Shown here: positions 1 through 63,600 of the stretch, one piece after another | Layout of the letters: every line of letters starts with the position of its first letter | How positions within the stretch are numbered: position 1 is the first letter of the stretch | Source of the DNA: a virus | Taxonomy: Duplodnaviria > Caudoviricetes | IMG/VR virus record: IMGVR_UViG_3300027971_000055 | Location: 1 to 63,600 of that record | Reading direction: 5' to 3' (one strand) | DNA length: 63,600 bases | Translations under genes and position numbers: made by a program | Notes under the pieces: generated by a model | What the model saw: only the letters and a program-made list of their open reading frames with translations | What the model was told of the DNA's origin: nothing | Databases searched by the model: none

Positions 1-226
1 AACAGGCGCTAATCAAGTAAGGAATAATACATTATTAAATTCAAAAGAAAAATCTACTCTTTTATATAGAAATAGATTAGAAAAAAATCACATTAAAAAG
101 GGTGTATACGATACTATTAAATCAATAGATGATTTAGGAAAAGCAGAACTTAATGGATTATTAGAGATGATTGCAGAAGACGAGGCAGCTATGGACTTAC
201 GCAACGCGCCAGACTCTAACCCCTAG
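1..226 (+). CDS. 3' end of large ejection/polyvalent protein (duplicate of the end of 55410..62597)
   Basis: Same reading frame and TAG stop as the end of the 2395-aa ORF. Confidence 0.9.
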   Translation, partial: TGANQVRNNTLLNSKEKSTLLYRNRLEKNHIKKGVYDTIKSIDDLGKAELNGLLEMIAEDEAAMDLRNAPDSNP

Positions 227-397
227 GTGATTATCTTTGCTAGTTATAAAAACTTTTACTTGTACCTTTGCCCTTTTAGCACCACATTCAGCGGCATAAA
301 GAGTTTCAGCAGTATTTAAAGTAGGTATAAAAAAGCTATCCCCTATGTCCATATACTCAAAAGGGAACAGCCATGTAGGTTCACTAAGCTGATCCAG
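197..397 (-). CDS. Small phage protein (66 aa), probable CTG start; not in ORF track
   Basis: AAGGAG-6nt-CTG, then DQLSEPTWLFPFEYMDIGDSFFIP...GVRVWRVA; 2 of 3 differences between the terminal copies are synonymous in this frame. Confidence 0.75.
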   Translation of the reverse strand: MDQLSEPTWLFPFEYMDIGDSFFIPTLNTAETLYAAECGAKRAKVQVKVFITSKDNHLGVRVWRVA

Positions 398-3302
398 ATA
401 TATCTCCTTTTACTTTAGCTAATATATCTTTCTTTTGAAATGCATAACACATCAAGTTATACTCTGAACTACTTGCATCTTTCCAACCTGTAAGCATTCG
501 TTTCTTTTCTTCCCAGAATTTAATATCTGAATTAGCAATACGCTTTTTAAAGTCAGCTTTATTAATATCTAACTCAGCAATTAAGTAATTATTAAATATG
601 CTTCGTGGTATATAAATAGTACCTGTATCATCTTCGGCTCTAATAACTAATGGAGTTCTTGGTTCATCTGCAACCTTACCATCTCTCATAACTAAAGTGC
701 CAGAATGGTTCTTAATTAAAAACTCTGTAAGAATATTCTCATAGTCGATAGTATTAAACTGAATGACATTGTTCTTAATATTAAGCATCTCAGTTATTAA
801 TCGTTCGTATATTTTTTCTACATTACAGTTATCTAATATACCATATTCAAGTGCAACTTCTCCAGCACCCAAAGGTAATGCAATTAAGTTATGGTAATAT
901 CTATCTCCAGGATCAGAGCCATAGTCTTTAACAAATCTATCTACCCATTTTTGATATCGTGGGCCTAGTTTTTGGTCTTCATTAAAATGCCTAATGATTT
1001 CACCTTTATTCTCTAAATCATATATAGCCTGTATAAATTTAGACCCTGCATGACCGTAGTTAGCTTTAAAGGCTTCAAACACACGCTTACCGTAGTTTAA
1101 ATCTGTTTGTAATATCTTAGGTTGACCTAGCATAAACTCAATAATACGAGCCACTTCACCGTTAGGGTCATGTTTTAATGCGGTCAACTTATCGTATATA
1201 GATTTATTAGATGTAAACAAAGCTATCATACTAGCTGATGCCTCAAAGTCTCGTTCAGCATTTACCGATGCTTGCATTTTAAGTTTAGGTTTACCAGTAG
1301 AAATCATATGCGACATTTCTGATAAGTCTTCAGCATCTAAGTTAGTAACCTCATCGTGAGCATAAGTCATATTATGTAGCGTGCTAATTCTTCCTTTTAA
1401 AGCATTAAACGTACCGCCCTTTTTAGCGTGAACATATAACACTTTAGGGTTACCCCATATACTTACAGCAGAGAATAACGCACCTGTTTTAGCCGCACCT
1501 GTATCGCCTGTTAGACAAATAATGCCGCCATCAGTATTAGTATAAGCCATAAGCGGAGAAGCAAAGCCAGCTAACATAGCATATTGATGTAGTTCCATAC
1601 CAGGAGTATCTAGTTGATTAGCGGCTTTCTTCCATTCTTCAAACGTACCTTTAGGTGCCATATGCTTACCAATCTTATCTGTAATGGCTGAGAAAGGTGA
1701 CTGGGAAACTGAGCCATCTCTTTTATATTCTCTATCACCTATTACAAAAGAAGTTCTGTCGTCATCTGTCCAACCCATTTGATTTCGCATAATGTCTGCT
1801 TCTACTTCGTTAGATAAAACTTTACCCCACTTAATTAAATAATCCATAACTATTATTACCTCGTTCTTTTTTAAATATATGCCATGATTGGCTAAATGTG
1901 ATGCAGTTTTAATTGGCTCGTAGGCTAATCTCATTGGAAATAAAAACTCTACGGGTTTGTCTTTAGGAAATGTGCATCTAAGTAATAAACAGTCCCCGTC
2001 TGCCGGATTTTTAAGTCTTTGCTTAGGTTTAAAATGATATTCTGATACTTCAGATGGTTCTTTTTCTAGGTATTGATTAGTATCAGGGTCCCATACAGGT
2101 AGTTCTTTTTTATATATACCACCATTAGCCCCATGAATATATGGAAACATACTAGCTGGTAATATGAAAGGTTCTTCGGTAGATAATGCAGTGGTGGATT
2201 CTTGAGTTATTACATTACCTACTTGTTCTTGTTTAGGCACGGGTACCATTTTAAATACCTTACCTAACTTAAGTGGATTAGTTATTCTGCCTCTATGTGG
2301 GCAACCATTACATCCGCCAGGATTAGCATTGTCAAAAGAACCACAAGAATGTACCCCATCAAAAGAAGCCGCTTTTAGTATTGTATCTTCACGACTATAG
2401 TTCTTTGCTCCTTCTGATAAGGTATGTATAGCAGTCTCAGAATCAACGCAACGACTAGCTACGGTTAATCCAGCAGTCCATAATTCATAGCTAACATCGT
2501 TGGGATGCTCCATCATATGTTTAATTTGGTTACATCCAGTACCTAACATACTTTCTTTTAAAATTTTATCAAAGCTAGCTTCCCAATTATCTAGCCCATG
2601 CATTCTTCTTTCTTCTTCGGTTAGACCTTTAAATGCGGCTTTTAATACATCTTCTGTTGAAGAGTCTACTGGTCCTAAAAATTCTTTAAATTCTTCAAAG
2701 ACGTAAACAGGTAATTCATCGCTAATTACTTTCGTTGGTGATGGTGGATTAGTTTTGTAGTTAAGGCAGTTAGGTGCACGAGTAATGCGACCTTTATCAG
2801 ATGTCACTGATGGGTCAATTTTAAAGTCTTTATCTAAACACAGTTTTTTAAATTTTTCAGAGTATTCTTTCCATTCTTCAATAGGGATGTCTGCATTAAA
2901 AGCCCACCATGCCCATATACCTCGACCAGAATCTACTCTAATAGGTGGTGGTAAGTTAGTCTCAATAAGAAATTTATCTAATGCATTGTTAGCTTCTTCT
3001 TTGGATTTATATTTTTTATTGTTTTTTTCTTCGTCAGGTATGCCTTCTTGTGGGTCTACATCTAGGTCTACAAAGAGTGATCTAGAATATAAAGCGTTGT
3101 CTTTTCTTGAATAACTTTTTTGAGAACTGTGGGTTACATATATATTGTGACCGTCTTGTTTTAACTCGTTTATTTTAGGTTCTACTTCATCTATAGACTC
3201 TACGTAATAATTTGTTGTTTTTCCTGTAGTCTCTATGGTCGCTATACAGTAGACCCCTTGAGATGGCAATATCTTTTTATAAAATTCTGTTATGCCTATC
3301 AT
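384..3302 (-). CDS. Primase (AEP/RepB-like) - DUF927 helicase fusion
   Basis: N-terminal FVDLDV and DSGRGIW primase motifs, Cys cluster (CxxC), P-loop GDTGAAKT and HDE Walker B; start at 3302 preferred over 3332. Confidence 0.85.
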   Translation of the reverse strand: MIGITEFYKKILPSQGVYCIATIETTGKTTNYYVESIDEVEPKINELKQDGHNIYVTHSSQKSYSRKDNALYSRSLFVDLDVDPQEGIPDEEKNNKKYKSKEEANNALDKFLIETNLPPPIRVDSGRGIWAWWAFNADIPIEEWKEYSEKFKKLCLDKDFKIDPSVTSDKGRITRAPNCLNYKTNPPSPTKVISDELPVYVFEEFKEFLGPVDSSTEDVLKAAFKGLTEEERRMHGLDNWEASFDKILKESMLGTGCNQIKHMMEHPNDVSYELWTAGLTVASRCVDSETAIHTLSEGAKNYSREDTILKAASFDGVHSCGSFDNANPGGCNGCPHRGRITNPLKLGKVFKMVPVPKQEQVGNVITQESTTALSTEEPFILPASMFPYIHGANGGIYKKELPVWDPDTNQYLEKEPSEVSEYHFKPKQRLKNPADGDCLLLRCTFPKDKPVEFLFPMRLAYEPIKTASHLANHGIYLKKNEVIIVMDYLIKWGKVLSNEVEADIMRNQMGWTDDDRTSFVIGDREYKRDGSVSQSPFSAITDKIGKHMAPKGTFEEWKKAANQLDTPGMELHQYAMLAGFASPLMAYTNTDGGIICLTGDTGAAKTGALFSAVSIWGNPKVLYVHAKKGGTFNALKGRISTLHNMTYAHDEVTNLDAEDLSEMSHMISTGKPKLKMQASVNAERDFEASASMIALFTSNKSIYDKLTALKHDPNGEVARIIEFMLGQPKILQTDLNYGKRVFEAFKANYGHAGSKFIQAIYDLENKGEIIRHFNEDQKLGPRYQKWVDRFVKDYGSDPGDRYYHNLIALPLGAGEVALEYGILDNCNVEKIYERLITEMLNIKNNVIQFNTIDYENILTEFLIKNHSGTLVMRDGKVADEPRTPLVIRAEDDTGTIYIPRSIFNNYLIAELDINKADFKKRIANSDIKFWEEKKRMLTGWKDASSSEYNLMCYAFQKKDILAKVKGDISGSA

Positions 3303-3394
3303 GTTTATTCTTTCTATTTTTAGAGACAACAATGCCCCATCACATTAATATGTGTTTTTAAAATTATTACGGAGAAATTCTATTTTACTACTTT

Positions 3395-3706
3395 TTAAAT
3401 CTTATTGTTTATATTTAACTCTAAATATTTTTTAGCATCGAGAAGAGTTACAACAGGTAATTGCCCGTCATGTAACCCCTCTTTAACCAATACTATAAAG
3501 TTTTCAATTTTTGTACAATTTTTATCTCTAATAGCTTTACCCCTAAACCAACTATGAATAGTCATTCTTGACACTTCAAAAACTTCTGCTACATATTGCG
3601 CAGGTAGGTTTGATTTAACACATAGTTTTGCCAATCGTACCCCTAATCTTTTTGGGTCAAAGTTTTTTAAGTCTAATAGAAACTCTTCACTATATGGTCT
3701 TGCCAT
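3395..3706 (-). CDS. HTH DNA-binding protein (Xre/Cro-like)
   Basis: AQYVAEVFEVSRMTIHSWFRG helix-turn-helix. Confidence 0.7.
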   Translation of the reverse strand: MARPYSEEFLLDLKNFDPKRLGVRLAKLCVKSNLPAQYVAEVFEVSRMTIHSWFRGKAIRDKNCTKIENFIVLVKEGLHDGQLPVVTLLDAKKYLELNINNKI

Positions 3707-3716
3707 TTACTTCCCC

Positions 3717-4589
3717 TTATGATTTAACTGACCATTTTTTCATTACGTCATTAGCATTATTTACTGTTTGAGGTTTAACTTCTTCAGTGCTTCTTAACAC
3801 TGGCTCATCTATAACATCTGCTACTGGTGCACTAACAACTTGTGGTGTTATAACTTCTTCACTTGTTGAGTCATTTTGATATACAGTTAATTTAACAGCT
3901 TGTTCTGCGGCAGAAGATTTACTTTGTCGTTGTAATACTTCCAAGTCACTAGAATTAACTGCGGCGGCAGGGTTAAATAAAACTTTAGGTGTTGAAGCCT
4001 TTGGATCAAATTGCATCTTAGTAACAACACGACCAGCACTAACATTGTTATTAGCTAACATTTGAATATATGGTCTAAATGGATATTTACCACCTTCTTC
4101 CTTACCAAAACACGATGTAGCAGGTAAAACTAATTGCATAACATCACCAGAAAGATCATTAGGTAATACAACTGCCATTCTCCATGATAGACGACATGCA
4201 GTGCCCGTACCATTAACACCTGAATTTTTAGCACTGAATTGACAAGTATCACAGGTTTTAGATTGGGGTGATTTAACATCAATATCAGGTACACGAGAGT
4301 CACTAGACCAACATGTTGGACTAATCTTTTCACCTTCCTTATATGATTGTGCATAGAATGTTCTTGAAGCGGTGTGTGCCATTTTAACAATGACAATGTC
4401 CATATAATTATTTTCTGAGACACTTACTTCTTTACCACCGACTACTTTGCGAAACGACTTACCACGAATTGAAATACGTTTATTGCCACTATTAATGGCA
4501 CCGCCAGCAACGGCTAGTGTATCTTCGTCTAAACCTGTTTGAATAAGGTTTGGACTATTTTGTAATATTACCGATAATTCACTGTTCAT
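3717..4589 (-). CDS. Putative ssDNA-binding/annealing protein
   Basis: Position in replication module, Cys motif (CWS..CDTC..C), low-complexity C-terminus; GGAG RBS before ATG 4589. Confidence 0.55.
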   Translation of the reverse strand: MNSELSVILQNSPNLIQTGLDEDTLAVAGGAINSGNKRISIRGKSFRKVVGGKEVSVSENNYMDIVIVKMAHTASRTFYAQSYKEGEKISPTCWSSDSRVPDIDVKSPQSKTCDTCQFSAKNSGVNGTGTACRLSWRMAVVLPNDLSGDVMQLVLPATSCFGKEEGGKYPFRPYIQMLANNNVSAGRVVTKMQFDPKASTPKVLFNPAAAVNSSDLEVLQRQSKSSAAEQAVKLTVYQNDSTSEEVITPQVVSAPVADVIDEPVLRSTEEVKPQTVNNANDVMKKWSVKS

Positions 4590-4600
4590 TATTTTCTCCA

Positions 4601-5011
4601 CTAAATTGACTTGCTTATTGGTTTGCGTACAGTTATTTTAAATTCTCTCATGGTGCTGATACCGGGAGGAAGACCCTCGTTTGACCGAGAACCCATATAC
4701 TCTTTAAAATTATTTTGACTAATGCGTTGTTGCAATAGGTCTAGTGCGTTGTTATCCACAACGAATTGCTTAAAGTTGTCCCAATCGCTACAAACATAAT
4801 CTTCTTTTAAAGACTTAATGATAGTCCCACTCCCTGTACGAATGCTATCAGCATTTATTTCATTGCAGGCTACCATCATAGCCCGTTCCAATTCGTCTAA
4901 GTCCGCTTTTAAATCAGCATCCTTTAACTCGAATTGATTTTTAAGTGTATTCCTTTCTGTTCTAATTGTCAAGTATGTTGTTACTAAATCATCTAATTTC
5001 ATGTCGCTCAT
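4601..5011 (-). CDS. Phage coiled-coil protein (Gam-like appearance)
   Basis: N-terminal coiled coil, DW..F and LPPG motifs; AGGAG RBS. Confidence 0.55.
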   Translation of the reverse strand: MSDMKLDDLVTTYLTIRTERNTLKNQFELKDADLKADLDELERAMMVACNEINADSIRTGSGTIIKSLKEDYVCSDWDNFKQFVVDNNALDLLQQRISQNNFKEYMGSRSNEGLPPGISTMREFKITVRKPISKSI

Positions 5012-5105
5012 TTATTTCTCCTTCGATAACTGATGCTATATAACTAATTAAAAAGACTGCTGATACAAAAACTACTAAACTAATTACTACATATTCTTCA
5101 CTCAT
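4989..5105 (-). CDS. 38-aa single-TM protein; not in ORF track
   Basis: ATGA overlap with helicase stop; MSEEYVVISLVVFVSAVFLISYIASVIEGEINERHEIR. Confidence 0.55.
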   Translation of the reverse strand: MSEEYVVISLVVFVSAVFLISYIASVIEGEINERHEIR

Positions 5106-6667
5106 GTTTCTATTTCCTCTCTATATAAATCTACTAGCTTGCTATGCATATCCACTTTGTTTTGTAGCATGTCATACATTCTTCTTTCAATATCTGAGCC
5201 TTGTAAATGTACCACCGTCATCTTATTAACTTGTCCTACTCTATCCATACGAGCAATACATTGTAAATATGTTTCGACTGATAGCACGGGAGACCAAAAT
5301 ACTACCGTATCAGCCGCCGTTAAAGTTACACCGTGTGATGCCGCTTGGGGCTGAATAACTAATACGCGAGGGTCATACATATTTTGAAACCTAGATATAA
5401 TTGCAGGGCGTTCGGTAGCTGATACTGATCCATTAATTATTTCACTAGTGATGCCGTGTGAATTAAGATACCTTGACACCACTTCAATTGTATGTCTATA
5501 TGGTACAAAGATAATTGTCTTATGTTCTGTCTCGTCTAGCACCTCTTGCAAAGCCGCTAAACGTGGGGATATATCAAACTCAATAACATCTTTGTTATCT
5601 GTATAAACTGCACCGCCTGAGATTTGGAGTAGCTTATTAACATTAGCCGCCGCGTTTACCGCAGTTACTTGTTCTCCAGCCGTGTTTATTAACATTTCTT
5701 TTTTCAACATTGTGTAATATTTATGCACTTGGGCTGTCAATGGAACTTCTCTTGTCTGATACATAACATCGGGCAAATCTAGACAATCTTTTTTAGCATA
5801 TCTAATAGCAGGTTTTAATGCTTTGAATACTTCATCTTTTGAGTTTGTCTTTGGTAGCCATTTGAAACGAGATACTTGATACATAACTTTATCTCTCCAC
5901 CCTGCCGTCACCTTAGGAACTCTTTGAGGACAGACTAATCTAGCCAATCCATACGCATCTACTGGTGATTGAGAAGCTGGGGTTCCTGTAAGCATCCATA
6001 ATCTAGTTGATGGTTTTAATATTCTAGATATTGTTTTCCATCTAGAAGTTGTAATGGTTTTATATGCATTAGCTTCATCTATTACAACTAAATCAAAATC
6101 AGCTTTAGATATGGCGTCTCTTACTACATTAACCCCATCATAATTAATAATAACAAATTCATATTCACCATTAATAATCTTAATCCTTTTCTCTGCCGTA
6201 CCATGTGCTATGGCTGACGACCTATGCATGCAAGTATTAAAGACATCGCCTTGCCATGCTGAATACATTATAGATAAAGGACATATAATAAGAACCCGTT
6301 TAATTTTCTTTTGGAGCATTAAATAATCGCATGCCCATAACACAGATGATGTTTTTCCCGTGCCTGCTTCATTAAAACAAAAAGCACGATGATTAATAGA
6401 TAAAAATTCTGAAGTTACGCGTTGATGGTCAAACGGTTTATATAAACCTGGCCAATTATAATCTCGTGTGATAGGGGATGGTAAGTTATTTCTGAATGAT
6501 ACTAGTTGATTAAGGCGGGTCATCTCATCAAGTCCCCAGTATACTAATACCTCGGAGAGATTGCCTCTTTTTTCTAGAACTTCACTTTTTTCTATATTAT
6601 TTATTATGCTATCTACTATATGAGTAGGAGCAATAAACTTTACTGCTGAATTTTCTATAATTTCCAT
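5102..6667 (-). CDS. SNF2-family helicase
   Basis: EAGTGKT, VIDEA, LTGTP, HGVTLT, RMDRVGQ motifs. Confidence 0.92.
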   Translation of the reverse strand: MEIIENSAVKFIAPTHIVDSIINNIEKSEVLEKRGNLSEVLVYWGLDEMTRLNQLVSFRNNLPSPITRDYNWPGLYKPFDHQRVTSEFLSINHRAFCFNEAGTGKTSSVLWACDYLMLQKKIKRVLIICPLSIMYSAWQGDVFNTCMHRSSAIAHGTAEKRIKIINGEYEFVIINYDGVNVVRDAISKADFDLVVIDEANAYKTITTSRWKTISRILKPSTRLWMLTGTPASQSPVDAYGLARLVCPQRVPKVTAGWRDKVMYQVSRFKWLPKTNSKDEVFKALKPAIRYAKKDCLDLPDVMYQTREVPLTAQVHKYYTMLKKEMLINTAGEQVTAVNAAANVNKLLQISGGAVYTDNKDVIEFDISPRLAALQEVLDETEHKTIIFVPYRHTIEVVSRYLNSHGITSEIINGSVSATERPAIISRFQNMYDPRVLVIQPQAASHGVTLTAADTVVFWSPVLSVETYLQCIARMDRVGQVNKMTVVHLQGSDIERRMYDMLQNKVDMHSKLVDLYREEIET

Positions 6668-6726
6668 ACTATCCTTAACTAAATAAACTAAGCCTCACCG
6701 AGGCTTTTAAATACTACTAACTGATT

Positions 6727-6754
6727 ATTTTACTACTATTGATTTATATGTCAA
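6727..6754 (-). promoter_or_regulatory. Sigma70-type promoter for helicase operon
   Basis: TTGACA-16nt-TAAAAT on the minus strand in the intergenic gap. Confidence 0.6.
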
Positions 6755-6757
6755 GTA

Positions 6758-7069
6758 TTATTTTTTACGTTCTTTTTTACTTACTTCGGAAACAAGATTG
6801 CCTTTTGAATCTCTTTTGAATGATCGGTTTTTAGATGCACTTTGAATGCGTAAACCGTCTTTATTTGAACCACCTTTATCAAGGGCTTTTACATGTGCTA
6901 CGTCTTTACCTTCTCGCTTATCAGCCTTGCCATTACCATTTAAATCTGCGCCTTTTTTATCAACAGAGCGACGACCACGCTGACGTTCCATACGACGCTC
7001 GTGTTCACCCCTATCTTTTTCCTGCTGATATTCTTTCTTATAAGGTCTTGGTTTATTAACGTAAGGCAT
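6758..7069 (-). CDS. Small HNH-like endonuclease
   Basis: GKDVAHVKALDKGGSNKDGLRIQSASKNRS. Confidence 0.7.
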   Translation of the reverse strand: MPYVNKPRPYKKEYQQEKDRGEHERRMERQRGRRSVDKKGADLNGNGKADKREGKDVAHVKALDKGGSNKDGLRIQSASKNRSFKRDSKGNLVSEVSKKERKK

Positions 7070-7083
7070 AGCGGTATTATATC

Positions 7084-7743
7084 TTAAGTCTTATTAAATT
7101 CACAAGACTTTACAGGGCAATATCCACATAAAGGGGTAGGGTTTGGTTGCCATGTATTTGAATTATATGAGTGGTCTAACCTAGTAAGTGGTCCCAAAAA
7201 ATGTCCCCAAGACTTATCTATGTCTTCTCGTTTATATTCTTCAGGGATAAATTGGTTATGAGCTAGAAATAATAACCCTGCTTTTACCTTATTAACTTGT
7301 GGGAAGTGGGCAAAGGTCATCAATGCCATCAATCTTAACTGCTTAGGGTCGGGATATTTATTACTTCCTGTTTTGTAATCTACAACAAATGCAGTATCAC
7401 CGTCAACAATAAGTAGGTCACAAACACCACGAACCCAACGGTTATCATCCTCAAATCCGCAAGGCGTTTTTTCTTTCGTAAGTGCCATTTCATATTCACA
7501 ATATTTATCTCCTGGAATTGCAATTAAATTATCTACCAACCCTTTATATCGCTCATAGTTTTTAGCGAGTTCGGTATTACTTCTTACATAGTCTTCCAGT
7601 GCTTTATGCACCTCTTTACCATATATAGTTTGTGGAGTATCTTGAAAAACATAGTTTTTAACTATGCGAAGTTCATAATATTTTTTAGGACAGTTTTGAT
7701 ATTCTTTAAGGGAAGAATAAGACCATGTAAAATCACTCATCAA
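7084..7743 (-). CDS. PD-(D/E)XK (RecB/Cas4-like) exonuclease
   Basis: SYSSL..CP, RGVCDL, VDYKTG, Q motif, C-terminal CxxCPxxxxC. Confidence 0.9.
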   Translation of the reverse strand: MMSDFTWSYSSLKEYQNCPKKYYELRIVKNYVFQDTPQTIYGKEVHKALEDYVRSNTELAKNYERYKGLVDNLIAIPGDKYCEYEMALTKEKTPCGFEDDNRWVRGVCDLLIVDGDTAFVVDYKTGSNKYPDPKQLRLMALMTFAHFPQVNKVKAGLLFLAHNQFIPEEYKREDIDKSWGHFLGPLTRLDHSYNSNTWQPNPTPLCGYCPVKSCEFNKT

Positions 7744-8260
7744 TAAATTTGTTACTCTTTCTGTTATTTAAACTACCTTGTATTACTTGTAGGTTTTCGG
7801 GAACATGTAACCCTGATACATTTTTACCTTGTAGTGGAATGATATGATCTACGTGCCACTGAATACCTGTTGATTTATTTAACGATGTAGCTAATGTATA
7901 CATAACCTGTATTTGTTTTAAATTTTCTTCTGTTAACCATGCAGGTAATCTTTGTTTCTTTGCAGTATACCTTTTATTAGTATGAAAGTTTATTATATCT
8001 TTATTATTTGCCCGCCATGCTCTATTTCTAGCATTCTTTTTATCTTTGTTCTTTTCAAAATTAGCATGATACCAAGCTAAAGTTCTTTCATTTTCTTTTT
8101 TCCTATATTCTTCGTCTTTCTTTCGTTCTTTTTGATACTCTTTACTATATACTTTTCTTTTTTCTTTATGTTTTTCTCTATAAGCTTTAAATGCATCTTT
8201 ATGTTCATGGTAATAACGTCTTAAATTTTCTATTCTATCCTCACGGTTCTTGTAAGGCAT
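7733..8260 (-). CDS. HNH endonuclease with basic N-terminus
   Basis: WHVDHIIPLQGKNVSGLHVPENLQVI..N..KSN. Confidence 0.9.
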   Translation of the reverse strand: MPYKNREDRIENLRRYYHEHKDAFKAYREKHKEKRKVYSKEYQKERKKDEEYRKKENERTLAWYHANFEKNKDKKNARNRAWRANNKDIINFHTNKRYTAKKQRLPAWLTEENLKQIQVMYTLATSLNKSTGIQWHVDHIIPLQGKNVSGLHVPENLQVIQGSLNNRKSNKFIDE

Positions 8261-8496
8261 TAGTCACATCCCTTTACACCACACTCACAAACTTTTTGCA
8301 CCTCGCCTGTTGATGGATTAAGTTCATACTCGGGTAAAACTTCTTTCCCTACGGGTTTCATTTGATCCCATTCTTTATCTATAGGTAACTCTTTGTTCTT
8401 CCTAAAAATTAAATCAAAGTTTTTTTCAAACTGTTCGTTGTTAGGTTTAGACTGCAACCAATCTCCTGTTATATCATTCCTAGCTGTTTTTTTCAT
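8260..8496 (-). CDS. Hypothetical protein
   Basis: Coupled ORF (ARNDITGD..QSK N-terminus). Confidence 0.6.
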   Translation of the reverse strand: MKKTARNDITGDWLQSKPNNEQFEKNFDLIFRKNKELPIDKEWDQMKPVGKEVLPEYELNPSTGEVQKVCECGVKGCD

Positions 8497-8983
8497 AGTG
8501 TGTCCTTATATCAACTAATAAATCCTCAAATGATAACTCGTGTTTTTCTTTAGCAAACTCAATACTTAATAAATATCTTGTCGTTTCAAAATTATACACC
8601 GTGTGGTTTACTTGTGTGTTAAATAAATAATAGGTCATTGGTTTATAAGGAAGTTCTTCTATCTTAAAGACTTGTTCAGACTTCTTTGGAGCAAACGCAC
8701 AAAAACTTCTTGAGTGGGGAGTAAGTAACATATTGATGCCGACGCCACGTTTTGTGTCTGTATGCCAATCGTAGCAAGTGTATGGGTCTAGTTTTAAAAT
8801 GCCTGCTATAAAATCGTAGCGTTTAACTAACCATTTAAAAAATTCATCTTGGAATAATACTTCGGGGGGTACAAGCTTAGCTTTAAAATTAAAATAATCT
8901 ATCCACTCACTAGAGTTATAAGCCTTATCAAGAAGGCTTTGTGTTATGCTAGATTTATTTAATAGTTCATAGTAAGGTTTCAT
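8480..8983 (-). CDS. Putative 2OG-Fe(II)/Asp-Asn hydroxylase-like protein
   Basis: WHTD (HxD) plus distal LFNTQVNHTVYN histidine. Confidence 0.55.
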   Translation of the reverse strand: MKPYYELLNKSSITQSLLDKAYNSSEWIDYFNFKAKLVPPEVLFQDEFFKWLVKRYDFIAGILKLDPYTCYDWHTDTKRGVGINMLLTPHSRSFCAFAPKKSEQVFKIEELPYKPMTYYLFNTQVNHTVYNFETTRYLLSIEFAKEKHELSFEDLLVDIRTHYEKNS

Positions 8984-9582
8984 ATAAAAAATCTTTCTGT
9001 GTGTTTATTACTTTTTCTAGAATTCCATAAAGCAGGTACAACTTGAATGTTTGTATAAGCATTAGTTCCACCTTTTGTTACAGGAATAATATGATCTATA
9101 TGCCATTTAAATGCAAACAACTTTTCCCTTCTAACTCTTACATCATATGCTTCATTAAATACAAACACATCTAATGGTGTCATTTCTTTTTCTAATGTTC
9201 GTCTTAAATGTTTAAGTCTGGCCGTAACTCTACGATTTAAATGTTTACCTTTTTCAGTTTTTCTATATCGACTATGGCGCGCTAATTCTTTTTTTCTTCC
9301 TTCTTCTGAATCTCTATATAGTTTCTGCTTTGCATTAATTTTTTCTTTGTGCTTAACATAATCAGCTCTTTGCCTAGCTCGCTGTCTTTCTTTATCTTCT
9401 TCTGTATATTCTGACCATTTCTTATGTCTTCTTTTACCTACCCTTGTTAAATCATAGAGTCTTTTCTTTTCTTTTGCTATAGGGCTGGCTCGATACTTTT
9501 TATATTGTTCTAGTAGCTTTTCTTTGTTCCGCTGATAATATTCTCTTCGTTTAGCATTAATTTCATCAAGAGTTTTAGGCAT
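8980..9582 (-). CDS. HNH endonuclease with basic N-terminus
   Basis: WHIDHIIPVTKGGTNAYTNIQVVPALWNSRKSN. Confidence 0.9.
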   Translation of the reverse strand: MPKTLDEINAKRREYYQRNKEKLLEQYKKYRASPIAKEKKRLYDLTRVGKRRHKKWSEYTEEDKERQRARQRADYVKHKEKINAKQKLYRDSEEGRKKELARHSRYRKTEKGKHLNRRVTARLKHLRRTLEKEMTPLDVFVFNEAYDVRVRREKLFAFKWHIDHIIPVTKGGTNAYTNIQVVPALWNSRKSNKHTERFFI

Positions 9583-11450
9583 CAGCAGTCTCCGTAGCTT
9601 TCTCCATACTTGGCTTCACATGCAACGGGTAAACCCTCTGCCCATGTAGGTGGTATTGACATTATATTAGTAATAAAATTTACTGCAGTATCTATATCTA
9701 CCTTAGGCACGACACATACTACTGCATCATGCACGGTTAAAACGGGTCTATATTTTTCATTTATTTTTAACATTTGCTCGCCTACAATAATGCGGGCAAG
9801 GGCTTGCACTACATTTTCTACTACTGAACCGCCCCATATAGTAACATCACCTCTCCTAGACTTATAAACAAACTTAGTTTTTCCATCTATCTTCTCAGTT
9901 CGTAAGTTTGGATAATAAATGTATAGCCCATTAGGTAGTTTAATCCCGGCTGCGGAAACTTCTAAACATTTGTGTCGTCCAAGATAATATGGCTTCATAC
10001 TAGGTGACCAATTAGCCATGTCCTTTAACGCCCTATCGCATTCTTCCCATAACTTAATTACTTTATCATTAACTTCACGATAAACTTTAACAAGCCTTTG
10101 GCATTCTAAATTATCTAATACTGCTTTTGGGGGTTGGGTCTTTAATGTGTGTTGTAGCTTAGCCCATCCTGTTCCATATCCTAAACCTAGTGTGCAAGTC
10201 TTACCAACAAATCGTTCTACTGGGTTGTCTTTAGTTATAGTCCTACCATAAACTTTAGAAGCGAATTCGGAATACACATCTCGACCATCTTTATACCACT
10301 CTACAATATCTTCTTGCCCTGCTAGCCATACAAGAATCCTAGCTTCAATTTGTGATGAGTCTGAGTTAATAATTAACGAGCCTCTTGGGGCTACTACTGC
10401 GTTCTTTAATGCTTTCTTTTTTTTATCTCGTGAGGGTAAGTTTTGGAAGTTAACCTTATCTGAGCCTGCCCATCGCCCTGTGTGCGCGCCGTAGTATTTA
10501 AGAGGAATAGGTAGTTTGCCTTTGTTTCTAGCACCAATGTCTAAGAATCTTTTAATTCGTGACTCTTCTATAGTTGATTTAGTACCTAGACGAACAGCAC
10601 ATAGTTCTTGTATGAATGAGTCTTCATGTTCAGTTAATGCAATAAAGCCTTCATCGTTCTTGGCTAAAGCAAATGTTTCTTTGCCTGTCGTTGGAGATAT
10701 TTTTAACGGAACCTCAACTTTATATTCTTCTAATAGTTCAGCAAATTGTTTATTAGATGCTAACTTTTTACGAACACATTCTTCATCTTCACATTCTAGT
10801 CTAACCATTAAATTGCCTAGCACCTCTTTCTTTTCCGCTTCAACCTCATCTAATCGTTCAGATAAAAGAGCGTCATCGAGATACAATACAGGCTCCATAT
10901 ACATACGAAGCGTTAAGTCTATAAGTTTTAGTTCGTTGGCAGGGAAGTTTTGTGCTAGGACATTATAAAGTTTATAGGTAAGTTCAACGTCGTTCTTACA
11001 ATACTCACCATATTGTTTTAAATCTTGTAATTCAAAGTCTTCTACGCGTTTACCTTTAGCATCAATTACTTCCGTGCCTTTTTTACCTAATTGGTAGTAT
11101 TCCACAAGAAACGCGAGAGAACCACCCACATCCACACCATGCTTAGCACGAGCCATGCCAAGAGTATCAAGATAAATAGCTGGAATAATGTTAAAAATAA
11201 ACGAGAGAATGGCACCATCGAATTGTGTATTATGGCAGAGTAAGATGGCTTCGTTCCAATCAATCTCCATAAGTTTAGTTTTAATATAGTTATGTGAGCC
11301 TGTAATCCATTGAGTTTCTTGGTCGTCAATCTTAACACCCACTCCAATAACTTGAAATCTTTCATCGCGTATGTATTCCTCTGTGGTTAGGTTTGATAGA
11401 CTAAAACCCTGTTCGTAAAAGGTTTCAAAGTCAAGTGTGATTAGGTTCAT
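9582..11450 (-). CDS. polA: DNA polymerase family A with 3'-5' exonuclease
   Basis: LDFET exo I, HNTQFD exo II, HTGRW, DSSQIEAR motif A, R..GKTCTLGLGYG motif B, VHD motif C. Confidence 0.95.
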   Translation of the reverse strand: MNLITLDFETFYEQGFSLSNLTTEEYIRDERFQVIGVGVKIDDQETQWITGSHNYIKTKLMEIDWNEAILLCHNTQFDGAILSFIFNIIPAIYLDTLGMARAKHGVDVGGSLAFLVEYYQLGKKGTEVIDAKGKRVEDFELQDLKQYGEYCKNDVELTYKLYNVLAQNFPANELKLIDLTLRMYMEPVLYLDDALLSERLDEVEAEKKEVLGNLMVRLECEDEECVRKKLASNKQFAELLEEYKVEVPLKISPTTGKETFALAKNDEGFIALTEHEDSFIQELCAVRLGTKSTIEESRIKRFLDIGARNKGKLPIPLKYYGAHTGRWAGSDKVNFQNLPSRDKKKKALKNAVVAPRGSLIINSDSSQIEARILVWLAGQEDIVEWYKDGRDVYSEFASKVYGRTITKDNPVERFVGKTCTLGLGYGTGWAKLQHTLKTQPPKAVLDNLECQRLVKVYREVNDKVIKLWEECDRALKDMANWSPSMKPYYLGRHKCLEVSAAGIKLPNGLYIYYPNLRTEKIDGKTKFVYKSRRGDVTIWGGSVVENVVQALARIIVGEQMLKINEKYRPVLTVHDAVVCVVPKVDIDTAVNFITNIMSIPPTWAEGLPVACEAKYGESYGDC

Positions 11451-11716
11451 AAGGTTGATAATAGTAACAGAACAACTACCACAACTGCAACCATTATTTT
11501 GCTATTTCTATCTTCATTCTTTTCAGAGTCATCGTGTATATATACCCCACCCCATGCTTCTCTTGCACTGCGTGGTGTAGGTCTATCAAACGCATCGGGT
11601 TGAAAAAACCTCCACCCTTTTTTATAATTATTTTTAAATACTTTTTGTTGCCATTCTTCAAATTCTTGGATTGCTAGTCTTGCATTTGGGTTAAAGTTAT
11701 TTAATTTTGCATTCAC
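11447..11716 (-). CDS. Hypothetical protein with C-terminal TM helix
   Basis: AGGAG RBS before GTG 11716; hydrophobic C-terminus. Confidence 0.6.
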   Translation of the reverse strand: MNAKLNNFNPNARLAIQEFEEWQQKVFKNNYKKGWRFFQPDAFDRPTPRSAREAWGGVYIHDDSEKNEDRNSKIMVAVVVVVLLLLSTL

Positions 11717-11732
11717 TAATACTTTTCTCCTA

Positions 11733-11927
11733 TTATTTTGCGTATTTCGCAAATTCGTCTCGGCACTCGGTAGAACACCAACGGCGGTCGTCTTTGACTG
11801 GGATTTCACACCATATACACTTCCCTGTTTGATTAGAAGGTTTTTTGATTTTATCGTGCGCATTTTTTACTCCCATGTCAATCATGTGTTGCATTAAATC
11901 ATTGGCTACATCGACGTCGTCGCTCAT
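11733..11927 (-). CDS. TraR/DksA-family C4 zinc-finger transcription factor
   Basis: N-terminal MSDDVDVA (DxxDxA) plus CIWC...CSTEC. Confidence 0.8.
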   Translation of the reverse strand: MSDDVDVANDLMQHMIDMGVKNAHDKIKKPSNQTGKCIWCEIPVKDDRRWCSTECRDEFAKYAK

Positions 11928-12163
11928 CGTACAAATTCTTTATCTCTTGATTGAATGTAGAAATACTTACGCCACACACCTCCTCTAGGTTGAGCTTTAG
12001 GTAAACTAATTAAGCCTTTTTTATCTAACTCTCTTATTCTTTGATGATTACCATGAGATTGTAGTATGACATGATTTCTACTTGAGTTTGGATGGTCTTC
12101 CATATATTGATTTACAATTGTGATGAGTTCTTCATCGGTTTTTCTTCTATAATCCGTTGCCAT
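11924..12163 (-). CDS. Hypothetical protein
   Basis: TAATG-coupled ORF (MATDY...). Confidence 0.6.
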   Translation of the reverse strand: MATDYRRKTDEELITIVNQYMEDHPNSSRNHVILQSHGNHQRIRELDKKGLISLPKAQPRGGVWRKYFYIQSRDKEFVR

Positions 12164-12375
12164 TAAAACAAACACTCCCCTACTAATTGAAATAAATCTT
12201 CTTTAACTACTATTGGTTTATCTAGTTTTACTACTTTAACATTAGGATTGTTTTCTGTAAACCACTTAGCTTCCTTGACAGACCACCTATGTTTGCGTAT
12301 AACCTCGCCTTCGTCATCTAATATTGCGTGACTAAAAGGTATCATCACCATGTCTCCTATTCCAATTTTCTTCAT
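12163..12375 (-). CDS. Hypothetical protein
   Basis: ORF in operon; true start probably an internal ATG after AGGAG. Confidence 0.55.
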   Translation of the reverse strand: MKKIGIGDMVMIPFSHAILDDEGEVIRKHRWSVKEAKWFTENNPNVKVVKLDKPIVVKEDLFQLVGECLF

Positions 12376-12493
12376 TCCAAAACCATATGCGTCTATATCT
12401 TTTTGTGTATCGTCTTGTGTTCTTGTCTGACACTCGCATTTTAATAACGCGTTTTCTTAGACTAAACAAACCTTTGACTTGATATACAATCAC
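12332..12493 (-). CDS. 53-aa basic protein; not in ORF track
   Basis: GTG start directly after upstream TAA; fills the gap. Confidence 0.45.
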   Translation of the reverse strand: MIVYQVKGLFSLRKRVIKMRVSDKNTRRYTKRYRRIWFWNEENWNRRHGDDTF

Positions 12494-12628
12494 TTAACTT
12501 CTCGTTTCGCAGTTTCTAAAGTTTTTTAATGTTTGCATATGATTATATTCCATGATAGACCATGTAAGTAATGCACCTAATATAATCCCTATTACAATAT
12601 ACCCTGTGCCTTCATATTTATTATCCAT
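12494..12628 (-). CDS. 44-aa single-TM protein; not in ORF track
   Basis: TAATG coupling, GGAGG RBS; MDNKYEGTGYIVIGIILGALLTWSIM... Confidence 0.55.
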   Translation of the reverse strand: MDNKYEGTGYIVIGIILGALLTWSIMEYNHMQTLKNFRNCETRS

Positions 12629-12867
12629 TACAATCCTCCGTTAGCTTCAATCATTCGTTGTGTTGATTCTTTATAGCTTTTAATGCCTGTAATCTTCTCA
12701 GCATTGGCTTCGTCTTTATATAATGGTGTTATCACTATGTTATGTTTTTTTGTTGGCAAGTCTCTTATCCATGATAGTTCTTTCGGTCTTGCCTGCATAA
12801 TACTTGACCACACAAGTTCGCCGTAACTATTGAATTCTTCGATTGCCCATGCGTATGGGTCTTTCAT
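12628..12867 (-). CDS. Hypothetical protein
   Basis: AAGGA RBS, operon context. Confidence 0.6.
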   Translation of the reverse strand: MKDPYAWAIEEFNSYGELVWSSIMQARPKELSWIRDLPTKKHNIVITPLYKDEANAEKITGIKSYKESTQRMIEANGGL

Positions 12868-12876
12868 ATGATGTCC

Positions 12877-13230
12877 TTAGTAAAATACATGGTTGTTTAT
12901 TATAACACGGGGTTTCATTCCCCATTGGTTGTTAAGTGCGACATTGTGAAAATGTGATGCGCCTTTAGAATAATCTTTCGCTTTAAAGTTTAATATTTGA
13001 CGGGCAAGTTTATAGTAATTAGTATTGTATAGAGCCGATGGCTCGGGTGGTTTTAGTTTACCATACCATGAAAACTGATAGGGCTTTCTCATTTCAATAC
13101 AAACATTTTCGGGTTTAAAATCAGCACGTCTGTATAGAACATATCCTACTGCGATTTGTCCTGCTAGTCCTTCTCCCCTTGCTTCCATGAATATAGTTGT
13201 GGCTAAACAAGCCAACGCTTGGTCTATCAT
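12877..13230 (-). CDS. Cell wall hydrolase (SleB/Hydrolase_2)
   Basis: CLA.TIFMEARGE, QFSWY, GASHFH, INNHVFY. Confidence 0.88.
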   Translation of the reverse strand: MIDQALACLATTIFMEARGEGLAGQIAVGYVLYRRADFKPENVCIEMRKPYQFSWYGKLKPPEPSALYNTNYYKLARQILNFKAKDYSKGASHFHNVALNNQWGMKPRVIINNHVFY

Positions 13231-13265
13231 AGCACGCTCCTTAAATAAGAAACCAGTTCTTTAGT

Positions 13266-13493
13266 TTAATTAGATGGGTTTTTGAGTTCTAACTCTTTGA
13301 GCATTTGAAGTATGTGAATGGCTTTGTCTATATCTTTTAAGCCACCTTTGTCGCGCCATCGTGTAATATATTTAATAGCGTTGCCTTCGGGAAATGGAAT
13401 ATTGTTTGCATGGATATATTCCATCGGTTGAATTTTGTATTTTTTGTAGTGGTCTCCATCCACTTGAATTTCTAATGCACTTTTTTCTGTCAT
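13266..13493 (-). CDS. DUF3310 / T7 gp1.7-like nucleotide kinase
   Basis: QVDGDHY, GNAIKYITRW..KGG..D..KA. Confidence 0.85.
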   Translation of the reverse strand: MTEKSALEIQVDGDHYKKYKIQPMEYIHANNIPFPEGNAIKYITRWRDKGGLKDIDKAIHILQMLKELELKNPSN

Positions 13494-13777
13494 TCTATCT
13501 CCTTTATTAGAGTTAATAGTTCTTGCATATTACCTTCATTTATTACTATTGCCAAGCCATTTCTACTGATTATTTGGTCTATGTTGTATTTTTGTAACGC
13601 AGTTAGTGTGCCTTTGCCTGCCTTACATTCTATTGCTATGAACCTGCCTTTGTAGCAAGCGATGATGTCGGGGATACCACTCTTTCCGTATCCCCCTGTT
13701 TGTGGTGAGAAATGATATGCGTTAATATCATCTAAGATTTTTTTTACTTTTACTTTTACTCTTCCTTCGGGTGTCAT
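13490..13777 (-). CDS. VRR-NUC nuclease
   Basis: TPEG.VK, GIPD, AIECKAGKG..T.LQ. Confidence 0.88.
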   Translation of the reverse strand: MTPEGRVKVKVKKILDDINAYHFSPQTGGYGKSGIPDIIACYKGRFIAIECKAGKGTLTALQKYNIDQIISRNGLAIVINEGNMQELLTLIKEIE

Positions 13778-14201
13778 TCTCTTCGTTCCAATCTAATTTA
13801 TTCATACCATCTTCAATGCCAAGTAGTGAGCGTAGTTCGCACTCTTCTAAAACAACGATATACATTGTTTCCGATACTCTCCAACCGACATCACCCATAC
13901 TATCATCGTGTGGATAGTAAAATATATCTATTGCATTTACTTCTTCATCATTAAGATATTTCTTACCCGATGCTCTAGCCATTGTGAGCTTACTTAGTAT
14001 ATTGTCGGGTAGTGTATCTTCGGTAAAAGTTCTCCTAAATTTATTCCCTACAAACACAATGTAGTTTGGGTTTATATATCTTACAGGCACGCGATGATGG
14101 TTCTTTAATGTTTCATGTGGTAGTGCGTGTAAATCATCTAGGTCAAACAAGTTTATCATATTCATACTATCCCTTTGGAATGATGATTGCACAATGGTCA
14201 A
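13728..14201 (-). CDS. Hypothetical protein
   Basis: ORF in early operon; start uncertain (likely near 14165). Confidence 0.6.
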   Translation of the reverse strand: MTIVQSSFQRDSMNMINLFDLDDLHALPHETLKNHHRVPVRYINPNYIVFVGNKFRRTFTEDTLPDNILSKLTMARASGKKYLNDEEVNAIDIFYYPHDDSMGDVGWRVSETMYIVVLEECELRSLLGIEDGMNKLDWNEENDTRRKSKSKSKKNLR

Positions 14202-15234
14202 AGTAATTTAACTTGCTACCCCATCTGTCTTTAGTTTTATTAATAACAAGTATGTCTTCAAAGTATTCATCACGATTATAGAAATAATCTTTAACTACAT
14301 ACTGCTCTCTTTCTCTTTCATCTTTTTCTTCTATCTTAAGTTTCTGCATGGTTAGAATATGTCTTATACTATCTATCTCATCATAGTCATCTAACGACTC
14401 TACTCGCTTAAGTTCCTTAGTATATATGATTGGCTTCTCATCATCAACCCTACCCTTCTCAACATAATTAAACTTGGCTCTACCTACTACATACCCTTCT
14501 GTCCCGTATGTCAATAGCATATGAAATTCTTTACCTAATACATCGGTAAGCGATTCTTTAAGTGTATTTGCCTTTACATCAATGTCATTCATTTTTGCTA
14601 ATGTTTCTATCATCTTAGTTTTTATTTTGTCATCTAATACACTCATAGGTGTCTGCCCTAGTAATACCTTTAACATATCATGTATTTCTTCGTTGTCTAT
14701 TTTATGATAGTTTTTATCACTAAGTATTCTATCTACATTACCAACCATGTCTGATACTTCTCTTACATATTGAGCAGATATTACATCACCCTTAGTCGGT
14801 ATAGCTTTCTGTAATTTAATGTTCTTAATAAGTTGTGGCAATTTAACAGAACGCAAAGTATGATGGTCAGTAGTGTTTTGTGATTTCTCTTTATAAAAGC
14901 GTGGATTATAAAAGTAATATGTCATACCATGCACCTTACCATTACTAGCCCAAGCCAATCCATATGGTAAGCCATCATCTAATGTTAGAAGAAACGCATC
15001 TATCTCAGTATACTCACCCTTCTTAACACCTTCTACCCAATCACGAATTTCAGATTTAAAGTAATAAGCATAGTTATCACCATAACCTTTATTCTTGAGC
15101 ATCTCTATCTTCTGAAATACTTTTAGCCCATACTTATGGTTAAGTTCCATAATAAGTTTCTTACTCTCGGCATTATAGTTGATGTCGTAATCTAGTTGCG
15201 TAGTGTAGCACGCGTCATAAATATAACCTTGCAT
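14167..15234 (-). CDS. Hypothetical protein
   Basis: 355-aa ORF with AGGAG RBS. Confidence 0.75.
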   Translation of the reverse strand: MQGYIYDACYTTQLDYDINYNAESKKLIMELNHKYGLKVFQKIEMLKNKGYGDNYAYYFKSEIRDWVEGVKKGEYTEIDAFLLTLDDGLPYGLAWASNGKVHGMTYYFYNPRFYKEKSQNTTDHHTLRSVKLPQLIKNIKLQKAIPTKGDVISAQYVREVSDMVGNVDRILSDKNYHKIDNEEIHDMLKVLLGQTPMSVLDDKIKTKMIETLAKMNDIDVKANTLKESLTDVLGKEFHMLLTYGTEGYVVGRAKFNYVEKGRVDDEKPIIYTKELKRVESLDDYDEIDSIRHILTMQKLKIEEKDEREREQYVVKDYFYNRDEYFEDILVINKTKDRWGSKLNYFDHCAIIIPKG

Positions 15235-15243
15235 AATTTTCTC

Positions 15244-15504
15244 CTAGTGTATGTTGTTAGATGTATCTACAAAAAATGTTTCATCGTGGTCTTTTGTTAA
15301 ATTTGATAAGTGGTCATATCTAACACCCATTGTTTTTAAGAACGACTCCTTATCAATCTCTGCGTTAAGTGCTGATACAACAAGGGCAAAGGCGAGTGCA
15401 TCTAGTCCTTGTCCAAAACTTAATTCACTTTTTTCTAATACTGCTATTAGTTCTTTAACCTTAGCACCTACTTTATAATTTACTTCTTTTATTTCTTTTT
15501 TCAT
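15244..15504 (-). CDS. Hypothetical protein
   Basis: AGGAG RBS. Confidence 0.65.
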   Translation of the reverse strand: MKKEIKEVNYKVGAKVKELIAVLEKSELSFGQGLDALAFALVVSALNAEIDKESFLKTMGVRYDHLSNLTKDHDETFFVDTSNNIH

Positions 15505-15513
15505 TTCTATCTC

Positions 15514-16464
15514 CTATAAGTATCTGTAAACAAAATTGTTATTAACTTTAATATCTAAACCCCATGCACTTGATGATATGTTTTGTGTGTAGTCAAACTC
15601 TTTAACATTAAACACATCATTATTTTTTTGTAATACTTTATATATCTTTTTCTTAGCCCTATCATAACTTTCTTTAATATTATTACTATATCTCCACCAA
15701 CTTACTGCATTCATGTATAGTATAAAAGAGTCAAACGGGCTACTCTCTAGTATCTCATCAGCTTTATCCATAACTTCTTTAGTATTATCTCCATCTTTAA
15801 TGTCAAGGTATCCGTAATTGCCATTCTCTACCCAATACTTAGGGAAGTATTCTCTACCTATTTCTTTAATGATGTCGCTTATCTTATCTTGTTCTAAATT
15901 AACATACATTACTTCTGCAACCTTATAAGCATTTTCATACTTAGCTAGTAACGCTTTAGATTTCTCTCGGCTAAGAGTTTTCTTAACGAAGGTATATTTA
16001 CTACTCTCATGTAACTCCAATGTATCCATATTCATACGCAACCCCCTAAAGATTGGTATGACTCGCCATGTATTATTTTCTTTATCTATTTTCTTACTAT
16101 AAATAATTCCACCATGTCTGACACTACTGCTAAAGTTTCCACTAAAATATCCACTTGACATGATTTGTCTTAATCCTTGATGCATATACCTACTACCTAC
16201 ATCAAACTCTATTGTGTTATCACTTCTTACAATACCAAACACATTAGGTTCAGAGATGTCTTTTCTATAGTAATAACATAATCTGAATTGTGGCACTCCA
16301 TCAACCACATCTTTTAAGAAATACTTATGCCCATATTTTCTATCACTAAAAGGAAATCTATTTTCACTCCCCCTATATGGCTCTTGAGTTTCGGATATTT
16401 TTAATAGCCTTTGATAATTAAATTCTCTGTTCATACTATTCTCCTTTTTTAATAATCTTACCAC
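15514..16464 (-). CDS. Hypothetical protein
   Basis: About 306-aa ORF; likely start MNREF after AGGAG. Confidence 0.75.
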   Translation of the reverse strand: MVRLLKKENSMNREFNYQRLLKISETQEPYRGSENRFPFSDRKYGHKYFLKDVVDGVPQFRLCYYYRKDISEPNVFGIVRSDNTIEFDVGSRYMHQGLRQIMSSGYFSGNFSSSVRHGGIIYSKKIDKENNTWRVIPIFRGLRMNMDTLELHESSKYTFVKKTLSREKSKALLAKYENAYKVAEVMYVNLEQDKISDIIKEIGREYFPKYWVENGNYGYLDIKDGDNTKEVMDKADEILESSPFDSFILYMNAVSWWRYSNNIKESYDRAKKKIYKVLQKNNDVFNVKEFDYTQNISSSAWGLDIKVNNNFVYRYL

Positions 16465-17683
16465 TTGGCACTTTTAGATTTTCATTCTGAGTTACAAGCC
16501 ACATAGTCGGTGCAGATATATTCCATTGGATATCATTCTCTACATACCCATCTGTAAATACAATCACACCTTCTGCTACTATCTTATGTTTATTTATATA
16601 ATCACTAACACTACTAACATGAGTTCCACCACCACCTAATGGTTTTAATAGTTTCGCTATGTTTTCATATTGGGAAGGCTCAAACTTCTGTTCACCATGC
16701 ACTTCTGTATCCCACCATAAAACACGAACACCACTAGGGGAACACACCGAACAAATAGATGCCAGTTCCGATGCAAACTCAGTAAGTTCTAGGCTACCTA
16801 TTGAACCCGATGTATCAATCGCTATGATTAACTCGCCAACACTATTAGTTTCAAGGCTTGGCATATAAATATCATTAGCCATAAGTCGTTTGTTAAATCT
16901 TCGCCAAGTAAATTCTTCACTACCTTTGGTTGATGATGTAACAAAATCTCTTAGTTCATGTCGCCAATCAATCTTAGGTGCTAACAATTCTTCAATGGCT
17001 CTAGGCATCTTACTGCCCATTCTGCCTGCAAGTATGCCACCTTGTCGTAATGCCCTATCAATCTTATCTGATAACTCACCGACTTGTTCGGGTGTCATTT
17101 GCTCTGATGCATTAAAGTCATGTTCATCTAGTGTTTTAGTAGGCATACCCCTACCACCTTGTGAATTACCATTACCCTTACCACCTTGTGAATCTCCATC
17201 ACCACTACCTTCACCTTCTAATGATTGTGCGTTCTTTGCACGCTCACTATTTTCCTTCTTGAGATAGTCATACACTTGCTTGACCGACCAATTATGAAAC
17301 TTGTCGTGATACAAGCCACCATCGGGCAATTTACATAATGACTTATCATTAAGGTGTGTAATTACATCATTAACAACATAATCTGCTGATGCATTCATTA
17401 AGTGTGGGTTATCTTTAAATTCATTCTTAAACCTACCAATATGTTTTAGTGCTACATGAAGGTTCTCATGCAATACCAATGCTCTGAGTTCTTGGTCTGT
17501 TAGTTTAGATATAAATTTATTACCATACTTCTTGTTATACCCATCGGTGTATGCCGTTATTTCTTCATCAACTACAACACTATTACCCATCAACATAATG
17601 CCCGAGTAGAGTGCCGTTTCTGCGTGTTTCATCAATGCGACATGGGCTTTCTTTAGTCGCATACTTTGGTCTATGCTATTCAT
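16436..17683 (-). CDS. Metallopeptidase-VWA domain protein (DUF2201-like)
   Basis: TAYTDG, LHENLH (HExxH), IDTSGS MIDAS, GGGGT, FTDG. Confidence 0.88.
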   Translation of the reverse strand: MNSIDQSMRLKKAHVALMKHAETALYSGIMLMGNSVVVDEEITAYTDGYNKKYGNKFISKLTDQELRALVLHENLHVALKHIGRFKNEFKDNPHLMNASADYVVNDVITHLNDKSLCKLPDGGLYHDKFHNWSVKQVYDYLKKENSERAKNAQSLEGEGSGDGDSQGGKGNGNSQGGRGMPTKTLDEHDFNASEQMTPEQVGELSDKIDRALRQGGILAGRMGSKMPRAIEELLAPKIDWRHELRDFVTSSTKGSEEFTWRRFNKRLMANDIYMPSLETNSVGELIIAIDTSGSIGSLELTEFASELASICSVCSPSGVRVLWWDTEVHGEQKFEPSQYENIAKLLKPLGGGGTHVSSVSDYINKHKIVAEGVIVFTDGYVENDIQWNISAPTMWLVTQNENLKVPSGKIIKKGE

Positions 17684-17695
17684 AACTATCTCCTA

Positions 17696-18769
17696 TTAAA
17701 ATAACACATGGTTATCAACTGCCCATTTAGAAATCTCTGCGTTGTTTCTTACCAACTTCATACCATTCTTATGACGCACCATCATAGTAAAGAATACTGC
17801 CTGCAACTCACTACTTTCCATGCGATTTACAAACTTCATAAACTTACTAACTTCGTCTTGTGTTTTCAATGTGTCTGTAGCTTGGAACATCAACATCAAC
17901 AACGCTGATACTTCTGTCGGCATAGCAATCTCAGTAGGTTTCTCTAGTATGCTTTCAAACTTCGGTAAAGACTTTTCTATCTGTAGGAACGCTGACATAT
18001 CGCCTGCACATGACTGACCAAGCGTGCCTGCTAGTGCGACCATCGTTGCATTCTCACCTAGTATCTCTTTGTTATCCACAATGACTGATGATTTTGCCAA
18101 TGAACGGGGTGATACAAACGATAACATCGGCTTGCTTGGATTAAAGATATAGGGATTATCTGCTTGCCCATCATCTAAGTAACTATTCAAACATCTTGGG
18201 AACATATGAACCCATGCTCTTATCAACGAGTGAACACCATTATCGCCTGCCCACTTGAGCCAACTATCTGCATTAGGCTTTTCCATACGCATGATACAAA
18301 CACGATTGCCTGCATGAGCCAACATACTATCGCCCACACCATCGCTTGCATTGTTACTTGTTGCAAACACTATGCTACCTTCGGGCAACGGGGTATCGCC
18401 AACACATCTCTCTAGCATTAGTCTTGTGAATATAACTTGTAGTAGTTTCGGTGATTTCATAAACTCGTCTAGCAATATGACTTTAGGTTTTGGTGATGAT
18501 AGTTTAAACAAACTACCCACATAGCTTTCCAACGATTTTGTTTCGTGATTAGGGATAGTCATAGCTATGTCTGACATATCTTTAACAGGGCAATCTACAT
18601 AGATGTAATCATACCCATCGCCTAAATCTTCTTCTAACATACTTAATAGCGATGTCTTACCACAACCTGGCTCGCTCTGTATCACAGGTGTAAGTGTCTT
18701 ACCGATTACAGGAATTAACTTTCTTAGTTCATTGATACTTACTGATACTAGGTTCATACTATTCTCCAT
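17696..18769 (-). CDS. MoxR/AAA_5-like ATPase
   Basis: SEPGCGKT Walker A, LLDE Walker B, ATSN, NR, SPRS. Confidence 0.88.
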   Translation of the reverse strand: MENSMNLVSVSINELRKLIPVIGKTLTPVIQSEPGCGKTSLLSMLEEDLGDGYDYIYVDCPVKDMSDIAMTIPNHETKSLESYVGSLFKLSSPKPKVILLDEFMKSPKLLQVIFTRLMLERCVGDTPLPEGSIVFATSNNASDGVGDSMLAHAGNRVCIMRMEKPNADSWLKWAGDNGVHSLIRAWVHMFPRCLNSYLDDGQADNPYIFNPSKPMLSFVSPRSLAKSSVIVDNKEILGENATMVALAGTLGQSCAGDMSAFLQIEKSLPKFESILEKPTEIAMPTEVSALLMLMFQATDTLKTQDEVSKFMKFVNRMESSELQAVFFTMMVRHKNGMKLVRNNAEISKWAVDNHVLF

Positions 18770-18784
18770 TTATATAATTAACTG

Positions 18785-18863
18785 ATAGAACGATGCTAAA
18801 CTACACTTGTTCAATTACAACTAACACTTCATTTAATAAAGCGTAGTTCAGCACGCTCACTAT
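18785..18863 (-). ncRNA. Long intergenic RNA hairpin (processing/regulatory candidate)
   Basis: 16-bp stem 18839-18854/18793-18808, fully paired on the minus strand with three G-U wobbles; extendable. Confidence 0.55.
18839..18863. promoter_or_regulatory. AAGCGT-N8-ACGCTY palindrome, copy 1
   Basis: AAGCGTagttcagcACGCTCactat. Confidence 0.7.
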
Positions 18864-18873
18864 TTAACTTAAC

Positions 18874-19788
18874 TTAAAACTTAAACTTAGATAAGATGTC
18901 ATCAACTTCCGACTTCACCTTATCTCTTACTGCATCACTCTCTCTGATTGACTTGATATCAACCCCATTGAGTGCATTCTCTAACTTAACTACTACTTCA
19001 CTTAACTTACTACTTATCTCATTATCAATAGGTTTAAACTTCTTAAAGGTATCACATAATTCTTTGGCTTTCTCTATGGTCGTATCATAGATTTTGCGTT
19101 TCTTGATTATAACTTCGCCCGTTGTTCCGTCTTGCTTTTCAATAACTCCACAACAATGCGAGATACTTTCCATTACTTCTGTGATACGGGCAACTTGGTC
19201 ATTTACGATGCCAGTTATAATCTGCTCTGCTTGGCTCTCGTATTGTAGTTTTAAATCACTAGCGATATCATCTGATATACTGCATCGCCAATCATGACTA
19301 GGCACTTCTGCCACATATAATTTTATTCCGAATTTATTTCTTACTTCATCTACATTTGGGTAATCATCTTGGCTAAACATATCGCCTTGTTTGAATGCCA
19401 TGTCTGATACGATTGATTGGTAGTTCAACAGGAAATTATCCAATAGGCGATAGTATTCCGTTTGGTGGTCTGTAAACTCTACCTTAAACTTCTCTAGGTT
19501 TGCGACAGGCAATAGGTCTTGGCTATTGTTCCAACGGAAAGTGCTACGCTTTAACCAATTGTAAATAGTCTGTCTGTAATTACTTACCTTCTTATGATGT
19601 ATGTCATCTGCTAATAGGTTCTTAACAAATCTGCCTGCACTAGCGTCTGCATTTTTTAATGTCGTTACTTCATCAGAGATAACTCTGTCTTGCTTGGTTG
19701 CACTCCACACATTCACATCTACTGACACCAATACTGCCGATGTCGCCAATGAAATGATATGGTTTGGTTGTTGTATTTCAAAGTTCAT
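18874..19788 (-). CDS. Phage protein (DUF3150-like)
   Basis: SAVLVSVDV.VW, KNLL, DDYP motifs; precedes the AAA/VWA pair. Confidence 0.65.
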   Translation of the reverse strand: MNFEIQQPNHIISLATSAVLVSVDVNVWSATKQDRVISDEVTTLKNADASAGRFVKNLLADDIHHKKVSNYRQTIYNWLKRSTFRWNNSQDLLPVANLEKFKVEFTDHQTEYYRLLDNFLLNYQSIVSDMAFKQGDMFSQDDYPNVDEVRNKFGIKLYVAEVPSHDWRCSISDDIASDLKLQYESQAEQIITGIVNDQVARITEVMESISHCCGVIEKQDGTTGEVIIKKRKIYDTTIEKAKELCDTFKKFKPIDNEISSKLSEVVVKLENALNGVDIKSIRESDAVRDKVKSEVDDILSKFKF

Positions 19789-19802
19789 ATCGTTCTCCTT
19801 AG

Positions 19803-19827
19803 TTAGTAAGCGTGCTTAGCTACGCTT
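19803..19827. promoter_or_regulatory. AAGCGT-N8-ACGCTT palindrome, copy 2, next to an RBS
   Basis: ttagtAAGCGTgcttagctACGCTT. Confidence 0.75.
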
Positions 19828-19897
19828 TGTTTTAAATTGTTTTCATTCATGTCATAACTATTTCGTGATATATAAGTTTCACTACCCACACAACTAC

Positions 19898-19926
19898 ATT
19901 ATAGTATAACTTTACATATAAACCAA
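19898..19926 (-). promoter_or_regulatory. Sigma70-type promoter TTGGTT-17-TATAAT
   Basis: 25-bp block identical to 21709-21733. Confidence 0.75.
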
Positions 19927-19957
19927 GTGATTGGGTGAGATAGTCAAGCCTATACCC

Positions 19958-20158
19958 CTACTTAATATTCTTTTCTGCTATCTTTAAACGCTTTGAGTAA
20001 TAGATTGCATCTTGTATTGCCTGCCACTCAAATAAATTTCGTTCTTTAATCTGGGCTATCTGTTGTTCTTCTTCTAATTGTTTCTGATGCCACATACTAT
20101 CTATGTTATCCATAGCGTTCTCCTGTTCTGTTATTAAATAATTTTTATACTTACCCAT
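19958..20158 (-). CDS. Hypothetical protein
   Basis: GGAG RBS. Confidence 0.55.
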   Translation of the reverse strand: MGKYKNYLITEQENAMDNIDSMWHQKQLEEEQQIAQIKERNLFEWQAIQDAIYYSKRLKIAEKNIK

Positions 20159-20324
20159 ACTTACTCTCCATTTCGTTTTTGTATTCCCAATTTATATCTG
20201 ATAACCATTCACTAAAGTTCTCTCCTACATCATCTTCATAAAAGGTTTTCTTTGTGCCATCTAAAAACTTTACTACTACCACTACTTCGTCTATCTGATT
20301 ATGTTCCATTTCAGTTTCACTCAT
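20151..20324 (-). CDS. Hypothetical acidic protein
   Basis: Start at 20324 after AAGGGG. Confidence 0.55.
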   Translation of the reverse strand: MSETEMEHNQIDEVVVVVKFLDGTKKTFYEDDVGENFSEWLSDINWEYKNEMESKYG

Positions 20325-20439
20325 CTTGTTCCCCTTCATCTACTGAAAACCTTATCCACCTAGTCCCATTACAAATTTCTACAACTTCGTAGTCTAGGTC
20401 TGCGTCATCTAATACTTTATATAGTTCTTGTGGTGTCAT
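20317..20439 (-). CDS. 40-aa acidic protein; not in ORF track
   Basis: ATGA coupling; MTPQELYKVLDDADLDYEVVEI... Confidence 0.55.
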   Translation of the reverse strand: MTPQELYKVLDDADLDYEVVEICNGTRWIRFSVDEGEQDE

Positions 20440-20663
20440 CTTACATTCCCCCCTTTGTTATTTAACCCATGTAAGTCTGTTAGGTTTGTTATCACCATGT
20501 AATTACTCTTATGCATAGGTGCTATTGTGTGTTTCTTCATGCGAGATATTATTTCACCACACTTTAAGCAAGTGTTATAGCCTAGTTTCCGTCTGCCTGC
20601 CACAATGTCATCACCACACTTGATGCAATCACTTAGTTTCTTAGTCTGTGTCAAGTTCGTCAT
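20436..20663 (-). CDS. C4 zinc-finger protein (DksA/TraR-type finger)
   Basis: CIKCGDDI..GR..LGYNTCLKC; start at 20663 after GGAG. Confidence 0.7.
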   Translation of the reverse strand: MTNLTQTKKLSDCIKCGDDIVAGRRKLGYNTCLKCGEIISRMKKHTIAPMHKSNYMVITNLTDLHGLNNKGGNVR

Positions 20664-20859
20664 GTTGTTCTCCACCGATTGCTCGGATAAAATGTAGTAG
20701 TTCCCGACACACTTCATACCTACCATGCACGATGTCGTGTTCCCCATCTAATATCGTAGGGTTTAGCCCATTCACAACTTCTGCGTCATGTTTGAGTTCA
20801 TCTTTGAGCCACTCGGTAATATGAATTACCATGTTCTTATACTTCAATGGTCTTGCCAT
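20641..20859 (-). CDS. Hypothetical protein
   Basis: AAGGAG RBS. Confidence 0.65.
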   Translation of the reverse strand: MARPLKYKNMVIHITEWLKDELKHDAEVVNGLNPTILDGEHDIVHGRYEVCRELLHFIRAIGGEQHDELDTD

Positions 20860-20873
20860 GTTGTTCTCCTTAG

Positions 20874-20898
20874 TTAGTAAGCGTGCTTAACTACGCTT
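20874..20898. promoter_or_regulatory. AAGCGT-N8-ACGCTT palindrome, copy 3, next to an RBS
   Basis: ttagtAAGCGTgcttaactACGCTT. Confidence 0.75.
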
Positions 20899-20901
20899 GG
20901 T

Positions 20902-21216
20902 TTAATCTTCACAATTACCACCTATACAATGTTGCGTTAAGATTTCATTCTCAATCTCTTCTTGTGCATCTCGTATAAGATAATCTTCAGCGTTCTCATT
21001 CAAGCGTTCAAACATATTGTGTTCATAAACTTTAACCTTGCATGGTAACCCTGTATCTTCAACTCGGTCTTTAATGATTGACGCTATATGACTTTCGGGG
21101 GTGAATTGATTATCTCCCCAATCATCTTCTTTGTTCCATGAGTTAATCTCACTCACTCTATTCTTATCCATCTTAACTTCTACTATTGCTACATACTTAA
21201 TATACTCAGTCGCCAT
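20902..21216 (-). CDS. Hypothetical protein
   Basis: AAGGAG RBS before ATG 21216. Confidence 0.65.
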   Translation of the reverse strand: MATEYIKYVAIVEVKMDKNRVSEINSWNKEDDWGDNQFTPESHIASIIKDRVEDTGLPCKVKVYEHNMFERLNENAEDYLIRDAQEEIENEILTQHCIGGNCED

Positions 21217-21226
21217 ATCGTTCTCC

Positions 21227-21391
21227 TTAGTCTGATTGTTCACATTCCAATACATCTAAAACACCCTGTATTTCTTGCCACTTCTCGGGGTGTTGTAGGG
21301 CTTTTAACTCTGCGTCTTTCATAGAGCCTGCATCAATCTCGCAGTCATACTCTATTGTTTCTTGTATCTTTAGCTTAAATCTTTTCATCAT
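21227..21391 (-). CDS. 54-aa protein (DpnD/PcfM-like appearance); not in ORF track
   Basis: AAGGGG RBS; MMKRFKLKIQETIEYDCEIDAGSMKDAELKA... Confidence 0.6.
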   Translation of the reverse strand: MMKRFKLKIQETIEYDCEIDAGSMKDAELKALQHPEKWQEIQGVLDVLECEQSD

Positions 21392-21398
21392 GTTCCCC

Positions 21399-21584
21399 TT
21401 ATCTAAGAATTGTAACTAACAATAAAAACGCTGATATACCCCAACCTATTACTTCGCTGATAATCATTCGTCTATACTTTTCTTTGGGGATAGTGATGTA
21501 TTCCGACATATTTACTTCCCTGTCATAGTTATAAGGGCTTTGCATTTTAATTTTTTGTCCTTTGAATATTGGTCTTGTTTTCAT
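21399..21584 (-). CDS. Small protein with C-terminal TM helix
   Basis: AGGAG RBS; hydrophobic C-terminus. Confidence 0.6.
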   Translation of the reverse strand: MKTRPIFKGQKIKMQSPYNYDREVNMSEYITIPKEKYRRMIISEVIGWGISAFLLLVTILR

Positions 21585-21599
21585 AATCTAATCTCCTAT

Positions 21600-21624
21600 T
21601 TAGTAAGCGTGCTTAACTACGCTT
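21600..21624. promoter_or_regulatory. AAGCGT-N8-ACGCTT palindrome, copy 4, next to an RBS
   Basis: ttagtAAGCGTgcttaactACGCTT. Confidence 0.75.
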
Positions 21625-21709
21625 GGTTTTAATAAAATTTCTAACACTACTTTTTGCTGTGCGATTAGCTGATGTATCATGTATTAAATACGCTACTCAC
21701 ACAATACCC

Positions 21710-21738
21710 ATTATAGTATAACTTTACATATAACACAA
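21710..21738 (-). promoter_or_regulatory. Sigma70-type promoter TTGTGT-17-TATAAT
   Basis: Duplicate of the 19898-19926 promoter. Confidence 0.75.
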
Positions 21739-21805
21739 GGGTTTCGGCTGACTATCTCACTCGTAGTTTTCACTCTATTTTGCGTAGCTTGGGGTTGATT
21801 AATGC

Positions 21806-22242
21806 TAAGTTATTGATTTATATGATGTTCCAATTGTTCCAACGATGTTCCAAGTTTTCACTTTACTAATAAGAACAAAATAGGCTTGATAAATCGTGTG
21901 CTGAAATCGGGTAAGTCTTTGTTTTATATATATTATATTATATATTTATTAAGTAAGTAGTATGCTAGAAAATGGTCTTGTTCCAATGTTCCAAGTTTTT
22001 TTAAGTGAATATATATGCTAGCATTTTTTATGTTTGCTCTGCGTGAATCTAACTTAGTCTGACTAAATTTCTCAAATATATTCCCTATTGCAAAAAACTT
22101 GGAACATTGGAACAACCTTTATAATCAACAACTTAGCTTGGAACATTGTTGGAACAACTTTACATATAATTGGAACACTTTTTGGAACAAGACTGGAACA
22201 ACCTATCACCTATTAATATCTTATACCATACAACTTGGAACA
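21806..22242. repeat. Iteron-like TGTTCCAA/TTGGAACA cluster with IHF-consensus sites; putative replication origin
   Basis: 5 TGTTCCAA on the left, 7 TTGGAACA plus 1 variant on the right; 24-bp perfect inverted repeat 21978-22001/22092-22115. Confidence 0.7.
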
Positions 22243-22339
22243 AGCCTGATACGCCAATACTTTACATAAGCATGGTTAGAGTATATCTTACACGACACAA
22301 TACAAGTTCACAACCAACATAACCAGCTAAGCCAAAACC

Positions 22340-22364
22340 AAGCGTATTTAAGCACGCTCACTAA
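22340..22364. promoter_or_regulatory. AAGCGT-N8-ACGCTY palindrome, copy 5
   Basis: AAGCGTatttaagcACGCTCactaa. Confidence 0.7.
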
Positions 22365-22425
22365 ATAACAACCACGCTAAATTATATCTTCAACCACGCA
22401 ACCACACGCACTTCACACTCAACAC

Positions 22426-22451
22426 GCTCGTCGACATAGAACTGGTCTCAA
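22426..22451. repeat. GCTCGTCGACATAGAACTGGTnTCAA repeat, copy 1
   Basis: 21 bp identical to 23492-23512. Confidence 0.75.
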
Positions 22452-22616
22452 TTAGGTGGCAGGCATTCGGTGGCTAGAAATTTTATAGTTTGAGCAGATT
22501 GATTAGGCAGCGGAAGGGAATTGTATGAGCTAAGAATATAACAGATGATAAAACACACATTAAATATTTAATATATACACACACATCGACAATCACTGGT
22601 TTCAAAAATTGAGACC

Positions 22617-22646
22617 AAAAAAAAGCAGAGAGCCGAAGCTCTCTGC
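22617..22646 (-). terminator. Rho-independent terminator (cUUCGg loop)
   Basis: GCAGAGAGC-TTCG-GCTCTCTGC followed by T8 on the minus strand. Confidence 0.9.
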
Positions 22647-22661
22647 CTAGTCACTACTGTA

Positions 22662-23345
22662 TTACTTGTTAAACTTTTTAATCAAAGCCTCGCCTTGTGA
22701 TAACCAAGAGCCAAACTCTTTTTTAACCGTAGCAGTTAGAAGCTCATCGCCTCTTGCCTCGGCAGTTTTAATCCTAGCTTTGAGGGTCTTGATATTATCG
22801 TTAAAAGCCTCGACAATAGTTTTTACTGCACGACCCTTTTTATTAGGATTTTCAATACCAACTACTTGACGGATTGAAGCTAACAAGTTTTTCATACCAG
22901 CTGATACATGGTCTTTACCTTTTTTACGCAACGGCTTAGCAAGAGCATAAATATATGGGTCACTCTTAGCTAGTGCGGTAAACTTTTGCTGAGTATAACC
23001 CATCGCTAAGCCTACGGTCATATGCACCTTAATTGCATTTTTATTCTTAGCGTCATTAAACTCTGCCTCAGTGACCTGTTGCATTTTGTTATCTTTAACC
23101 ATGTTGAAAGTATCATGGTCTTTTGCATACCACTCTTTAAAGCGTCTAGCAAAACCGAGTTTAATCTCGGCTACATCATTGTCACTAGGCTTGGTTAGAA
23201 TGTTTGGCACTCTATCCAATATTTTCTTAGCAGTGCCTAGCATGTCACTATATGCACCTTGATACTCATATGCTAAGCCACTAAGAGATTGAGAGGATAC
23301 TGCTACTGCCTTGCTTACTGCTTCTACTACTTTTGCTTTTTTCAT
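22662..23345 (-). CDS. Early basic hypothetical protein with own promoter and terminator
   Basis: GGAG RBS, 227 aa, Lys/Ala-rich. Confidence 0.8.
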   Translation of the reverse strand: MKKAKVVEAVSKAVAVSSQSLSGLAYEYQGAYSDMLGTAKKILDRVPNILTKPSDNDVAEIKLGFARRFKEWYAKDHDTFNMVKDNKMQQVTEAEFNDAKNKNAIKVHMTVGLAMGYTQQKFTALAKSDPYIYALAKPLRKKGKDHVSAGMKNLLASIRQVVGIENPNKKGRAVKTIVEAFNDNIKTLKARIKTAEARGDELLTATVKKEFGSWLSQGEALIKKFNK

Positions 23346-23406
23346 ACATACTCCATAAGTTAAGTTAAGTTAAATAACAGCACGATAATCTGTTGCTGTT
23401 GGTATC

Positions 23407-23435
23407 GTTATATATAGTCTTAGCGTATATGTAAA
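23407..23435 (-). promoter_or_regulatory. Early promoter TTTACA-17-TATAAC
   Basis: Same hexamers and spacing as 24321-24349. Confidence 0.75.
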
Positions 23436-23458
23436 GCGTATTCAAACACGCTTACTAA
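23434..23458. promoter_or_regulatory. AAGCGT-N8-ACGCTT palindrome, copy 6, overlapping a -35 element
   Basis: AAGCGTattcaaacACGCTTactaa. Confidence 0.75.
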
Positions 23459-23491
23459 TTAAGCCTTGAGGGCTACACACGCACACAACAT

Positions 23492-23517
23492 GCTCGTCGA
23501 CATAGAACTGGTATCAA
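23492..23517. repeat. GCTCGTCGACATAGAACTGGTnTCAA repeat, copy 2
   Basis: Matches 22426-22451. Confidence 0.75.
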
Positions 23518-23529
23518 AATGGTAGCTAC

Positions 23530-23555
23530 AAAAAAAGGTGGGGGCCGAAGCCCCC
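23530..23555 (-). terminator. Rho-independent terminator (cUUCGg loop)
   Basis: GGGGGC-TTCG-GCCCCC then ACC-T7 on the minus strand. Confidence 0.8.
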
Positions 23556-23560
23556 GAAGA

Positions 23561-23746
23561 TTACTTAATGTTTTTCCATTTCATACTACCCTTTACTTCC
23601 GCTAACTCCTCCTCATCAAGTTGTTTTTTTAATGTCTTTATTACATGATCTACATGACCACGTTCTAAAAGTAAGATTAAGGCTCTTAGTAACATCGGTT
23701 CAAGTGTTGGTCTCATAATTGTTTTAATATGGTCTGTCTTATTCAT
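23561..23746 (-). CDS. Early hypothetical protein
   Basis: AAGGAG RBS. Confidence 0.7.
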   Translation of the reverse strand: MNKTDHIKTIMRPTLEPMLLRALILLLERGHVDHVIKTLKKQLDEEELAEVKGSMKWKNIK

Positions 23747-23767
23747 ACATTACTCCTTAGTTAAGAA

Positions 23768-23783
23768 GGGGGCCGAAGCCCCC
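23768..23783 (-). other. UUCG hairpin identical to 23540-23555 but without a U-tract
   Basis: GGGGGC-TTCG-GCCCCC between a stop codon and the next RBS. Confidence 0.7.
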
Positions 23784-23788
23784 GAAGG

Positions 23789-24124
23789 TTACTTATCGTT
23801 TGGCATATTAGCTACAGCGTGTGCTAATCCATCGTAGATTATATTGTTGAGAAATGCTGTATTCTTATATATGATACCTTTTGCATCACTCATTATCTTT
23901 GGTCTACACTGACTCATATGCTTACTGGTTGATTGGGAATATTTGTCATAGTTACCAAACCATGCATGACTAATTGCATCATACACATACATCGGAAAGT
24001 GTTTACCATAACTATATACTACATAACACATATCATGTTCCCATACACCAAAGGTGTTACTACCCTTGAACTCTTTACATTCCGCTACTACAACACTTGC
24101 GTTCTTGTTGGCTATCTTATTCAT
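23789..24124 (-). CDS. Early phage protein
   Basis: YVVYSYG.HFP and KYS.STSKH motifs; GAGGAG RBS. Confidence 0.75.
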   Translation of the reverse strand: MNKIANKNASVVVAECKEFKGSNTFGVWEHDMCYVVYSYGKHFPMYVYDAISHAWFGNYDKYSQSTSKHMSQCRPKIMSDAKGIIYKNTAFLNNIIYDGLAHAVANMPNDK

Positions 24125-24125
24125 A

Positions 24126-24275
24126 CTATTGCTCCTCTGTTAGTGAAAGATAAAAGTATAAGCATGCGGCAACTACACACAACGCCGCACCTATTGGTGT
24201 GTGGATATAAAACAATGCAATACCACCAACCATTAACATTACTAAACCCTCTATGAATCTGATTACTTGTCGCAT
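24126..24275 (-). CDS. 49-aa two-TM membrane protein; not in ORF track
   Basis: AGGAG RBS; MRQVIRFIEGLVMLMVGGIALFYIHTPIGAALCVVAACLYFYLSLTEEQ. Confidence 0.7.
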   Translation of the reverse strand: MRQVIRFIEGLVMLMVGGIALFYIHTPIGAALCVVAACLYFYLSLTEEQ

Positions 24276-24320
24276 AATAAACTCCTAGTTAATACAAAGC
24301 TTGATTGCTTTGTTGAGTAT

Positions 24321-24349
24321 GTTATATAGTAGTGCTAGCTATATGTAAA
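24321..24349 (-). promoter_or_regulatory. Early promoter TTTACA-17-TATAAC
   Basis: Duplicate architecture of 23407-23435; a short hairpin follows. Confidence 0.75.
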
Positions 24350-24356
24350 GTAAATA

Positions 24357-24385
24357 CCCAATACCCTACCCATACCCCACCCCCC
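24357..24385 (-). other. G-tract cluster (G-quadruplex-capable)
   Basis: Minus strand GGGGGGTGGGGTATGGGTAGGGTATTGGG in an AT-rich genome. Confidence 0.6.
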
Positions 24386-24522
24386 AAAATTAAGTATAAT
24401 GTAACTCCTACCCCATACCCCATAATCTACACAAATAACTACGCAATTTACAAAACACCCCCCGTCACTAATATAACTTGACATATTAAAAAATTTCTAC
24501 AAAAAAATTGGAAAGTTTAGGG

Positions 24523-24852
24523 CTAGGCTGAGAAGGAGGAACCACACCCACACGTGCTAGTAGCTGCGGGATTTTTTATTTCAAAACCTGAAGTCATTAA
24601 AGAGGTGTTGTAACTTATAACAGCCCCGGTCAGGTATTGCATGCTATGTGCATCTACAAGTAAAGATATTTCATCTTGGTCTATTACAAAGTCATCTTCA
24701 TTTTGGGTATCATCAAAAGTAAAACCATATTGGAAACCAGAACAACCACCACCGGACACATAGATTCTTAGTTTAAGTCCACGTGCTTCTTCATCTGCTA
24801 ACAAGTCTTTTATTTTTACTATGGCAGAGCTATCTAGGGTTATCTGGTTCAA
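24523..24852 (-). CDS. erpA: Iron-sulfur cluster insertion protein ErpA (HesB/IscA family)
   Basis: LRIYVSGGGCSGFQYGFTFD ... NP.ATSTCGCGSSFS. Confidence 0.93.
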   Translation of the reverse strand: MNQITLDSSAIVKIKDLLADEEARGLKLRIYVSGGGCSGFQYGFTFDDTQNEDDFVIDQDEISLLVDAHSMQYLTGAVISYNTSLMTSGFEIKNPAATSTCGCGSSFSA

Positions 24853-25193
24853 ATGGCTTTAGGATCGAAGTTGTATAACTCGGAGTAAACGTTTTTAATA
24901 CGAAGGAATTTGGCACCATGCTCATGGAAGTCATCATCGCCCCGAACATAGAGAGCTAGGTGTACCATTTCATGAAGAAGTGTTTGGAAGATAGTAGTAA
25001 AGTGCCCACAAGCGTTAGAACTTATTTGAATTTCCATCTCGTGCTCATCAAAGCAACCGTATATATTAGGGTTCTTAATAACTTTGAACTTAACTTTATG
25101 AGACTTAGGCATGGGCAAAGTATTGAATGGTGCCATCTGGCATGCCATGTTGTAAAGTATTTCTAAATTTTTTCTAGTTAACGTAGTTTTCAT
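24849..25193 (-). CDS. SprT-like zinc metalloprotease
   Basis: TLLHEMVH...HEHG..F. Confidence 0.8.
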   Translation of the reverse strand: MKTTLTRKNLEILYNMACQMAPFNTLPMPKSHKVKFKVIKNPNIYGCFDEHEMEIQISSNACGHFTTIFQTLLHEMVHLALYVRGDDDFHEHGAKFLRIKNVYSELYNFDPKAI

Positions 25194-25525
25194 ACGTTAG
25201 GTTTAATTTGTTGACGCGGACCAAACAGTTCCTTCTTATATACTGCAGTGGTATCAATTTCAGGAAAGTAAATATGAACTACCGCCTCTACAATTTTCCA
25301 ACAGCCAGGGTGTATGAAACCAGGCTCACTTGCATATGCATAATAGTAGTAAAGAGACTTAGCTAACTCAGGGGAACAAGCTTCAGAAGTTAAAACAATC
25401 TCACCTACCTCAGTTTTCATGACAAACTCTTGGGGTAATGCTTCTTTGGCATTAATCTGGTTAACCCACATAGAAAAGAACCACAAAATGAGGCCCACAA
25501 CAAAAAAAGTAAGAAAATCCTTCAT
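25190..25525 (-). CDS. Exported/membrane-anchored hypothetical protein
   Basis: N-terminal hydrophobic segment with signal-peptide-like end; two Cys. Confidence 0.65.
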   Translation of the reverse strand: MKDFLTFFVVGLILWFFSMWVNQINAKEALPQEFVMKTEVGEIVLTSEACSPELAKSLYYYYAYASEPGFIHPGCWKIVEAVVHIYFPEIDTTAVYKKELFGPRQQIKPNV

Positions 25526-25622
25526 AACTTTCCCCCTAAAACACCATTATACTTAAAAAAGTTGTAACTTAATGACAAAGTAGTATAAAATAGTTAAATT
25601 AGCTGCAAAATTAATATCATAG

Positions 25623-26252
25623 GTGACACAGCAACCCATGCAAATGCAAAAAACCCAACAAAATCAAACATATAACGGTAAAGAAGTCGTTATAATACCC
25701 CATTTAGAAGAAAATATCTCTCTACCTAGAAACGCTCGTGCTGCATTACCCGAATTAAGTAACGAAGAAGAACTAGAAATGATGGTTAATACCATTAAAT
25801 TGATGTCAGACTTAACCGGACAGCCTATAGAAGCTACGCAAGAAGACATAGACGAGGCAAAAACGGTAATAAAAACCATTATTAAAGAACCTGAAACCAA
25901 ATTACAGCTTAAAAAGTACAAAAATTCAGTATTAGCTAGCTTAGCTGGGATGGTTGCAGAGTTAGATGCACAAGTAGTAGATGATTTAAAGGATTTAAAG
26001 ACGTTTGTTGTTAATGGTCTAATAAAAGAAGCAGCAACTGCAGAAAAATCTAAGGAAAGAATCACAGCACTACGTGCAATTGGTGAGGTAGATGGAGTAG
26101 ATGCATTTAAAAAGACTACAGAAGTCATACATAAGAACATGTCACTCGATGATATTGAAGAAAGACTAAGAACATTAGTAACTAGGATTGAAAAACGAAT
26201 ACAAGAAAAAGAACATAATGTAATAGATGCAGAAATAGTTAAAGATGAGTAA
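25623..26252 (+). CDS. Putative terminase small subunit
   Basis: Directly upstream of and overlapping terL; start uncertain. Confidence 0.55.
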   Translation: MTQQPMQMQKTQQNQTYNGKEVVIIPHLEENISLPRNARAALPELSNEEELEMMVNTIKLMSDLTGQPIEATQEDIDEAKTVIKTIIKEPETKLQLKKYKNSVLASLAGMVAELDAQVVDDLKDLKTFVVNGLIKEAATAEKSKERITALRAIGEVDGVDAFKKTTEVIHKNMSLDDIEERLRTLVTRIEKRIQEKEHNVIDAEIVKDE

Positions 26253-27795
26253 TGATAAGAAGGAACAAGAGGCTCGGATAGCGAGTTTACTTATATTTTT
26301 ACAATCAAATAATAAATATTTAGAAAAAGAAGAAGCTGAACTAGTTGACTCGTTAGTAGAAGCTACGAGTGGTAGGATAGTACAAGACGTAGGTAGTACA
26401 AGTTTTTTAGAATTTATACAACACGTGTACCCAGGGTATATAGTAGGAGCGCATCATGCTAGGTTGGCTAAGATATTTGAAGATATTGCTGCAGGAAAGA
26501 AAAAACGAGTTATTGTTAACATTGCACCAAGACATGGTAAATCAGAGCTTATTTCGTATCTTGCGCCAGCATGGTTTCTCGGTAAATTTCCTCATAAAAA
26601 GGTTATTATGGCGTCTCACACAGCTGATCTGGCGGTTGGCTTTGGTCGTCGTGTCCGTAATTTGGTGGGTAGTGACGCGTATAAAGATATTTTTCCGACA
26701 GTAGAATTACAAGCTGACTCTAAGTCTGCAAGTAGATGGGGGACAAATTTTAATGGAGAGTATTTTGCTATTGGTGTGGGTGGTGCCCTCGCTGGTCGTG
26801 GGGCTGATTTGTTTATCATTGATGACCCACACTCTGAACAAGATGCTAAACTTAACCGATCTGATGTTTTTCTCCCTGCTTGGGAGTGGTTTCAGTCTGG
26901 CCCATTACAGCGTCTTATGCCGGGCGGTGCGATTATTGTAGTGATGACTCGGTGGAGTAAACTTGATTTAACCGGGCAAATTGTGAACCAGATGGTTAAG
27001 AATGAAGAAGTAGATCAATGGGAAGTAGTAGAATTTCCAGCTATCATTGAGGATAAAGATGGTAAAGAACAACCATTATGGCCTGAGTTTTGGAGTTTAG
27101 AAGAATTACTTAGTAAGAAAGCTGCATTAGATGTACGATACTGGAACTCACAATATTTACAAAACCCAGTATCAGAAGAAGGTGCATTAATAAAAAGAGA
27201 GTGGTGGAATATATGGGAAAAAGAAGATCCACCCGATTGTGAATTTACAATCATGAGTTTAGATGCCGCCCAAGAGGCGAATAACAGAGCGGACTACAAT
27301 GCGCTCACCACTTGGGGCGTCTTTTTTAACGAAGAAACTAATAACTATAATATAATACTGTTAAACTCGATTAAGAAACGATTAGAGTTTCCTGAACTCA
27401 AAGAACTATGTATAGAAGAGTATAAAGAGTGGGAACCTGACTCGTTTTTAGTAGAAAAGAAATCTAATGGTGCAGCCTTATATCAAGAGTTTAGACGTAT
27501 GGGTATACCGGTAGGTGAATTTACACCAGGTAAAGGGCAAGATAAGATTAGTCGAGTCAATGCAGTATCTGATTTATTTAGAAGTGGCATTGTGTGGGCA
27601 CCTGATAGACGATGGGCTAAAGAAGTAATAGAAGAATGTAATGATTTTCCAAGTGGTGCCAATGATGACTTGGTAGATAGTACAACGTTAGCATTAATGA
27701 GATTTAGACAAGGTGGGTTCATTAGATTACCTAGTGATGAAGCAGATGAGATTAAAGCATTTAAAAGTTCTAGGAATAGATTGTACTCAATATAA
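26245..27795 (+). CDS. terL: Terminase large subunit
   Basis: APRHGKS Walker A, IIDDP Walker B, nuclease LDAA and FP.G.NDDLVD. Confidence 0.95.
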   Translation: MSNDKKEQEARIASLLIFLQSNNKYLEKEEAELVDSLVEATSGRIVQDVGSTSFLEFIQHVYPGYIVGAHHARLAKIFEDIAAGKKKRVIVNIAPRHGKSELISYLAPAWFLGKFPHKKVIMASHTADLAVGFGRRVRNLVGSDAYKDIFPTVELQADSKSASRWGTNFNGEYFAIGVGGALAGRGADLFIIDDPHSEQDAKLNRSDVFLPAWEWFQSGPLQRLMPGGAIIVVMTRWSKLDLTGQIVNQMVKNEEVDQWEVVEFPAIIEDKDGKEQPLWPEFWSLEELLSKKAALDVRYWNSQYLQNPVSEEGALIKREWWNIWEKEDPPDCEFTIMSLDAAQEANNRADYNALTTWGVFFNEETNNYNIILLNSIKKRLEFPELKELCIEEYKEWEPDSFLVEKKSNGAALYQEFRRMGIPVGEFTPGKGQDKISRVNAVSDLFRSGIVWAPDRRWAKEVIEECNDFPSGANDDLVDSTTLALMRFRQGGFIRLPSDEADEIKAFKSSRNRLYSI

Positions 27796-27805
27796 GGATT
27801 AAATT

Positions 27806-30304
27806 ATGGCAACTAATATAGATAAAAGTGTATACCAAGCTCCGATGGGATTAGATCAAGATCCACAAAACCCAGAAACGGATACGTTAAGTATTGAAAT
27901 TGAAAACCCAGATAGTGTAACGCTTGATGATGGTAGTATGGAAATTACTATTGTGCCTGGTAAAGAAGGCGATGATGAGTTTAATGATAACTTAGCAGAA
28001 GAGATGAACGAAGGTGAGTTAACTGAGTTGTCAGGTGATTTGCTTGGTGAGTTTGATGCTGATATTAATTCAAGAAAAGATTGGTTAACTACTTATGTAG
28101 ATGGCTTAGAGTTACTAGGTCTTAAAGTAGAAGACAGAACAGAACCATGGCCAGGCGCATGTAACGTATATCACCCTCTTATGACAGAAGCGCTTGTGAA
28201 GTTCCAAGCTGAAACTATGATGGAAACATTCCCCGCCGCAGGGCCAGTTAAAACTGTAATTATTGGCAAACAAACAAAAGAAAAAGAAGATGCAGCTGAA
28301 CGTGTAAAAGATGATATGAATTATCAGCTCACGGATATGATGCCCGAATATAGACCTGAACATGAGCGTATGCTATGGGGTCTTGGTTTATCAGGTAACG
28401 CATTTAAGAAAGTTTATTATGATCCAAACATGCAACGGCAAGTGGCAATGTATGTTCCAGCTGAAGATATTGTAGTACCTTACGGTGCCTCTAATTTAGA
28501 AACAGCTGAGCGTGTTACTCATGTGATGCGTAAAACTAAAAATGAATTACATAAACTACAAGTAGCAGGTTTTTATCGTGATGTAGATTTAGGTGAACCA
28601 TATTTAGATATTGATGAAGCTGAGAAAAAGATTGCAGAAAAACTAGGTTTTAATCCATCAGAAGATGATCGTTATAAGATTCTTGAAATACATGTTAATT
28701 TAGATTTAGAAAATGGTGATAGTGAAGATGGCATTGCATTACCTTATGTAGTAACAATTGAAAAAGGTACAGGCCTTATCTTAGCAATTCGTCGTAATTG
28801 GAATCCAGATGATGAGTTAAAATCTAAGCGTCAACATTTTGTACACTACGGTTATATTCCAGGCTTTGGCTTTTATTGCTTTGGCTTAATTCATTTGATA
28901 GGTGCTTTCGCCAAATCAGGTACTATGATCTTACGTCAACTTGTTGACGCGGGTACCCTATCAAACTTACCAGGCGGACTTAAATCTCGCGGGCTACGCA
29001 TTAAAGGGGATGACACGCCTATTGCACCAGGTGAATTCCGTGACGTAGATGTACCAAGTGGTGCTATTCGTGACAACATTTTAATGCTGCCTTACAAAGA
29101 ACCCTCACAAGTATTACAAAGTTTAATGAATGGTATTATTGAAGAAGGACGACGTTTTGCTTCTGCTGCTGATATGAAAGTATCAGATATGTCTGCTAAC
29201 TCTCCAGTGGGTACTACGTTAGCTATATTAGAAAGAACATTAAAAGTAATGAGTGCAGTTCAAGCACGTATTTACTACGCGATGAAGCAAGAGTTTAAAT
29301 TACTTAAAGGCATTATTCGTGACTACACACCGGAAGAGTATTCTTATGATCCTGAAGTAGGTGATCGCCGTGCTAAACAAGCTGATTATGATAATGTAGA
29401 TGTAATTCCAGTTAGTGACCCTAATGCTGCAACCATGTCACAGAAAGTAGTTCAGTATCAAGCTGTGATGCAAATGGCGCAATCTAACCCACAAATCTAC
29501 GACCAAGTAGAACTTAATAAACAAATGTTAGAAGTACTTGGTGTTAAGAATATTAGCAAACTTATACCATCATCCGATGACCAGAAACCAAAAGACCCTG
29601 TGTCTGAAAATATGAATATTATTAATGGTAAACCTGTTAAAGCATTTATTTACCAAGACCATCAAGCACATATTCAAGTACATATGACAGCCATGCAAGA
29701 TCCTAAGATTCTACAAATGGTAGGACAAAACCCTCAAGCACAAGCTATTCAAGCAGCAGCTATGGCACACATTAATGAGCACGTTGCGTTTGAATATAGA
29801 AAACAACTTGAAGAACAATTAGGCGTTCCATTACCTAAACCTGATGAAACATTACCAGAAGACATAGAGTTTGAATTATCTAAAGTTATGGCTGAAGCTG
29901 CTAAGAAACTTTCTGCTAAGTCTGCTTCTGAGGCTCAACAAGAACAAGCTCAACAACAGCAACAAGATCCAATTATCCAAATGCAACAACAAGAGCTACA
30001 GTTAAAAGCTCAAGATTTACAAATCAAACAGCAAAAAACTATGGCAGATATTCAATCAGATCAAGCTAGACTTGAACTTGATAAGATGCGTATTGAATCA
30101 CAAGAACGTATTGCTGGTGCTCAGTTAGGTGCTAATGCTGTAATGGATGATAAACAGCTAGAAGCTAAACAGTTGTTAGAAGGTACAAAAATTGGTATAG
30201 AAGCAGTTAGAGCTAATGATCAATTAGAGCACCAAAAACAACAAGCTGAAAAACAACAATCTATACAAATGCAACAAATGAATCAACAACAACCAAAGGA
30301 GTAG
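27806..30304 (+). CDS. Portal protein
   Basis: Follows terL; EPWPGAC, FKKVYYD, Gln-rich coiled-coil C-terminus. Confidence 0.88.
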   Translation: MATNIDKSVYQAPMGLDQDPQNPETDTLSIEIENPDSVTLDDGSMEITIVPGKEGDDEFNDNLAEEMNEGELTELSGDLLGEFDADINSRKDWLTTYVDGLELLGLKVEDRTEPWPGACNVYHPLMTEALVKFQAETMMETFPAAGPVKTVIIGKQTKEKEDAAERVKDDMNYQLTDMMPEYRPEHERMLWGLGLSGNAFKKVYYDPNMQRQVAMYVPAEDIVVPYGASNLETAERVTHVMRKTKNELHKLQVAGFYRDVDLGEPYLDIDEAEKKIAEKLGFNPSEDDRYKILEIHVNLDLENGDSEDGIALPYVVTIEKGTGLILAIRRNWNPDDELKSKRQHFVHYGYIPGFGFYCFGLIHLIGAFAKSGTMILRQLVDAGTLSNLPGGLKSRGLRIKGDDTPIAPGEFRDVDVPSGAIRDNILMLPYKEPSQVLQSLMNGIIEEGRRFASAADMKVSDMSANSPVGTTLAILERTLKVMSAVQARIYYAMKQEFKLLKGIIRDYTPEEYSYDPEVGDRRAKQADYDNVDVIPVSDPNAATMSQKVVQYQAVMQMAQSNPQIYDQVELNKQMLEVLGVKNISKLIPSSDDQKPKDPVSENMNIINGKPVKAFIYQDHQAHIQVHMTAMQDPKILQMVGQNPQAQAIQAAAMAHINEHVAFEYRKQLEEQLGVPLPKPDETLPEDIEFELSKVMAEAAKKLSAKSASEAQQEQAQQQQQDPIIQMQQQELQLKAQDLQIKQQKTMADIQSDQARLELDKMRIESQERIAGAQLGANAVMDDKQLEAKQLLEGTKIGIEAVRANDQLEHQKQQAEKQQSIQMQQMNQQQPKE

Positions 30305-30307
30305 TAA

Positions 30308-30502
30308 ATGATAGACCCAACGTTAGAACTACTAATTAACAAAGTAGCTGAAAAACGCAAAGATATATTAAGTTCAATTGCTGACGGTTCTGCTAAAGAT
30401 TATGCGCATTATCAATCTGCTGTAGGATATATAAGAGCTTGCGATACTATACAAGGTATTATTGCCGACATCGTAAATAAGATGGAGAACTCAGATGAGT
30501 GA
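30308..30502 (+). CDS. Small head-module protein
   Basis: G.AKDY..Y...VG motif, AAGGAG RBS. Confidence 0.7.
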   Translation: MIDPTLELLINKVAEKRKDILSSIADGSAKDYAHYQSAVGYIRACDTIQGIIADIVNKMENSDE

Positions 30503-30941
30503 ACAAATACTCACAATGAATAAAAATTTAGTTGATGCTGCTGGTCGACCAATTAATATTCCATCGGTAGATGCAGTAGAAGTAGAAGATATACCTATCG
30601 AAGAACGGGGTTTACAGTTACCAGAACCTAAAGGATACAAAATACTTTGTGCAATTCCAGATGCTTCAGAAACTTATCAAGGCGGTATTGTCAAAGCAGA
30701 TTCAACTAGAACTATAGAAGAACATTCAACTGTAGTTTTGTTTGTAGTTAAAGTAGGTGATTTAGCTTATAAAGATGAAGCAAGATTTCCTACTGGTCCG
30801 TGGTGTAAAGAAGGTGATTTTGTTTTAACGCGTGCATACGCGGGTACTAGATTTAAAATTCACGGAAGAGAATTCCGCATTATTAACGACGATACAGTTG
30901 AGGGGGTTGTTGCTGATCCTCGCGGCTATACTCGCGCATAG
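30495..30941 (+). CDS. groES: GroES-like co-chaperonin
   Basis: P.GYKIL, GGIV, VKVG, WCKEGDFVL..YAG, RIINDD.VEGV. Confidence 0.85.
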   Translation: MSEQILTMNKNLVDAAGRPINIPSVDAVEVEDIPIEERGLQLPEPKGYKILCAIPDASETYQGGIVKADSTRTIEEHSTVVLFVVKVGDLAYKDEARFPTGPWCKEGDFVLTRAYAGTRFKIHGREFRIINDDTVEGVVADPRGYTRA

Positions 30942-30951
30942 GAGAATTAAA

Positions 30952-31956
30952 ATGGCTGACGTAAAAGATGGAGACATTGTTTTTGAATATCCAGATGATG
31001 ATGAAATACCAGGTAGTAAGTTACCTGAAGAAAAAGAAAAAACTGAAGTTAAAGTAGAAACAAAAGCAGATGATATTGACCTTGAAATTGAAGACGATAC
31101 ACCCCCTGCAGATAAAAATAAAGAACCACTACCAAAAAATCTTGTTGAAGACCTAGAAAATGATAATTTAGAAGAGTATTCAGACCGAGTTAAAACTCGT
31201 ATGGCTCAACTTAGAAAAGTTTATCATGATGAAAGACGTGAGAAAGAATCTGCTGACCGAGAAAGACATGAAGCAATTAGATTCGCTCAACAAATCTCCG
31301 AAGAAAATAAAAAATTAAAATCTAGTTTAAGTAACGGAGAAGAAACTTATATCGAGACCCTTAAAAATGCGCTTGAAAGTGAACTTTCTTTAGCTAAAGA
31401 ATCTTACCGTAAAGCCTATGATTCAGGAGAAACAGATAGTATAATTGATGCACAACAAAAGATGAATGATGCTCAGTTTAGACTATCACAAGCTAAACAG
31501 TATGAGCCTAGATTTAAAAATGCTTTACAGGAACCCGAAAATCCTGTATATATACAACAAAATGAACAACGTTCGTTTAAACCTGACGATAAAGCCGCAG
31601 CTTGGCAAGAAAAGAACGACTGGTTTGGTAAAGACGAAGAAATGACAAGCCTTGCATTAGGCGTACATGAAAAATTAGTTAGAAGCGGGATCAGTCCTAC
31701 CTCTGACGAATATTACCGTCGTATTGATAGTACGATGCAGAAACGATTCCCAGAAAACTTTGGGGATGCAACGCTAGACGAGGAAAAACCCGCCGAGCGC
31801 ACAAAACCTTCGACTGTAGTTGCACCGGCAACGCGTAGCACCGCGCCTAAAAAAGTGCGTCTGACAAAGACACAAGTAGCGTTAGCCAAGAAATTTGGTA
31901 TAACACCGGAACAATATGCAAGAGAAACTTTAAAATTGGAGAATGCAAATGGATAA
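30952..31956 (+). CDS. Putative capsid scaffold protein
   Basis: Acidic N-terminus, coiled coil, C-terminal LT..QVALAKKFG...EQYA; AGGAG before ATG 30952. Confidence 0.75.
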   Translation: MADVKDGDIVFEYPDDDEIPGSKLPEEKEKTEVKVETKADDIDLEIEDDTPPADKNKEPLPKNLVEDLENDNLEEYSDRVKTRMAQLRKVYHDERREKESADRERHEAIRFAQQISEENKKLKSSLSNGEETYIETLKNALESELSLAKESYRKAYDSGETDSIIDAQQKMNDAQFRLSQAKQYEPRFKNALQEPENPVYIQQNEQRSFKPDDKAAAWQEKNDWFGKDEEMTSLALGVHEKLVRSGISPTSDEYYRRIDSTMQKRFPENFGDATLDEEKPAERTKPSTVVAPATRSTAPKKVRLTKTQVALAKKFGITPEQYARETLKLENANG

Positions 31957-32401
31957 TACAAACAGAACAGATCGTGAAGTAGATACAAGAGAAGAATTTC
32001 AACGTGCAGAAAGTTGGAAACCTGCCTCCCTATTACCTGAATTTAAAAAGGTACCTGGATGGGCATACCGTTGGATCAGAACTAGTCTATTAAATGAGGC
32101 TGATAATCTAAATGTTTCTTCAAAGATGCGTGAAGGATGGGAACCCGTTAAATTAGCGGACCACCCTGAAATGAAAATAATGATTGACCAAAATGCTCGG
32201 TTTAAAGACGGAGTTGAAATTGGTGGATTATTATTATGTAAAATTCCAGAAGAGTTTGTTGCACAACGTAAGGCTCACTATAAAAATATAGCAGATCAAC
32301 AAGCCGAAGCAGTCGACAACAGCTTTATGAAACAGAATGATGCTCGTATGCCTCTTTTCTCAGAGAAGAAAGCTACATCGTCATTCGGTAAAGGTAAATA
32401 A
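31943..32401 (+). CDS. Head-module protein
   Basis: YRWIR, REGWEPV, IGGLLLCK motifs. Confidence 0.7.
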   Translation: MQMDNTNRTDREVDTREEFQRAESWKPASLLPEFKKVPGWAYRWIRTSLLNEADNLNVSSKMREGWEPVKLADHPEMKIMIDQNARFKDGVEIGGLLLCKIPEEFVAQRKAHYKNIADQQAEAVDNSFMKQNDARMPLFSEKKATSSFGKGK

Positions 32402-32419
32402 CAAAAAAGGAGACATATT

Positions 32420-33025
32420 ATGTCAGCAACAGCAACCCCGTACGGCTTTAAACCCGTAAATGAAATTGGCGGTCTACCATATGCTGGTAGTACACGTCAA
32501 ATCAAGATTGCTTCCGGCTACGCTTCAAATATATACTACGGACAAGTAGTTTCTATTGTAGCTGCAGGTACAATCCAAGTAGTAGTAACGAATGGTGATA
32601 ACTCAACACCGTTCCCAGCAGGCACAATCGGTGTTTTTGTAGGTTGCACTTACACAAACCCATCAACTAAGCAATTAACATTTGCACAATACTGGCCAAC
32701 TGGTACAGTAGCGTCTGATGCTATGGCTTACGTTGTAGACGATTACAATACATTATTCCAAGTTCAAGCTGACGGCTCATTAGCTCAAGCAACACTTGGC
32801 TCTAATGCTATTTTAGCAGCAGTTCAATCAACATCTACAGGTTCAACAACTACAGGTAATTCAAACACAGCAATTAGCACTTCAGTGGCTACTACTTCTG
32901 GTTATGCGTTCCGTATTGTAGATTTCGTTGAGAGTACAACATCAACAGTGGGTGATGCATATACTGACGTCTTGGTTAAATTTAATCCAGTCGCTCATTC
33001 ATATAACAACCCAACTGGTATCTAA
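32420..33025 (+). CDS. Putative capsid decoration protein
   Basis: Ser/Thr/Gly-rich beta protein directly before the major capsid gene. Confidence 0.6.
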   Translation: MSATATPYGFKPVNEIGGLPYAGSTRQIKIASGYASNIYYGQVVSIVAAGTIQVVVTNGDNSTPFPAGTIGVFVGCTYTNPSTKQLTFAQYWPTGTVASDAMAYVVDDYNTLFQVQADGSLAQATLGSNAILAAVQSTSTGSTTTGNSNTAISTSVATTSGYAFRIVDFVESTTSTVGDAYTDVLVKFNPVAHSYNNPTGI

Positions 33026-33037
33026 GGAGAATAAAAC

Positions 33038-33952
33038 ATGGCTATTTCACGCGCACAGCTCCTTAAAGAGCTCTTACCAGGACTAAATGCACTATTTGGT
33101 TTAGAATATAAACGTTACGGCGAAGAACATAAAGAAATCTACGAAACAGAGACTTCAGAACGTTCATTCGAAGAAGAAACAAAACTTTCAGGCTTTGCGG
33201 CAGCACCTGTTAAAAACGAAGGCAATGCCATCGCTTACGACAATGCTCAAGAAGCTTTCACTGCTCGATACAATCACCAAACTATCGCTCTTGGCTTTTC
33301 TTTAACAGAAGAAGCTGTAGAAGATAACTTGTATGACACATTATCAGCACGTTACACAAAGGCTTTAGCTCGCGCTATGGCTTACACAAAACAAGTTAAG
33401 GCTGCTGCAGTTCTTAATAATGGTTTCACTAACTCCGCTGCTTATTACGGTGGTGATGGTGTTCCATTGTTCTCTACCGCACATCCAACTGTTGGTGGTG
33501 GCACAAATAACAACACTCAAACAACTGCAACTGATTTGAACGAAACAGCACTAGAACAAGCTGTTATCAACATAGCTGCATGGACTGATGAGCGTGGTCT
33601 TTTAATTGCTGCTCAACCACGTAAGTTAATAGTTCCACCAGGTAATCAGTTCGTTGCAACTCGTTTGCTCGAAACTGAACTTCGTGTTTCTACAGCTGAC
33701 AATGATATCAATGCTCTTAAAAATAATGGTTCAATCCCAGAAGGATATTCAATTAACCATTACTTAACAGACACTGATGCATACTTCTTAACAACTGATG
33801 TACCTAACGGCATGAAACACTTTGTGCGTACTCCGTTATCTACTTCTATGGATGGCGATTTTGACACAGGCAATGTTAGATACAAAGCTCGTGAGCGTTA
33901 TTCATTTGGTTGGTCAGATCCTCTCGGTATGTGGGGTTCACAAGGCGCTTAA
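33038..33952 (+). CDS. Major capsid protein
   Basis: MAISRAQLLKELLPGLNALFG...RYKARERYSFGWSD; strong RBS; followed by terminator. Confidence 0.9.
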   Translation: MAISRAQLLKELLPGLNALFGLEYKRYGEEHKEIYETETSERSFEEETKLSGFAAAPVKNEGNAIAYDNAQEAFTARYNHQTIALGFSLTEEAVEDNLYDTLSARYTKALARAMAYTKQVKAAAVLNNGFTNSAAYYGGDGVPLFSTAHPTVGGGTNNNTQTTATDLNETALEQAVINIAAWTDERGLLIAAQPRKLIVPPGNQFVATRLLETELRVSTADNDINALKNNGSIPEGYSINHYLTDTDAYFLTTDVPNGMKHFVRTPLSTSMDGDFDTGNVRYKARERYSFGWSDPLGMWGSQGA

Positions 33953-33979
33953 TTGCGTTTTGAAACAATGTACCAAGTT

Positions 33980-34007
33980 AAACCCAGTTTCGGCTGGGTT
34001 TTTCTTT
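33980..34007 (+). terminator. Rho-independent terminator
   Basis: AAACCCAGT-TTCG-GCTGGGTTT plus T-rich tail. Confidence 0.88.
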
Positions 34008-34065
34008 ACCTGCTATTCATGGTTTTACGTATTCCACAGGCAAATCTTCGGAGTAATATGTAGTT

Positions 34066-34082
34066 ATACACACGGTGTGTAT
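34066..34082. promoter_or_regulatory. 17-bp palindrome upstream of pqqA
   Basis: ATACACAC-G-GTGTGTAT. Confidence 0.5.
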
Positions 34083-34101
34083 TAAATTTAAAGGAAAAAT
34101 T

Positions 34102-34173
34102 ATGTGGACAACTCCAGCAGCAACTGAAATGAGATTTGGCTTTGAAGTGACTATGTACGTAATGAACAAGTAA
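34102..34173 (+). CDS. pqqA: Pyrroloquinoline quinone precursor peptide PqqA; not in ORF track
   Basis: MWTTPAATEMRFGFEVTMYVMNK: MW..P....R.GFEVTMY signature with E-xxx-Y; AAGGA RBS; own terminator. Confidence 0.96.
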   Translation: MWTTPAATEMRFGFEVTMYVMNK

Positions 34174-34197
34174 TTAGATATTACATTGTTTGCATTT

Positions 34198-34220
34198 AAG
34201 GGCTTTTGTAGCCCTTTTTT
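34198..34220 (+). terminator. Terminator of pqqA
   Basis: AAGGGCT-TTTGT-AGCCCTT plus T tract. Confidence 0.85.
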
Positions 34221-34232
34221 GTTGTATAATAC

Positions 34233-34260
34233 TTGCAAATAGTATGTATTCATGTATTAT
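34233..34260 (+). promoter_or_regulatory. Putative promoter TTGCAA-16-TATTAT
   Basis: Lies between the pqqA terminator and the structured leader. Confidence 0.5.
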
Positions 34261-34268
34261 TTGAATAT

Positions 34269-34340
34269 CCGGGTATATCCGGTTTATTAGACTGTCCCGG
34301 CAGACGCATACAAGACTAATAGACTTAACTTTGTATGGAG
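34269..34340 (+). ncRNA. Candidate structured (double-pseudoknot) 5' UTR RNA
   Basis: Four interleaved complementary segment pairs, the last touching the SD sequence. Confidence 0.55.
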
Positions 34341-34349
34341 AAATATATT

Positions 34350-34829
34350 ATGTCATCAACAACCTTTTCGGGTCCAGTGACGTCTACAGCCGGTTTTATT
34401 ACAGGTACAGGCGTTAATTCAACAGTTACAGCATCAACATTAACAGTTACAGCAGATACTTACAACGGTCAAACTATCGGTTTAAGTCGCGCAGCAGGTA
34501 TTACAGTAACCCTCCCAGCAGCTACAGGCACAAATGCCGTATATAAATTTTTGGTTGAAACAACAGTTACATCTAATAGTTATAAAATTCAAGTGGCTAA
34601 CGCAACAGACGTAATTAGTGGCACATTAAATGTTGCCGGTACTACAGGCACTCCGTTTGGCACTCTTCCAGCTTCTGACACAATCACAATGAATGGCACT
34701 ACACAAGGCGGCGTTATAGGTTCATACGTTGAACTTACTGATGTTGATGCAGGTATCTTTGCTATTACTACTGGCGGTCTTATTGGCTCTGGCACAGTAG
34801 TTACACCATTCTCTGCAGCTGTAAGTTAA
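34350..34829 (+). CDS. Putative virion structural protein (Thr/Gly-rich)
   Basis: MSSTTFSGPV start after GGAG; TLPAATGT motif. Confidence 0.7.
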   Translation: MSSTTFSGPVTSTAGFITGTGVNSTVTASTLTVTADTYNGQTIGLSRAAGITVTLPAATGTNAVYKFLVETTVTSNSYKIQVANATDVISGTLNVAGTTGTPFGTLPASDTITMNGTTQGGVIGSYVELTDVDAGIFAITTGGLIGSGTVVTPFSAAVS

Positions 34830-34878
34830 TTAATCACTGGGGGCGCCTAGCCCCCTTACTAAACAAAGGAGATTAATT

Positions 34879-35391
34879 ATGGCTATGCAATATGATGTAA
34901 AACAAACGCATTTAAATTCTAGTGGGTATCTAGTTAAATATCCTGTTCGTGTTAAAGGGTTATCGTATACTGGCACAGCTACTGCGGGGTATGTAACTTT
35001 ATTTGATACGGCTACAACACCTGTTTCATCAGGCGTAACTTATGCACGATCTGGTACAACTGTAACAGTAACAAAAACAGCTCATGGATTAATTACCGGT
35101 GATGTTATCGGTATTCACTTCTTATCAAATTCTGGTGTTTCAGCTACTGATGGTACATATTCTATTACTAGAACAACTGCTGATGCATTCACTTTAGTTG
35201 ATATTAATACAGGTACTATTTCTAGCACTGCAGCTATATATGTTGTAGGTAAATGGCTTATGACTTACGAACCCGCAGCTACTGATGTATTTGCCAATGT
35301 TCCTTTTATTCCTGGTGAAGGTGTACGAGCTGATACAGGCGTGTATGCTGAAATGTCTAACGTGGATTCGGTACAAATATTCTATGGCTAG
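34879..35391 (+). CDS. Putative virion structural protein
   Basis: MQYDVK...IPGEGV...IFYG; inserted Thr-rich beta module. Confidence 0.7.
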   Translation: MAMQYDVKQTHLNSSGYLVKYPVRVKGLSYTGTATAGYVTLFDTATTPVSSGVTYARSGTTVTVTKTAHGLITGDVIGIHFLSNSGVSATDGTYSITRTTADAFTLVDINTGTISSTAAIYVVGKWLMTYEPAATDVFANVPFIPGEGVRADTGVYAEMSNVDSVQIFYG

Positions 35392-35644
35392 TAAGAAAAA
35401 AGGTCCTAGCCTAGCAATCGGACGTGGTGAGAAACTTCCTGTATCGAAAGGTGCAGGACTCACGGCTAAAGGTCGTGCAAAGTATAACGCAGCTACTGGG
35501 TCAAACCTCAAGGCTCCTCAACCACAAGGTGGCGCTCGTAAGAGATCGTTTTGTGCTAGGATGTCTGGTATGCCTGGTCCTATGAAAGATGAAAAAGGTA
35601 GACCTACTAGGAAAGCCGCATCACTAAAAAGGTGGAAATGCTAA
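35384..35644 (+). CDS. Small basic protein (DUF6321-like)
   Basis: GLTAKGR..YN..TGSNLK, RKRSFCARM, LKRWKC. Confidence 0.7.
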   Translation: MASKKKGPSLAIGRGEKLPVSKGAGLTAKGRAKYNAATGSNLKAPQPQGGARKRSFCARMSGMPGPMKDEKGRPTRKAASLKRWKC

Positions 35645-35862
35645 TGAGTACAGAACGAGAACTTGCCGAACACGGTATCGAAATTAAACACATTCAAACA
35701 GACGTAGACACCCTTATGGAAGATATGAACGAGTTAAAGAAAAGACTTGATGCTATTGAGTCCGCCCTTAACGAAATTAAAGGTGGTTGGAAAGTATTTA
35801 TATTTATTGCGGGACTAGCCTCAGCCGTTGTAAGTTGGGCAGTTGCACATTGGTTTAAGTAG
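35644..35862 (+). CDS. Coiled-coil plus C-terminal TM protein
   Basis: TAATG coupling; KGGWK followed by hydrophobic helix. Confidence 0.65.
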   Translation: MSTERELAEHGIEIKHIQTDVDTLMEDMNELKKRLDAIESALNEIKGGWKVFIFIAGLASAVVSWAVAHWFK

Positions 35863-35870
35863 GAGTTTAT

Positions 35871-36119
35871 ATGAAAGCATTTATAGATAAAATATTTAAA
35901 AAAAGGAAACACGATGCTGAACAAGTTGAAGAAAATAAAGAAATACTTAGCGAACAAATTGAAACAAGTATTAAAGAACGTATAGATCAAAATAAAATTA
36001 ATATGGACGAAGTAGAAAAAGAAACACAAAAAGAAGTCTATAAAAAACCAAGTCATTACTTCGGTGGTGATTGTAAATGTGTTAAGTGTGTAAGGTGGAG
36101 AAATCAAAATGCCAAGTAA
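35871..36119 (+). CDS. Hypothetical protein
   Basis: AGGAG RBS; C-terminal CxCxxC. Confidence 0.6.
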   Translation: MKAFIDKIFKKRKHDAEQVEENKEILSEQIETSIKERIDQNKINMDEVEKETQKEVYKKPSHYFGGDCKCVKCVRWRNQNAK

Positions 36120-36657
36120 ATCTAAATCGCAACATAATTTAATGGCGGCAGTAGCTAACAACCCAGCCTTTGCTAAAAAAGTTGGTATTCCAAAATCAGT
36201 AGGAGAAGAGTTTATGAAAGCAGATAAAACTAAGAAGTTCGGACCAGGTGGATCAACAGGCGCACTAAAAGCAACAGATTCAAGTGAAAATCCTGGATTA
36301 TCAAAATTACCAACGGAAGTGAGAAATAAAATGGGCTACATGAAAAAAGGCGGTATGGCTAAAAAAGGTATGAAAGAAGGCGGCATGGCTAAATCAGACA
36401 TGAAAGAAGATACAAAGATGGACATGGCACAAGATAAAAAGATGGCTAAAAAAGCTGTAGGCATGCATGAGAAACAACTTCATGGTGGTAAAAAGTCAGA
36501 CTTAACTGCTCTTAAAAAAGGTGGTATGGCTAAAGGATGTGGTTATTCTAAAGGCGGTCAACTTGCTAAAGCTAATGGCGTTGCTGTTCGTGGTAAAACA
36601 AAAGGTACCATGGTTGCTATGCGCAGTGGTGGTAAAACTAAATCTAAGATGTGCTAG
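36109..36657 (+). CDS. Basic protein with repeated KKGG motifs
   Basis: MPSKSKSQH..MAAVA.NP.FAKKVG; multiple xKxGG; C-terminal ANG.AVRGKTKG. Confidence 0.75.
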   Translation: MPSKSKSQHNLMAAVANNPAFAKKVGIPKSVGEEFMKADKTKKFGPGGSTGALKATDSSENPGLSKLPTEVRNKMGYMKKGGMAKKGMKEGGMAKSDMKEDTKMDMAQDKKMAKKAVGMHEKQLHGGKKSDLTALKKGGMAKGCGYSKGGQLAKANGVAVRGKTKGTMVAMRSGGKTKSKMC

Positions 36658-36666
36658 GAGAATAGT

Positions 36667-37041
36667 ATGGCTACTGTAGATCCAAAAATAAGAGAAGAAT
36701 TAAAAGCTAAACTAGAAGCTGAAAAAGCAACTAATACACAAGCTGAAAACAAAAAAGCAGCCGAGGTATATAAAGAATTTGCAGCAACCTATAAAAGAGA
36801 ACGCGAACTTAATCCTAAAGATACACCTGATGGTTATATAGATAGAAAAGTCGATGCTTTAGGTGATTTAGCTAGAAAAGTGGGTAAAGCAATGGGCACA
36901 AATAAAATGACTAGTCAAGACGATGAGGCTCAAATGGCTGCTCGTAAAGATGTTAAAGGATACAAAAAAGGTGGTTCAACTGCATCTAAACGTGCAGACG
37001 GCTGCGCTGTTCGCGGTAAAACAAAAGGCACAATGTGCTAG
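36667..37041 (+). CDS. Basic protein with C-terminal KKGG/ADGCAVRGKTKG tag
   Basis: AGGAG RBS; shared tag. Confidence 0.7.
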   Translation: MATVDPKIREELKAKLEAEKATNTQAENKKAAEVYKEFAATYKRERELNPKDTPDGYIDRKVDALGDLARKVGKAMGTNKMTSQDDEAQMAARKDVKGYKKGGSTASKRADGCAVRGKTKGTMC

Positions 37042-37050
37042 GAGAATAGT

Positions 37051-37497
37051 ATGGATAATATAAATGAAAAAATAGATGACTTAGTTGGCACTACAAAACG
37101 TATAAATGCAAAAAAAACAGGACCACAAAGAGAAATTGGGCCTAGCCAAATTAAATCAATTAAACATAAAGATATTAGGACAGCACTCCCATCTTCTTTA
37201 AAACCATATGCAGATGCGATTGTATTTGATGAGGAAAAATTAATCAATAGACGAAAAGCTATGGATAAAGATGTAAAACCTGATTTTTCTAATAGATCAC
37301 AGCAGATATTCAAACAGATTGAATATCCAGACCAACAAAAAGAACTAAATGATTTATATGAGACAGGTATTTCAGACAAAGACATTGCTACTGCAAAAGG
37401 TAAGAAAAAAGGTGGCATGATTAAAAAAATGTCTAATGGTGGTACAGCTTCATCTCGTGCTGATGGTTGTGCAGTTAGAGGAAAGACAAGAGCATAA
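37051..37497 (+). CDS. Protein with C-terminal KKGG/ADGCAVRGKT tag
   Basis: AGGAG RBS; shared tag. Confidence 0.7.
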   Translation: MDNINEKIDDLVGTTKRINAKKTGPQREIGPSQIKSIKHKDIRTALPSSLKPYADAIVFDEEKLINRRKAMDKDVKPDFSNRSQQIFKQIEYPDQQKELNDLYETGISDKDIATAKGKKKGGMIKKMSNGGTASSRADGCAVRGKTRA

Positions 37498-37769
37498 TGA
37501 GACCTTCACGTGGTATGGGCGCTATGATGCCTGATAAAATGCCTAAGGGTAAAAAGAAAGCCCGTAGAGATAGCACAGACTTTACTCAGTTTAAAGAAGG
37601 TGGCACTGTAAACAAAGCTGGTAACTACACAAAACCTAGTTTACGTAAAAGAATATTTAACAGTATTAAAGCCGCTGCCGTGCAAGGTACAGGTGCAGGT
37701 CAATGGTCAGCACGTAAGGCTCAACTCATGGCTAAACGATATAAAGCTTCAGGTGGCGGATATAAATGA
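37497..37769 (+). CDS. Small basic protein (DUF5872-like)
   Basis: NYTKP.LR, GQWSARKAQ..AK.YK..GGGYK. Confidence 0.7.
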   Translation: MRPSRGMGAMMPDKMPKGKKKARRDSTDFTQFKEGGTVNKAGNYTKPSLRKRIFNSIKAAAVQGTGAGQWSARKAQLMAKRYKASGGGYK

Positions 37770-38014
37770 GTGCATTAGCTAAACCACAACGTTCACTAAA
37801 AGCGTGGGGTGAACAAAAGTGGAGAACTAAGTCAGGTAAAAAATCTAGTGAAACAGGTGAAAGATACTTACCTGAAAAAGCTATTAAGTCATTAAGCTCA
37901 CAAGAATATGCAGCAACAACAAAAGCAAAAAGAGCAGGTAAAGCTAAAGGCAAACAGTTTGTAGCTCAGCCTAAATCTATTAAACAAAAAGTAAAACCTT
38001 TTAGAAAAATATAA
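37766..38014 (+). CDS. Small basic protein (DUF5872-like)
   Basis: SLK.W..QKW.TKSG, GERYLP, KQFV.QP. Confidence 0.7.
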   Translation: MSALAKPQRSLKAWGEQKWRTKSGKKSSETGERYLPEKAIKSLSSQEYAATTKAKRAGKAKGKQFVAQPKSIKQKVKPFRKI

Positions 38015-38016
38015 TC

Positions 38017-38967
38017 ATGGTAGATAGAACCACAGGGACCACGAGTTTTAATTTAGATTTAAACAATCTGGTTGAAGATGCATTTGAACGATGTGGACAA
38101 GAGTTGCGTACTGGATATGATCTACGTACTGCACGCCGTTCACTAAACCTACTTACTATTGAGTGGGCTAACCGCGGCATTAACATGTGGACGATTGAAC
38201 CTGGTCAAATTAATTTAAACCAAAACCAAATTATGTATGCCTTGCCTACTGATACTATAGACCTTCTTGATATGGTGACTAGAACCGGTACAGGTCAGAA
38301 CCAACAAGATATTAATATTAACCGTATTAGTGAATCAACCTACATTACAATACCTAATAAGAATGCAACAGGACGTCCTATCCAAGTGTGGATTAATAGA
38401 CAGAGTGGTCAAGAAAACCCTACTGATTTATATACAGACGGTGCCGTTACTGCAACGGCTACTACGATTAACTTAACTTCTATTGTAGGCCTAGCGCAGT
38501 TTGGCTTCATTAGATTAGATAACGAAACAATTCAATACGGTGGACTTACAACGACAGTAAGTGGCGCTACAACGTACTACCAATTAACGGGATGTGTACG
38601 AGGTGTTAATAACACAACTGCTGCGACTCATATAACAGCTACTAGAGTATATATACAAAACTTACCTACTGTTAATGTATGGCCAGCACCAGATCAAAGT
38701 GACAACTATCAGTTTGTGTATTATAGATTAAGACGGATTCAAGATGCAGGCAATGGTATAACCGTAGAAGATATTCCGTTTAGATTTATTCCTTGCATGG
38801 TTGCAGGGTTAGCGGCGTATTTAAGTATGAAATTACCTAATGTGGCTCCTGAGCGTATTATGATGTTAAGACAAGATTATGAAGCAGCATTCCAATTAGC
38901 AGCAGACGAGGATAGAGAAAAAGCAAGTATTAGGTTTGTGCCTCGTGAATCGTTTTTTAGAGGCTAA
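38017..38967 (+). CDS. Head-tail adaptor / tail tubular protein-like
   Basis: EDAFERCG, ARRSLNLL..EWANRG, WPAPD, P.RF.P...GLA. Confidence 0.7.
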   Translation: MVDRTTGTTSFNLDLNNLVEDAFERCGQELRTGYDLRTARRSLNLLTIEWANRGINMWTIEPGQINLNQNQIMYALPTDTIDLLDMVTRTGTGQNQQDININRISESTYITIPNKNATGRPIQVWINRQSGQENPTDLYTDGAVTATATTINLTSIVGLAQFGFIRLDNETIQYGGLTTTVSGATTYYQLTGCVRGVNNTTAATHITATRVYIQNLPTVNVWPAPDQSDNYQFVYYRLRRIQDAGNGITVEDIPFRFIPCMVAGLAAYLSMKLPNVAPERIMMLRQDYEAAFQLAADEDREKASIRFVPRESFFRG

Positions 38968-38970
38968 GTA

Positions 38971-39399
38971 ATGCCAACCAAGTACGCTAGTGCCAAGAAC
39001 TCAATTGCACAATGTGACCGTTGTGGGTTTAGATATAAGTTAAAAGAACTTAAACGCTTAGTTATTAAGACAAAAAATGTTAATATACTAGTGTGTCATG
39101 AATGCTGGGAACCGGATCAGCCGCAATTACAACTAGGTATGTACCCGGTTAATGACCCACAAGCAGTGCGTAATCCAAGACCTGATTTAGGTTATTACCA
39201 ATCTGGTTTAAATGGTTTACAGACAGATGAAACAACAGGCGTATCAACCTCACAAACAGGTGTCCCTTTAATGGGTAGTAGAGTTATACAGTGGGGTTAT
39301 AATCCTGTAGGTGGTGCTAGTTATTTTGATGCGGCACTAACACCGAATGACTTAGTAGGAACAAGTGCACTAGGTGATGTAACAATATCAATATCTTAA
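38971..39399 (+). CDS. Zn-finger protein
   Basis: CDRCG...CHECWE.DQPQL...DPQA..NPRPD. Confidence 0.7.
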   Translation: MPTKYASAKNSIAQCDRCGFRYKLKELKRLVIKTKNVNILVCHECWEPDQPQLQLGMYPVNDPQAVRNPRPDLGYYQSGLNGLQTDETTGVSTSQTGVPLMGSRVIQWGYNPVGGASYFDAALTPNDLVGTSALGDVTISIS

Positions 39400-39410
39400 G
39401 GAGAAGTAAA

Positions 39411-39599
39411 ATGGCATATAGATCAAAAGCAGATGGTATTGCTCAACAAGGTAAAACAAAAGGTCGTAACTTAGGTGACGACGGAGCTACAGTAGCTACA
39501 CAAAATGGTCCAATTAAAGGCACTGTTGGTAAATTAAATACTGACATGAAAAAAATGGGTCGTGGACTAGCTAAAATTGCAGCACAAAAAAAGGGATAA
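39411..39599 (+). CDS. Small basic protein with N-terminal ADG.A..GKTKG tag
   Basis: AAGGAG RBS. Confidence 0.65.
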   Translation: MAYRSKADGIAQQGKTKGRNLGDDGATVATQNGPIKGTVGKLNTDMKKMGRGLAKIAAQKKG

Positions 39600-39604
39600 T
39601 AATC

Positions 39605-39826
39605 ATGGCACAAGATAAAAAACCAATAGACGTACCTAACGCAGATATTTATTTTTCACAAGACCCTAACAAGTTAAAAGCACAAGACCTTAATATAGGT
39701 ACTGGCAGACAACGTGTTAGTGCAGGAGATCCTGGTTCTGATGCAATGAATAGACATGGTGAACTTGAAACTCGCGGTAATGGCGCAGCTACTAAAGGCC
39801 GCAAAGCTCGTGGGCCTATGGCGTAA
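39605..39826 (+). CDS. Small protein with RG.GAATKG motif
   Basis: RBS; TRGNGAATKG...GPMA. Confidence 0.65.
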   Translation: MAQDKKPIDVPNADIYFSQDPNKLKAQDLNIGTGRQRVSAGDPGSDAMNRHGELETRGNGAATKGRKARGPMA

Positions 39827-39829
39827 TAA

Positions 39830-40465
39830 ATGACGTACACTGAACTTGTCGCACAAATACAGGACTACACAGAAAATACGTTTACTACAACGGATATAAA
39901 CACGTTTATAACTCAAGCAGAACAACGTATCTATAATACAGTCCAACTACCTGCACTACGTAAAAACGTAACAGGTTCACTAAGTTCTGGCAATAAGTAT
40001 TTAGCTATGCCTACAGATTGGTTAGCTACATTTAGCTTAGCTGTTATTAATACAGACAACGAATACTTATATCTTCTAAACAAAGACGTGAACTTTATTA
40101 GGCAATCATTTCCTGATACTGACTCAGCTTTTTATGGTGAACCACAATACTATGCGGTATTTAATGCTACATCGTTTATTGTAGGTCCTACACCTGACGC
40201 TAACTACTCATCAGAGCTTCATTACTTCTATTATCCTGAGTCAATTACAACAGCAGGCACTTCATGGGTAGGTACTAATTTTAGTTCTGTCCTTCTTTAT
40301 GGGTCTTTACTAGAGGCTTATACTTATATGAAGGGTGAAGCAGACGTGATGGCTACTTATAAAGCTCGATACGATGAAGCAATGTTATTACTCAAACAGC
40401 TTGGTGATGGCAAAGATAGACAGGACTCATACCGATCAGGTCAAGTTAGATACCCTGTACAATAA
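39830..40465 (+). CDS. Head-tail adaptor-like protein
   Basis: Y.EL...IQDY.E, P.YYA, GPTPD, LLYG.L.EA. Confidence 0.7.
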   Translation: MTYTELVAQIQDYTENTFTTTDINTFITQAEQRIYNTVQLPALRKNVTGSLSSGNKYLAMPTDWLATFSLAVINTDNEYLYLLNKDVNFIRQSFPDTDSAFYGEPQYYAVFNATSFIVGPTPDANYSSELHYFYYPESITTAGTSWVGTNFSSVLLYGSLLEAYTYMKGEADVMATYKARYDEAMLLLKQLGDGKDRQDSYRSGQVRYPVQ

Positions 40466-40476
40466 AGGAAACTAAA

Positions 40477-40932
40477 TTGGCAATCTCACAAACACTAGCA
40501 ACAAGCTTTAAAGTTGAAATTTTAGATGGTATACATAATTTTGGTGTGGGCGTTATTCGTGCGTCTACTGCAGCGGATACTTTTAAAATAGCCCTATATT
40601 CAACCTTAGCTACGCTTGGCTCTACAACAACAGTATATACAACACAGGATGAAGTGACAGGTACAGGCTATACAGCAGGTGGTAATACATTAGTTATATC
40701 TCAAGTTCCAACATCAACAAGTACTGAAACAACAGCATGGTTAAACTTTGATAATTCTAGTTGGACTACTGCAAGCTTTTCAGCAGATGGTGCTTTGATA
40801 TATAATAGTACTCAAGGTAATAAAGCAGTCGCAGTATTAAACTTTGGTGGCACTAAAACCGCTACCGCGCAAACTTTTACAGTAACATTCCCAGCATCTA
40901 CATCGGACGCTGCAATTATAAGGATTACATAA
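40477..40932 (+). CDS. Tail-associated structural protein
   Basis: TTG start after AAGGA; SFK.E.L.G.H, FKIALY, GYTAGG, ALIYN. Confidence 0.75.
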   Translation: MAISQTLATSFKVEILDGIHNFGVGVIRASTAADTFKIALYSTLATLGSTTTVYTTQDEVTGTGYTAGGNTLVISQVPTSTSTETTAWLNFDNSSWTTASFSADGALIYNSTQGNKAVAVLNFGGTKTATAQTFTVTFPASTSDAAIIRIT

Positions 40933-42360
40933 ATGACAACAGTATCTTCTGTGTTTTCAGAAGCACCGCAAGTTAAAGTAAGTAATGCAAGACCGTTAGA
41001 AAAAGATTTATATAAGATGATGTGGGACATACCAGAGTATAGAGCAGTTGCTCCTGGTGAACTTATATCACAAGAATTTTTGAATCAAGCTAGACCTCCT
41101 AAGGGGGCGTCAGTATTAGACTTAGGATGTGGCACTGGACGTGGCTCTCTTAACTTAGCTTTTTTCGGTGGCTTAAATGTCACTATGGTTGACTTCGCAG
41201 ATAATTGTTTAGACGAAGATATTCGACCGATGTTAGAAACACAGAAGCATGCTATGCGATTTGTAGAGGCAGACTTATCTCAACCCCTACCTGTTACAGC
41301 AGCTTATGGATTTTGTACGGATGTGATGGAGCATATTAGACCTCATCACGTAGATAGAGTAATAGATAATTGTTTGGCTGCTTGTCAGCATGTTTTTTTT
41401 CAGATTGCTACTGAAGATGACATCATGGGTAAGATAGTAGGACATAAGCTTCATTTAAGCGTACACCCATATGAGTGGTGGCTAAAGAAATTTATTGATA
41501 GAGATTGTATTATTCATTGGTCTAAAGAAGCCCCAGGATATTGTTTATTCTATGTAAGTGCTTGGATGAAAGGTGAAGACGTTGTTGACGCTGGAGTGCT
41601 TAATACAGACGATGAAACGATTACAGCTAACGTAAAACACAACATTCAAAGGGATTTTATGCAGGTTCAACCGCACCCTACGAATGACCAAGAAGTTATG
41701 ATTGTGGGCGGGGGGCCATCATTGAATGAGCACCTTGAAACTATTAGACAAAAGAGGGCTGATGGTGTTAAACTAATCACAATTAATGGGGCTTATAAAT
41801 GGTGCCTAGATAATGGACTAACGCCTTCTGCTATGGTTATGGTAGATGCTAGACCTTTCAACGCACGATTTACTCAACCCGTAGTAGACCATTGTAAGTA
41901 TTTTATTGCTTCTCAATGTGATCCTACTACGTTTGATGGGCTTCCAAAAGACAGAACTTATATATGGCACACAAGCACGGAATTGCTAAATGACATATTA
42001 GCTAAACATTATAAAACATGGTATCCGGTTCCAGGAGGATCTACAGTCCTTTTAAGAGCCATACCGTTATTTAGAATGTTAGGATTTAAACAGTTTCATC
42101 TCTTTGGATGTGATTCTTGTTTAGATGAAAAAGAGGTTCACCATGCATATGAACAGCAAGAAAATGATGGACAGCCAATCATACCCGTAAACGTGGGCGG
42201 GAAAATATTTAGCTGCAATCCGTGGATGATTTCTCAAGCACAAGAATTTATTGATTTGATTCGTATGCTAGGGGATGAAATTGAATTAAACATTTACGGC
42301 GGTTTACTCCGTCATATTTTAGAAACAGGCGCTTCAAACGCCGACATTAAGGAGAATTAA
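40933..42360 (+). CDS. Class I SAM methyltransferase - DUF115/Maf-like fusion
   Basis: VLDLGCGTG and DVMEH N-terminal; IVGGGPSL, GGSTV and LFGCDS C-terminal. Confidence 0.8.
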   Translation: MTTVSSVFSEAPQVKVSNARPLEKDLYKMMWDIPEYRAVAPGELISQEFLNQARPPKGASVLDLGCGTGRGSLNLAFFGGLNVTMVDFADNCLDEDIRPMLETQKHAMRFVEADLSQPLPVTAAYGFCTDVMEHIRPHHVDRVIDNCLAACQHVFFQIATEDDIMGKIVGHKLHLSVHPYEWWLKKFIDRDCIIHWSKEAPGYCLFYVSAWMKGEDVVDAGVLNTDDETITANVKHNIQRDFMQVQPHPTNDQEVMIVGGGPSLNEHLETIRQKRADGVKLITINGAYKWCLDNGLTPSAMVMVDARPFNARFTQPVVDHCKYFIASQCDPTTFDGLPKDRTYIWHTSTELLNDILAKHYKTWYPVPGGSTVLLRAIPLFRMLGFKQFHLFGCDSCLDEKEVHHAYEQQENDGQPIIPVNVGGKIFSCNPWMISQAQEFIDLIRMLGDEIELNIYGGLLRHILETGASNADIKEN

Positions 42361-42361
42361 A

Positions 42362-42820
42362 ATGGCTGCATCAGCATGGCAATTATATAATTATGCTAAG
42401 CGATATATAGGTAACGGAACAATTACACTAGGCGCTGGCGTGTTTAAAATGTTATTAGCAAGAAGTGCAAGTAACGCATCAACATTTACCATAAGTACTT
42501 ACGCTCAGATTACGAATGAAATTTCTGCTACAGGTGGTTATGCAACAGGTGGTAAAAACTTAGTACCAGCAACAGCTTCTTGGACAGTAGGCGCTTCAGC
42601 AAAACAAATGAAGTTCACAATGTCTACAGTAGGTTTAGCGTTTACAGCTTCTGGTGCTTCATTGACTAACGTTAAATACGCGATCATTCGTAACTCAACT
42701 GGCGCTCTTGCTGGTAAGTTATTATGTTTCTGCCAATTATCTAGTACTCAATTTACTGTAACGTCACCAAATACATTGACAGTTTTACCTGCTGCTACCG
42801 GCATCTTTACTCTAACTTAA
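42362..42820 (+). CDS. Tail-associated structural protein, paralog of 40477..40932
   Basis: FKMLL...NEI...GGYATGG..L, similar length and layout. Confidence 0.7.
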   Translation: MAASAWQLYNYAKRYIGNGTITLGAGVFKMLLARSASNASTFTISTYAQITNEISATGGYATGGKNLVPATASWTVGASAKQMKFTMSTVGLAFTASGASLTNVKYAIIRNSTGALAGKLLCFCQLSSTQFTVTSPNTLTVLPAATGIFTLT

Positions 42821-42830
42821 GAGTTTAGTC

Positions 42831-43790
42831 GTGGCAGTGACAAGCGGCTGGGGACGAGGTACCTGGAGTTCTGCTGATTGGGGGCAAGGAATTGTCATCG
42901 AGGCAGGCGTAGGGACAGTTACGCTCGCGGGTGTAGCACCTTCAGTCGTACAAGGTAGGGTAATAACCCCGGCAGTTGGGACAGTAACACTAGCAGGTAT
43001 AGCACCTAGTATAAACGTTGGGACTGACGTAGCACCTGCAGTTGGAGCAGTAACAATCACGGGTATAGCACCTACGGTAATACAAAATGCGATAGTTACA
43101 CCAGCAGTTAGAGCGGTTACAATCACAGGCATAGCACCTTCAGTTACACAAGGTAAAATAATAACCCCTACAGTTGGGGCATTAACACTAGCGGGCATAG
43201 CACCTAGTTTAATATTAAATAATATTGTAACTCCTACAGTAGGTACGCTAACACTAGTAGGCGTAGCACCTACAATACCTGGTGCTGCTGTAACACCTAA
43301 CGCTGGATCTATAACTATAGCAGGTCAAGCATCAACTGTTATATTAGATAAAATAATTACTCCTGCAGTTGGGGCAGTAACAATAACAGGTGTAGCACCA
43401 AGCGTATTAAGAGATAATATTGTAACCCCTACAGTCGGAGCGCTAACACTAGTAGGCGTAGCACCTGATATAAGTAGAAGTATTACACCTAGCACAGGTA
43501 TATTGACATTAGTAGGCGTTGCTCCCGATGCACTACAAGGTAACGTTATAACACCTAGCGTTGGCAGTTTAGTCTTAGCAGGTAATGCTCCTTCAGTTAC
43601 ACAAGGTAATATAATAACTCCTAGTGTAGGTACGTTGACAATAGTAGGAACAACTGCGAATGTAAGTGGAAGTATTACACCACCAAAAGGCACCTTAACA
43701 TTAGTAGGTGGAACGGTTACACTAAGTAACTCAAATTGGACGGTAATAAACACAGCACAAACACCTGGATGGGTGCAAATTGCAGCATAA
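42831..43790 (+). CDS. Thr/Val/Pro-rich repeat virion protein
   Basis: About 12-13 repeats of roughly 22 aa (ITP.VG.LT..G.AP); GWG..TW...WG N-terminus. Confidence 0.75.
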   Translation: MAVTSGWGRGTWSSADWGQGIVIEAGVGTVTLAGVAPSVVQGRVITPAVGTVTLAGIAPSINVGTDVAPAVGAVTITGIAPTVIQNAIVTPAVRAVTITGIAPSVTQGKIITPTVGALTLAGIAPSLILNNIVTPTVGTLTLVGVAPTIPGAAVTPNAGSITIAGQASTVILDKIITPAVGAVTITGVAPSVLRDNIVTPTVGALTLVGVAPDISRSITPSTGILTLVGVAPDALQGNVITPSVGSLVLAGNAPSVTQGNIITPSVGTLTIVGTTANVSGSITPPKGTLTLVGGTVTLSNSNWTVINTAQTPGWVQIAA

Positions 43791-43835
43791 AAGAATAATT
43801 TGTAGTAAAATATAGCAAACTAAAAGGAATTTATT

Positions 43836-45446
43836 ATGGCAAGCACCTATTCAGCACTGAAAATAGAACTCATAGCTACAGGCGAACAGTCTGGTACATG
43901 GGGCACAACAACTAACACTAACTTAGGCGACGCAGCTCTTGGTGAAGCTATTACAGGATCTGCTGATGTAGCCTTCTCTAGTGCAGACGTTACTGTAACT
44001 CTTACTGATACAAATGCTACTCAAGCGGCGCGTAACTTACGACTTAATCTAACAGGTACTACAGGCGGCGCTCGTAGCTTAATTTTAGGTTCAGGTTGTC
44101 AAATTGAAAAACTATATTTAATTAATAATACTTGTGCTGACGCAATCACAGTTAAAAATACAACCGGTACAGGTATTGCAGTAGCAGCAGGTAAATCTAT
44201 GTTTGTGTATAACAATGGCACTAACGTTGTTGACGCAGTAACTCATGCTACTTCATTGACCCTTGGTTCTGCTCTTCCAATAGCTTCAGGTGGTACAGGT
44301 TCAACTTCAACAACATATGCTAGTTTAACAGCTAACGTAACAGGAACTCTTCCAGTAGCTAATGGAGGTACAGGCATTACAAGTTTAGGCACAGGCGTAG
44401 CAACCTTTTTAGGAACACCTTCATCAGCTAATTTAGCAGCCGCACTTACAGATGAAACAGGCACAGGGGCAAATGTATTTGCAACTTCACCAACACTTGT
44501 AACCCCCGTATTAGGAACTCCAGCATCAGGTACATTATCAAGCTGTACAGGTCTTCCATTGACAACAGGCGTAACAGGCACATTACCAGTAGCTAACGGT
44601 GGTACAGGTGTAGCTACATTAACAACTGCTTACGGCGTGGTAGCTGCAGGTACAACTGCAACAGGGGCGTTACAAAATATTGGTACAGGAACAACTGGTC
44701 AAATATTAACATCTAACGGTGCAGGGGTATTACCATCATTTCAAGCAGCAGCAGGTGGCGGTGGTCTAGGTGGCACTACAGTATTTACTGCTGACGGAAC
44801 TTTTACAATCCCAACAGGAAAAACAGTAGTAAAAGTTACTGTTCAAGCTGGTGGAGGTGGCTCGGGAGGTAGAAGCAATGCAGCAGGAGGATGGGGAGAT
44901 TCAGGTGGTGGTGGTGGTTATACTGTTAAATATCTTACAGGATTAACTCCTGGCAATACTTTAGCAGTAACTAGAGGAGCTGGTGGAACTGCTGGAAGCT
45001 CAGGTGGCAGTAGTGGTGGCACGGGAGGAACTTCATCTGTAGCTAGTGGGACACAAACTATTACTACTATATCTGCTACAGGAGGGGGAGGTGGTACAGG
45101 AAATCAATATTCAGGTAGTCAAGTATTAGGTTCAAATGGCGGTGCAGGTGGATCTACGTCAGGTGGAGATTATAGTGTGCCAGGTGGTGTAGGGTATAGT
45201 ATTGGTATTCCTAGTACTGCAAATTGCGCTGCCCTGGGTTTTGGTCTTTTTGCTGGAGGTAATTCTATGCTTTCTATGCGAAATGTATATGCAGCTTCTA
45301 CAGCAGCAGCCTCATATGTTCCCAATATGGCAAGTGTTAGTGGAGTAGGTTATGGTGGAGGAGCAACTGGTGTTAGCAGTCTTTATTCTTATAGTTCTCC
45401 TGCTGGCGCGGTAGGAGCTGGAGGCATCATTATTTTTGAATATTAG
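43836..45446 (+). CDS. Tail fibre protein with Gly-rich tip
   Basis: MASTYS.LK.EL..TGEQSGTWG anchor; TGTLPVANGGTG repeats; C-terminal Gly-rich domain. Confidence 0.82.
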   Translation: MASTYSALKIELIATGEQSGTWGTTTNTNLGDAALGEAITGSADVAFSSADVTVTLTDTNATQAARNLRLNLTGTTGGARSLILGSGCQIEKLYLINNTCADAITVKNTTGTGIAVAAGKSMFVYNNGTNVVDAVTHATSLTLGSALPIASGGTGSTSTTYASLTANVTGTLPVANGGTGITSLGTGVATFLGTPSSANLAAALTDETGTGANVFATSPTLVTPVLGTPASGTLSSCTGLPLTTGVTGTLPVANGGTGVATLTTAYGVVAAGTTATGALQNIGTGTTGQILTSNGAGVLPSFQAAAGGGGLGGTTVFTADGTFTIPTGKTVVKVTVQAGGGGSGGRSNAAGGWGDSGGGGGYTVKYLTGLTPGNTLAVTRGAGGTAGSSGGSSGGTGGTSSVASGTQTITTISATGGGGGTGNQYSGSQVLGSNGGAGGSTSGGDYSVPGGVGYSIGIPSTANCAALGFGLFAGGNSMLSMRNVYAASTAAASYVPNMASVSGVGYGGGATGVSSLYSYSSPAGAVGAGGIIIFEY

Positions 45447-45448
45447 TT

Positions 45449-45799
45449 ATGGCATACTCTAAAGCATCCAAACTTGCACTAAAAGCTAAAAAAGTTTATT
45501 CATCTATAGAATCACCTTGGCATTGTTATTATCACGCTTTAAGTGGTGATGAACTAAAAGAACAGATTATGACTATTGCTTACAAACCAACAGATCAAAT
45601 GAATAGTTGGTCATTTAAAGATTTAACTACACCTTATAAAGAAAGAGAAGAACAAGGTTTAGTTGAGTTTGTAAAACAAAAATATAAAGTAACAGATAAT
45701 GAAATACCTGAATGTATAAATTGCATTAAAGAGTTTCTTGATGACGCTAAAATTGAATATACAGGAAAACCATTTTTTAATAAGGAAATAACAATATGA
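45449..45799 (+). CDS. Hypothetical protein
   Basis: ORF in the fibre-adjacent variable region. Confidence 0.55.
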   Translation: MAYSKASKLALKAKKVYSSIESPWHCYYHALSGDELKEQIMTIAYKPTDQMNSWSFKDLTTPYKEREEQGLVEFVKQKYKVTDNEIPECINCIKEFLDDAKIEYTGKPFFNKEITI

Positions 45800-46044
45800 A
45801 ATATGCTTTAGTATGTAAAAATGAACCTAGACAACAAGGTTATAGAGTAGCTGAAATTGTTGATGCTATTCCTTTTGAACCAGCACCTGAACATCAATGG
45901 ATTGAATGTGCTGATGATTTAATTGCGGATGCAAAATGGTTTGATCCAAGTGACAATACATTTAAAGACTTTCCAATTCCTGAACCAACTCAAGCAATGG
46001 TAGCTGACGGACAACCAAAAACAAACGGAACACAAGAAATTTAA
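45796..46044 (+). CDS. Putative tail fibre assembly/accessory protein
   Basis: MKYALV start, WIEC.D, WFDP..N.F; follows fibre. Confidence 0.55.
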   Translation: MKYALVCKNEPRQQGYRVAEIVDAIPFEPAPEHQWIECADDLIADAKWFDPSDNTFKDFPIPEPTQAMVADGQPKTNGTQEI

Positions 46045-46325
46045 TGATTCAAGCTGCACCACTTAAACATAGTTTTACCTATGATGGTGCGCAATCAAAT
46101 GTTTATCACGCCAACAAAGGCGAGGGCTTGCCAAAACATAGTCACTCTTATAGTCATGCTACTATTTGCCACAATGGTTCTTGCGTTATAAGAATGGAAG
46201 GCAAAGAAAAGATTATTAATAAACACAGTGGTGCATTTAATTTGCCTGGTGGTGAGTGGCATGAGATTGAAGCATTAGAAGATGACACTGTATTTGTAAA
46301 TGTATTCGCTGAAGGAAAATATTAA
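46044..46325 (+). CDS. Cupin-domain protein
   Basis: GLPKHSHSYSH...WHEIEALED. Confidence 0.85.
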   Translation: MIQAAPLKHSFTYDGAQSNVYHANKGEGLPKHSHSYSHATICHNGSCVIRMEGKEKIINKHSGAFNLPGGEWHEIEALEDDTVFVNVFAEGKY

Positions 46326-46349
46326 ATAATAAATAAAAAAGGACAAAAC

Positions 46350-47081
46350 ATGATATTTATATTTAAAAAAAAGAAAATAATTTTAGATTGTTTTACTAAT
46401 GATAGTGTAGTTTTTGATCATTATCAAATAACCAAATCTTCTGATTTTATTCCTGAATGGTTTAAAAACGCACCAAAAGAATATGATGATAATTTTCATA
46501 AAACATCTACTATTAAAAGATGTATTGGTATTAATAATAATTTAACTTCAGGTTTTATATTGCCAATGTGGTCGCAATTAGCTATTACAATTAAGGATAA
46601 ATATTATCAATGGCAATTTTCTGATCGTAAAACTGAATGTGGCGCTCATGATCCTTTACAATGGAATTTTTTTGCCAATCAAAACGAATACGGGCATATG
46701 AAAATTACATCGCCGCATCTTATAATGTCTAAAAATGATATTAATTTTTTTTACACAAAACCATTTTGGCATTTAAAACCAAATAATAATTTTTTAATCC
46801 CATCAGGTATTATTGATTACAAATATCAAAATGGAACTCATATAAATATGTTTGTTAATATAAAAGAAGACAATAATATTTTTATTGATCAAAATGAACC
46901 TATAGTGCAAATAATTCCATTAACCGAAAAAGATATTAAATTAAAATATCATTTAATTTCAGATGAAGAATTTAAAAATAAAAATAATAAATCAAGATAT
47001 TTTACTCATAATTATCAAATTGGTAAAAAATTAATTGATAAAAAAGAAAAGAAATGCCCTTTTGGTTTTGGCAAAGAGTAA
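46350..47081 (+). CDS. AT-rich hypothetical protein (DUF6065-like appearance)
   Basis: PEWFK, TIKRC.G, GFILPMW, P.VQIIP, C-terminal KCPF. Confidence 0.65.
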   Translation: MIFIFKKKKIILDCFTNDSVVFDHYQITKSSDFIPEWFKNAPKEYDDNFHKTSTIKRCIGINNNLTSGFILPMWSQLAITIKDKYYQWQFSDRKTECGAHDPLQWNFFANQNEYGHMKITSPHLIMSKNDINFFYTKPFWHLKPNNNFLIPSGIIDYKYQNGTHINMFVNIKEDNNIFIDQNEPIVQIIPLTEKDIKLKYHLISDEEFKNKNNKSRYFTHNYQIGKKLIDKKEKKCPFGFGKE

Positions 47082-47085
47082 AAAT

Positions 47086-47358
47086 ATGAACATGGAAAAA
47101 ATAACGAGCATGTTGTTCCCAGTGATAGTCTCGGCTATTGCGTGGTTACTTACTTCAATGGCGTCTATACAAGCAGACCTCATCAGTATCAAATCTAAAA
47201 TGCCTAATCTTATTACAGAACAAGGTGTACCGACTGACAGCCCTATATCAGCAGAAGCAAGAGCTAGAATGAAAGAAGAACTAAGAGCTCAGATGGGTGA
47301 ACTTAACGTACGTATTCGTATTTTAGAAGAACATGAAAAATCAAAAGGATTTAAATAA
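47086..47358 (+). CDS. Membrane-anchored hypothetical protein of lysis region
   Basis: N-terminal TM helix then coiled coil. Confidence 0.6.
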   Translation: MNMEKITSMLFPVIVSAIAWLLTSMASIQADLISIKSKMPNLITEQGVPTDSPISAEARARMKEELRAQMGELNVRIRILEEHEKSKGFK

Positions 47359-47843
47359 TGTTTAGTATTCTCTCATCCATATTAGGTTTTGCAACTGCAG
47401 GACTACCTAGCATATTAGGATTCTTTCAACAAAAGGGAGACCAAGCGCATGAACGTGAAATGGCTAAGATGCAAAACGAACAAGCTATGCTTATGGCTCA
47501 AAAAGGTTTTCAATCTCAAGAAAAAATAGCAGCTATTGAATTGGAGGGTACTTATGCAGAAACATTCGCACAAGAAAGACAAGCGCTTTATGAACACGAT
47601 GCTAAATTGGTACACGATGCAGCACCCTGGGTTAGAACTCTTAATGCAAGTGTCCGCCCTATTGTTGCTTTCACTTTTGTAGCACTACTTTTATTTGTAG
47701 ATATTGGTGGTTTTATTTGGGCAGTTAAAACTGCAGGGTTTAGCCGCGAGTCTATGGATGTTATATTTTCATCTGATGAAATGGCTATTGTAGGTTCTAT
47801 TATTGGCTTCTACTTTGGTGCTAGGACTTGGGAAAAAAAATAA
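47358..47843 (+). CDS. Holin-like membrane protein
   Basis: SVRP motif, TM helices, IIGFYFGAR end; directly upstream of lysozyme. Confidence 0.75.
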   Translation: MFSILSSILGFATAGLPSILGFFQQKGDQAHEREMAKMQNEQAMLMAQKGFQSQEKIAAIELEGTYAETFAQERQALYEHDAKLVHDAAPWVRTLNASVRPIVAFTFVALLLFVDIGGFIWAVKTAGFSRESMDVIFSSDEMAIVGSIIGFYFGARTWEKK

Positions 47844-48293
47844 GTGAATGTATCAAAAGCTGCTATCGCTCTTATCAAACATCACGAGGGTGTGCGTAGT
47901 CGTCCCTATCGTTGCCCTGCAAACTTGTGGACTGTTGGTGTGGGTCACCTTATCGGCGATGGTAAATCTTTGCCTGATTCTTATAACAGAACTTTTACAA
48001 CGGAAGAAATAGATGCGCTCCTTATACGGGATCTCAATAGATTTGAACGTGGAATATCTAAGATGTTACCTAACGTGCCTCTTAGACAATGTGAATTTGA
48101 TTGCTTGGTATCTTTTGCCTTTAATCTTGGTCTGGGTACATTTCAAAGATCAACACTCCGTCAAGCGCTGCTTCGCGGAAATAAGACGCAAGCTATGGAA
48201 TCATTAGTGAAATATTGTCGCGCAGGTGGTAAAATACTCAGAGGTCTACAAACTCGTAGATTAGACGAAAAAGCACTTTTTGAAGGTAAATAA
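47844..48293 (+). CDS. Endolysin, GH24 lysozyme
   Basis: HEG.R..PY.C....WTVGVGH, FNLG, GL..RR..E. Confidence 0.92.
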   Translation: MNVSKAAIALIKHHEGVRSRPYRCPANLWTVGVGHLIGDGKSLPDSYNRTFTTEEIDALLIRDLNRFERGISKMLPNVPLRQCEFDCLVSFAFNLGLGTFQRSTLRQALLRGNKTQAMESLVKYCRAGGKILRGLQTRRLDEKALFEGK

Positions 48294-50233
48294 TGCCGTT
48301 AAGTAAGCTCATATTTAAACCAGGTGTTAACCGAGATCAAACTAATTACGCTTCAGAAGGCGGCTGGTATGAAACTCAATGGGTACGATTCCGTTCAGGT
48401 TTTCCAGAAAAAATGGGTGGGTGGGAGCCTAGAAATTTTGTGGCTTACAACGGCGCTGCTCGAAGTCTTTTTTCATGGAGCACAACAGATAGCAATATCT
48501 TATTAGGTGTTGGCACAGATACTAAAATGTATGTGGGTGCTGGTACTAATCTATATGATATTACCCCTATACGAGCCACATTTACTTCCCCTGCTACCAA
48601 TAATTGCATAAGTACAACTAGCGGATCTAAAGTTATTACAGTAACTCTTGCTGGATATGGGGGCATTACAGGTGACTTTGTAACAATAAGTGGGGTAACA
48701 GGTAATCCTGGTGGAGTCCCCAACGCACAAATTAATGCCGAACAACAAATAACTTTTCTAACCTCAAGTACATTTACATTTACGGTTACAACTGCGGCTA
48801 CAAGTACCACATCAAGCCAAGGTGGCACCGCTATTACTATGGCGTTCCAAATTAACATAGGCTATTCTACGTCTACTGCAGGTTATGGTTGGGGTACATC
48901 TACATGGAGTCGAAGTACATGGGGTTCTAGTTCTACTACCGCTGTGTTTTTCCCTGCCAGGTTAATATTCCAAGACAAATTTAATAATGACTTAATCTTT
49001 AATATCCTAGGTAGCGATATTTATTACTGGGCATATACAAGTGCATTTAATACTCGTGCTGTTTTATTATCTTCACTCTCAGGAGCTGTTGCCGTACCTC
49101 AACAAGTTGGTAAAATTTTATTTTCACCAAGTGGTCACTTATTAGCTTTTAGTTGTACTAACTACGATGCTTCTCAACCTGGTCCTAACTACCTAGGAAC
49201 CTTCGATCCATTACTTATTAGATGGGCAAATGTAAGTGCTGATATTGGACCTGACCCACTTAACTGGCAGCCTACTTTAACTAATACTGCAGGGTATTTA
49301 AGACTTTCTATTGGTTCTAGGATTGTATCTGCACTAAGAACTAAACAAGAAATCCTTGTATGGACAGACGTATCACTATCATCACTACAATTCTTAGGTA
49401 CATCAGAAGTATTTGGTTTACAAGAAGTTTCTTCAGCCACTACTATTTTTGGTGCTAACACGGTAGTTGGTGCTAATAACGTGGTTTACTGGATGGGTAA
49501 CGATAAATTCTATACCTACTCAGGTCGTGTAGATACCTTACCTTGTACACTACGTCAGTATGTGTTTACTGATATTAACAGACAACAACAAGGACTATTC
49601 TTTGCAGGACAAAATGCTGAGTTTAATGAAGTCATCTGGTTCTATTGTACTGAAAACGCTACTGAAATAGATCGTTACGTTATTTATAACTATGCTGAAA
49701 ACATTTGGTATTTTGGTGACTTAGAAAGAACTGCGTGGATTGATACAGGTGTGATTGATTATCCAGTAGCAGCTAAAGACGGGTATGTTTATTTACATGA
49801 ATACGGTGTTAATGATGGACAACCTGCAGGCGCTCCGCCATTAGCTATTTCAGCCTACATACAATCAGCAGATATAGACATTGAAGACGGGGATAAATAT
49901 ATGCTTATGCGTCGTATTATTCCTGATGTAAACTTTAATAATTCAGAAACTGTTAATCCTGTAACAAGTGCTACGATTGTGCCTCAAGTCACTATGACTG
50001 TAGGGGTTAGAAACTTTCCAGGCGCTGCATCAACGACTACAAATGCCGAGGGAGAATCTACAGCAGAAGACGTTATTACATCAACAGCCACTATAGATCA
50101 GTATACAAATCAAGTATTTATCAGAGCTCGTGGTCGTCAAATGAGTTTTAAAATTAGTTCTAACGGTGTAGGTACCCAATGGCAACTTGGTATGCCTCGT
50201 GTAGATGCAAGGCCTGATGGACTAAGAAGCTAA
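48293..50233 (+). CDS. Tail tubular/stabilisation protein (P22 gp10 / T7 gp12-like)
   Basis: KPG.NR, VRFR.G.PEK.GGW, beta-propeller-like content, RARGRQ, C-terminal PDG.R. Confidence 0.75.
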   Translation: MPLSKLIFKPGVNRDQTNYASEGGWYETQWVRFRSGFPEKMGGWEPRNFVAYNGAARSLFSWSTTDSNILLGVGTDTKMYVGAGTNLYDITPIRATFTSPATNNCISTTSGSKVITVTLAGYGGITGDFVTISGVTGNPGGVPNAQINAEQQITFLTSSTFTFTVTTAATSTTSSQGGTAITMAFQINIGYSTSTAGYGWGTSTWSRSTWGSSSTTAVFFPARLIFQDKFNNDLIFNILGSDIYYWAYTSAFNTRAVLLSSLSGAVAVPQQVGKILFSPSGHLLAFSCTNYDASQPGPNYLGTFDPLLIRWANVSADIGPDPLNWQPTLTNTAGYLRLSIGSRIVSALRTKQEILVWTDVSLSSLQFLGTSEVFGLQEVSSATTIFGANTVVGANNVVYWMGNDKFYTYSGRVDTLPCTLRQYVFTDINRQQQGLFFAGQNAEFNEVIWFYCTENATEIDRYVIYNYAENIWYFGDLERTAWIDTGVIDYPVAAKDGYVYLHEYGVNDGQPAGAPPLAISAYIQSADIDIEDGDKYMLMRRIIPDVNFNNSETVNPVTSATIVPQVTMTVGVRNFPGAASTTTNAEGESTAEDVITSTATIDQYTNQVFIRARGRQMSFKISSNGVGTQWQLGMPRVDARPDGLRS

Positions 50234-50235
50234 AA

Positions 50236-50592
50236 ATGGCGTTACTATTATTTGCCCCACCGGTACTGCCACTAGCACCAAGTGATTATACCCCTGAGTA
50301 TTTTAATCAGTTAATACGCGCACTTAATGTGTATTTAAAACAAGCAGGATCTACAACGCCTATTGTGATAGATCAGTTAACGTTATTAGCACTGCCCACA
50401 AGTCCAGTAGGTTTAAGACCAGGAACTGTGTGGAACGATGGTGGGTTTTTAAAGATTGTATTATCTAACACAATACAAGTAGCAACAGGATCATTAAGTA
50501 TAGTAGGTAAAGCTCCATCACTAGATATTATTGCTCCACCTGTAAGAAACGTTAACTTAGTGGGCATAGCGCCTACAATTACAGTAGCATAA
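50236..50592 (+). CDS. Virion accessory protein
   Basis: LP.AP..Y; LPTS..GL..G.VW.DGG.LKIV. Confidence 0.6.
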   Translation: MALLLFAPPVLPLAPSDYTPEYFNQLIRALNVYLKQAGSTTPIVIDQLTLLALPTSPVGLRPGTVWNDGGFLKIVLSNTIQVATGSLSIVGKAPSLDIIAPPVRNVNLVGIAPTITVA

Positions 50593-50638
50593 GGGCTTAG
50601 AAACATGATATTATTAGCGTATATTTAAGGACTCAATT

Positions 50639-52369
50639 ATGGCATACCAAACATCTCAAGGATTAGCATCATTAGGTCGTAACGGCGACTCAGTTTTAGT
50701 TCATATGAACCCCACCGAAGTAGCAGGATTACAAAGTCTAGCTATGTCTCAAGGCGGTTCATTAACTATAAACCCACATACAGGTCTTCCTGAAGCATTT
50801 AGCTTAGGCGGATTCTTTAAGTCATTGCTTCCTATGTTTGTTGGTGCCGCTATGCCAGCTTCTGCTGGTTTATTTGCGGGGATCGCTGCCGGTGCTGCAA
50901 CAGGAGCACTGACTAATAAAGACAAACTAATGGGTGCTATAACCGGCGGTCTTGGAGGTTATAGTGGTTTTAATATAGGTGAAGGTTTACGTGCCGCAGC
51001 GTTGCCAGGAGCAACAGCAAGTACAGCATTAGAAGGTACAGCAGCAAATATTGGGGGGCAAGGTGCTGCAGACGCTATTGGGACAAACGTACTTCAACAG
51101 CAACCCGCAGGATTTGGCGGGCTAGGTTTTGGAGTTACAACTCCAGCAGAGGCTCAAGCTTTAAATTCATCTAATTTACTTAATCAATCAGGGTTTTTTA
51201 ATAGCGGTAGTTCAGGAGCAGGTAATATTATTAATCCCGCTTTAGATAACATATCTCAAATAAGTACAGGCGCAGGTAATGTATTTTCAGGTAATCAAGC
51301 TGCTATTGATGCATATACAAAAGGTGTAGGAGCTAAAACAGCTATGGGGGCCTTAGCTAAAACAGCTTTGCCTATAGGTGGTGCTGCGTTAGGTGGTTTA
51401 GAACCTTCAGATTTATATGGTGACCCTATTAACATGGACGAAGCAAAAAAGAAACAAGCTTATAATCCGTATGCGTCGTTAAATTTAAATAATGATACAG
51501 GATTAAGACTCTACGCAGACGGCGGTGCAATTGCAGCGGGCGGTATAAGAGATTTATATGGTTCAACAGATAACCCAGAAATATCACCTCCACCTACTAA
51601 TGGATATGGACTTGGTAGATTAAATAATTTAGCAAGCGCACAAGAAATGGACACCGCTAAAACTTATGGGTATGCTATGGGTGGTCCAGTAAGCTTTGCA
51701 GATGGTGGTGACTCTAATAAAAAAGATGCGTTAGGATTACCAAGTTTATCTCCAGATATGTCAATGGACCGAAATGTAGGAGCTAATAATTCAGCAATGA
51801 TACAAAGCGTTATGGGAACTATGCAAGAGAATGCACCAATGGCACAAGGTCAAGCACCTGAACAAACTAATGATAGCCTAATTGCTAAAGTTACTGCTAA
51901 TTTAAAAGCTGATCCTAACTATCAACCTACTAATGCTATTGAAGCATCTATTGTTAAACAAATTAGAGGTACTGATCCGATGCAACAAGGTCAGCCAAGC
52001 TTACAAGGCTTAGGTTCATTAGCACCTAGTCAACCTATGGCACCGAGTTATAATCCTTCTATGGCTATGGGCCCTACTTATTTTGCTGGTATGAATGCAC
52101 CTCGTAGTATGGCTCGTGGTGGTTATTTAGATGGTCAAGGTGATGGTATGTCTGACTCAATACCTGCTACAATAGAAGGTAAACAACCCGCTCGTTTAGC
52201 AGACGGTGAATTTGTAGTGCCAGCAGATGTTGTAAGTCATATTGGTAATGGTTCATCTAAAGCAGGTTCACAAAGACTTTACTCAATGTTAGATAAAGTA
52301 CGTAAAGCTAGAACTGGAAATAAAAAACAAGGTAAACAAATTAACCCTAATAAATACATGCCTGCATGA
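50639..52369 (+). CDS. Internal virion/ejection protein
   Basis: GR.GD..LVH, INP.TGLPE N-terminus; G.GDGMSDSIPA...LADGEFV.PA C-terminus. Confidence 0.75.
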   Translation: MAYQTSQGLASLGRNGDSVLVHMNPTEVAGLQSLAMSQGGSLTINPHTGLPEAFSLGGFFKSLLPMFVGAAMPASAGLFAGIAAGAATGALTNKDKLMGAITGGLGGYSGFNIGEGLRAAALPGATASTALEGTAANIGGQGAADAIGTNVLQQQPAGFGGLGFGVTTPAEAQALNSSNLLNQSGFFNSGSSGAGNIINPALDNISQISTGAGNVFSGNQAAIDAYTKGVGAKTAMGALAKTALPIGGAALGGLEPSDLYGDPINMDEAKKKQAYNPYASLNLNNDTGLRLYADGGAIAAGGIRDLYGSTDNPEISPPPTNGYGLGRLNNLASAQEMDTAKTYGYAMGGPVSFADGGDSNKKDALGLPSLSPDMSMDRNVGANNSAMIQSVMGTMQENAPMAQGQAPEQTNDSLIAKVTANLKADPNYQPTNAIEASIVKQIRGTDPMQQGQPSLQGLGSLAPSQPMAPSYNPSMAMGPTYFAGMNAPRSMARGGYLDGQGDGMSDSIPATIEGKQPARLADGEFVVPADVVSHIGNGSSKAGSQRLYSMLDKVRKARTGNKKQGKQINPNKYMPA

Positions 52370-52779
52370 ACACTGTACAGATAGTAGTTTCCAATAACAT
52401 ATATAGTGTTTGGGAAGATGTAAAAGAATATTTAAATGCATCTATTAATGTAAGTGGTGGAGATTATACGTTAGAGCAGTTAAAAATGTTATTAGTACGA
52501 GGGGAACAAACGTTGTTAGTATCTATTAATGAAAAAGGTGTACTTAACGGAGCTATGACAGTAGAGTTTATAAACTACCCTAATAACCGAGTGATGCACA
52601 TTACAGCATTAGGTGGTAATGGAATTGTTAATGATGAAACGTTTAGCCAAGTAGAATCGTGGGCTAAAATGCAAGGCGCTACAAAAGCAAGTGCGTGGGC
52701 TCAAGAGGCGCAGGCTAGGCTATATAAAATCAAATCAAATTTTAATACTGTAAGATACGTTGTGGAGAAAGACTTATGA
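52366..52779 (+). CDS. GNAT-fold virion assembly protein (P22 gp14-like position)
   Basis: Position between ejection genes; YP....HI..LGG, WAK..G. Confidence 0.5.
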   Translation: MNTVQIVVSNNIYSVWEDVKEYLNASINVSGGDYTLEQLKMLLVRGEQTLLVSINEKGVLNGAMTVEFINYPNNRVMHITALGGNGIVNDETFSQVESWAKMQGATKASAWAQEAQARLYKIKSNFNTVRYVVEKDL

Positions 52780-53891
52780 AATTATTTAACTTGTTTAACT
52801 GGGTAACTAACCTAGTAGAGGCATTCACATTCTACGCTGGTGGGGGTTCATCAGGTGGCAGTAGTGCGCCTAGTAATTCTACATCCTATTCTACAAACTT
52901 GCCCGAGTATGCTAAGCCATACTATGAAGAGCTTTTAAAACAAACAGGTAAAAATGTTTATACAACAGACTCATCTGGCGCTGTAACCGGCGTTAACGCA
53001 ATGCCTACTTATACGGGCGATAGGATTGCAGGGTTTACTCCAGGACAAGAATCTATTCAAAGAGAAGTAGGTGGCTTGAGGATGCCAGGTGGTTTTGGTA
53101 CGGCTGCTACAGGATTAGATACTGGACAAACTTTAGGTTTTGGTGCTGCAGGCGCAGGGTTATCAAGTGCATTAGGATATAGACCTACAACAACTTATGG
53201 TGGTACATTTGGGGCTCCTGAAGCTTCATATTATATGTCCCCTTATGCTTCTAATGTAACAGATATTGCAGTTCGTGAAGCTGAAAAACAAAGAGACTTA
53301 GCTAAATCTGCAGGTGCTTTAGGATCAATTGGTCGTGGTACTTTTGGTGGTGCAAGACAAGCTTTACTACAAGCTGAGCAAGAAAGAGGCGCTAATCAAA
53401 ATATTGGGGATATTAGAGCTAAAGGTCAACAAGAGGCTTACACAAATGCTCAGGCACAATTTCAAGCTGATCAAGCGCGTCGACTACAAGCTGAACAACT
53501 TAATCAACAAGGTCAACAATTTGGCGCGGGTCTTGGTAAAGATATTGGGCTTGCAGGGCTTACTACGGGTATTGATGCATCAGGTAAACAAGCCGCTGTT
53601 GCTGCAGCTACACAAACAGCTAACCTTGAAAGACTTAAAGCTCAAGCTTCAACTGAAAACGAAAAACAAGCATTACAACAACAAATTAATGATCTTCAAT
53701 ATCAAACATTTCAAGAACGAAACAATTATCAAAAACAACAACTTGAATATCTTAGTAATATTCTTCGTGGTAATGCAGCGGCATTGGGTTCTACTCAAGT
53801 ACAATATACACCGCAGCCTTCAACGATATCTCAAATTGGTGGTTTAGGTTTAGCAGGTCTTGGTTTGGCTAACGTACTAGGTAAAAGTTAA
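52776..53891 (+). CDS. Ejection/DNA pilot protein
   Basis: GGGS N-terminus, YMSPY, FGG.R, Gln-rich coil, hydrophobic C-terminus. Confidence 0.7.
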   Translation: MKLFNLFNWVTNLVEAFTFYAGGGSSGGSSAPSNSTSYSTNLPEYAKPYYEELLKQTGKNVYTTDSSGAVTGVNAMPTYTGDRIAGFTPGQESIQREVGGLRMPGGFGTAATGLDTGQTLGFGAAGAGLSSALGYRPTTTYGGTFGAPEASYYMSPYASNVTDIAVREAEKQRDLAKSAGALGSIGRGTFGGARQALLQAEQERGANQNIGDIRAKGQQEAYTNAQAQFQADQARRLQAEQLNQQGQQFGAGLGKDIGLAGLTTGIDASGKQAAVAAATQTANLERLKAQASTENEKQALQQQINDLQYQTFQERNNYQKQQLEYLSNILRGNAAALGSTQVQYTPQPSTISQIGGLGLAGLGLANVLGKS

Positions 53892-53899
53892 GGATAACT

Positions 53900-55390
53900 A
53901 TGAATATTATTAAATTACAAGATGAACTAAGAAGTGTACCAGATAATGCACTAATTGGTTATGTTCAAAATCCTACAGGTCATGTACCTAGTTATCTAGC
54001 ATTAAGTGAATTACAACGTCGTAAAGATATGCGTGAAAAATATCAATCACAACAAGCACCTCAATCAAGTGTAGCAGATGACTTAGAACAAAAGGCTGCA
54101 CCACAACCCCAAGCTCAAGGTGTTGCAAGTCTTCCTGTACCTGAAACTATGTATCAAGATCAAAACTTTGCTTCGGGTGGTATTGTATCGTTTGCTGGCC
54201 CTGAGGGTAGCTATGTTATACCATCTAAAACTCCACAACAATATTATCAAGGTATTGCAGGGAATAAGGATATCGGTAAGTCATTTATGTTTAATAAGTT
54301 TGAAACTCCGTATGATGAGGCTATTAACTACTATAGTGGATTAAAACAAAATGCTAATAATCCAGAAGCAAAAAGACAGTTAGAGGATGCTGTTCAAGAA
54401 TTACAACTACAAAAATATAGATTTACACGTAGTAAAGAAGATCCTACTGAAAGAATGACACAAACAGGTTTAAAAGGTGATGCATCTGGTAAACCAATAC
54501 CTCCATCATTAACATTAGCAAGCATGAAAAATAAAATAGAAGGAAATAATCCTTCACCGCAAAACCCAGTTGATGAAGTTAAAAGAGGTGCAACAGGTCA
54601 AAAACCACCAAATGAAACACCTGTAGCTGATACTGTAGATGTAACAGGCGATCCTTATTACTTTGAAAAAAGACCTGAAGATGCGGCTGAAACAGAAAGA
54701 GATAGATATAAACAAATGTATGGTGATGACCCATTTGTTAAACGTAGCCAAACTAGATTAGAATCTATGGATAAACGCGCTAAATCTATGGACGATAGCA
54801 ACTTAGGATTAGCATTAATGTCGGCTGGGTTTAAAACTATGCAAGGTACTTCTCCGTATGCATTAGCTAATATTGGCGCGGGTGCTGAAGCTGGTGTTAA
54901 ATCTTATGGTGACACACAAAAACAATTGGCAGAGCTTGATGAAAAACGCTTTAATGTGGATTCTAAAATTGCGGATGCGGAAAGAGCGGTTAAACTTGCT
55001 GCTATGCAACACGGCTTTAAAAGTGAAGAATATAACAAAGCTTCTAATGATCTTGTTAGAACAAAAATTATTGAAGGTAAGCTTGACATTGAGAAATATA
55101 AAGTTCTTGCTGGCACTAAAGAAACACAAGCTCTTATGAAACAAAAATCAGATTTTCTTACTAAGAGAGATACATACCTTAAAAATAATTACTCAATAAA
55201 AAATGCTCTTGATGTTTATAACAATAAAGCAGCTTTTGATAAACTTCCTGAAAATGAAAAACAATCTGTATTAAAAGATGTAAACACATATAATCAGTAT
55301 GTACAAGAATTAAAAATAAGTTACCCACTAGCTAATATGGATTTACCTACTAGGGATCCAATTGCTCTTTTAAATAAAACTAGACAATAA
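53900..55390 (+). CDS. Ejection protein
   Basis: FASGGIVSF motif, ALM.AG, IGAG; position. Confidence 0.65.
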   Translation: MNIIKLQDELRSVPDNALIGYVQNPTGHVPSYLALSELQRRKDMREKYQSQQAPQSSVADDLEQKAAPQPQAQGVASLPVPETMYQDQNFASGGIVSFAGPEGSYVIPSKTPQQYYQGIAGNKDIGKSFMFNKFETPYDEAINYYSGLKQNANNPEAKRQLEDAVQELQLQKYRFTRSKEDPTERMTQTGLKGDASGKPIPPSLTLASMKNKIEGNNPSPQNPVDEVKRGATGQKPPNETPVADTVDVTGDPYYFEKRPEDAAETERDRYKQMYGDDPFVKRSQTRLESMDKRAKSMDDSNLGLALMSAGFKTMQGTSPYALANIGAGAEAGVKSYGDTQKQLAELDEKRFNVDSKIADAERAVKLAAMQHGFKSEEYNKASNDLVRTKIIEGKLDIEKYKVLAGTKETQALMKQKSDFLTKRDTYLKNNYSIKNALDVYNNKAAFDKLPENEKQSVLKDVNTYNQYVQELKISYPLANMDLPTRDPIALLNKTRQ

Positions 55391-55409
55391 GGAATAGACT
55401 GAGCCTATT

Positions 55410-58400
55410 ATGGCATTAATAGACGATTTACGCGCTGAATATCCTGGCCGGTACAGGACAATGACCGATAAGGAAATAGCCGACCAATTATATAAAGATC
55501 ACTATGCTACCGAAATGCCCAAGATTTCTTTCTATAAGCAGTTAGGTATAGACGTTCCCGAATCAAGTTATGCTGAGATAATAGGAAGAGATTTACCATT
55601 AGCTGGCGCACAGGGTGTAGTAGGTCTATATGAAGGTGTTAAAGGTCTTACAGGGTTTGTCCCATTATCTAAAGGTAAAATTCCTAAAGCAATAGAGAGT
55701 GCAGAAAAATCTGTTTTTGGTGGCTCAGCTTCAGATTTACAACAATATCTAGAGTCCTTAAAATCAGAAGGACAACAAATGGTATCGCAAGGTGCCGCAG
55801 AAATTCCCTCAACAGGTAACTTATTACGTGACGCTACTGGGCAACTTATATATGCTGGACAAAACCCACAACAAATTGGACAAATAGTTGCCCAGTCATT
55901 ACCTTCTACTTACGGAGGAGCATTAATTGGTAGGGGTATAAGTGCAACTGGAGCTAAATTTGGTAAGGACATAACTCCTATTACTGCAGCTGCATCGGGT
56001 GAAGGTACGTTAGCTGCTGGTTCTGGTTTAGAATCCGTCCGTCAACAAACTGAAAATAAAGAAGTTACAACCCCTCAACAACTTATAACTGCATTTAGTG
56101 GTTATATGACTAATAAACTAGGTAGGCTTGGTAATAGGGCTGCTAAATACTTAGGTGTTGATGATATGGATGTTATATTAGTACGTGGTAATATGGGTTC
56201 TACACCTGCAGCAAATCAAAAAGCACAAAGTAAATTAGTAGCTGGATTAAAATCAGCACTTAGTGAATCAGTGTTTGAAGAACTTCCACAATCAACACAA
56301 GAACAAATATCACAAAATATAGCTTTAGGTAGACCTTACGATGAAGGTGTTGCAGAACAAATGGCTGCGGGTATAATTGGTGGTGCGGGAGCAGGGTTTG
56401 GGTTTGGTACATATAATCAGTATAAAGTAAATAAAGCATTAGATAATATGCCACCGCCCCCAACAGACGTAGACGCAGAGCCACCAGGTATAGATATAGA
56501 AGTACCAAAAACAGACACAAAGAAAAATGCCAAAACAAGAAAAGATTTAATAGATTCTATAGAAGATGCAGAAACAAAAAAATCATTAGAAGAACTTTTA
56601 GGTAAGAAAGGGAAACCAAGTGGAACTCAACAGACAACAGCTGGAACTAGCGATGAAGTATCTGGAGGATCAGATGATGGAACTACCGGAGGAACTAAAA
56701 AACCTGTCGGAGGTGGAGTGGATGGGGCTGCAACTGATGAACTCACAGATAAGACTGGAGAGGGAAGAAGCGACGTTGCATTAGAAACAATTACTACAAA
56801 CGACGTAGGTAAACCTTTTCCGTCAACAGGTCAAGCACACAAATTTCGTAGAGATAATAAACTTGAAAACTTATATTCTGTTATTACACAAGCTGACGGC
56901 ACTATTGCTCTTGTGCCAAAGATACCAGTTACAGAACAAAAACCCCTAGTAACTAAAACTAAAAAACCTGCAGTGACAAAAGAACCCGAAGTAGCTGCAG
57001 AAGAAACAGAAGAAGATATACCAGATGAAGAAATTGGTTGGGAAAAGTTTGAAGAAACTAAACCTGACGGTACTATAACTTCGGGGTTTAGAAGAAAACA
57101 AACTACTACTCAGAAAGATGCCCCAGTAGTTATATCAGCTAAGACGCCTAAATCTACCGAAGTATTAAAATCAGAAGCGGAACTTACAGAAGCTGATAAA
57201 GCCGATTTAGAACAAGAAGAAGCTGATGAAGAAGCCGCAAGTCAAGCTAGAATAGATGAAGCTAATCAAGGTGGATTTGAAGACTTACCTGATTACGTTA
57301 AAATAGGTTCTAAATTAGCATCTAAATCCCCAATAGTACAAGCAGAAGAATCTGATCCTAATGCTAGTACTGAATCTAAACGACAAGAAGCTAGAAGATT
57401 AGCGGTTAAACATGCCGCATTTGATCAAGCGATGGATGAGTTTGATACTGTAAGTACTGAAGATTTTGACGCAAAATTAAAAGAATTAGCTAATGAAAAG
57501 ATGGAAGAACTAAAAAAAGAGATGCGGGATAAAGGAGCTACTGAAGAAGAAATTAATAATAAACTTAGTACTAAAAAATTCTCTATTAATAAGCCATTAG
57601 AGTTTATAAAAGGTTCTACTCAAGCACAACGTTTTAGTAACTATTATAAAGAGTTTAATAAATTTTTAGGTACGAAGAAATTAAAACCTAGAAGAATTAA
57701 ACAAGCAACTACTCGCGAAGAATTTACAGAAACTCTATCTAAACAAGAAAGAAAATTATTTAATAAAGCATACTCTAGCTATATAACTACACAAGTTAAA
57801 TCTTTAAAATCTGGTGTTGCTTCTGTTGATGAAACGGAATCTAATGAAGCTGCATTATATAGAAAACTACAAGACGAAATAGAGCTAGTAAAAAAGAAAA
57901 AAGGTAGTCAAGCTAAAGTAGATAAGTATAAAGCAGATTACGCGATAGCTCGTGCAAAAGCACAAAAAACTTCTTTAAGTAGACAAGTTGTTGAGACAGA
58001 TACATCTGCACTATCTGATAAAGTTGCTAACCTAGAACAAGCTATTAAAGACGGCGAGAATGAAATCAAGTCTATTAAAGCTGCTAAAAAAATTAAAGAT
58101 AAAGCAGTGCAAATTAAAGGCGTTCAAACACAGATTAATAAAGATAGGGTTGAATTAAAACTTGCTAAAACAGAGTTAGATACGGCTCAAAAAACTACTA
58201 CAGTATTAGGTGCACCGGGAAGATACACAAATATATCTACTGAAGAAACTAGAGCAACTGAAATATTAACTAAACAAAATAAAAAGAATAAGAAAAAAGA
58301 AAAGGCTATACAAGAAGGAAATCCTGAAGAAGTATTAGAGGTTCTTGATGATGAGACTGAAGAATTAGCTAAATCTATTATTGTTCAAGATAAGAAAAAA

Positions 58401-61400
58401 ACGGAAGAAGAAGCTAAAGAGAAAGCTAAAAAACAACCTAAGATTACTGTTGTTGGTAAACTAAATATGATTGTGTCTAAGAGTATTACTCAGGGCAAAA
58501 ACATAATTGAAACATTAGATGATTTATATGATAGTAAGAATAAAGAAAAAGCTCGTAGCTACCAACGCACAGCCTTGTTGTTTAGCGAAGTATTAAGCAA
58601 GCTTCAAAATAAAGGATATGATTTACCTAAAGTAGTATTTGGTCCAGTACCTAATGATCGTCCTGGTATGTATAATCCAGAAACAAATACTATTACTATT
58701 AATGATACTTCAGAAGTAGAGTACGGCAGGGTATTAGTGCATGAAACACTACACTATTTATTAGACCATATTGTAGAAGAGTATCAAAAAAGTCCTAATA
58801 GCAATTTGCTATCCCCGTCTCAAAAAGTATATCTAGGAGCTTTATTAGAATCTTATAACTATGCAAGACAAAATGCAGCTTCATTAGTTGAAAAAAATAA
58901 ATTTGATGCATCATTAAAAGATTTTGCAGAAGAAATCAAGACTATGGAGTTTAAAGAGTTCCTAGCTGAAGCCGTAGAAGGAATGCAGTTTTCAATTGCA
59001 TTGGGTAAATTAGAACCTATGCCTGGTCGTGTATTACCTTTTCTACGACAGTTAGCTAGAGATATTGCGGGTATGTTAGGCTTTAGACTTGAGCATAGAT
59101 TGCCTACTACAAAAGATAAACCGGTACAAGCATTTATATTAGAAGCAGTGTTAAACGATATTGAAAGTATTCTTACAGGTGAAGACTATGTGGCACCTAA
59201 TCCATTATTTAGATCTGGCGACGTATCGTTTGCTAGAAAAATAGATTTATCTGAAGATGCTGAAGAAGCTAGTAAAGCTGAAAGGTCTTTTGATGATTTA
59301 GTAGACAATGATAAGAGCACAATGTTAGAGCGCGGAGTTAAGTCTACAGTACAAAAAATGACTGAAACTTTTTCTAGTGGTCAAAATTTTATAGATGAAG
59401 TAGCTACTACTTTTTCTAATGAGAGGTTTGTATTAGAAAGACTCCAAGAAAACATGGACAGATCAGGGGCTATTAGCTATGCCGAAGATTCATTCAACAA
59501 TTTCTATGATTATATATCTACAGCTTTTGGTAAAGCACAGTGGTATTTGAAACAAAAAATAGAAAACCCAAGAAAAACTTATATTATAACTTTATCTAAT
59601 ATTGCAAACGCTAAAGGAGTATCTAATTCTAAAGCAGCTACAATACTTAAATATTATGCAATTGCATTTCATGCGCCTGAAAGACGTAAAACAAAATGGT
59701 TACTAAACGTACCACTAGAAAAATTAAATAAAATAAAATTTAAAAGTACTTTATTTGGCACTGTTGAAGACACCCCTGCAAATATAAGAGAAAGATTTTT
59801 TGACACTATTTCATCTGATGTTATAGCTAAATTATCTGAAGAGCAAAGAAAATATATAGCTGAGTCTTTAAAAAATGATTTAATTAGATTAGTTAACACA
59901 AAAGGCGCTATTACTGCAACAGGTTATAGCCCAGCGGGATATAAAAAAACAAACATAACAGAAGCTGATTATAACGTTATTGAAGACTTAAGTTTTAATG
60001 ATGAGCAAGTATGTAAAAATAAATATATGGCTGAATCATCAGAAATGAGAACTTTAGTACAACAATTTTTTGCTGCTAAAAAACAATTACAAGACGCAAC
60101 TACAGAATTAAATAGAATGGCAGGGTACTGGAGTAATGCTACTGATGCTATTGTTGAATTCTATGGATGGAAAAATTACTCTCCATTTAAAGTTAGGCCT
60201 GGAGATAGAGCAGCATTTAAATTAAATATAGAAGGGACTGCATTAGGACGTACAGGTAAAGATTATCCGGGTTCTAGATTTGAAGGTAGCAGTGCTGATG
60301 TAGAAAACCCAGTAAACCAAGTGTTGGTAGAAGCTGCACAATCTGCGGCAAGAGCTGGTGCTGACGGTTTAATGAGATCGATTATAAACGCAGTAAACCA
60401 AGGTTATTTAAAAGGTGTTTTAATAGATGGCAAGGGCAATGCTCGTAAAAAAACTGAACTAAATAAGCCTACTTATACCTTCCAAGAAAGATATACAGGA
60501 AAAGTAGATGAAGCAATATTAAAAAGACCTGACATATTATATGCATATAACAAAGATGGTTCTATGGATTTAGTAAAAATTACTGATTTAAAACAATTAG
60601 AAGCTATTCGTAGAACTTATTCTATTAATAATGAAAGCATAATAAATTCTGCAGTTCAGTTTTTAAATAAAGGTACAAGTGCCATGGGTCAAGGACATAC
60701 CAGATTAAACCCAGGTTTTGCTCCATACAATTTTGTACGTGACATTTTAACAAACGTTGGTATTGTATCCATGAAAGAGAACCCATTAGTTGGAGCTAGA
60801 ATTATTTCAGCAGTTGTAACAGAGATAATAGCTAAGGGAGGTATAGCTAAGGCAGCTAGATTCTCATTCTTATTCCATAACAACAGACTTGATGATATTG
60901 AAAAACTAGCAGAAAAAGATGGATTTTATAAATCATTATCAGAATATGGTAAAAAAGGTGGTAATGTTTCGGTAGTACAAGGGTTAAGCGCAGCTAGTGC
61001 TATGGAAATGCTATCTAAAGAATTAGATAAAAGTTTAACGCTACGTTCTAAAGATGACATACTTAAATATTTTGACATGTATAATTCTATGTTTGAGTTT
61101 GGCGCTCGTGTAGCAGTATACAGAGTTATGAAACGTCATTTCCAAGATCAAATGTCTAAAGAATTAAATGCATTGCCTAGCCAAGTAGAACAAGCGGCTA
61201 TTTTTAAAGCAGTTGCATATACAAAAAATTTAGCAAACTTTGAAGAACGTGGTTTATATACTAAACAATTAGGTACTTACTTTATGTTCTTTGGAGCAGG
61301 TGCTGTTGGTGCTAGACAAGCATTAAAAGCTTTAAGTCCTGCTTGGAGAAAGTATGAAGCAGTAGCTAATACGCTGCCCGAAAATATTCAAAAAGACCCA

Positions 61401-62597
61401 GTTAAAATGGCTAAATTTAAAAAACGATTTACGGAACAAAAATTTTGGAGTCGTACAGTTGCTGCGGCAATGATTGGAATAGGGTATAGTTTATGGCAAT
61501 TAATGCATTTGATGGCAGGATTAGACGATGATGACAAAGATCAAGAAGGAAGAAATAAAATAGCCACGGATGATTCTCGTAGATGGACTAGAAACGCTAG
61601 AATTTATTTAGGGTATGATGAAAAAACTCATAAAGATGTAATGGGTAACATACCTTGGGGATTTGGTCCTAATGCATTTATGGCTTTTGGTGCTCAAATA
61701 GCGGCGTATACTTCAGGCGAAGGGGTAGAATTAAAAGATTTTGCAGTTAATACTATGCATATTGCAATGGATTCATACCTACCTATTCCTACAACAGGCA
61801 TTGACCCTACAGATAACACCACTGCATTTCTTGTTGATATGATAACTCCAAGCATAGCTAAACCATTAAATCAATTTGCTATGAATAGAAACTCATTAGA
61901 TCAACAAATCTATAGAAGCAGTTATAACAAATACTCTTCAGCTTATTCAGGTAATGATTCTATTCCTAGATACTTTAAAGATGCATCTGAATGGGCATTT
62001 GAAGTGTCTGATGGAAAAGTAGTAATGTCCCCAGACGCAATGTATTTTTATGCTAATAACTATGCTGACGGTATCTCTAAAATAGTAGAAAGTTTATATG
62101 GAGGTATTTCAGTACTAAAAGGAGATAAGTATTTTGACCTTGAAAAAGATGCCTTTATATTTGATAGCTTTTTAAATACTACTTCTAATCTTGATGCTAG
62201 AAGGTTTGATACATTAAAAAATAATTTAACTGAAAAATCTAAAATATATGAGGATATGAAACTACGTAATCCACAACAAGCATATAAATATGCAAATATC
62301 ATTAATCCTAATCTAGAGGTAAAATTAAAAGTATTAAATTATTTTAATAATAAAGCATTAAAGCCAGTAGAAACAGGCGCTAATCAAGTAAGGAATAATA
62401 CATTATTAAATTCAAAAGAAAAATCTACTCTTTTATATAGAAATAGATTAGAAAAAAATCACATTAAAAAAGGTGTATACGATACTATTAAATCAATAGA
62501 TGATTTAGGAAAAGCAGAACTTAATGGATTGTTAGAGATGATTGCAGAAGACGAGGCAGCTATGGACTTACGCAACGCGCCAGACTCTAACCCCTAG
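55410..62597 (+). CDS. Large ejection / polyvalent protein (zincin HExxH, LPD38-like C-terminus)
   Basis: 2395 aa; GMYNPETNTITI...LVHETLH; IPWGFG and P....PL C-terminal region. Confidence 0.8.
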   Translation: MALIDDLRAEYPGRYRTMTDKEIADQLYKDHYATEMPKISFYKQLGIDVPESSYAEIIGRDLPLAGAQGVVGLYEGVKGLTGFVPLSKGKIPKAIESAEKSVFGGSASDLQQYLESLKSEGQQMVSQGAAEIPSTGNLLRDATGQLIYAGQNPQQIGQIVAQSLPSTYGGALIGRGISATGAKFGKDITPITAAASGEGTLAAGSGLESVRQQTENKEVTTPQQLITAFSGYMTNKLGRLGNRAAKYLGVDDMDVILVRGNMGSTPAANQKAQSKLVAGLKSALSESVFEELPQSTQEQISQNIALGRPYDEGVAEQMAAGIIGGAGAGFGFGTYNQYKVNKALDNMPPPPTDVDAEPPGIDIEVPKTDTKKNAKTRKDLIDSIEDAETKKSLEELLGKKGKPSGTQQTTAGTSDEVSGGSDDGTTGGTKKPVGGGVDGAATDELTDKTGEGRSDVALETITTNDVGKPFPSTGQAHKFRRDNKLENLYSVITQADGTIALVPKIPVTEQKPLVTKTKKPAVTKEPEVAAEETEEDIPDEEIGWEKFEETKPDGTITSGFRRKQTTTQKDAPVVISAKTPKSTEVLKSEAELTEADKADLEQEEADEEAASQARIDEANQGGFEDLPDYVKIGSKLASKSPIVQAEESDPNASTESKRQEARRLAVKHAAFDQAMDEFDTVSTEDFDAKLKELANEKMEELKKEMRDKGATEEEINNKLSTKKFSINKPLEFIKGSTQAQRFSNYYKEFNKFLGTKKLKPRRIKQATTREEFTETLSKQERKLFNKAYSSYITTQVKSLKSGVASVDETESNEAALYRKLQDEIELVKKKKGSQAKVDKYKADYAIARAKAQKTSLSRQVVETDTSALSDKVANLEQAIKDGENEIKSIKAAKKIKDKAVQIKGVQTQINKDRVELKLAKTELDTAQKTTTVLGAPGRYTNISTEETRATEILTKQNKKNKKKEKAIQEGNPEEVLEVLDDETEELAKSIIVQDKKKTEEEAKEKAKKQPKITVVGKLNMIVSKSITQGKNIIETLDDLYDSKNKEKARSYQRTALLFSEVLSKLQNKGYDLPKVVFGPVPNDRPGMYNPETNTITINDTSEVEYGRVLVHETLHYLLDHIVEEYQKSPNSNLLSPSQKVYLGALLESYNYARQNAASLVEKNKFDASLKDFAEEIKTMEFKEFLAEAVEGMQFSIALGKLEPMPGRVLPFLRQLARDIAGMLGFRLEHRLPTTKDKPVQAFILEAVLNDIESILTGEDYVAPNPLFRSGDVSFARKIDLSEDAEEASKAERSFDDLVDNDKSTMLERGVKSTVQKMTETFSSGQNFIDEVATTFSNERFVLERLQENMDRSGAISYAEDSFNNFYDYISTAFGKAQWYLKQKIENPRKTYIITLSNIANAKGVSNSKAATILKYYAIAFHAPERRKTKWLLNVPLEKLNKIKFKSTLFGTVEDTPANIRERFFDTISSDVIAKLSEEQRKYIAESLKNDLIRLVNTKGAITATGYSPAGYKKTNITEADYNVIEDLSFNDEQVCKNKYMAESSEMRTLVQQFFAAKKQLQDATTELNRMAGYWSNATDAIVEFYGWKNYSPFKVRPGDRAAFKLNIEGTALGRTGKDYPGSRFEGSSADVENPVNQVLVEAAQSAARAGADGLMRSIINAVNQGYLKGVLIDGKGNARKKTELNKPTYTFQERYTGKVDEAILKRPDILYAYNKDGSMDLVKITDLKQLEAIRRTYSINNESIINSAVQFLNKGTSAMGQGHTRLNPGFAPYNFVRDILTNVGIVSMKENPLVGARIISAVVTEIIAKGGIAKAARFSFLFHNNRLDDIEKLAEKDGFYKSLSEYGKKGGNVSVVQGLSAASAMEMLSKELDKSLTLRSKDDILKYFDMYNSMFEFGARVAVYRVMKRHFQDQMSKELNALPSQVEQAAIFKAVAYTKNLANFEERGLYTKQLGTYFMFFGAGAVGARQALKALSPAWRKYEAVANTLPENIQKDPVKMAKFKKRFTEQKFWSRTVAAAMIGIGYSLWQLMHLMAGLDDDDKDQEGRNKIATDDSRRWTRNARIYLGYDEKTHKDVMGNIPWGFGPNAFMAFGAQIAAYTSGEGVELKDFAVNTMHIAMDSYLPIPTTGIDPTDNTTAFLVDMITPSIAKPLNQFAMNRNSLDQQIYRSSYNKYSSAYSGNDSIPRYFKDASEWAFEVSDGKVVMSPDAMYFYANNYADGISKIVESLYGGISVLKGDKYFDLEKDAFIFDSFLNTTSNLDARRFDTLKNNLTEKSKIYEDMKLRNPQQAYKYANIINPNLEVKLKVLNYFNNKALKPVETGANQVRNNTLLNSKEKSTLLYRNRLEKNHIKKGVYDTIKSIDDLGKAELNGLLEMIAEDEAAMDLRNAPDSNP

Positions 62598-62768
62598 GTG
62601 ATTATCTTTACTAGTTATAAAAACTTTTACTTGTACCTTTGCCCTTTTAGCACCACATTCAGCGGCATAAAGAATTTCAGCAGTATTTAAAGTAGGTATA
62701 AAAAAGCTATCTCCTATGTCCATATACTCAAAAGGGAACAGCCATGTAGGTTCACTAAGCTGATCCAG
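62568..62768 (-). CDS. Second allele of the 66-aa CTG-start ORF
   Basis: Copy of 197..397 with one T-to-I change. Confidence 0.7.
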   Translation of the reverse strand: MDQLSEPTWLFPFEYMDIGDSFFIPTLNTAEILYAAECGAKRAKVQVKVFITSKDNHLGVRVWRVA

Positions 62769-63600
62769 ATATATCTCCTTTTACTTTATTTAGTATATCT
62801 TTCTTTTGGAATGCATAACACATCAAGTTATACTCTGAACTACTTGCATCTTTCCAACCTGTAAGCATGCGTTTCTTTTCTTCCCAGAATTTAATATCTG
62901 AATTAACAATACGTTTTTTAAAGTCAGCTTTATTAATATCTAATTCAGTAATCAAATAATTGTTAAATATGCTTCGTGGTATATAAATAGTACCTGTATC
63001 ATCTTCTGCTCTAATAACTAATGGAGTTCTTGGTTCATCTGCAACCTTGCCATCTCTCATAACTAAAGTGCCAGAATGGTTCTTAATTAAAAACTCTGTA
63101 AGAATATTCTCATAGTCGATAGTATTAAACTGAATAACATTGTTCTTAATATTAAGCATCTCGGTTACTAATCGCTCGTATATTCTTTCTACATTACAGT
63201 TATCTAATATACCATATTCAAGGGCTACTTCTCCAGCACCCAAAGGTAATGCAATTAAGTTATGGTAATATCTATCTCCAGGATCAGAGCCATAGTCTTT
63301 AACAAATCTATCTACCCATTTTTGATATCGCGGGCCTAATTTTTGGTCTTCATTAAAATGCCTAATGATTTCACCTTTATTCTCTAAATCATATATAGCT
63401 TGTATAAATTTAGAACCTGCATGACCATAGTTAGCTTTAAATGCTTCAAACACACGCTTACCATAGTTTAAATCTGTTTGTAATATCTTAGGTTGCCCTA
63501 GCATAAACTCAATAATACGAGCCACTTCACCGTTAGGGTCATGTTTTAATGCGGTCAACTTATCGTATATAGATTTATTAGATGTAAACAAAGCTATCAT
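62755..63600 (-). CDS. 3' part of primase/helicase, second allele (cut off by window end)
   Basis: Same protein as the C-terminus of 384..3302 with 5 amino-acid changes. Confidence 0.9.
   Translation of the reverse strand: MIALFTSNKSIYDKLTALKHDPNGEVARIIEFMLGQPKILQTDLNYGKRVFEAFKANYGHAGSKFIQAIYDLENKGEIIRHFNEDQKLGPRYQKWVDRFVKDYGSDPGDRYYHNLIALPLGAGEVALEYGILDNCNVERIYERLVTEMLNIKNNVIQFNTIDYENILTEFLIKNHSGTLVMRDGKVADEPRTPLVIRAEDDTGTIYIPRSIFNNYLITELDINKADFKKRIVNSDIKFWEEKKRMLTGWKDASSSEYNLMCYAFQKKDILNKVKGDISGSA

Follow-up and report, generated by a model that had tools for sequence, protein, structure and literature searches.

The bacteriophage genome described here carries an intact gene for PqqA, the precursor peptide of the cofactor PQQ, and sequence comparisons make it probable that this is a selected auxiliary gene that supplies the PQQ precursor stoichiometrically. 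The genome, hereafter the window (the whole stretch of 63,600 nucleotides (nt) that was analysed), is a complete virus record of 63.6 kb with terminase, portal, capsid and tail genes, its capsid being HTVC023P/027P-like. In PqqA, the Glu and Tyr of a Glu-X-X-X-Tyr motif become PQQ: PqqD binds the peptide, PqqE cross-links it and maturation yields the cofactor, and one peptide is spent per PQQ, which methanol dehydrogenases require. Methylophilaceae (OM43, LD28 and relatives) are major methanol consumers in coastal seas and lakes.

The pqqA gene lies at 34102..34173 on the plus strand (ATG at 34102, TAA at 34171-34173), and the open reading frame (ORF), stop included, yields the 23-amino-acid (aa) peptide MWTTPAATEMRFGFEVTMYVMNK. 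A preliminary description, made from the DNA letters alone, had proposed a 72-nt pqqA within a box at 34008-34220; the gene was borne out at the narrower coordinates, whereas the box spans the whole cassette. The profile search that it had suggested established the identity of the peptide, which matched the full length of Pfam PF08042 (PqqA; positions 1-19 of 19, 40.3 bits, cut-off 21.1, E 3e-10) and of TIGR02107, the NCBIfam PqqA equivalog (positions 1-21 of 21, 38.8 bits, cut-off 20), about twice the curated cut-off for both profiles. Glu16 and Tyr20 are located within F-E-V-T-M-Y, and Trp2 and Pro5 of the W-x-x-P leader motif are also present; all four residues were invariant across the unique sequences (86 viral and 105 host), bearing in mind that codons 13-19 were demanded by the search pattern. 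The peptide is the commonest Methylophilaceae form, identical to 52 host copies in our sample, and matches to the PqqA core pattern came almost entirely from Methylophilaceae records, in line with the peptide type first proposed. At the nucleotide level, the best host copy agreed at 67 of 72 nt, and Arg11 is encoded by AGA, a phage-type codon.

The gene forms part of a cassette of approximately 280 nt that consists of a leader with a palindrome, a Shine-Dalgarno (SD) sequence, pqqA and a terminator. Directly upstream lies the major capsid protein gene (33038..33952, plus strand; phrog_371, major head protein, E 1.6e-21; PF10124, Mu-like gpT, 35.6 bits), which has more than 601 relatives in IMG/VR and ends in an intrinsic terminator found by a terminator scan at 33980..34001 (plus strand; 9-bp stem followed by a T-run; -16.2 kcal/mol, z -2.8). 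The leader contains a perfect 17-bp palindrome with 8-bp arms, ATACACACGGTGTGTAT, at 34066..34082, and the SD sequence AAAGGA was read at 34090..34095 on the plus strand, 6 nt ahead of the ATG. The cassette's own intrinsic terminator (34198..34222, plus strand) comprises a 7-bp GC-rich stem at 34198-34216 and the run TTTTTT (-15.1 kcal/mol, z -3.1). Thus the ribosome-binding site, palindrome and terminator of the preliminary description were all recovered, as was the placement of pqqA between the capsid terminator and a structural-block gene.

As an RNA hairpin the palindrome is weak (-5.1 kcal/mol, z -0.5, not significant alone). Relatives have palindromes of differing sequence at the same leader position, and an inverted repeat of at least 6 bp was found there in 63 of 119 viral pqqA copies, compared with 22 of 114 control windows and 18% of shuffles; the element could be a 5′ stem-loop of the RNA or a protein binding site. 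Alignment of the window with two filled sites (L258, from the G005 assembly, and L259) and one empty site (L276) revealed a conserved leader at 34279..34349 (plus strand), which filled and empty sites have in common and which sets the right-hand boundary of the inserted segment. We considered the palindrome and this downstream leader as repeated phage promoters and rejected both, each being single-copy in the window; a scan of the stretch that separates pqqA from the capsid terminator (34002-34101) revealed no sigma-70-like promoter. Beyond it, the structural block continues with a gene at 34350..34829 (plus strand) that belongs to the variable 'TTFSGPV' family. Its longest ORF opens at 34335, and the likely start is 34350: conservation sets in at this ATG, and homologues in relatives begin M-x-x-TTFSGPV. 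The comparison with host pqqA loci that had been called for was run: similarity is limited to approximately 34078-34185, that is, the SD sequence and coding sequence, and stops approximately 20 nt 5′ of the ATG and approximately 10 nt 3′ of the stop codon.

The cassette is a sporadic occupant of a variable hotspot behind the capsid gene, not a fixed trait of the lineage. Of 70 close relatives identified through their capsid, only 4 carry pqqA, and none of the five complete relatives has it anywhere, so the gene is dispensable for this phage type. The empty site aligns with the window on both sides of the cassette and defines the insertion, and the post-capsid site in relatives holds many different inserts, including endonuclease-like ORFs. 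Where pqqA is present, it lies downstream of the capsid gene on the same strand at all 17 capsid-linked viral loci, and its coding sequence is unchanged in the alignment of filled sites while the flanks diverge. On the capsid tree, the distribution of pqqA requires 4 changes; with shuffled labels the average was 12.4, and none of 500 shuffles came out as low. The gene is vertically inherited within capsid subclades. The preliminary interpretation stands for a PqqA gene in a real phage, the absence of pqqB-E and the peptide type, and gives way where it implied a fixed feature of the lineage. An Fe-S carrier (PF01521) encoded in the window was considered separately as a partner of pqqA and rejected for want of a consistent link: it is absent from all five pqqA-less relatives, but 4 of 5 other large contigs with pqqA and all five cultured methylophages examined lack it as well.

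Beyond this lineage, intact pqqA genes were found in the cultured methylophages P19250A, Venkman, MEP301, MEP401/402 and Melnitz (4 records) and in MW202481. All six of the peptides tested from this set pass PF08042 (37.0-43.3 bits); the ORFs show 73-100% peptide identity, each has an SD sequence and most have a hairpin downstream, and Venkman and MW202481 share the AGA codon with the window. The carriers belong to unrelated families (siphovirus-like, Zobellviridae podovirus and Kyanoviridae myovirus), and the gene variously lies in the early region in antisense orientation, leads an operon or adjoins a tRNA ahead of the baseplate genes. The cassette runs antisense to the adjoining genes in Venkman, MEP301 and MW202481; these three phages must therefore transcribe it independently, and read-through cannot be the general mode of expression. 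In total, pqqA recurs in at least seven unrelated phage backbones, including every cultured methylophage lineage. No cultured methylophage record that we examined has the gene annotated correctly, since it is either left out or placed on the opposite strand; we have not found in print that intact, unannotated pqqA runs through all these lineages, although supplementary gene tables could list it.

A search of IMG/VR with degenerate DNA patterns recovered pqqA from at least 120 viral contigs. All 120 of the matches listed were intact PqqA ORFs, a count that is biased because the pattern demanded an intact 7-codon core, and at 59 of these 120 loci the flanks did not resemble those of any known methylophage. 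That the gene is intact across these viral contigs is likewise something that we have not seen published. None of the 120 matches listed had pqqB-E nearby, whereas with these queries pqqB was detected at 26 of 125 host loci. For the window itself the absence of pqqB-E noted at the outset was upheld: tblastn gave chance matches only (E 1.9 or worse), and PHROGs and Pfam gave none. Matches in 'Acinetobacter phage MD-2021a' were discarded, since that locus carries ppk and pqqBCDE and is therefore bacterial DNA; the record was left out of the phage count and used only as the source of the pqqB-E queries.

The peptide is under purifying selection in phages to the same degree as in hosts, a result that we have not found in print. 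Calculated over the 12 codons outside the ascertainment pattern, pN/pS was 0.23 for 86 unique phage sequences and 0.26 for 105 unique host sequences, values that rest on short, saturated codons (pS approximately 0.5) and non-independent sequences, and conservation of the phage peptide follows the host pattern codon by codon. Superimposed on this is a synonymous difference: AGA encodes Arg11 in 36 of 119 viral copies but in 0 of 132 host copies, and the AGR (AGA or AGG) form occurs in at least 120 viral contigs and in none of 361 Methylophilaceae-family genomes (CGN control, 61 of 61). This phage-only Arg codon was likewise not found in print. In the window genome itself AGA is the favoured codon, accounting for 198 of the 440 Arg codons that 18 large ORFs contain. 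Diversity among the AGR copies matches that among host copies (0.172 versus 0.178), and the AGR copies include many peptide variants, on which grounds we rejected a single recent clone spreading among phages; the data fit either an old pool or recurrent amelioration. At the sequence level, these comparisons show pqqA to be a long-standing resident of phage genomes.

These results bear on the view that pqqA is a neutral passenger, namely recently captured host DNA that landed in a hotspot, is tolerated as tiny and stays intact by recombination with host copies. The sporadic distribution among relatives and the variety of inserts at the post-capsid site are what this view would lead one to expect, and hosts offer 3-12 near-identical templates, so that gene conversion could keep the ORF intact without benefit to the phage. 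However, the phage-only AGR codon argues against frequent gene conversion, and its specificity together with the diversity of AGR copies indicates long independent evolution in phages rather than fresh capture. A pN/pS as low as that of hosts, inheritance within capsid subclades and recurrence in unrelated backbones also speak against a passenger, and we consider this explanation unlikely.

Alternatively, pqqA might be functional in another way, the peptide or its mRNA titrating PqqD, PqqE or a regulator of pqq or methanol oxidation, or PQQ being overproduced to serve redox protection or other quinoproteins. The recurrent leader palindrome, with its sequence varying between phages, hints at regulation of its own, and approximately 12 of the 120 listed viral copies are of non-Methylophilaceae types, including two from capsid relatives of the window (L025 and L031), which points to uses of pqqA beyond methanol oxidation. 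A 2026 survey, as far as its accessible text goes, files viral pqqA/D/E under phosphate solubilisation (PMC13188868). Against this, the peptide is identical to the host substrate and so cannot act as a dominant-negative variant, its host-like conservation is that expected of a normal substrate, and we obtained no evidence for any alternative target; we regard such a role as quite improbable.

A third possibility is that pqqA mimics an attachment site, forming the attP core of a temperate phage that integrates into host pqqA and rebuilds the gene. Short host-identical genes are classic integration targets, the Venkman, MEP301 and MW202481-type cassettes lie near recombination genes (ERF, YqaJ), and MEP301 is described in the accessible text of its report as having a resolvase-domain protein (PMC8024684). 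Yet PHROGs and Pfam detected no integrase or recombinase in the window, and the phage shows no lysogeny genes. The whole ORF is retained with start, SD sequence and stop rather than a 3′ core, the gene also occurs in the myovirus Melnitz and the podoviruses MEP401/402, and synonymous divergence from hosts (at best the 67 of 72 nt given above) would spoil an exact core. Moreover, the 124 host pqqA loci have no phage-like proteins alongside, setting aside one locus that is itself phage DNA (L236), and so far no host genome has shown a prophage of this type lying between split or duplicated pqqA copies. We judge attachment-site mimicry very improbable.

The junctions between pqqA and the phage flanks were found intact in assemblies other than the window. 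DNA contigs from two independent runs of different studies (X2 and X4) bridge both junctions without a single difference (X2 records 14 and 15; X4 record 22), linking the capsid gene to pqqA and pqqA to the leader beyond it; X4 record 23 is also among the bridging contigs. The same arrangement is found in the G005 assembly (90% identity) and in L259. Accordingly, the concern that the locus might be chimeric was not upheld, and the idea that a cluster of host pqqA reads was wrongly joined into the phage contig has a next-to-negligible chance of being right: sequencing depth does spike over 34107-34177 in DNA runs, because host and other phage pqqA copies map there too, and such repeats can mislead assemblers, but the bridging contigs (unless both runs are the window's own sample), the relatives and the uniform arrangement at capsid-linked loci all contradict it.

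Contigs of public RNA runs were inspected over the same region, and none covered pqqA in its phage context. One run (X8) has contigs on the capsid gene and on the downstream gene and none over 33965-34248, although contigs cannot show absence; because DNA contigs also break near 33906-33910, the ends of the RNA contigs are assembly breaks and not transcript ends. The sole RNA cover comes from another run (X16), in which the contig over 34107-34177 has host-type letters (34132 A>C and 34134 A>T) and a loose end in unlike sequence, and therefore represents a host or other pqqA copy. In the window, the cassette would be transcribed either from a promoter of its own or by read-through of the capsid terminator.

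An AT-rich freshwater member of the Methylophilaceae is a plausible host, as had been proposed for an AT-rich methylotroph: the GC content is 36.7% in the window, 35.0% at the nearest host locus and 36.5% in Ca. Methylopumilus, and the runs holding the window stretch are freshwater or lake samples. The G005 assembly was examined as a host source and rejected; its phage pieces are 85-97% identical to the window, it contains no pqqA besides the phage's and no pqqE, and therefore gives no host link. The sampled hosts have 3-7 pqqA copies, mostly far from pqqE: in a Ca. Methylopumilus genome all three are more than 100 kb from pqqE, and in three other hosts most copies are orphans. The classical adjacency to pqqBCDE, which the window pqqA lacks, is thus not universal in hosts either. 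Published work, in its accessible text, reports hosts with 3-12 pqqA copies and a single set of the other pqq genes (Beck 2014, PMC4109929) and, in a methylotroph, peaks of pqqA transcript that coincide with PQQ synthesis (PMC9851590).

This multiplication of pqqA in hosts that keep one copy of each enzyme provides the dosage logic for the reading that we favour, in which the phage gene is a selected supplier of PQQ precursor. The phage copy would keep the precursor pool filled during infection, while the catalytic, reusable PqqB/C/D/E of the host would process the peptide and go on making PQQ for the periplasmic methanol dehydrogenases XoxF/MxaF, so that energy supply might be sustained through a long latent period to the benefit of the phage. 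The phage would take only pqqA because it is tiny and is the sole part of the pathway that is consumed stoichiometrically. PQQ is stable and tightly bound, however, so that extra precursor might not matter within one infection cycle.

If phage pqqA works in this way, C1 oxidation would be tuned at the single consumable step of cofactor synthesis, by a gene that, at 72 nt, would be one of the smallest metabolic genes possible in a virus. The gene falls below the usual ORF cut-offs and is hence a concern for annotation, and the AGA/AGG phage-only allele lets viral and host transcripts be separated in metatranscriptomes. Because pqqA is present in cultured phage-host pairs, its role is directly testable, although the OM43 medium given in the accessible text of the Melnitz paper contains 1 nM PQQ, which could mask a pqqA phenotype (PMC9004378).

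A viral pqqA, suspected at the outset to have been reported before, has indeed been described in VP_266 from Lake Baikal, for which a Methylophilaceae host was predicted and a boost to methanol oxidation was proposed (Coutinho 2020, Microbiome, PMC7678222). Both are freshwater viruses with a phage-borne PqqA gene; VP_266 is T4-like and also encodes a methanol dehydrogenase, whereas the window, at 63.6 kb, has pqqA alone in a bounded post-capsid cassette. The accessible text of that paper contains no report of recurrence in cultured methylophages, of presence/absence polymorphism, of selection or of a phage-specific codon (PMC7678222). Chromosomal orphan pqqA genes of Methylophilaceae resemble the window in having the same peptide in a small stand-alone unit with SD sequence and terminator away from pqqBCDE, but they differ in lacking the capsid and structural flanks and the AGA codon at Arg11, which is absent from the 361 host-family genomes. 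The pqqA genes of cultured methylophages are likewise intact ORFs, but their backbones, positions and orientations differ from those of the window. Morons are autonomous accessory cassettes between conserved phage genes, with classic cases in temperate phages; the window cassette similarly adds one small gene, with a terminator of its own, between two conserved late genes, is present or absent among otherwise syntenic relatives and has a known empty site, but no promoter of its own was identified in the window and the phage, unlike those of the classic cases, shows no lysogeny genes.

A textbook parallel in logic is cyanophage psbA, which encodes D1, a fast-turnover part of the host energy system that is carried by phages with demonstrated expression and benefit. 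By analogy, and tentatively, since we give it somewhat less than an even chance, pqqA may be to methylophages what psbA is to cyanophages: a near-universal, phage-adapted mini-cassette supplying the host's energy enzyme, once infection has begun, with the consumable precursor of its cofactor. The phage copies would then form a gene pool of their own, marked by AGA/AGG and AT-shifted synonymous sites, long present in phages, moving between unrelated backbones and repeatedly inserted behind the capsid gene of the present lineage. If so, methylotrophy in general would be limited by the supply of PQQ precursor, a bottleneck that phages turn to their advantage, and in metagenomes a viral pqqA could act as a host-guild marker for methylophages. 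The likeness is one of analogy and not homology, PqqA being a 23-aa RiPP precursor and the psbA product a membrane protein; in both cases, only the consumable part is carried, by unrelated phages of one host guild and with phage-type sequence signatures.

The window record is a complete linear virus (63,600 bp; CheckV completeness 100%), in which PHROGs annotation assigns to the minus strand a replication block (primase/helicase, helicase, DNA polymerase and nucleases; 384–25525) and to the plus strand a structural block, with the large terminase at 26245, the portal at 27806, the major capsid protein at 33038–33952, the endolysin at 47844 and, at its end, a 2,395-aa ORF (55410–62597) that matches only phrog_30335 (unknown function) and, near its C-terminus, LPD38 (PF18857). 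The small pqqA gene that a preliminary description had proposed behind the capsid gene is real: an intact plus-strand ORF runs from an ATG at 34102 to a TAA at 34173 and encodes MWTTPAATEMRFGFEVTMYVMNK. It is preceded by a Shine–Dalgarno (SD) sequence, AAAGGA (34090–34095, plus strand, by sequence reading), and by a perfect 17-bp leader palindrome (34066–34082) that occurs once in the window, and it lies between two plus-strand terminators located by terminator scan and folding, that of the capsid gene (33980–34001) and a second one (34198–34216) followed by a T-run. The peptide scored above the cut-offs of both the Pfam PqqA profile (40.3 bits; cut-off 21.1) and TIGR02107 (38.8 bits; cut-off 20). 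As the preliminary description had stated, pqqB–E were not found in the window by PHROGs, Pfam or tblastn; PHROGs and Pfam also revealed no PQQ-dependent dehydrogenase or integrase, and the window contains no tRNAs.

Two further genes were noted. A 475-aa protein inside the structural block (40933–42357, plus strand) combines a SAM-methyltransferase domain with an MptE-like domain (PF01973, 83 bits), is flanked by two phrog_644 paralogues (40477–40932 and 42362–42820) and possibly serves in the modification of the virion or of a surface. An A-type iron–sulphur carrier (PF01521, 70 bits; phrog_17776) is encoded in the early region (24526–24852, minus strand); it is missing from all five complete relatives without pqqA, but its presence in one of five other large pqqA-carrying contigs and in none of five cultured methylophages shows no consistent tie, and it was rejected as a pqqA partner.

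A chimeric joining of pqqA to phage flanks is contradicted by DNA contigs that bridge both junctions, assembled from two public sequencing runs of different studies, X2 and X4, one of which might be the source of the window itself. The capsid–pqqA junction is spanned with 0 differences by X2 record 14 (33889–34164) and X4 record 22 (33896–34164), and the junction between pqqA and the downstream leader by X2 record 15 (34146–34305) and X4 record 23. The same arrangement is repeated in IMG/VR relatives and, at approximately 90% identity, in a separate genome assembly, G005; the window stretch was also found in freshwater or lake runs from 18 studies. G005 (loci L236 and L254–L258) is labelled as a gammaproteobacterial strain and contains contigs of a phage 85–97% identical to the window, as well as fragments of another, more remote relative. 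Because it contains no pqqE and no pqqA besides the phage copy, these contigs are probably mis-binned.

Host pqqA genes were collected with the core E-M-R-F-G-F-E-V-T-M-Y, one genome per species, yielding at least 125 loci. Among the matches listed, nearly all loci belong by title to Methylophilaceae or unclassified relatives, and the window peptide agrees residue for residue with the most frequent host form (52 matches), which bears out the Methylophilaceae type given in the preliminary description. Best nucleotide identity to a host gene among these matches is 67/72, and the likeness is restricted to approximately 34078–34185, comprising the SD, the coding sequence and a few bases beyond; the sole exception, L236, is a fragment of a window-like phage that was binned into the assembly G005. 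The GC content of the window (36.7%) is close to that of the nearest host locus (L194, 35.0%) and of a Ca. Methylopumilus locus (36.5%). These results support, short of proof, an AT-rich freshwater member of the Methylophilaceae as the putative host.

In the window, pqqA forms an accessory cassette, and the site 3′ of the capsid gene in which it lies is a variable hotspot. Alignment of the window, G005 and the pqqA-carrying relative L259 with an empty site (L276), which has nearly the same downstream gene and lacks pqqA, set the insertion limits at approximately 33958–34235; to the right, a conserved leader (approximately 34279–34349) is common to filled and empty sites. Between the window and L259 the pqqA coding sequence is almost identical, whereas the spacer and both terminators diverge. 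Other relatives (loci L260–L338) carry differing 'TTFSGPV'-family proteins, endonuclease-like ORFs and others at this site, including GIY-YIG-like ORFs (for example, L264, L315 and L322) and ORFs with an H-Y-F-T-G-x-P-C motif (for example, L263, L270 and L321). Among the matches listed, 17 viral loci found via pqqA have a window-like capsid gene (70–98% amino acid identity), and in 17/17 pqqA lies 3′ of it on the same strand, at 48–186 nt in 12 and 543–1,860 nt in 5. Capsid relatives number more than 601 IMG/VR contigs; from the best 80 (83–91% identical), 70 had at least 300 nt 3′ of the capsid gene, and pqqA was present within 900 nt in 4 of these and absent from 66, in none of which a loose motif revealed a decayed copy. 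Five near-complete relatives (99–100% complete) had no pqqA anywhere.

A capsid tree was built from 89 rows (13 pqqA-positive, with four contigs entered twice, 66 negative and 10 unknown); its carriers fall in the window's 4-row clade (support 95), in a 7-row clade with six carriers (support 97) and as two singletons. The tree needs four pqqA changes, at least two of them forced by well-supported branches, against a mean of 12.4 in label shuffles, 0/500 of which were as low as four; the cassette was thus inherited within subclades, yet gained or lost more than once. Two IMG/VR capsid relatives (L025 and L031; 70–82% amino acid identity across the portion present) encode a different PqqA, of a non-Methylophilaceae type (..TYEKIRLGFEVTMYFKNS), 1.4–1.9 kb past the capsid gene, which suggests a separate acquisition from another host group within the same phage family.

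The gene recurs in unrelated phages that share this host guild. A tblastn search of the window peptide against 50,697 phage records returned 12, of which two 'Acinetobacter phage' records proved to be bacterial DNA with pqqBCDE and were dropped. The remaining records (KX815270, MT375522, MW452941, OP830906/7, MZ577095-8 and MW202481; loci L002–L007) place pqqA at a convergent junction in P19250A (100% peptide identity), antisense within the early region in the freshwater podovirus MW202481 (96%), MEP301 (91%) and Venkman (91%), in MEP401/402 (83%) at the head of an operon (MEP401), and beside a tRNA ahead of baseplate genes in the four Melnitz records (73%). All six distinct peptides passed PF08042 (37.0–43.3 bits), and none of the ten records annotates pqqA on the right strand: it is unannotated in P19250A, Venkman, MEP301 and MEP401/402, and overlapped by an opposite-strand 'hypothetical protein' in Melnitz and MW202481. 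In IMG/VR, the pattern G-F-E-V-T-M-Y matched at least 120 loci; among the matches listed, 120/120 have intact 23–25-aa PqqA ORFs, approximately 108 of Methylophilaceae type, and the flanks resemble known methylophages or the window in 61 and are unlike them in 59. No pqqB–E were found in the flanks of these 120, but this alone is no proof of viral contigs, because host orphan copies lack them too (same queries, host loci among the matches listed: pqqB 26/125, pqqC 15/125, pqqD 9/125).

Viral and host copies among the matches listed have equal per-codon variability and, for the 12 codons that the search pattern left free (1–8 and 20–23), a pN/pS of 0.23 (86 unique viral sequences) versus 0.26 (105 unique host sequences). 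Codon 11 (Arg) differs between the two sets: among the matches listed, 119 viral copies, leaving out one locus with ambiguous letters, use CGT 63, AGA 36, CGC 16, CGA 3 and CGG 1 times, and 132 host copies CGT 118 and CGC 14 times. AGA occurs in window-like (9/17), Venkman-like (4/8), P19250A-like (3/5), MEP301-like (2/10), MW202481-like (1/18) and unclassified (17/59) backbones among these matches. By direct scan, the AGA/AGG (AGR) form was found in at least 120 viral contigs and in 0/361 Methylophilaceae-family genomes; the CGN control was found in 61/61 sampled family genomes. Among the matches listed, AGR copies cover many peptide variants, are about as diverse as host copies (0.172 versus 0.178) and are enriched in TAT at Tyr19 (49/89 versus 12/114 in hosts). 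This pattern speaks against a recent capture, contamination by host DNA and frequent gene conversion; it looks like long residence in AT-rich phage genomes with the peptide under purifying selection. The window's own genes favour AGA (198/440 Arg codons).

The window palindrome folds into only a weak RNA hairpin. But for a single change it is retained in G005; at the same place L259 carries another palindrome, with 6-bp arms, and P19250A has an 8-bp one. Among the matches listed, which are not independent samples, inverted repeats of at least 6 bp at −60 to −9 occur in 63/119 viral copies (control windows 22/114; shuffles 18%), ending mostly 15–25 nt 5′ of the ATG, and in 31/125 host copies (controls 13/117). 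Structure kept without sequence favours a putative RNA element, for example, a 5′ stabilizer.

Each PQQ consumes one PqqA, a peptide that is acted on by PqqD and PqqE. Methylophilaceae have been described, in the available text of Beck et al. 2014 (PMC4109929), as carrying 3–12 pqqA copies but a single set of the remaining pqq genes. Similarly, we found 1–12 copies in each of 61 evenly sampled family genomes (12 in one of them), and four host genomes, each with one pqqE, had 3, 4, 7 and 5 copies; in Ca. Methylopumilus universalis (1.27 Mb), each of the three copies is over 100 kb away from pqqE. Some genomes have tandem pairs or pairs within approximately 1 kb (L149/L150, L175, L184 and L205/L206). 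In a PQQ-producing methylotroph, two of five pqqA copies are reported to peak in expression at the fastest PQQ synthesis (PMC9851590, available text). Phages, for their part, repeatedly carry an intact pqqA of clear identity, in viral context and under selection. Its product would supply a consumable substrate to the host's PQQ pathway, the role already put forward in the preliminary description and the best-supported reading of the sequence data. In the window, pqqA could be transcribed by read-through from the capsid gene: the two genes point the same way, and 34002–34101 yielded no sigma-70-like promoter. Read-through cannot be a general rule, since the cassettes of Venkman, MEP301 and MW202481 run antisense to the genes around them. 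No contig of the public RNA runs covered pqqA in its phage context.

Phage-borne pqqA as such is already in print, as had been suspected: the available text of Coutinho et al. 2020 (PMC7678222) describes a T4-like virus from Lake Baikal that encodes PqqA and proposes the same role, and that of a 2026 reservoir study (PMC13188868) lists viral pqqA among phosphorus-cycling genes. The portions covered of the literature on viral and methylotroph pqqA, PQQ and methylophages, including the Melnitz, MEP4xx, MEP301 and Venkman papers, contain no mention of pqqA in cultured methylophages or of a viral pqqA polymorphism or phage-type allele. The wider pattern across phages, which we did not find in print, is a more interesting result than the window's gene and is directly testable in culture.
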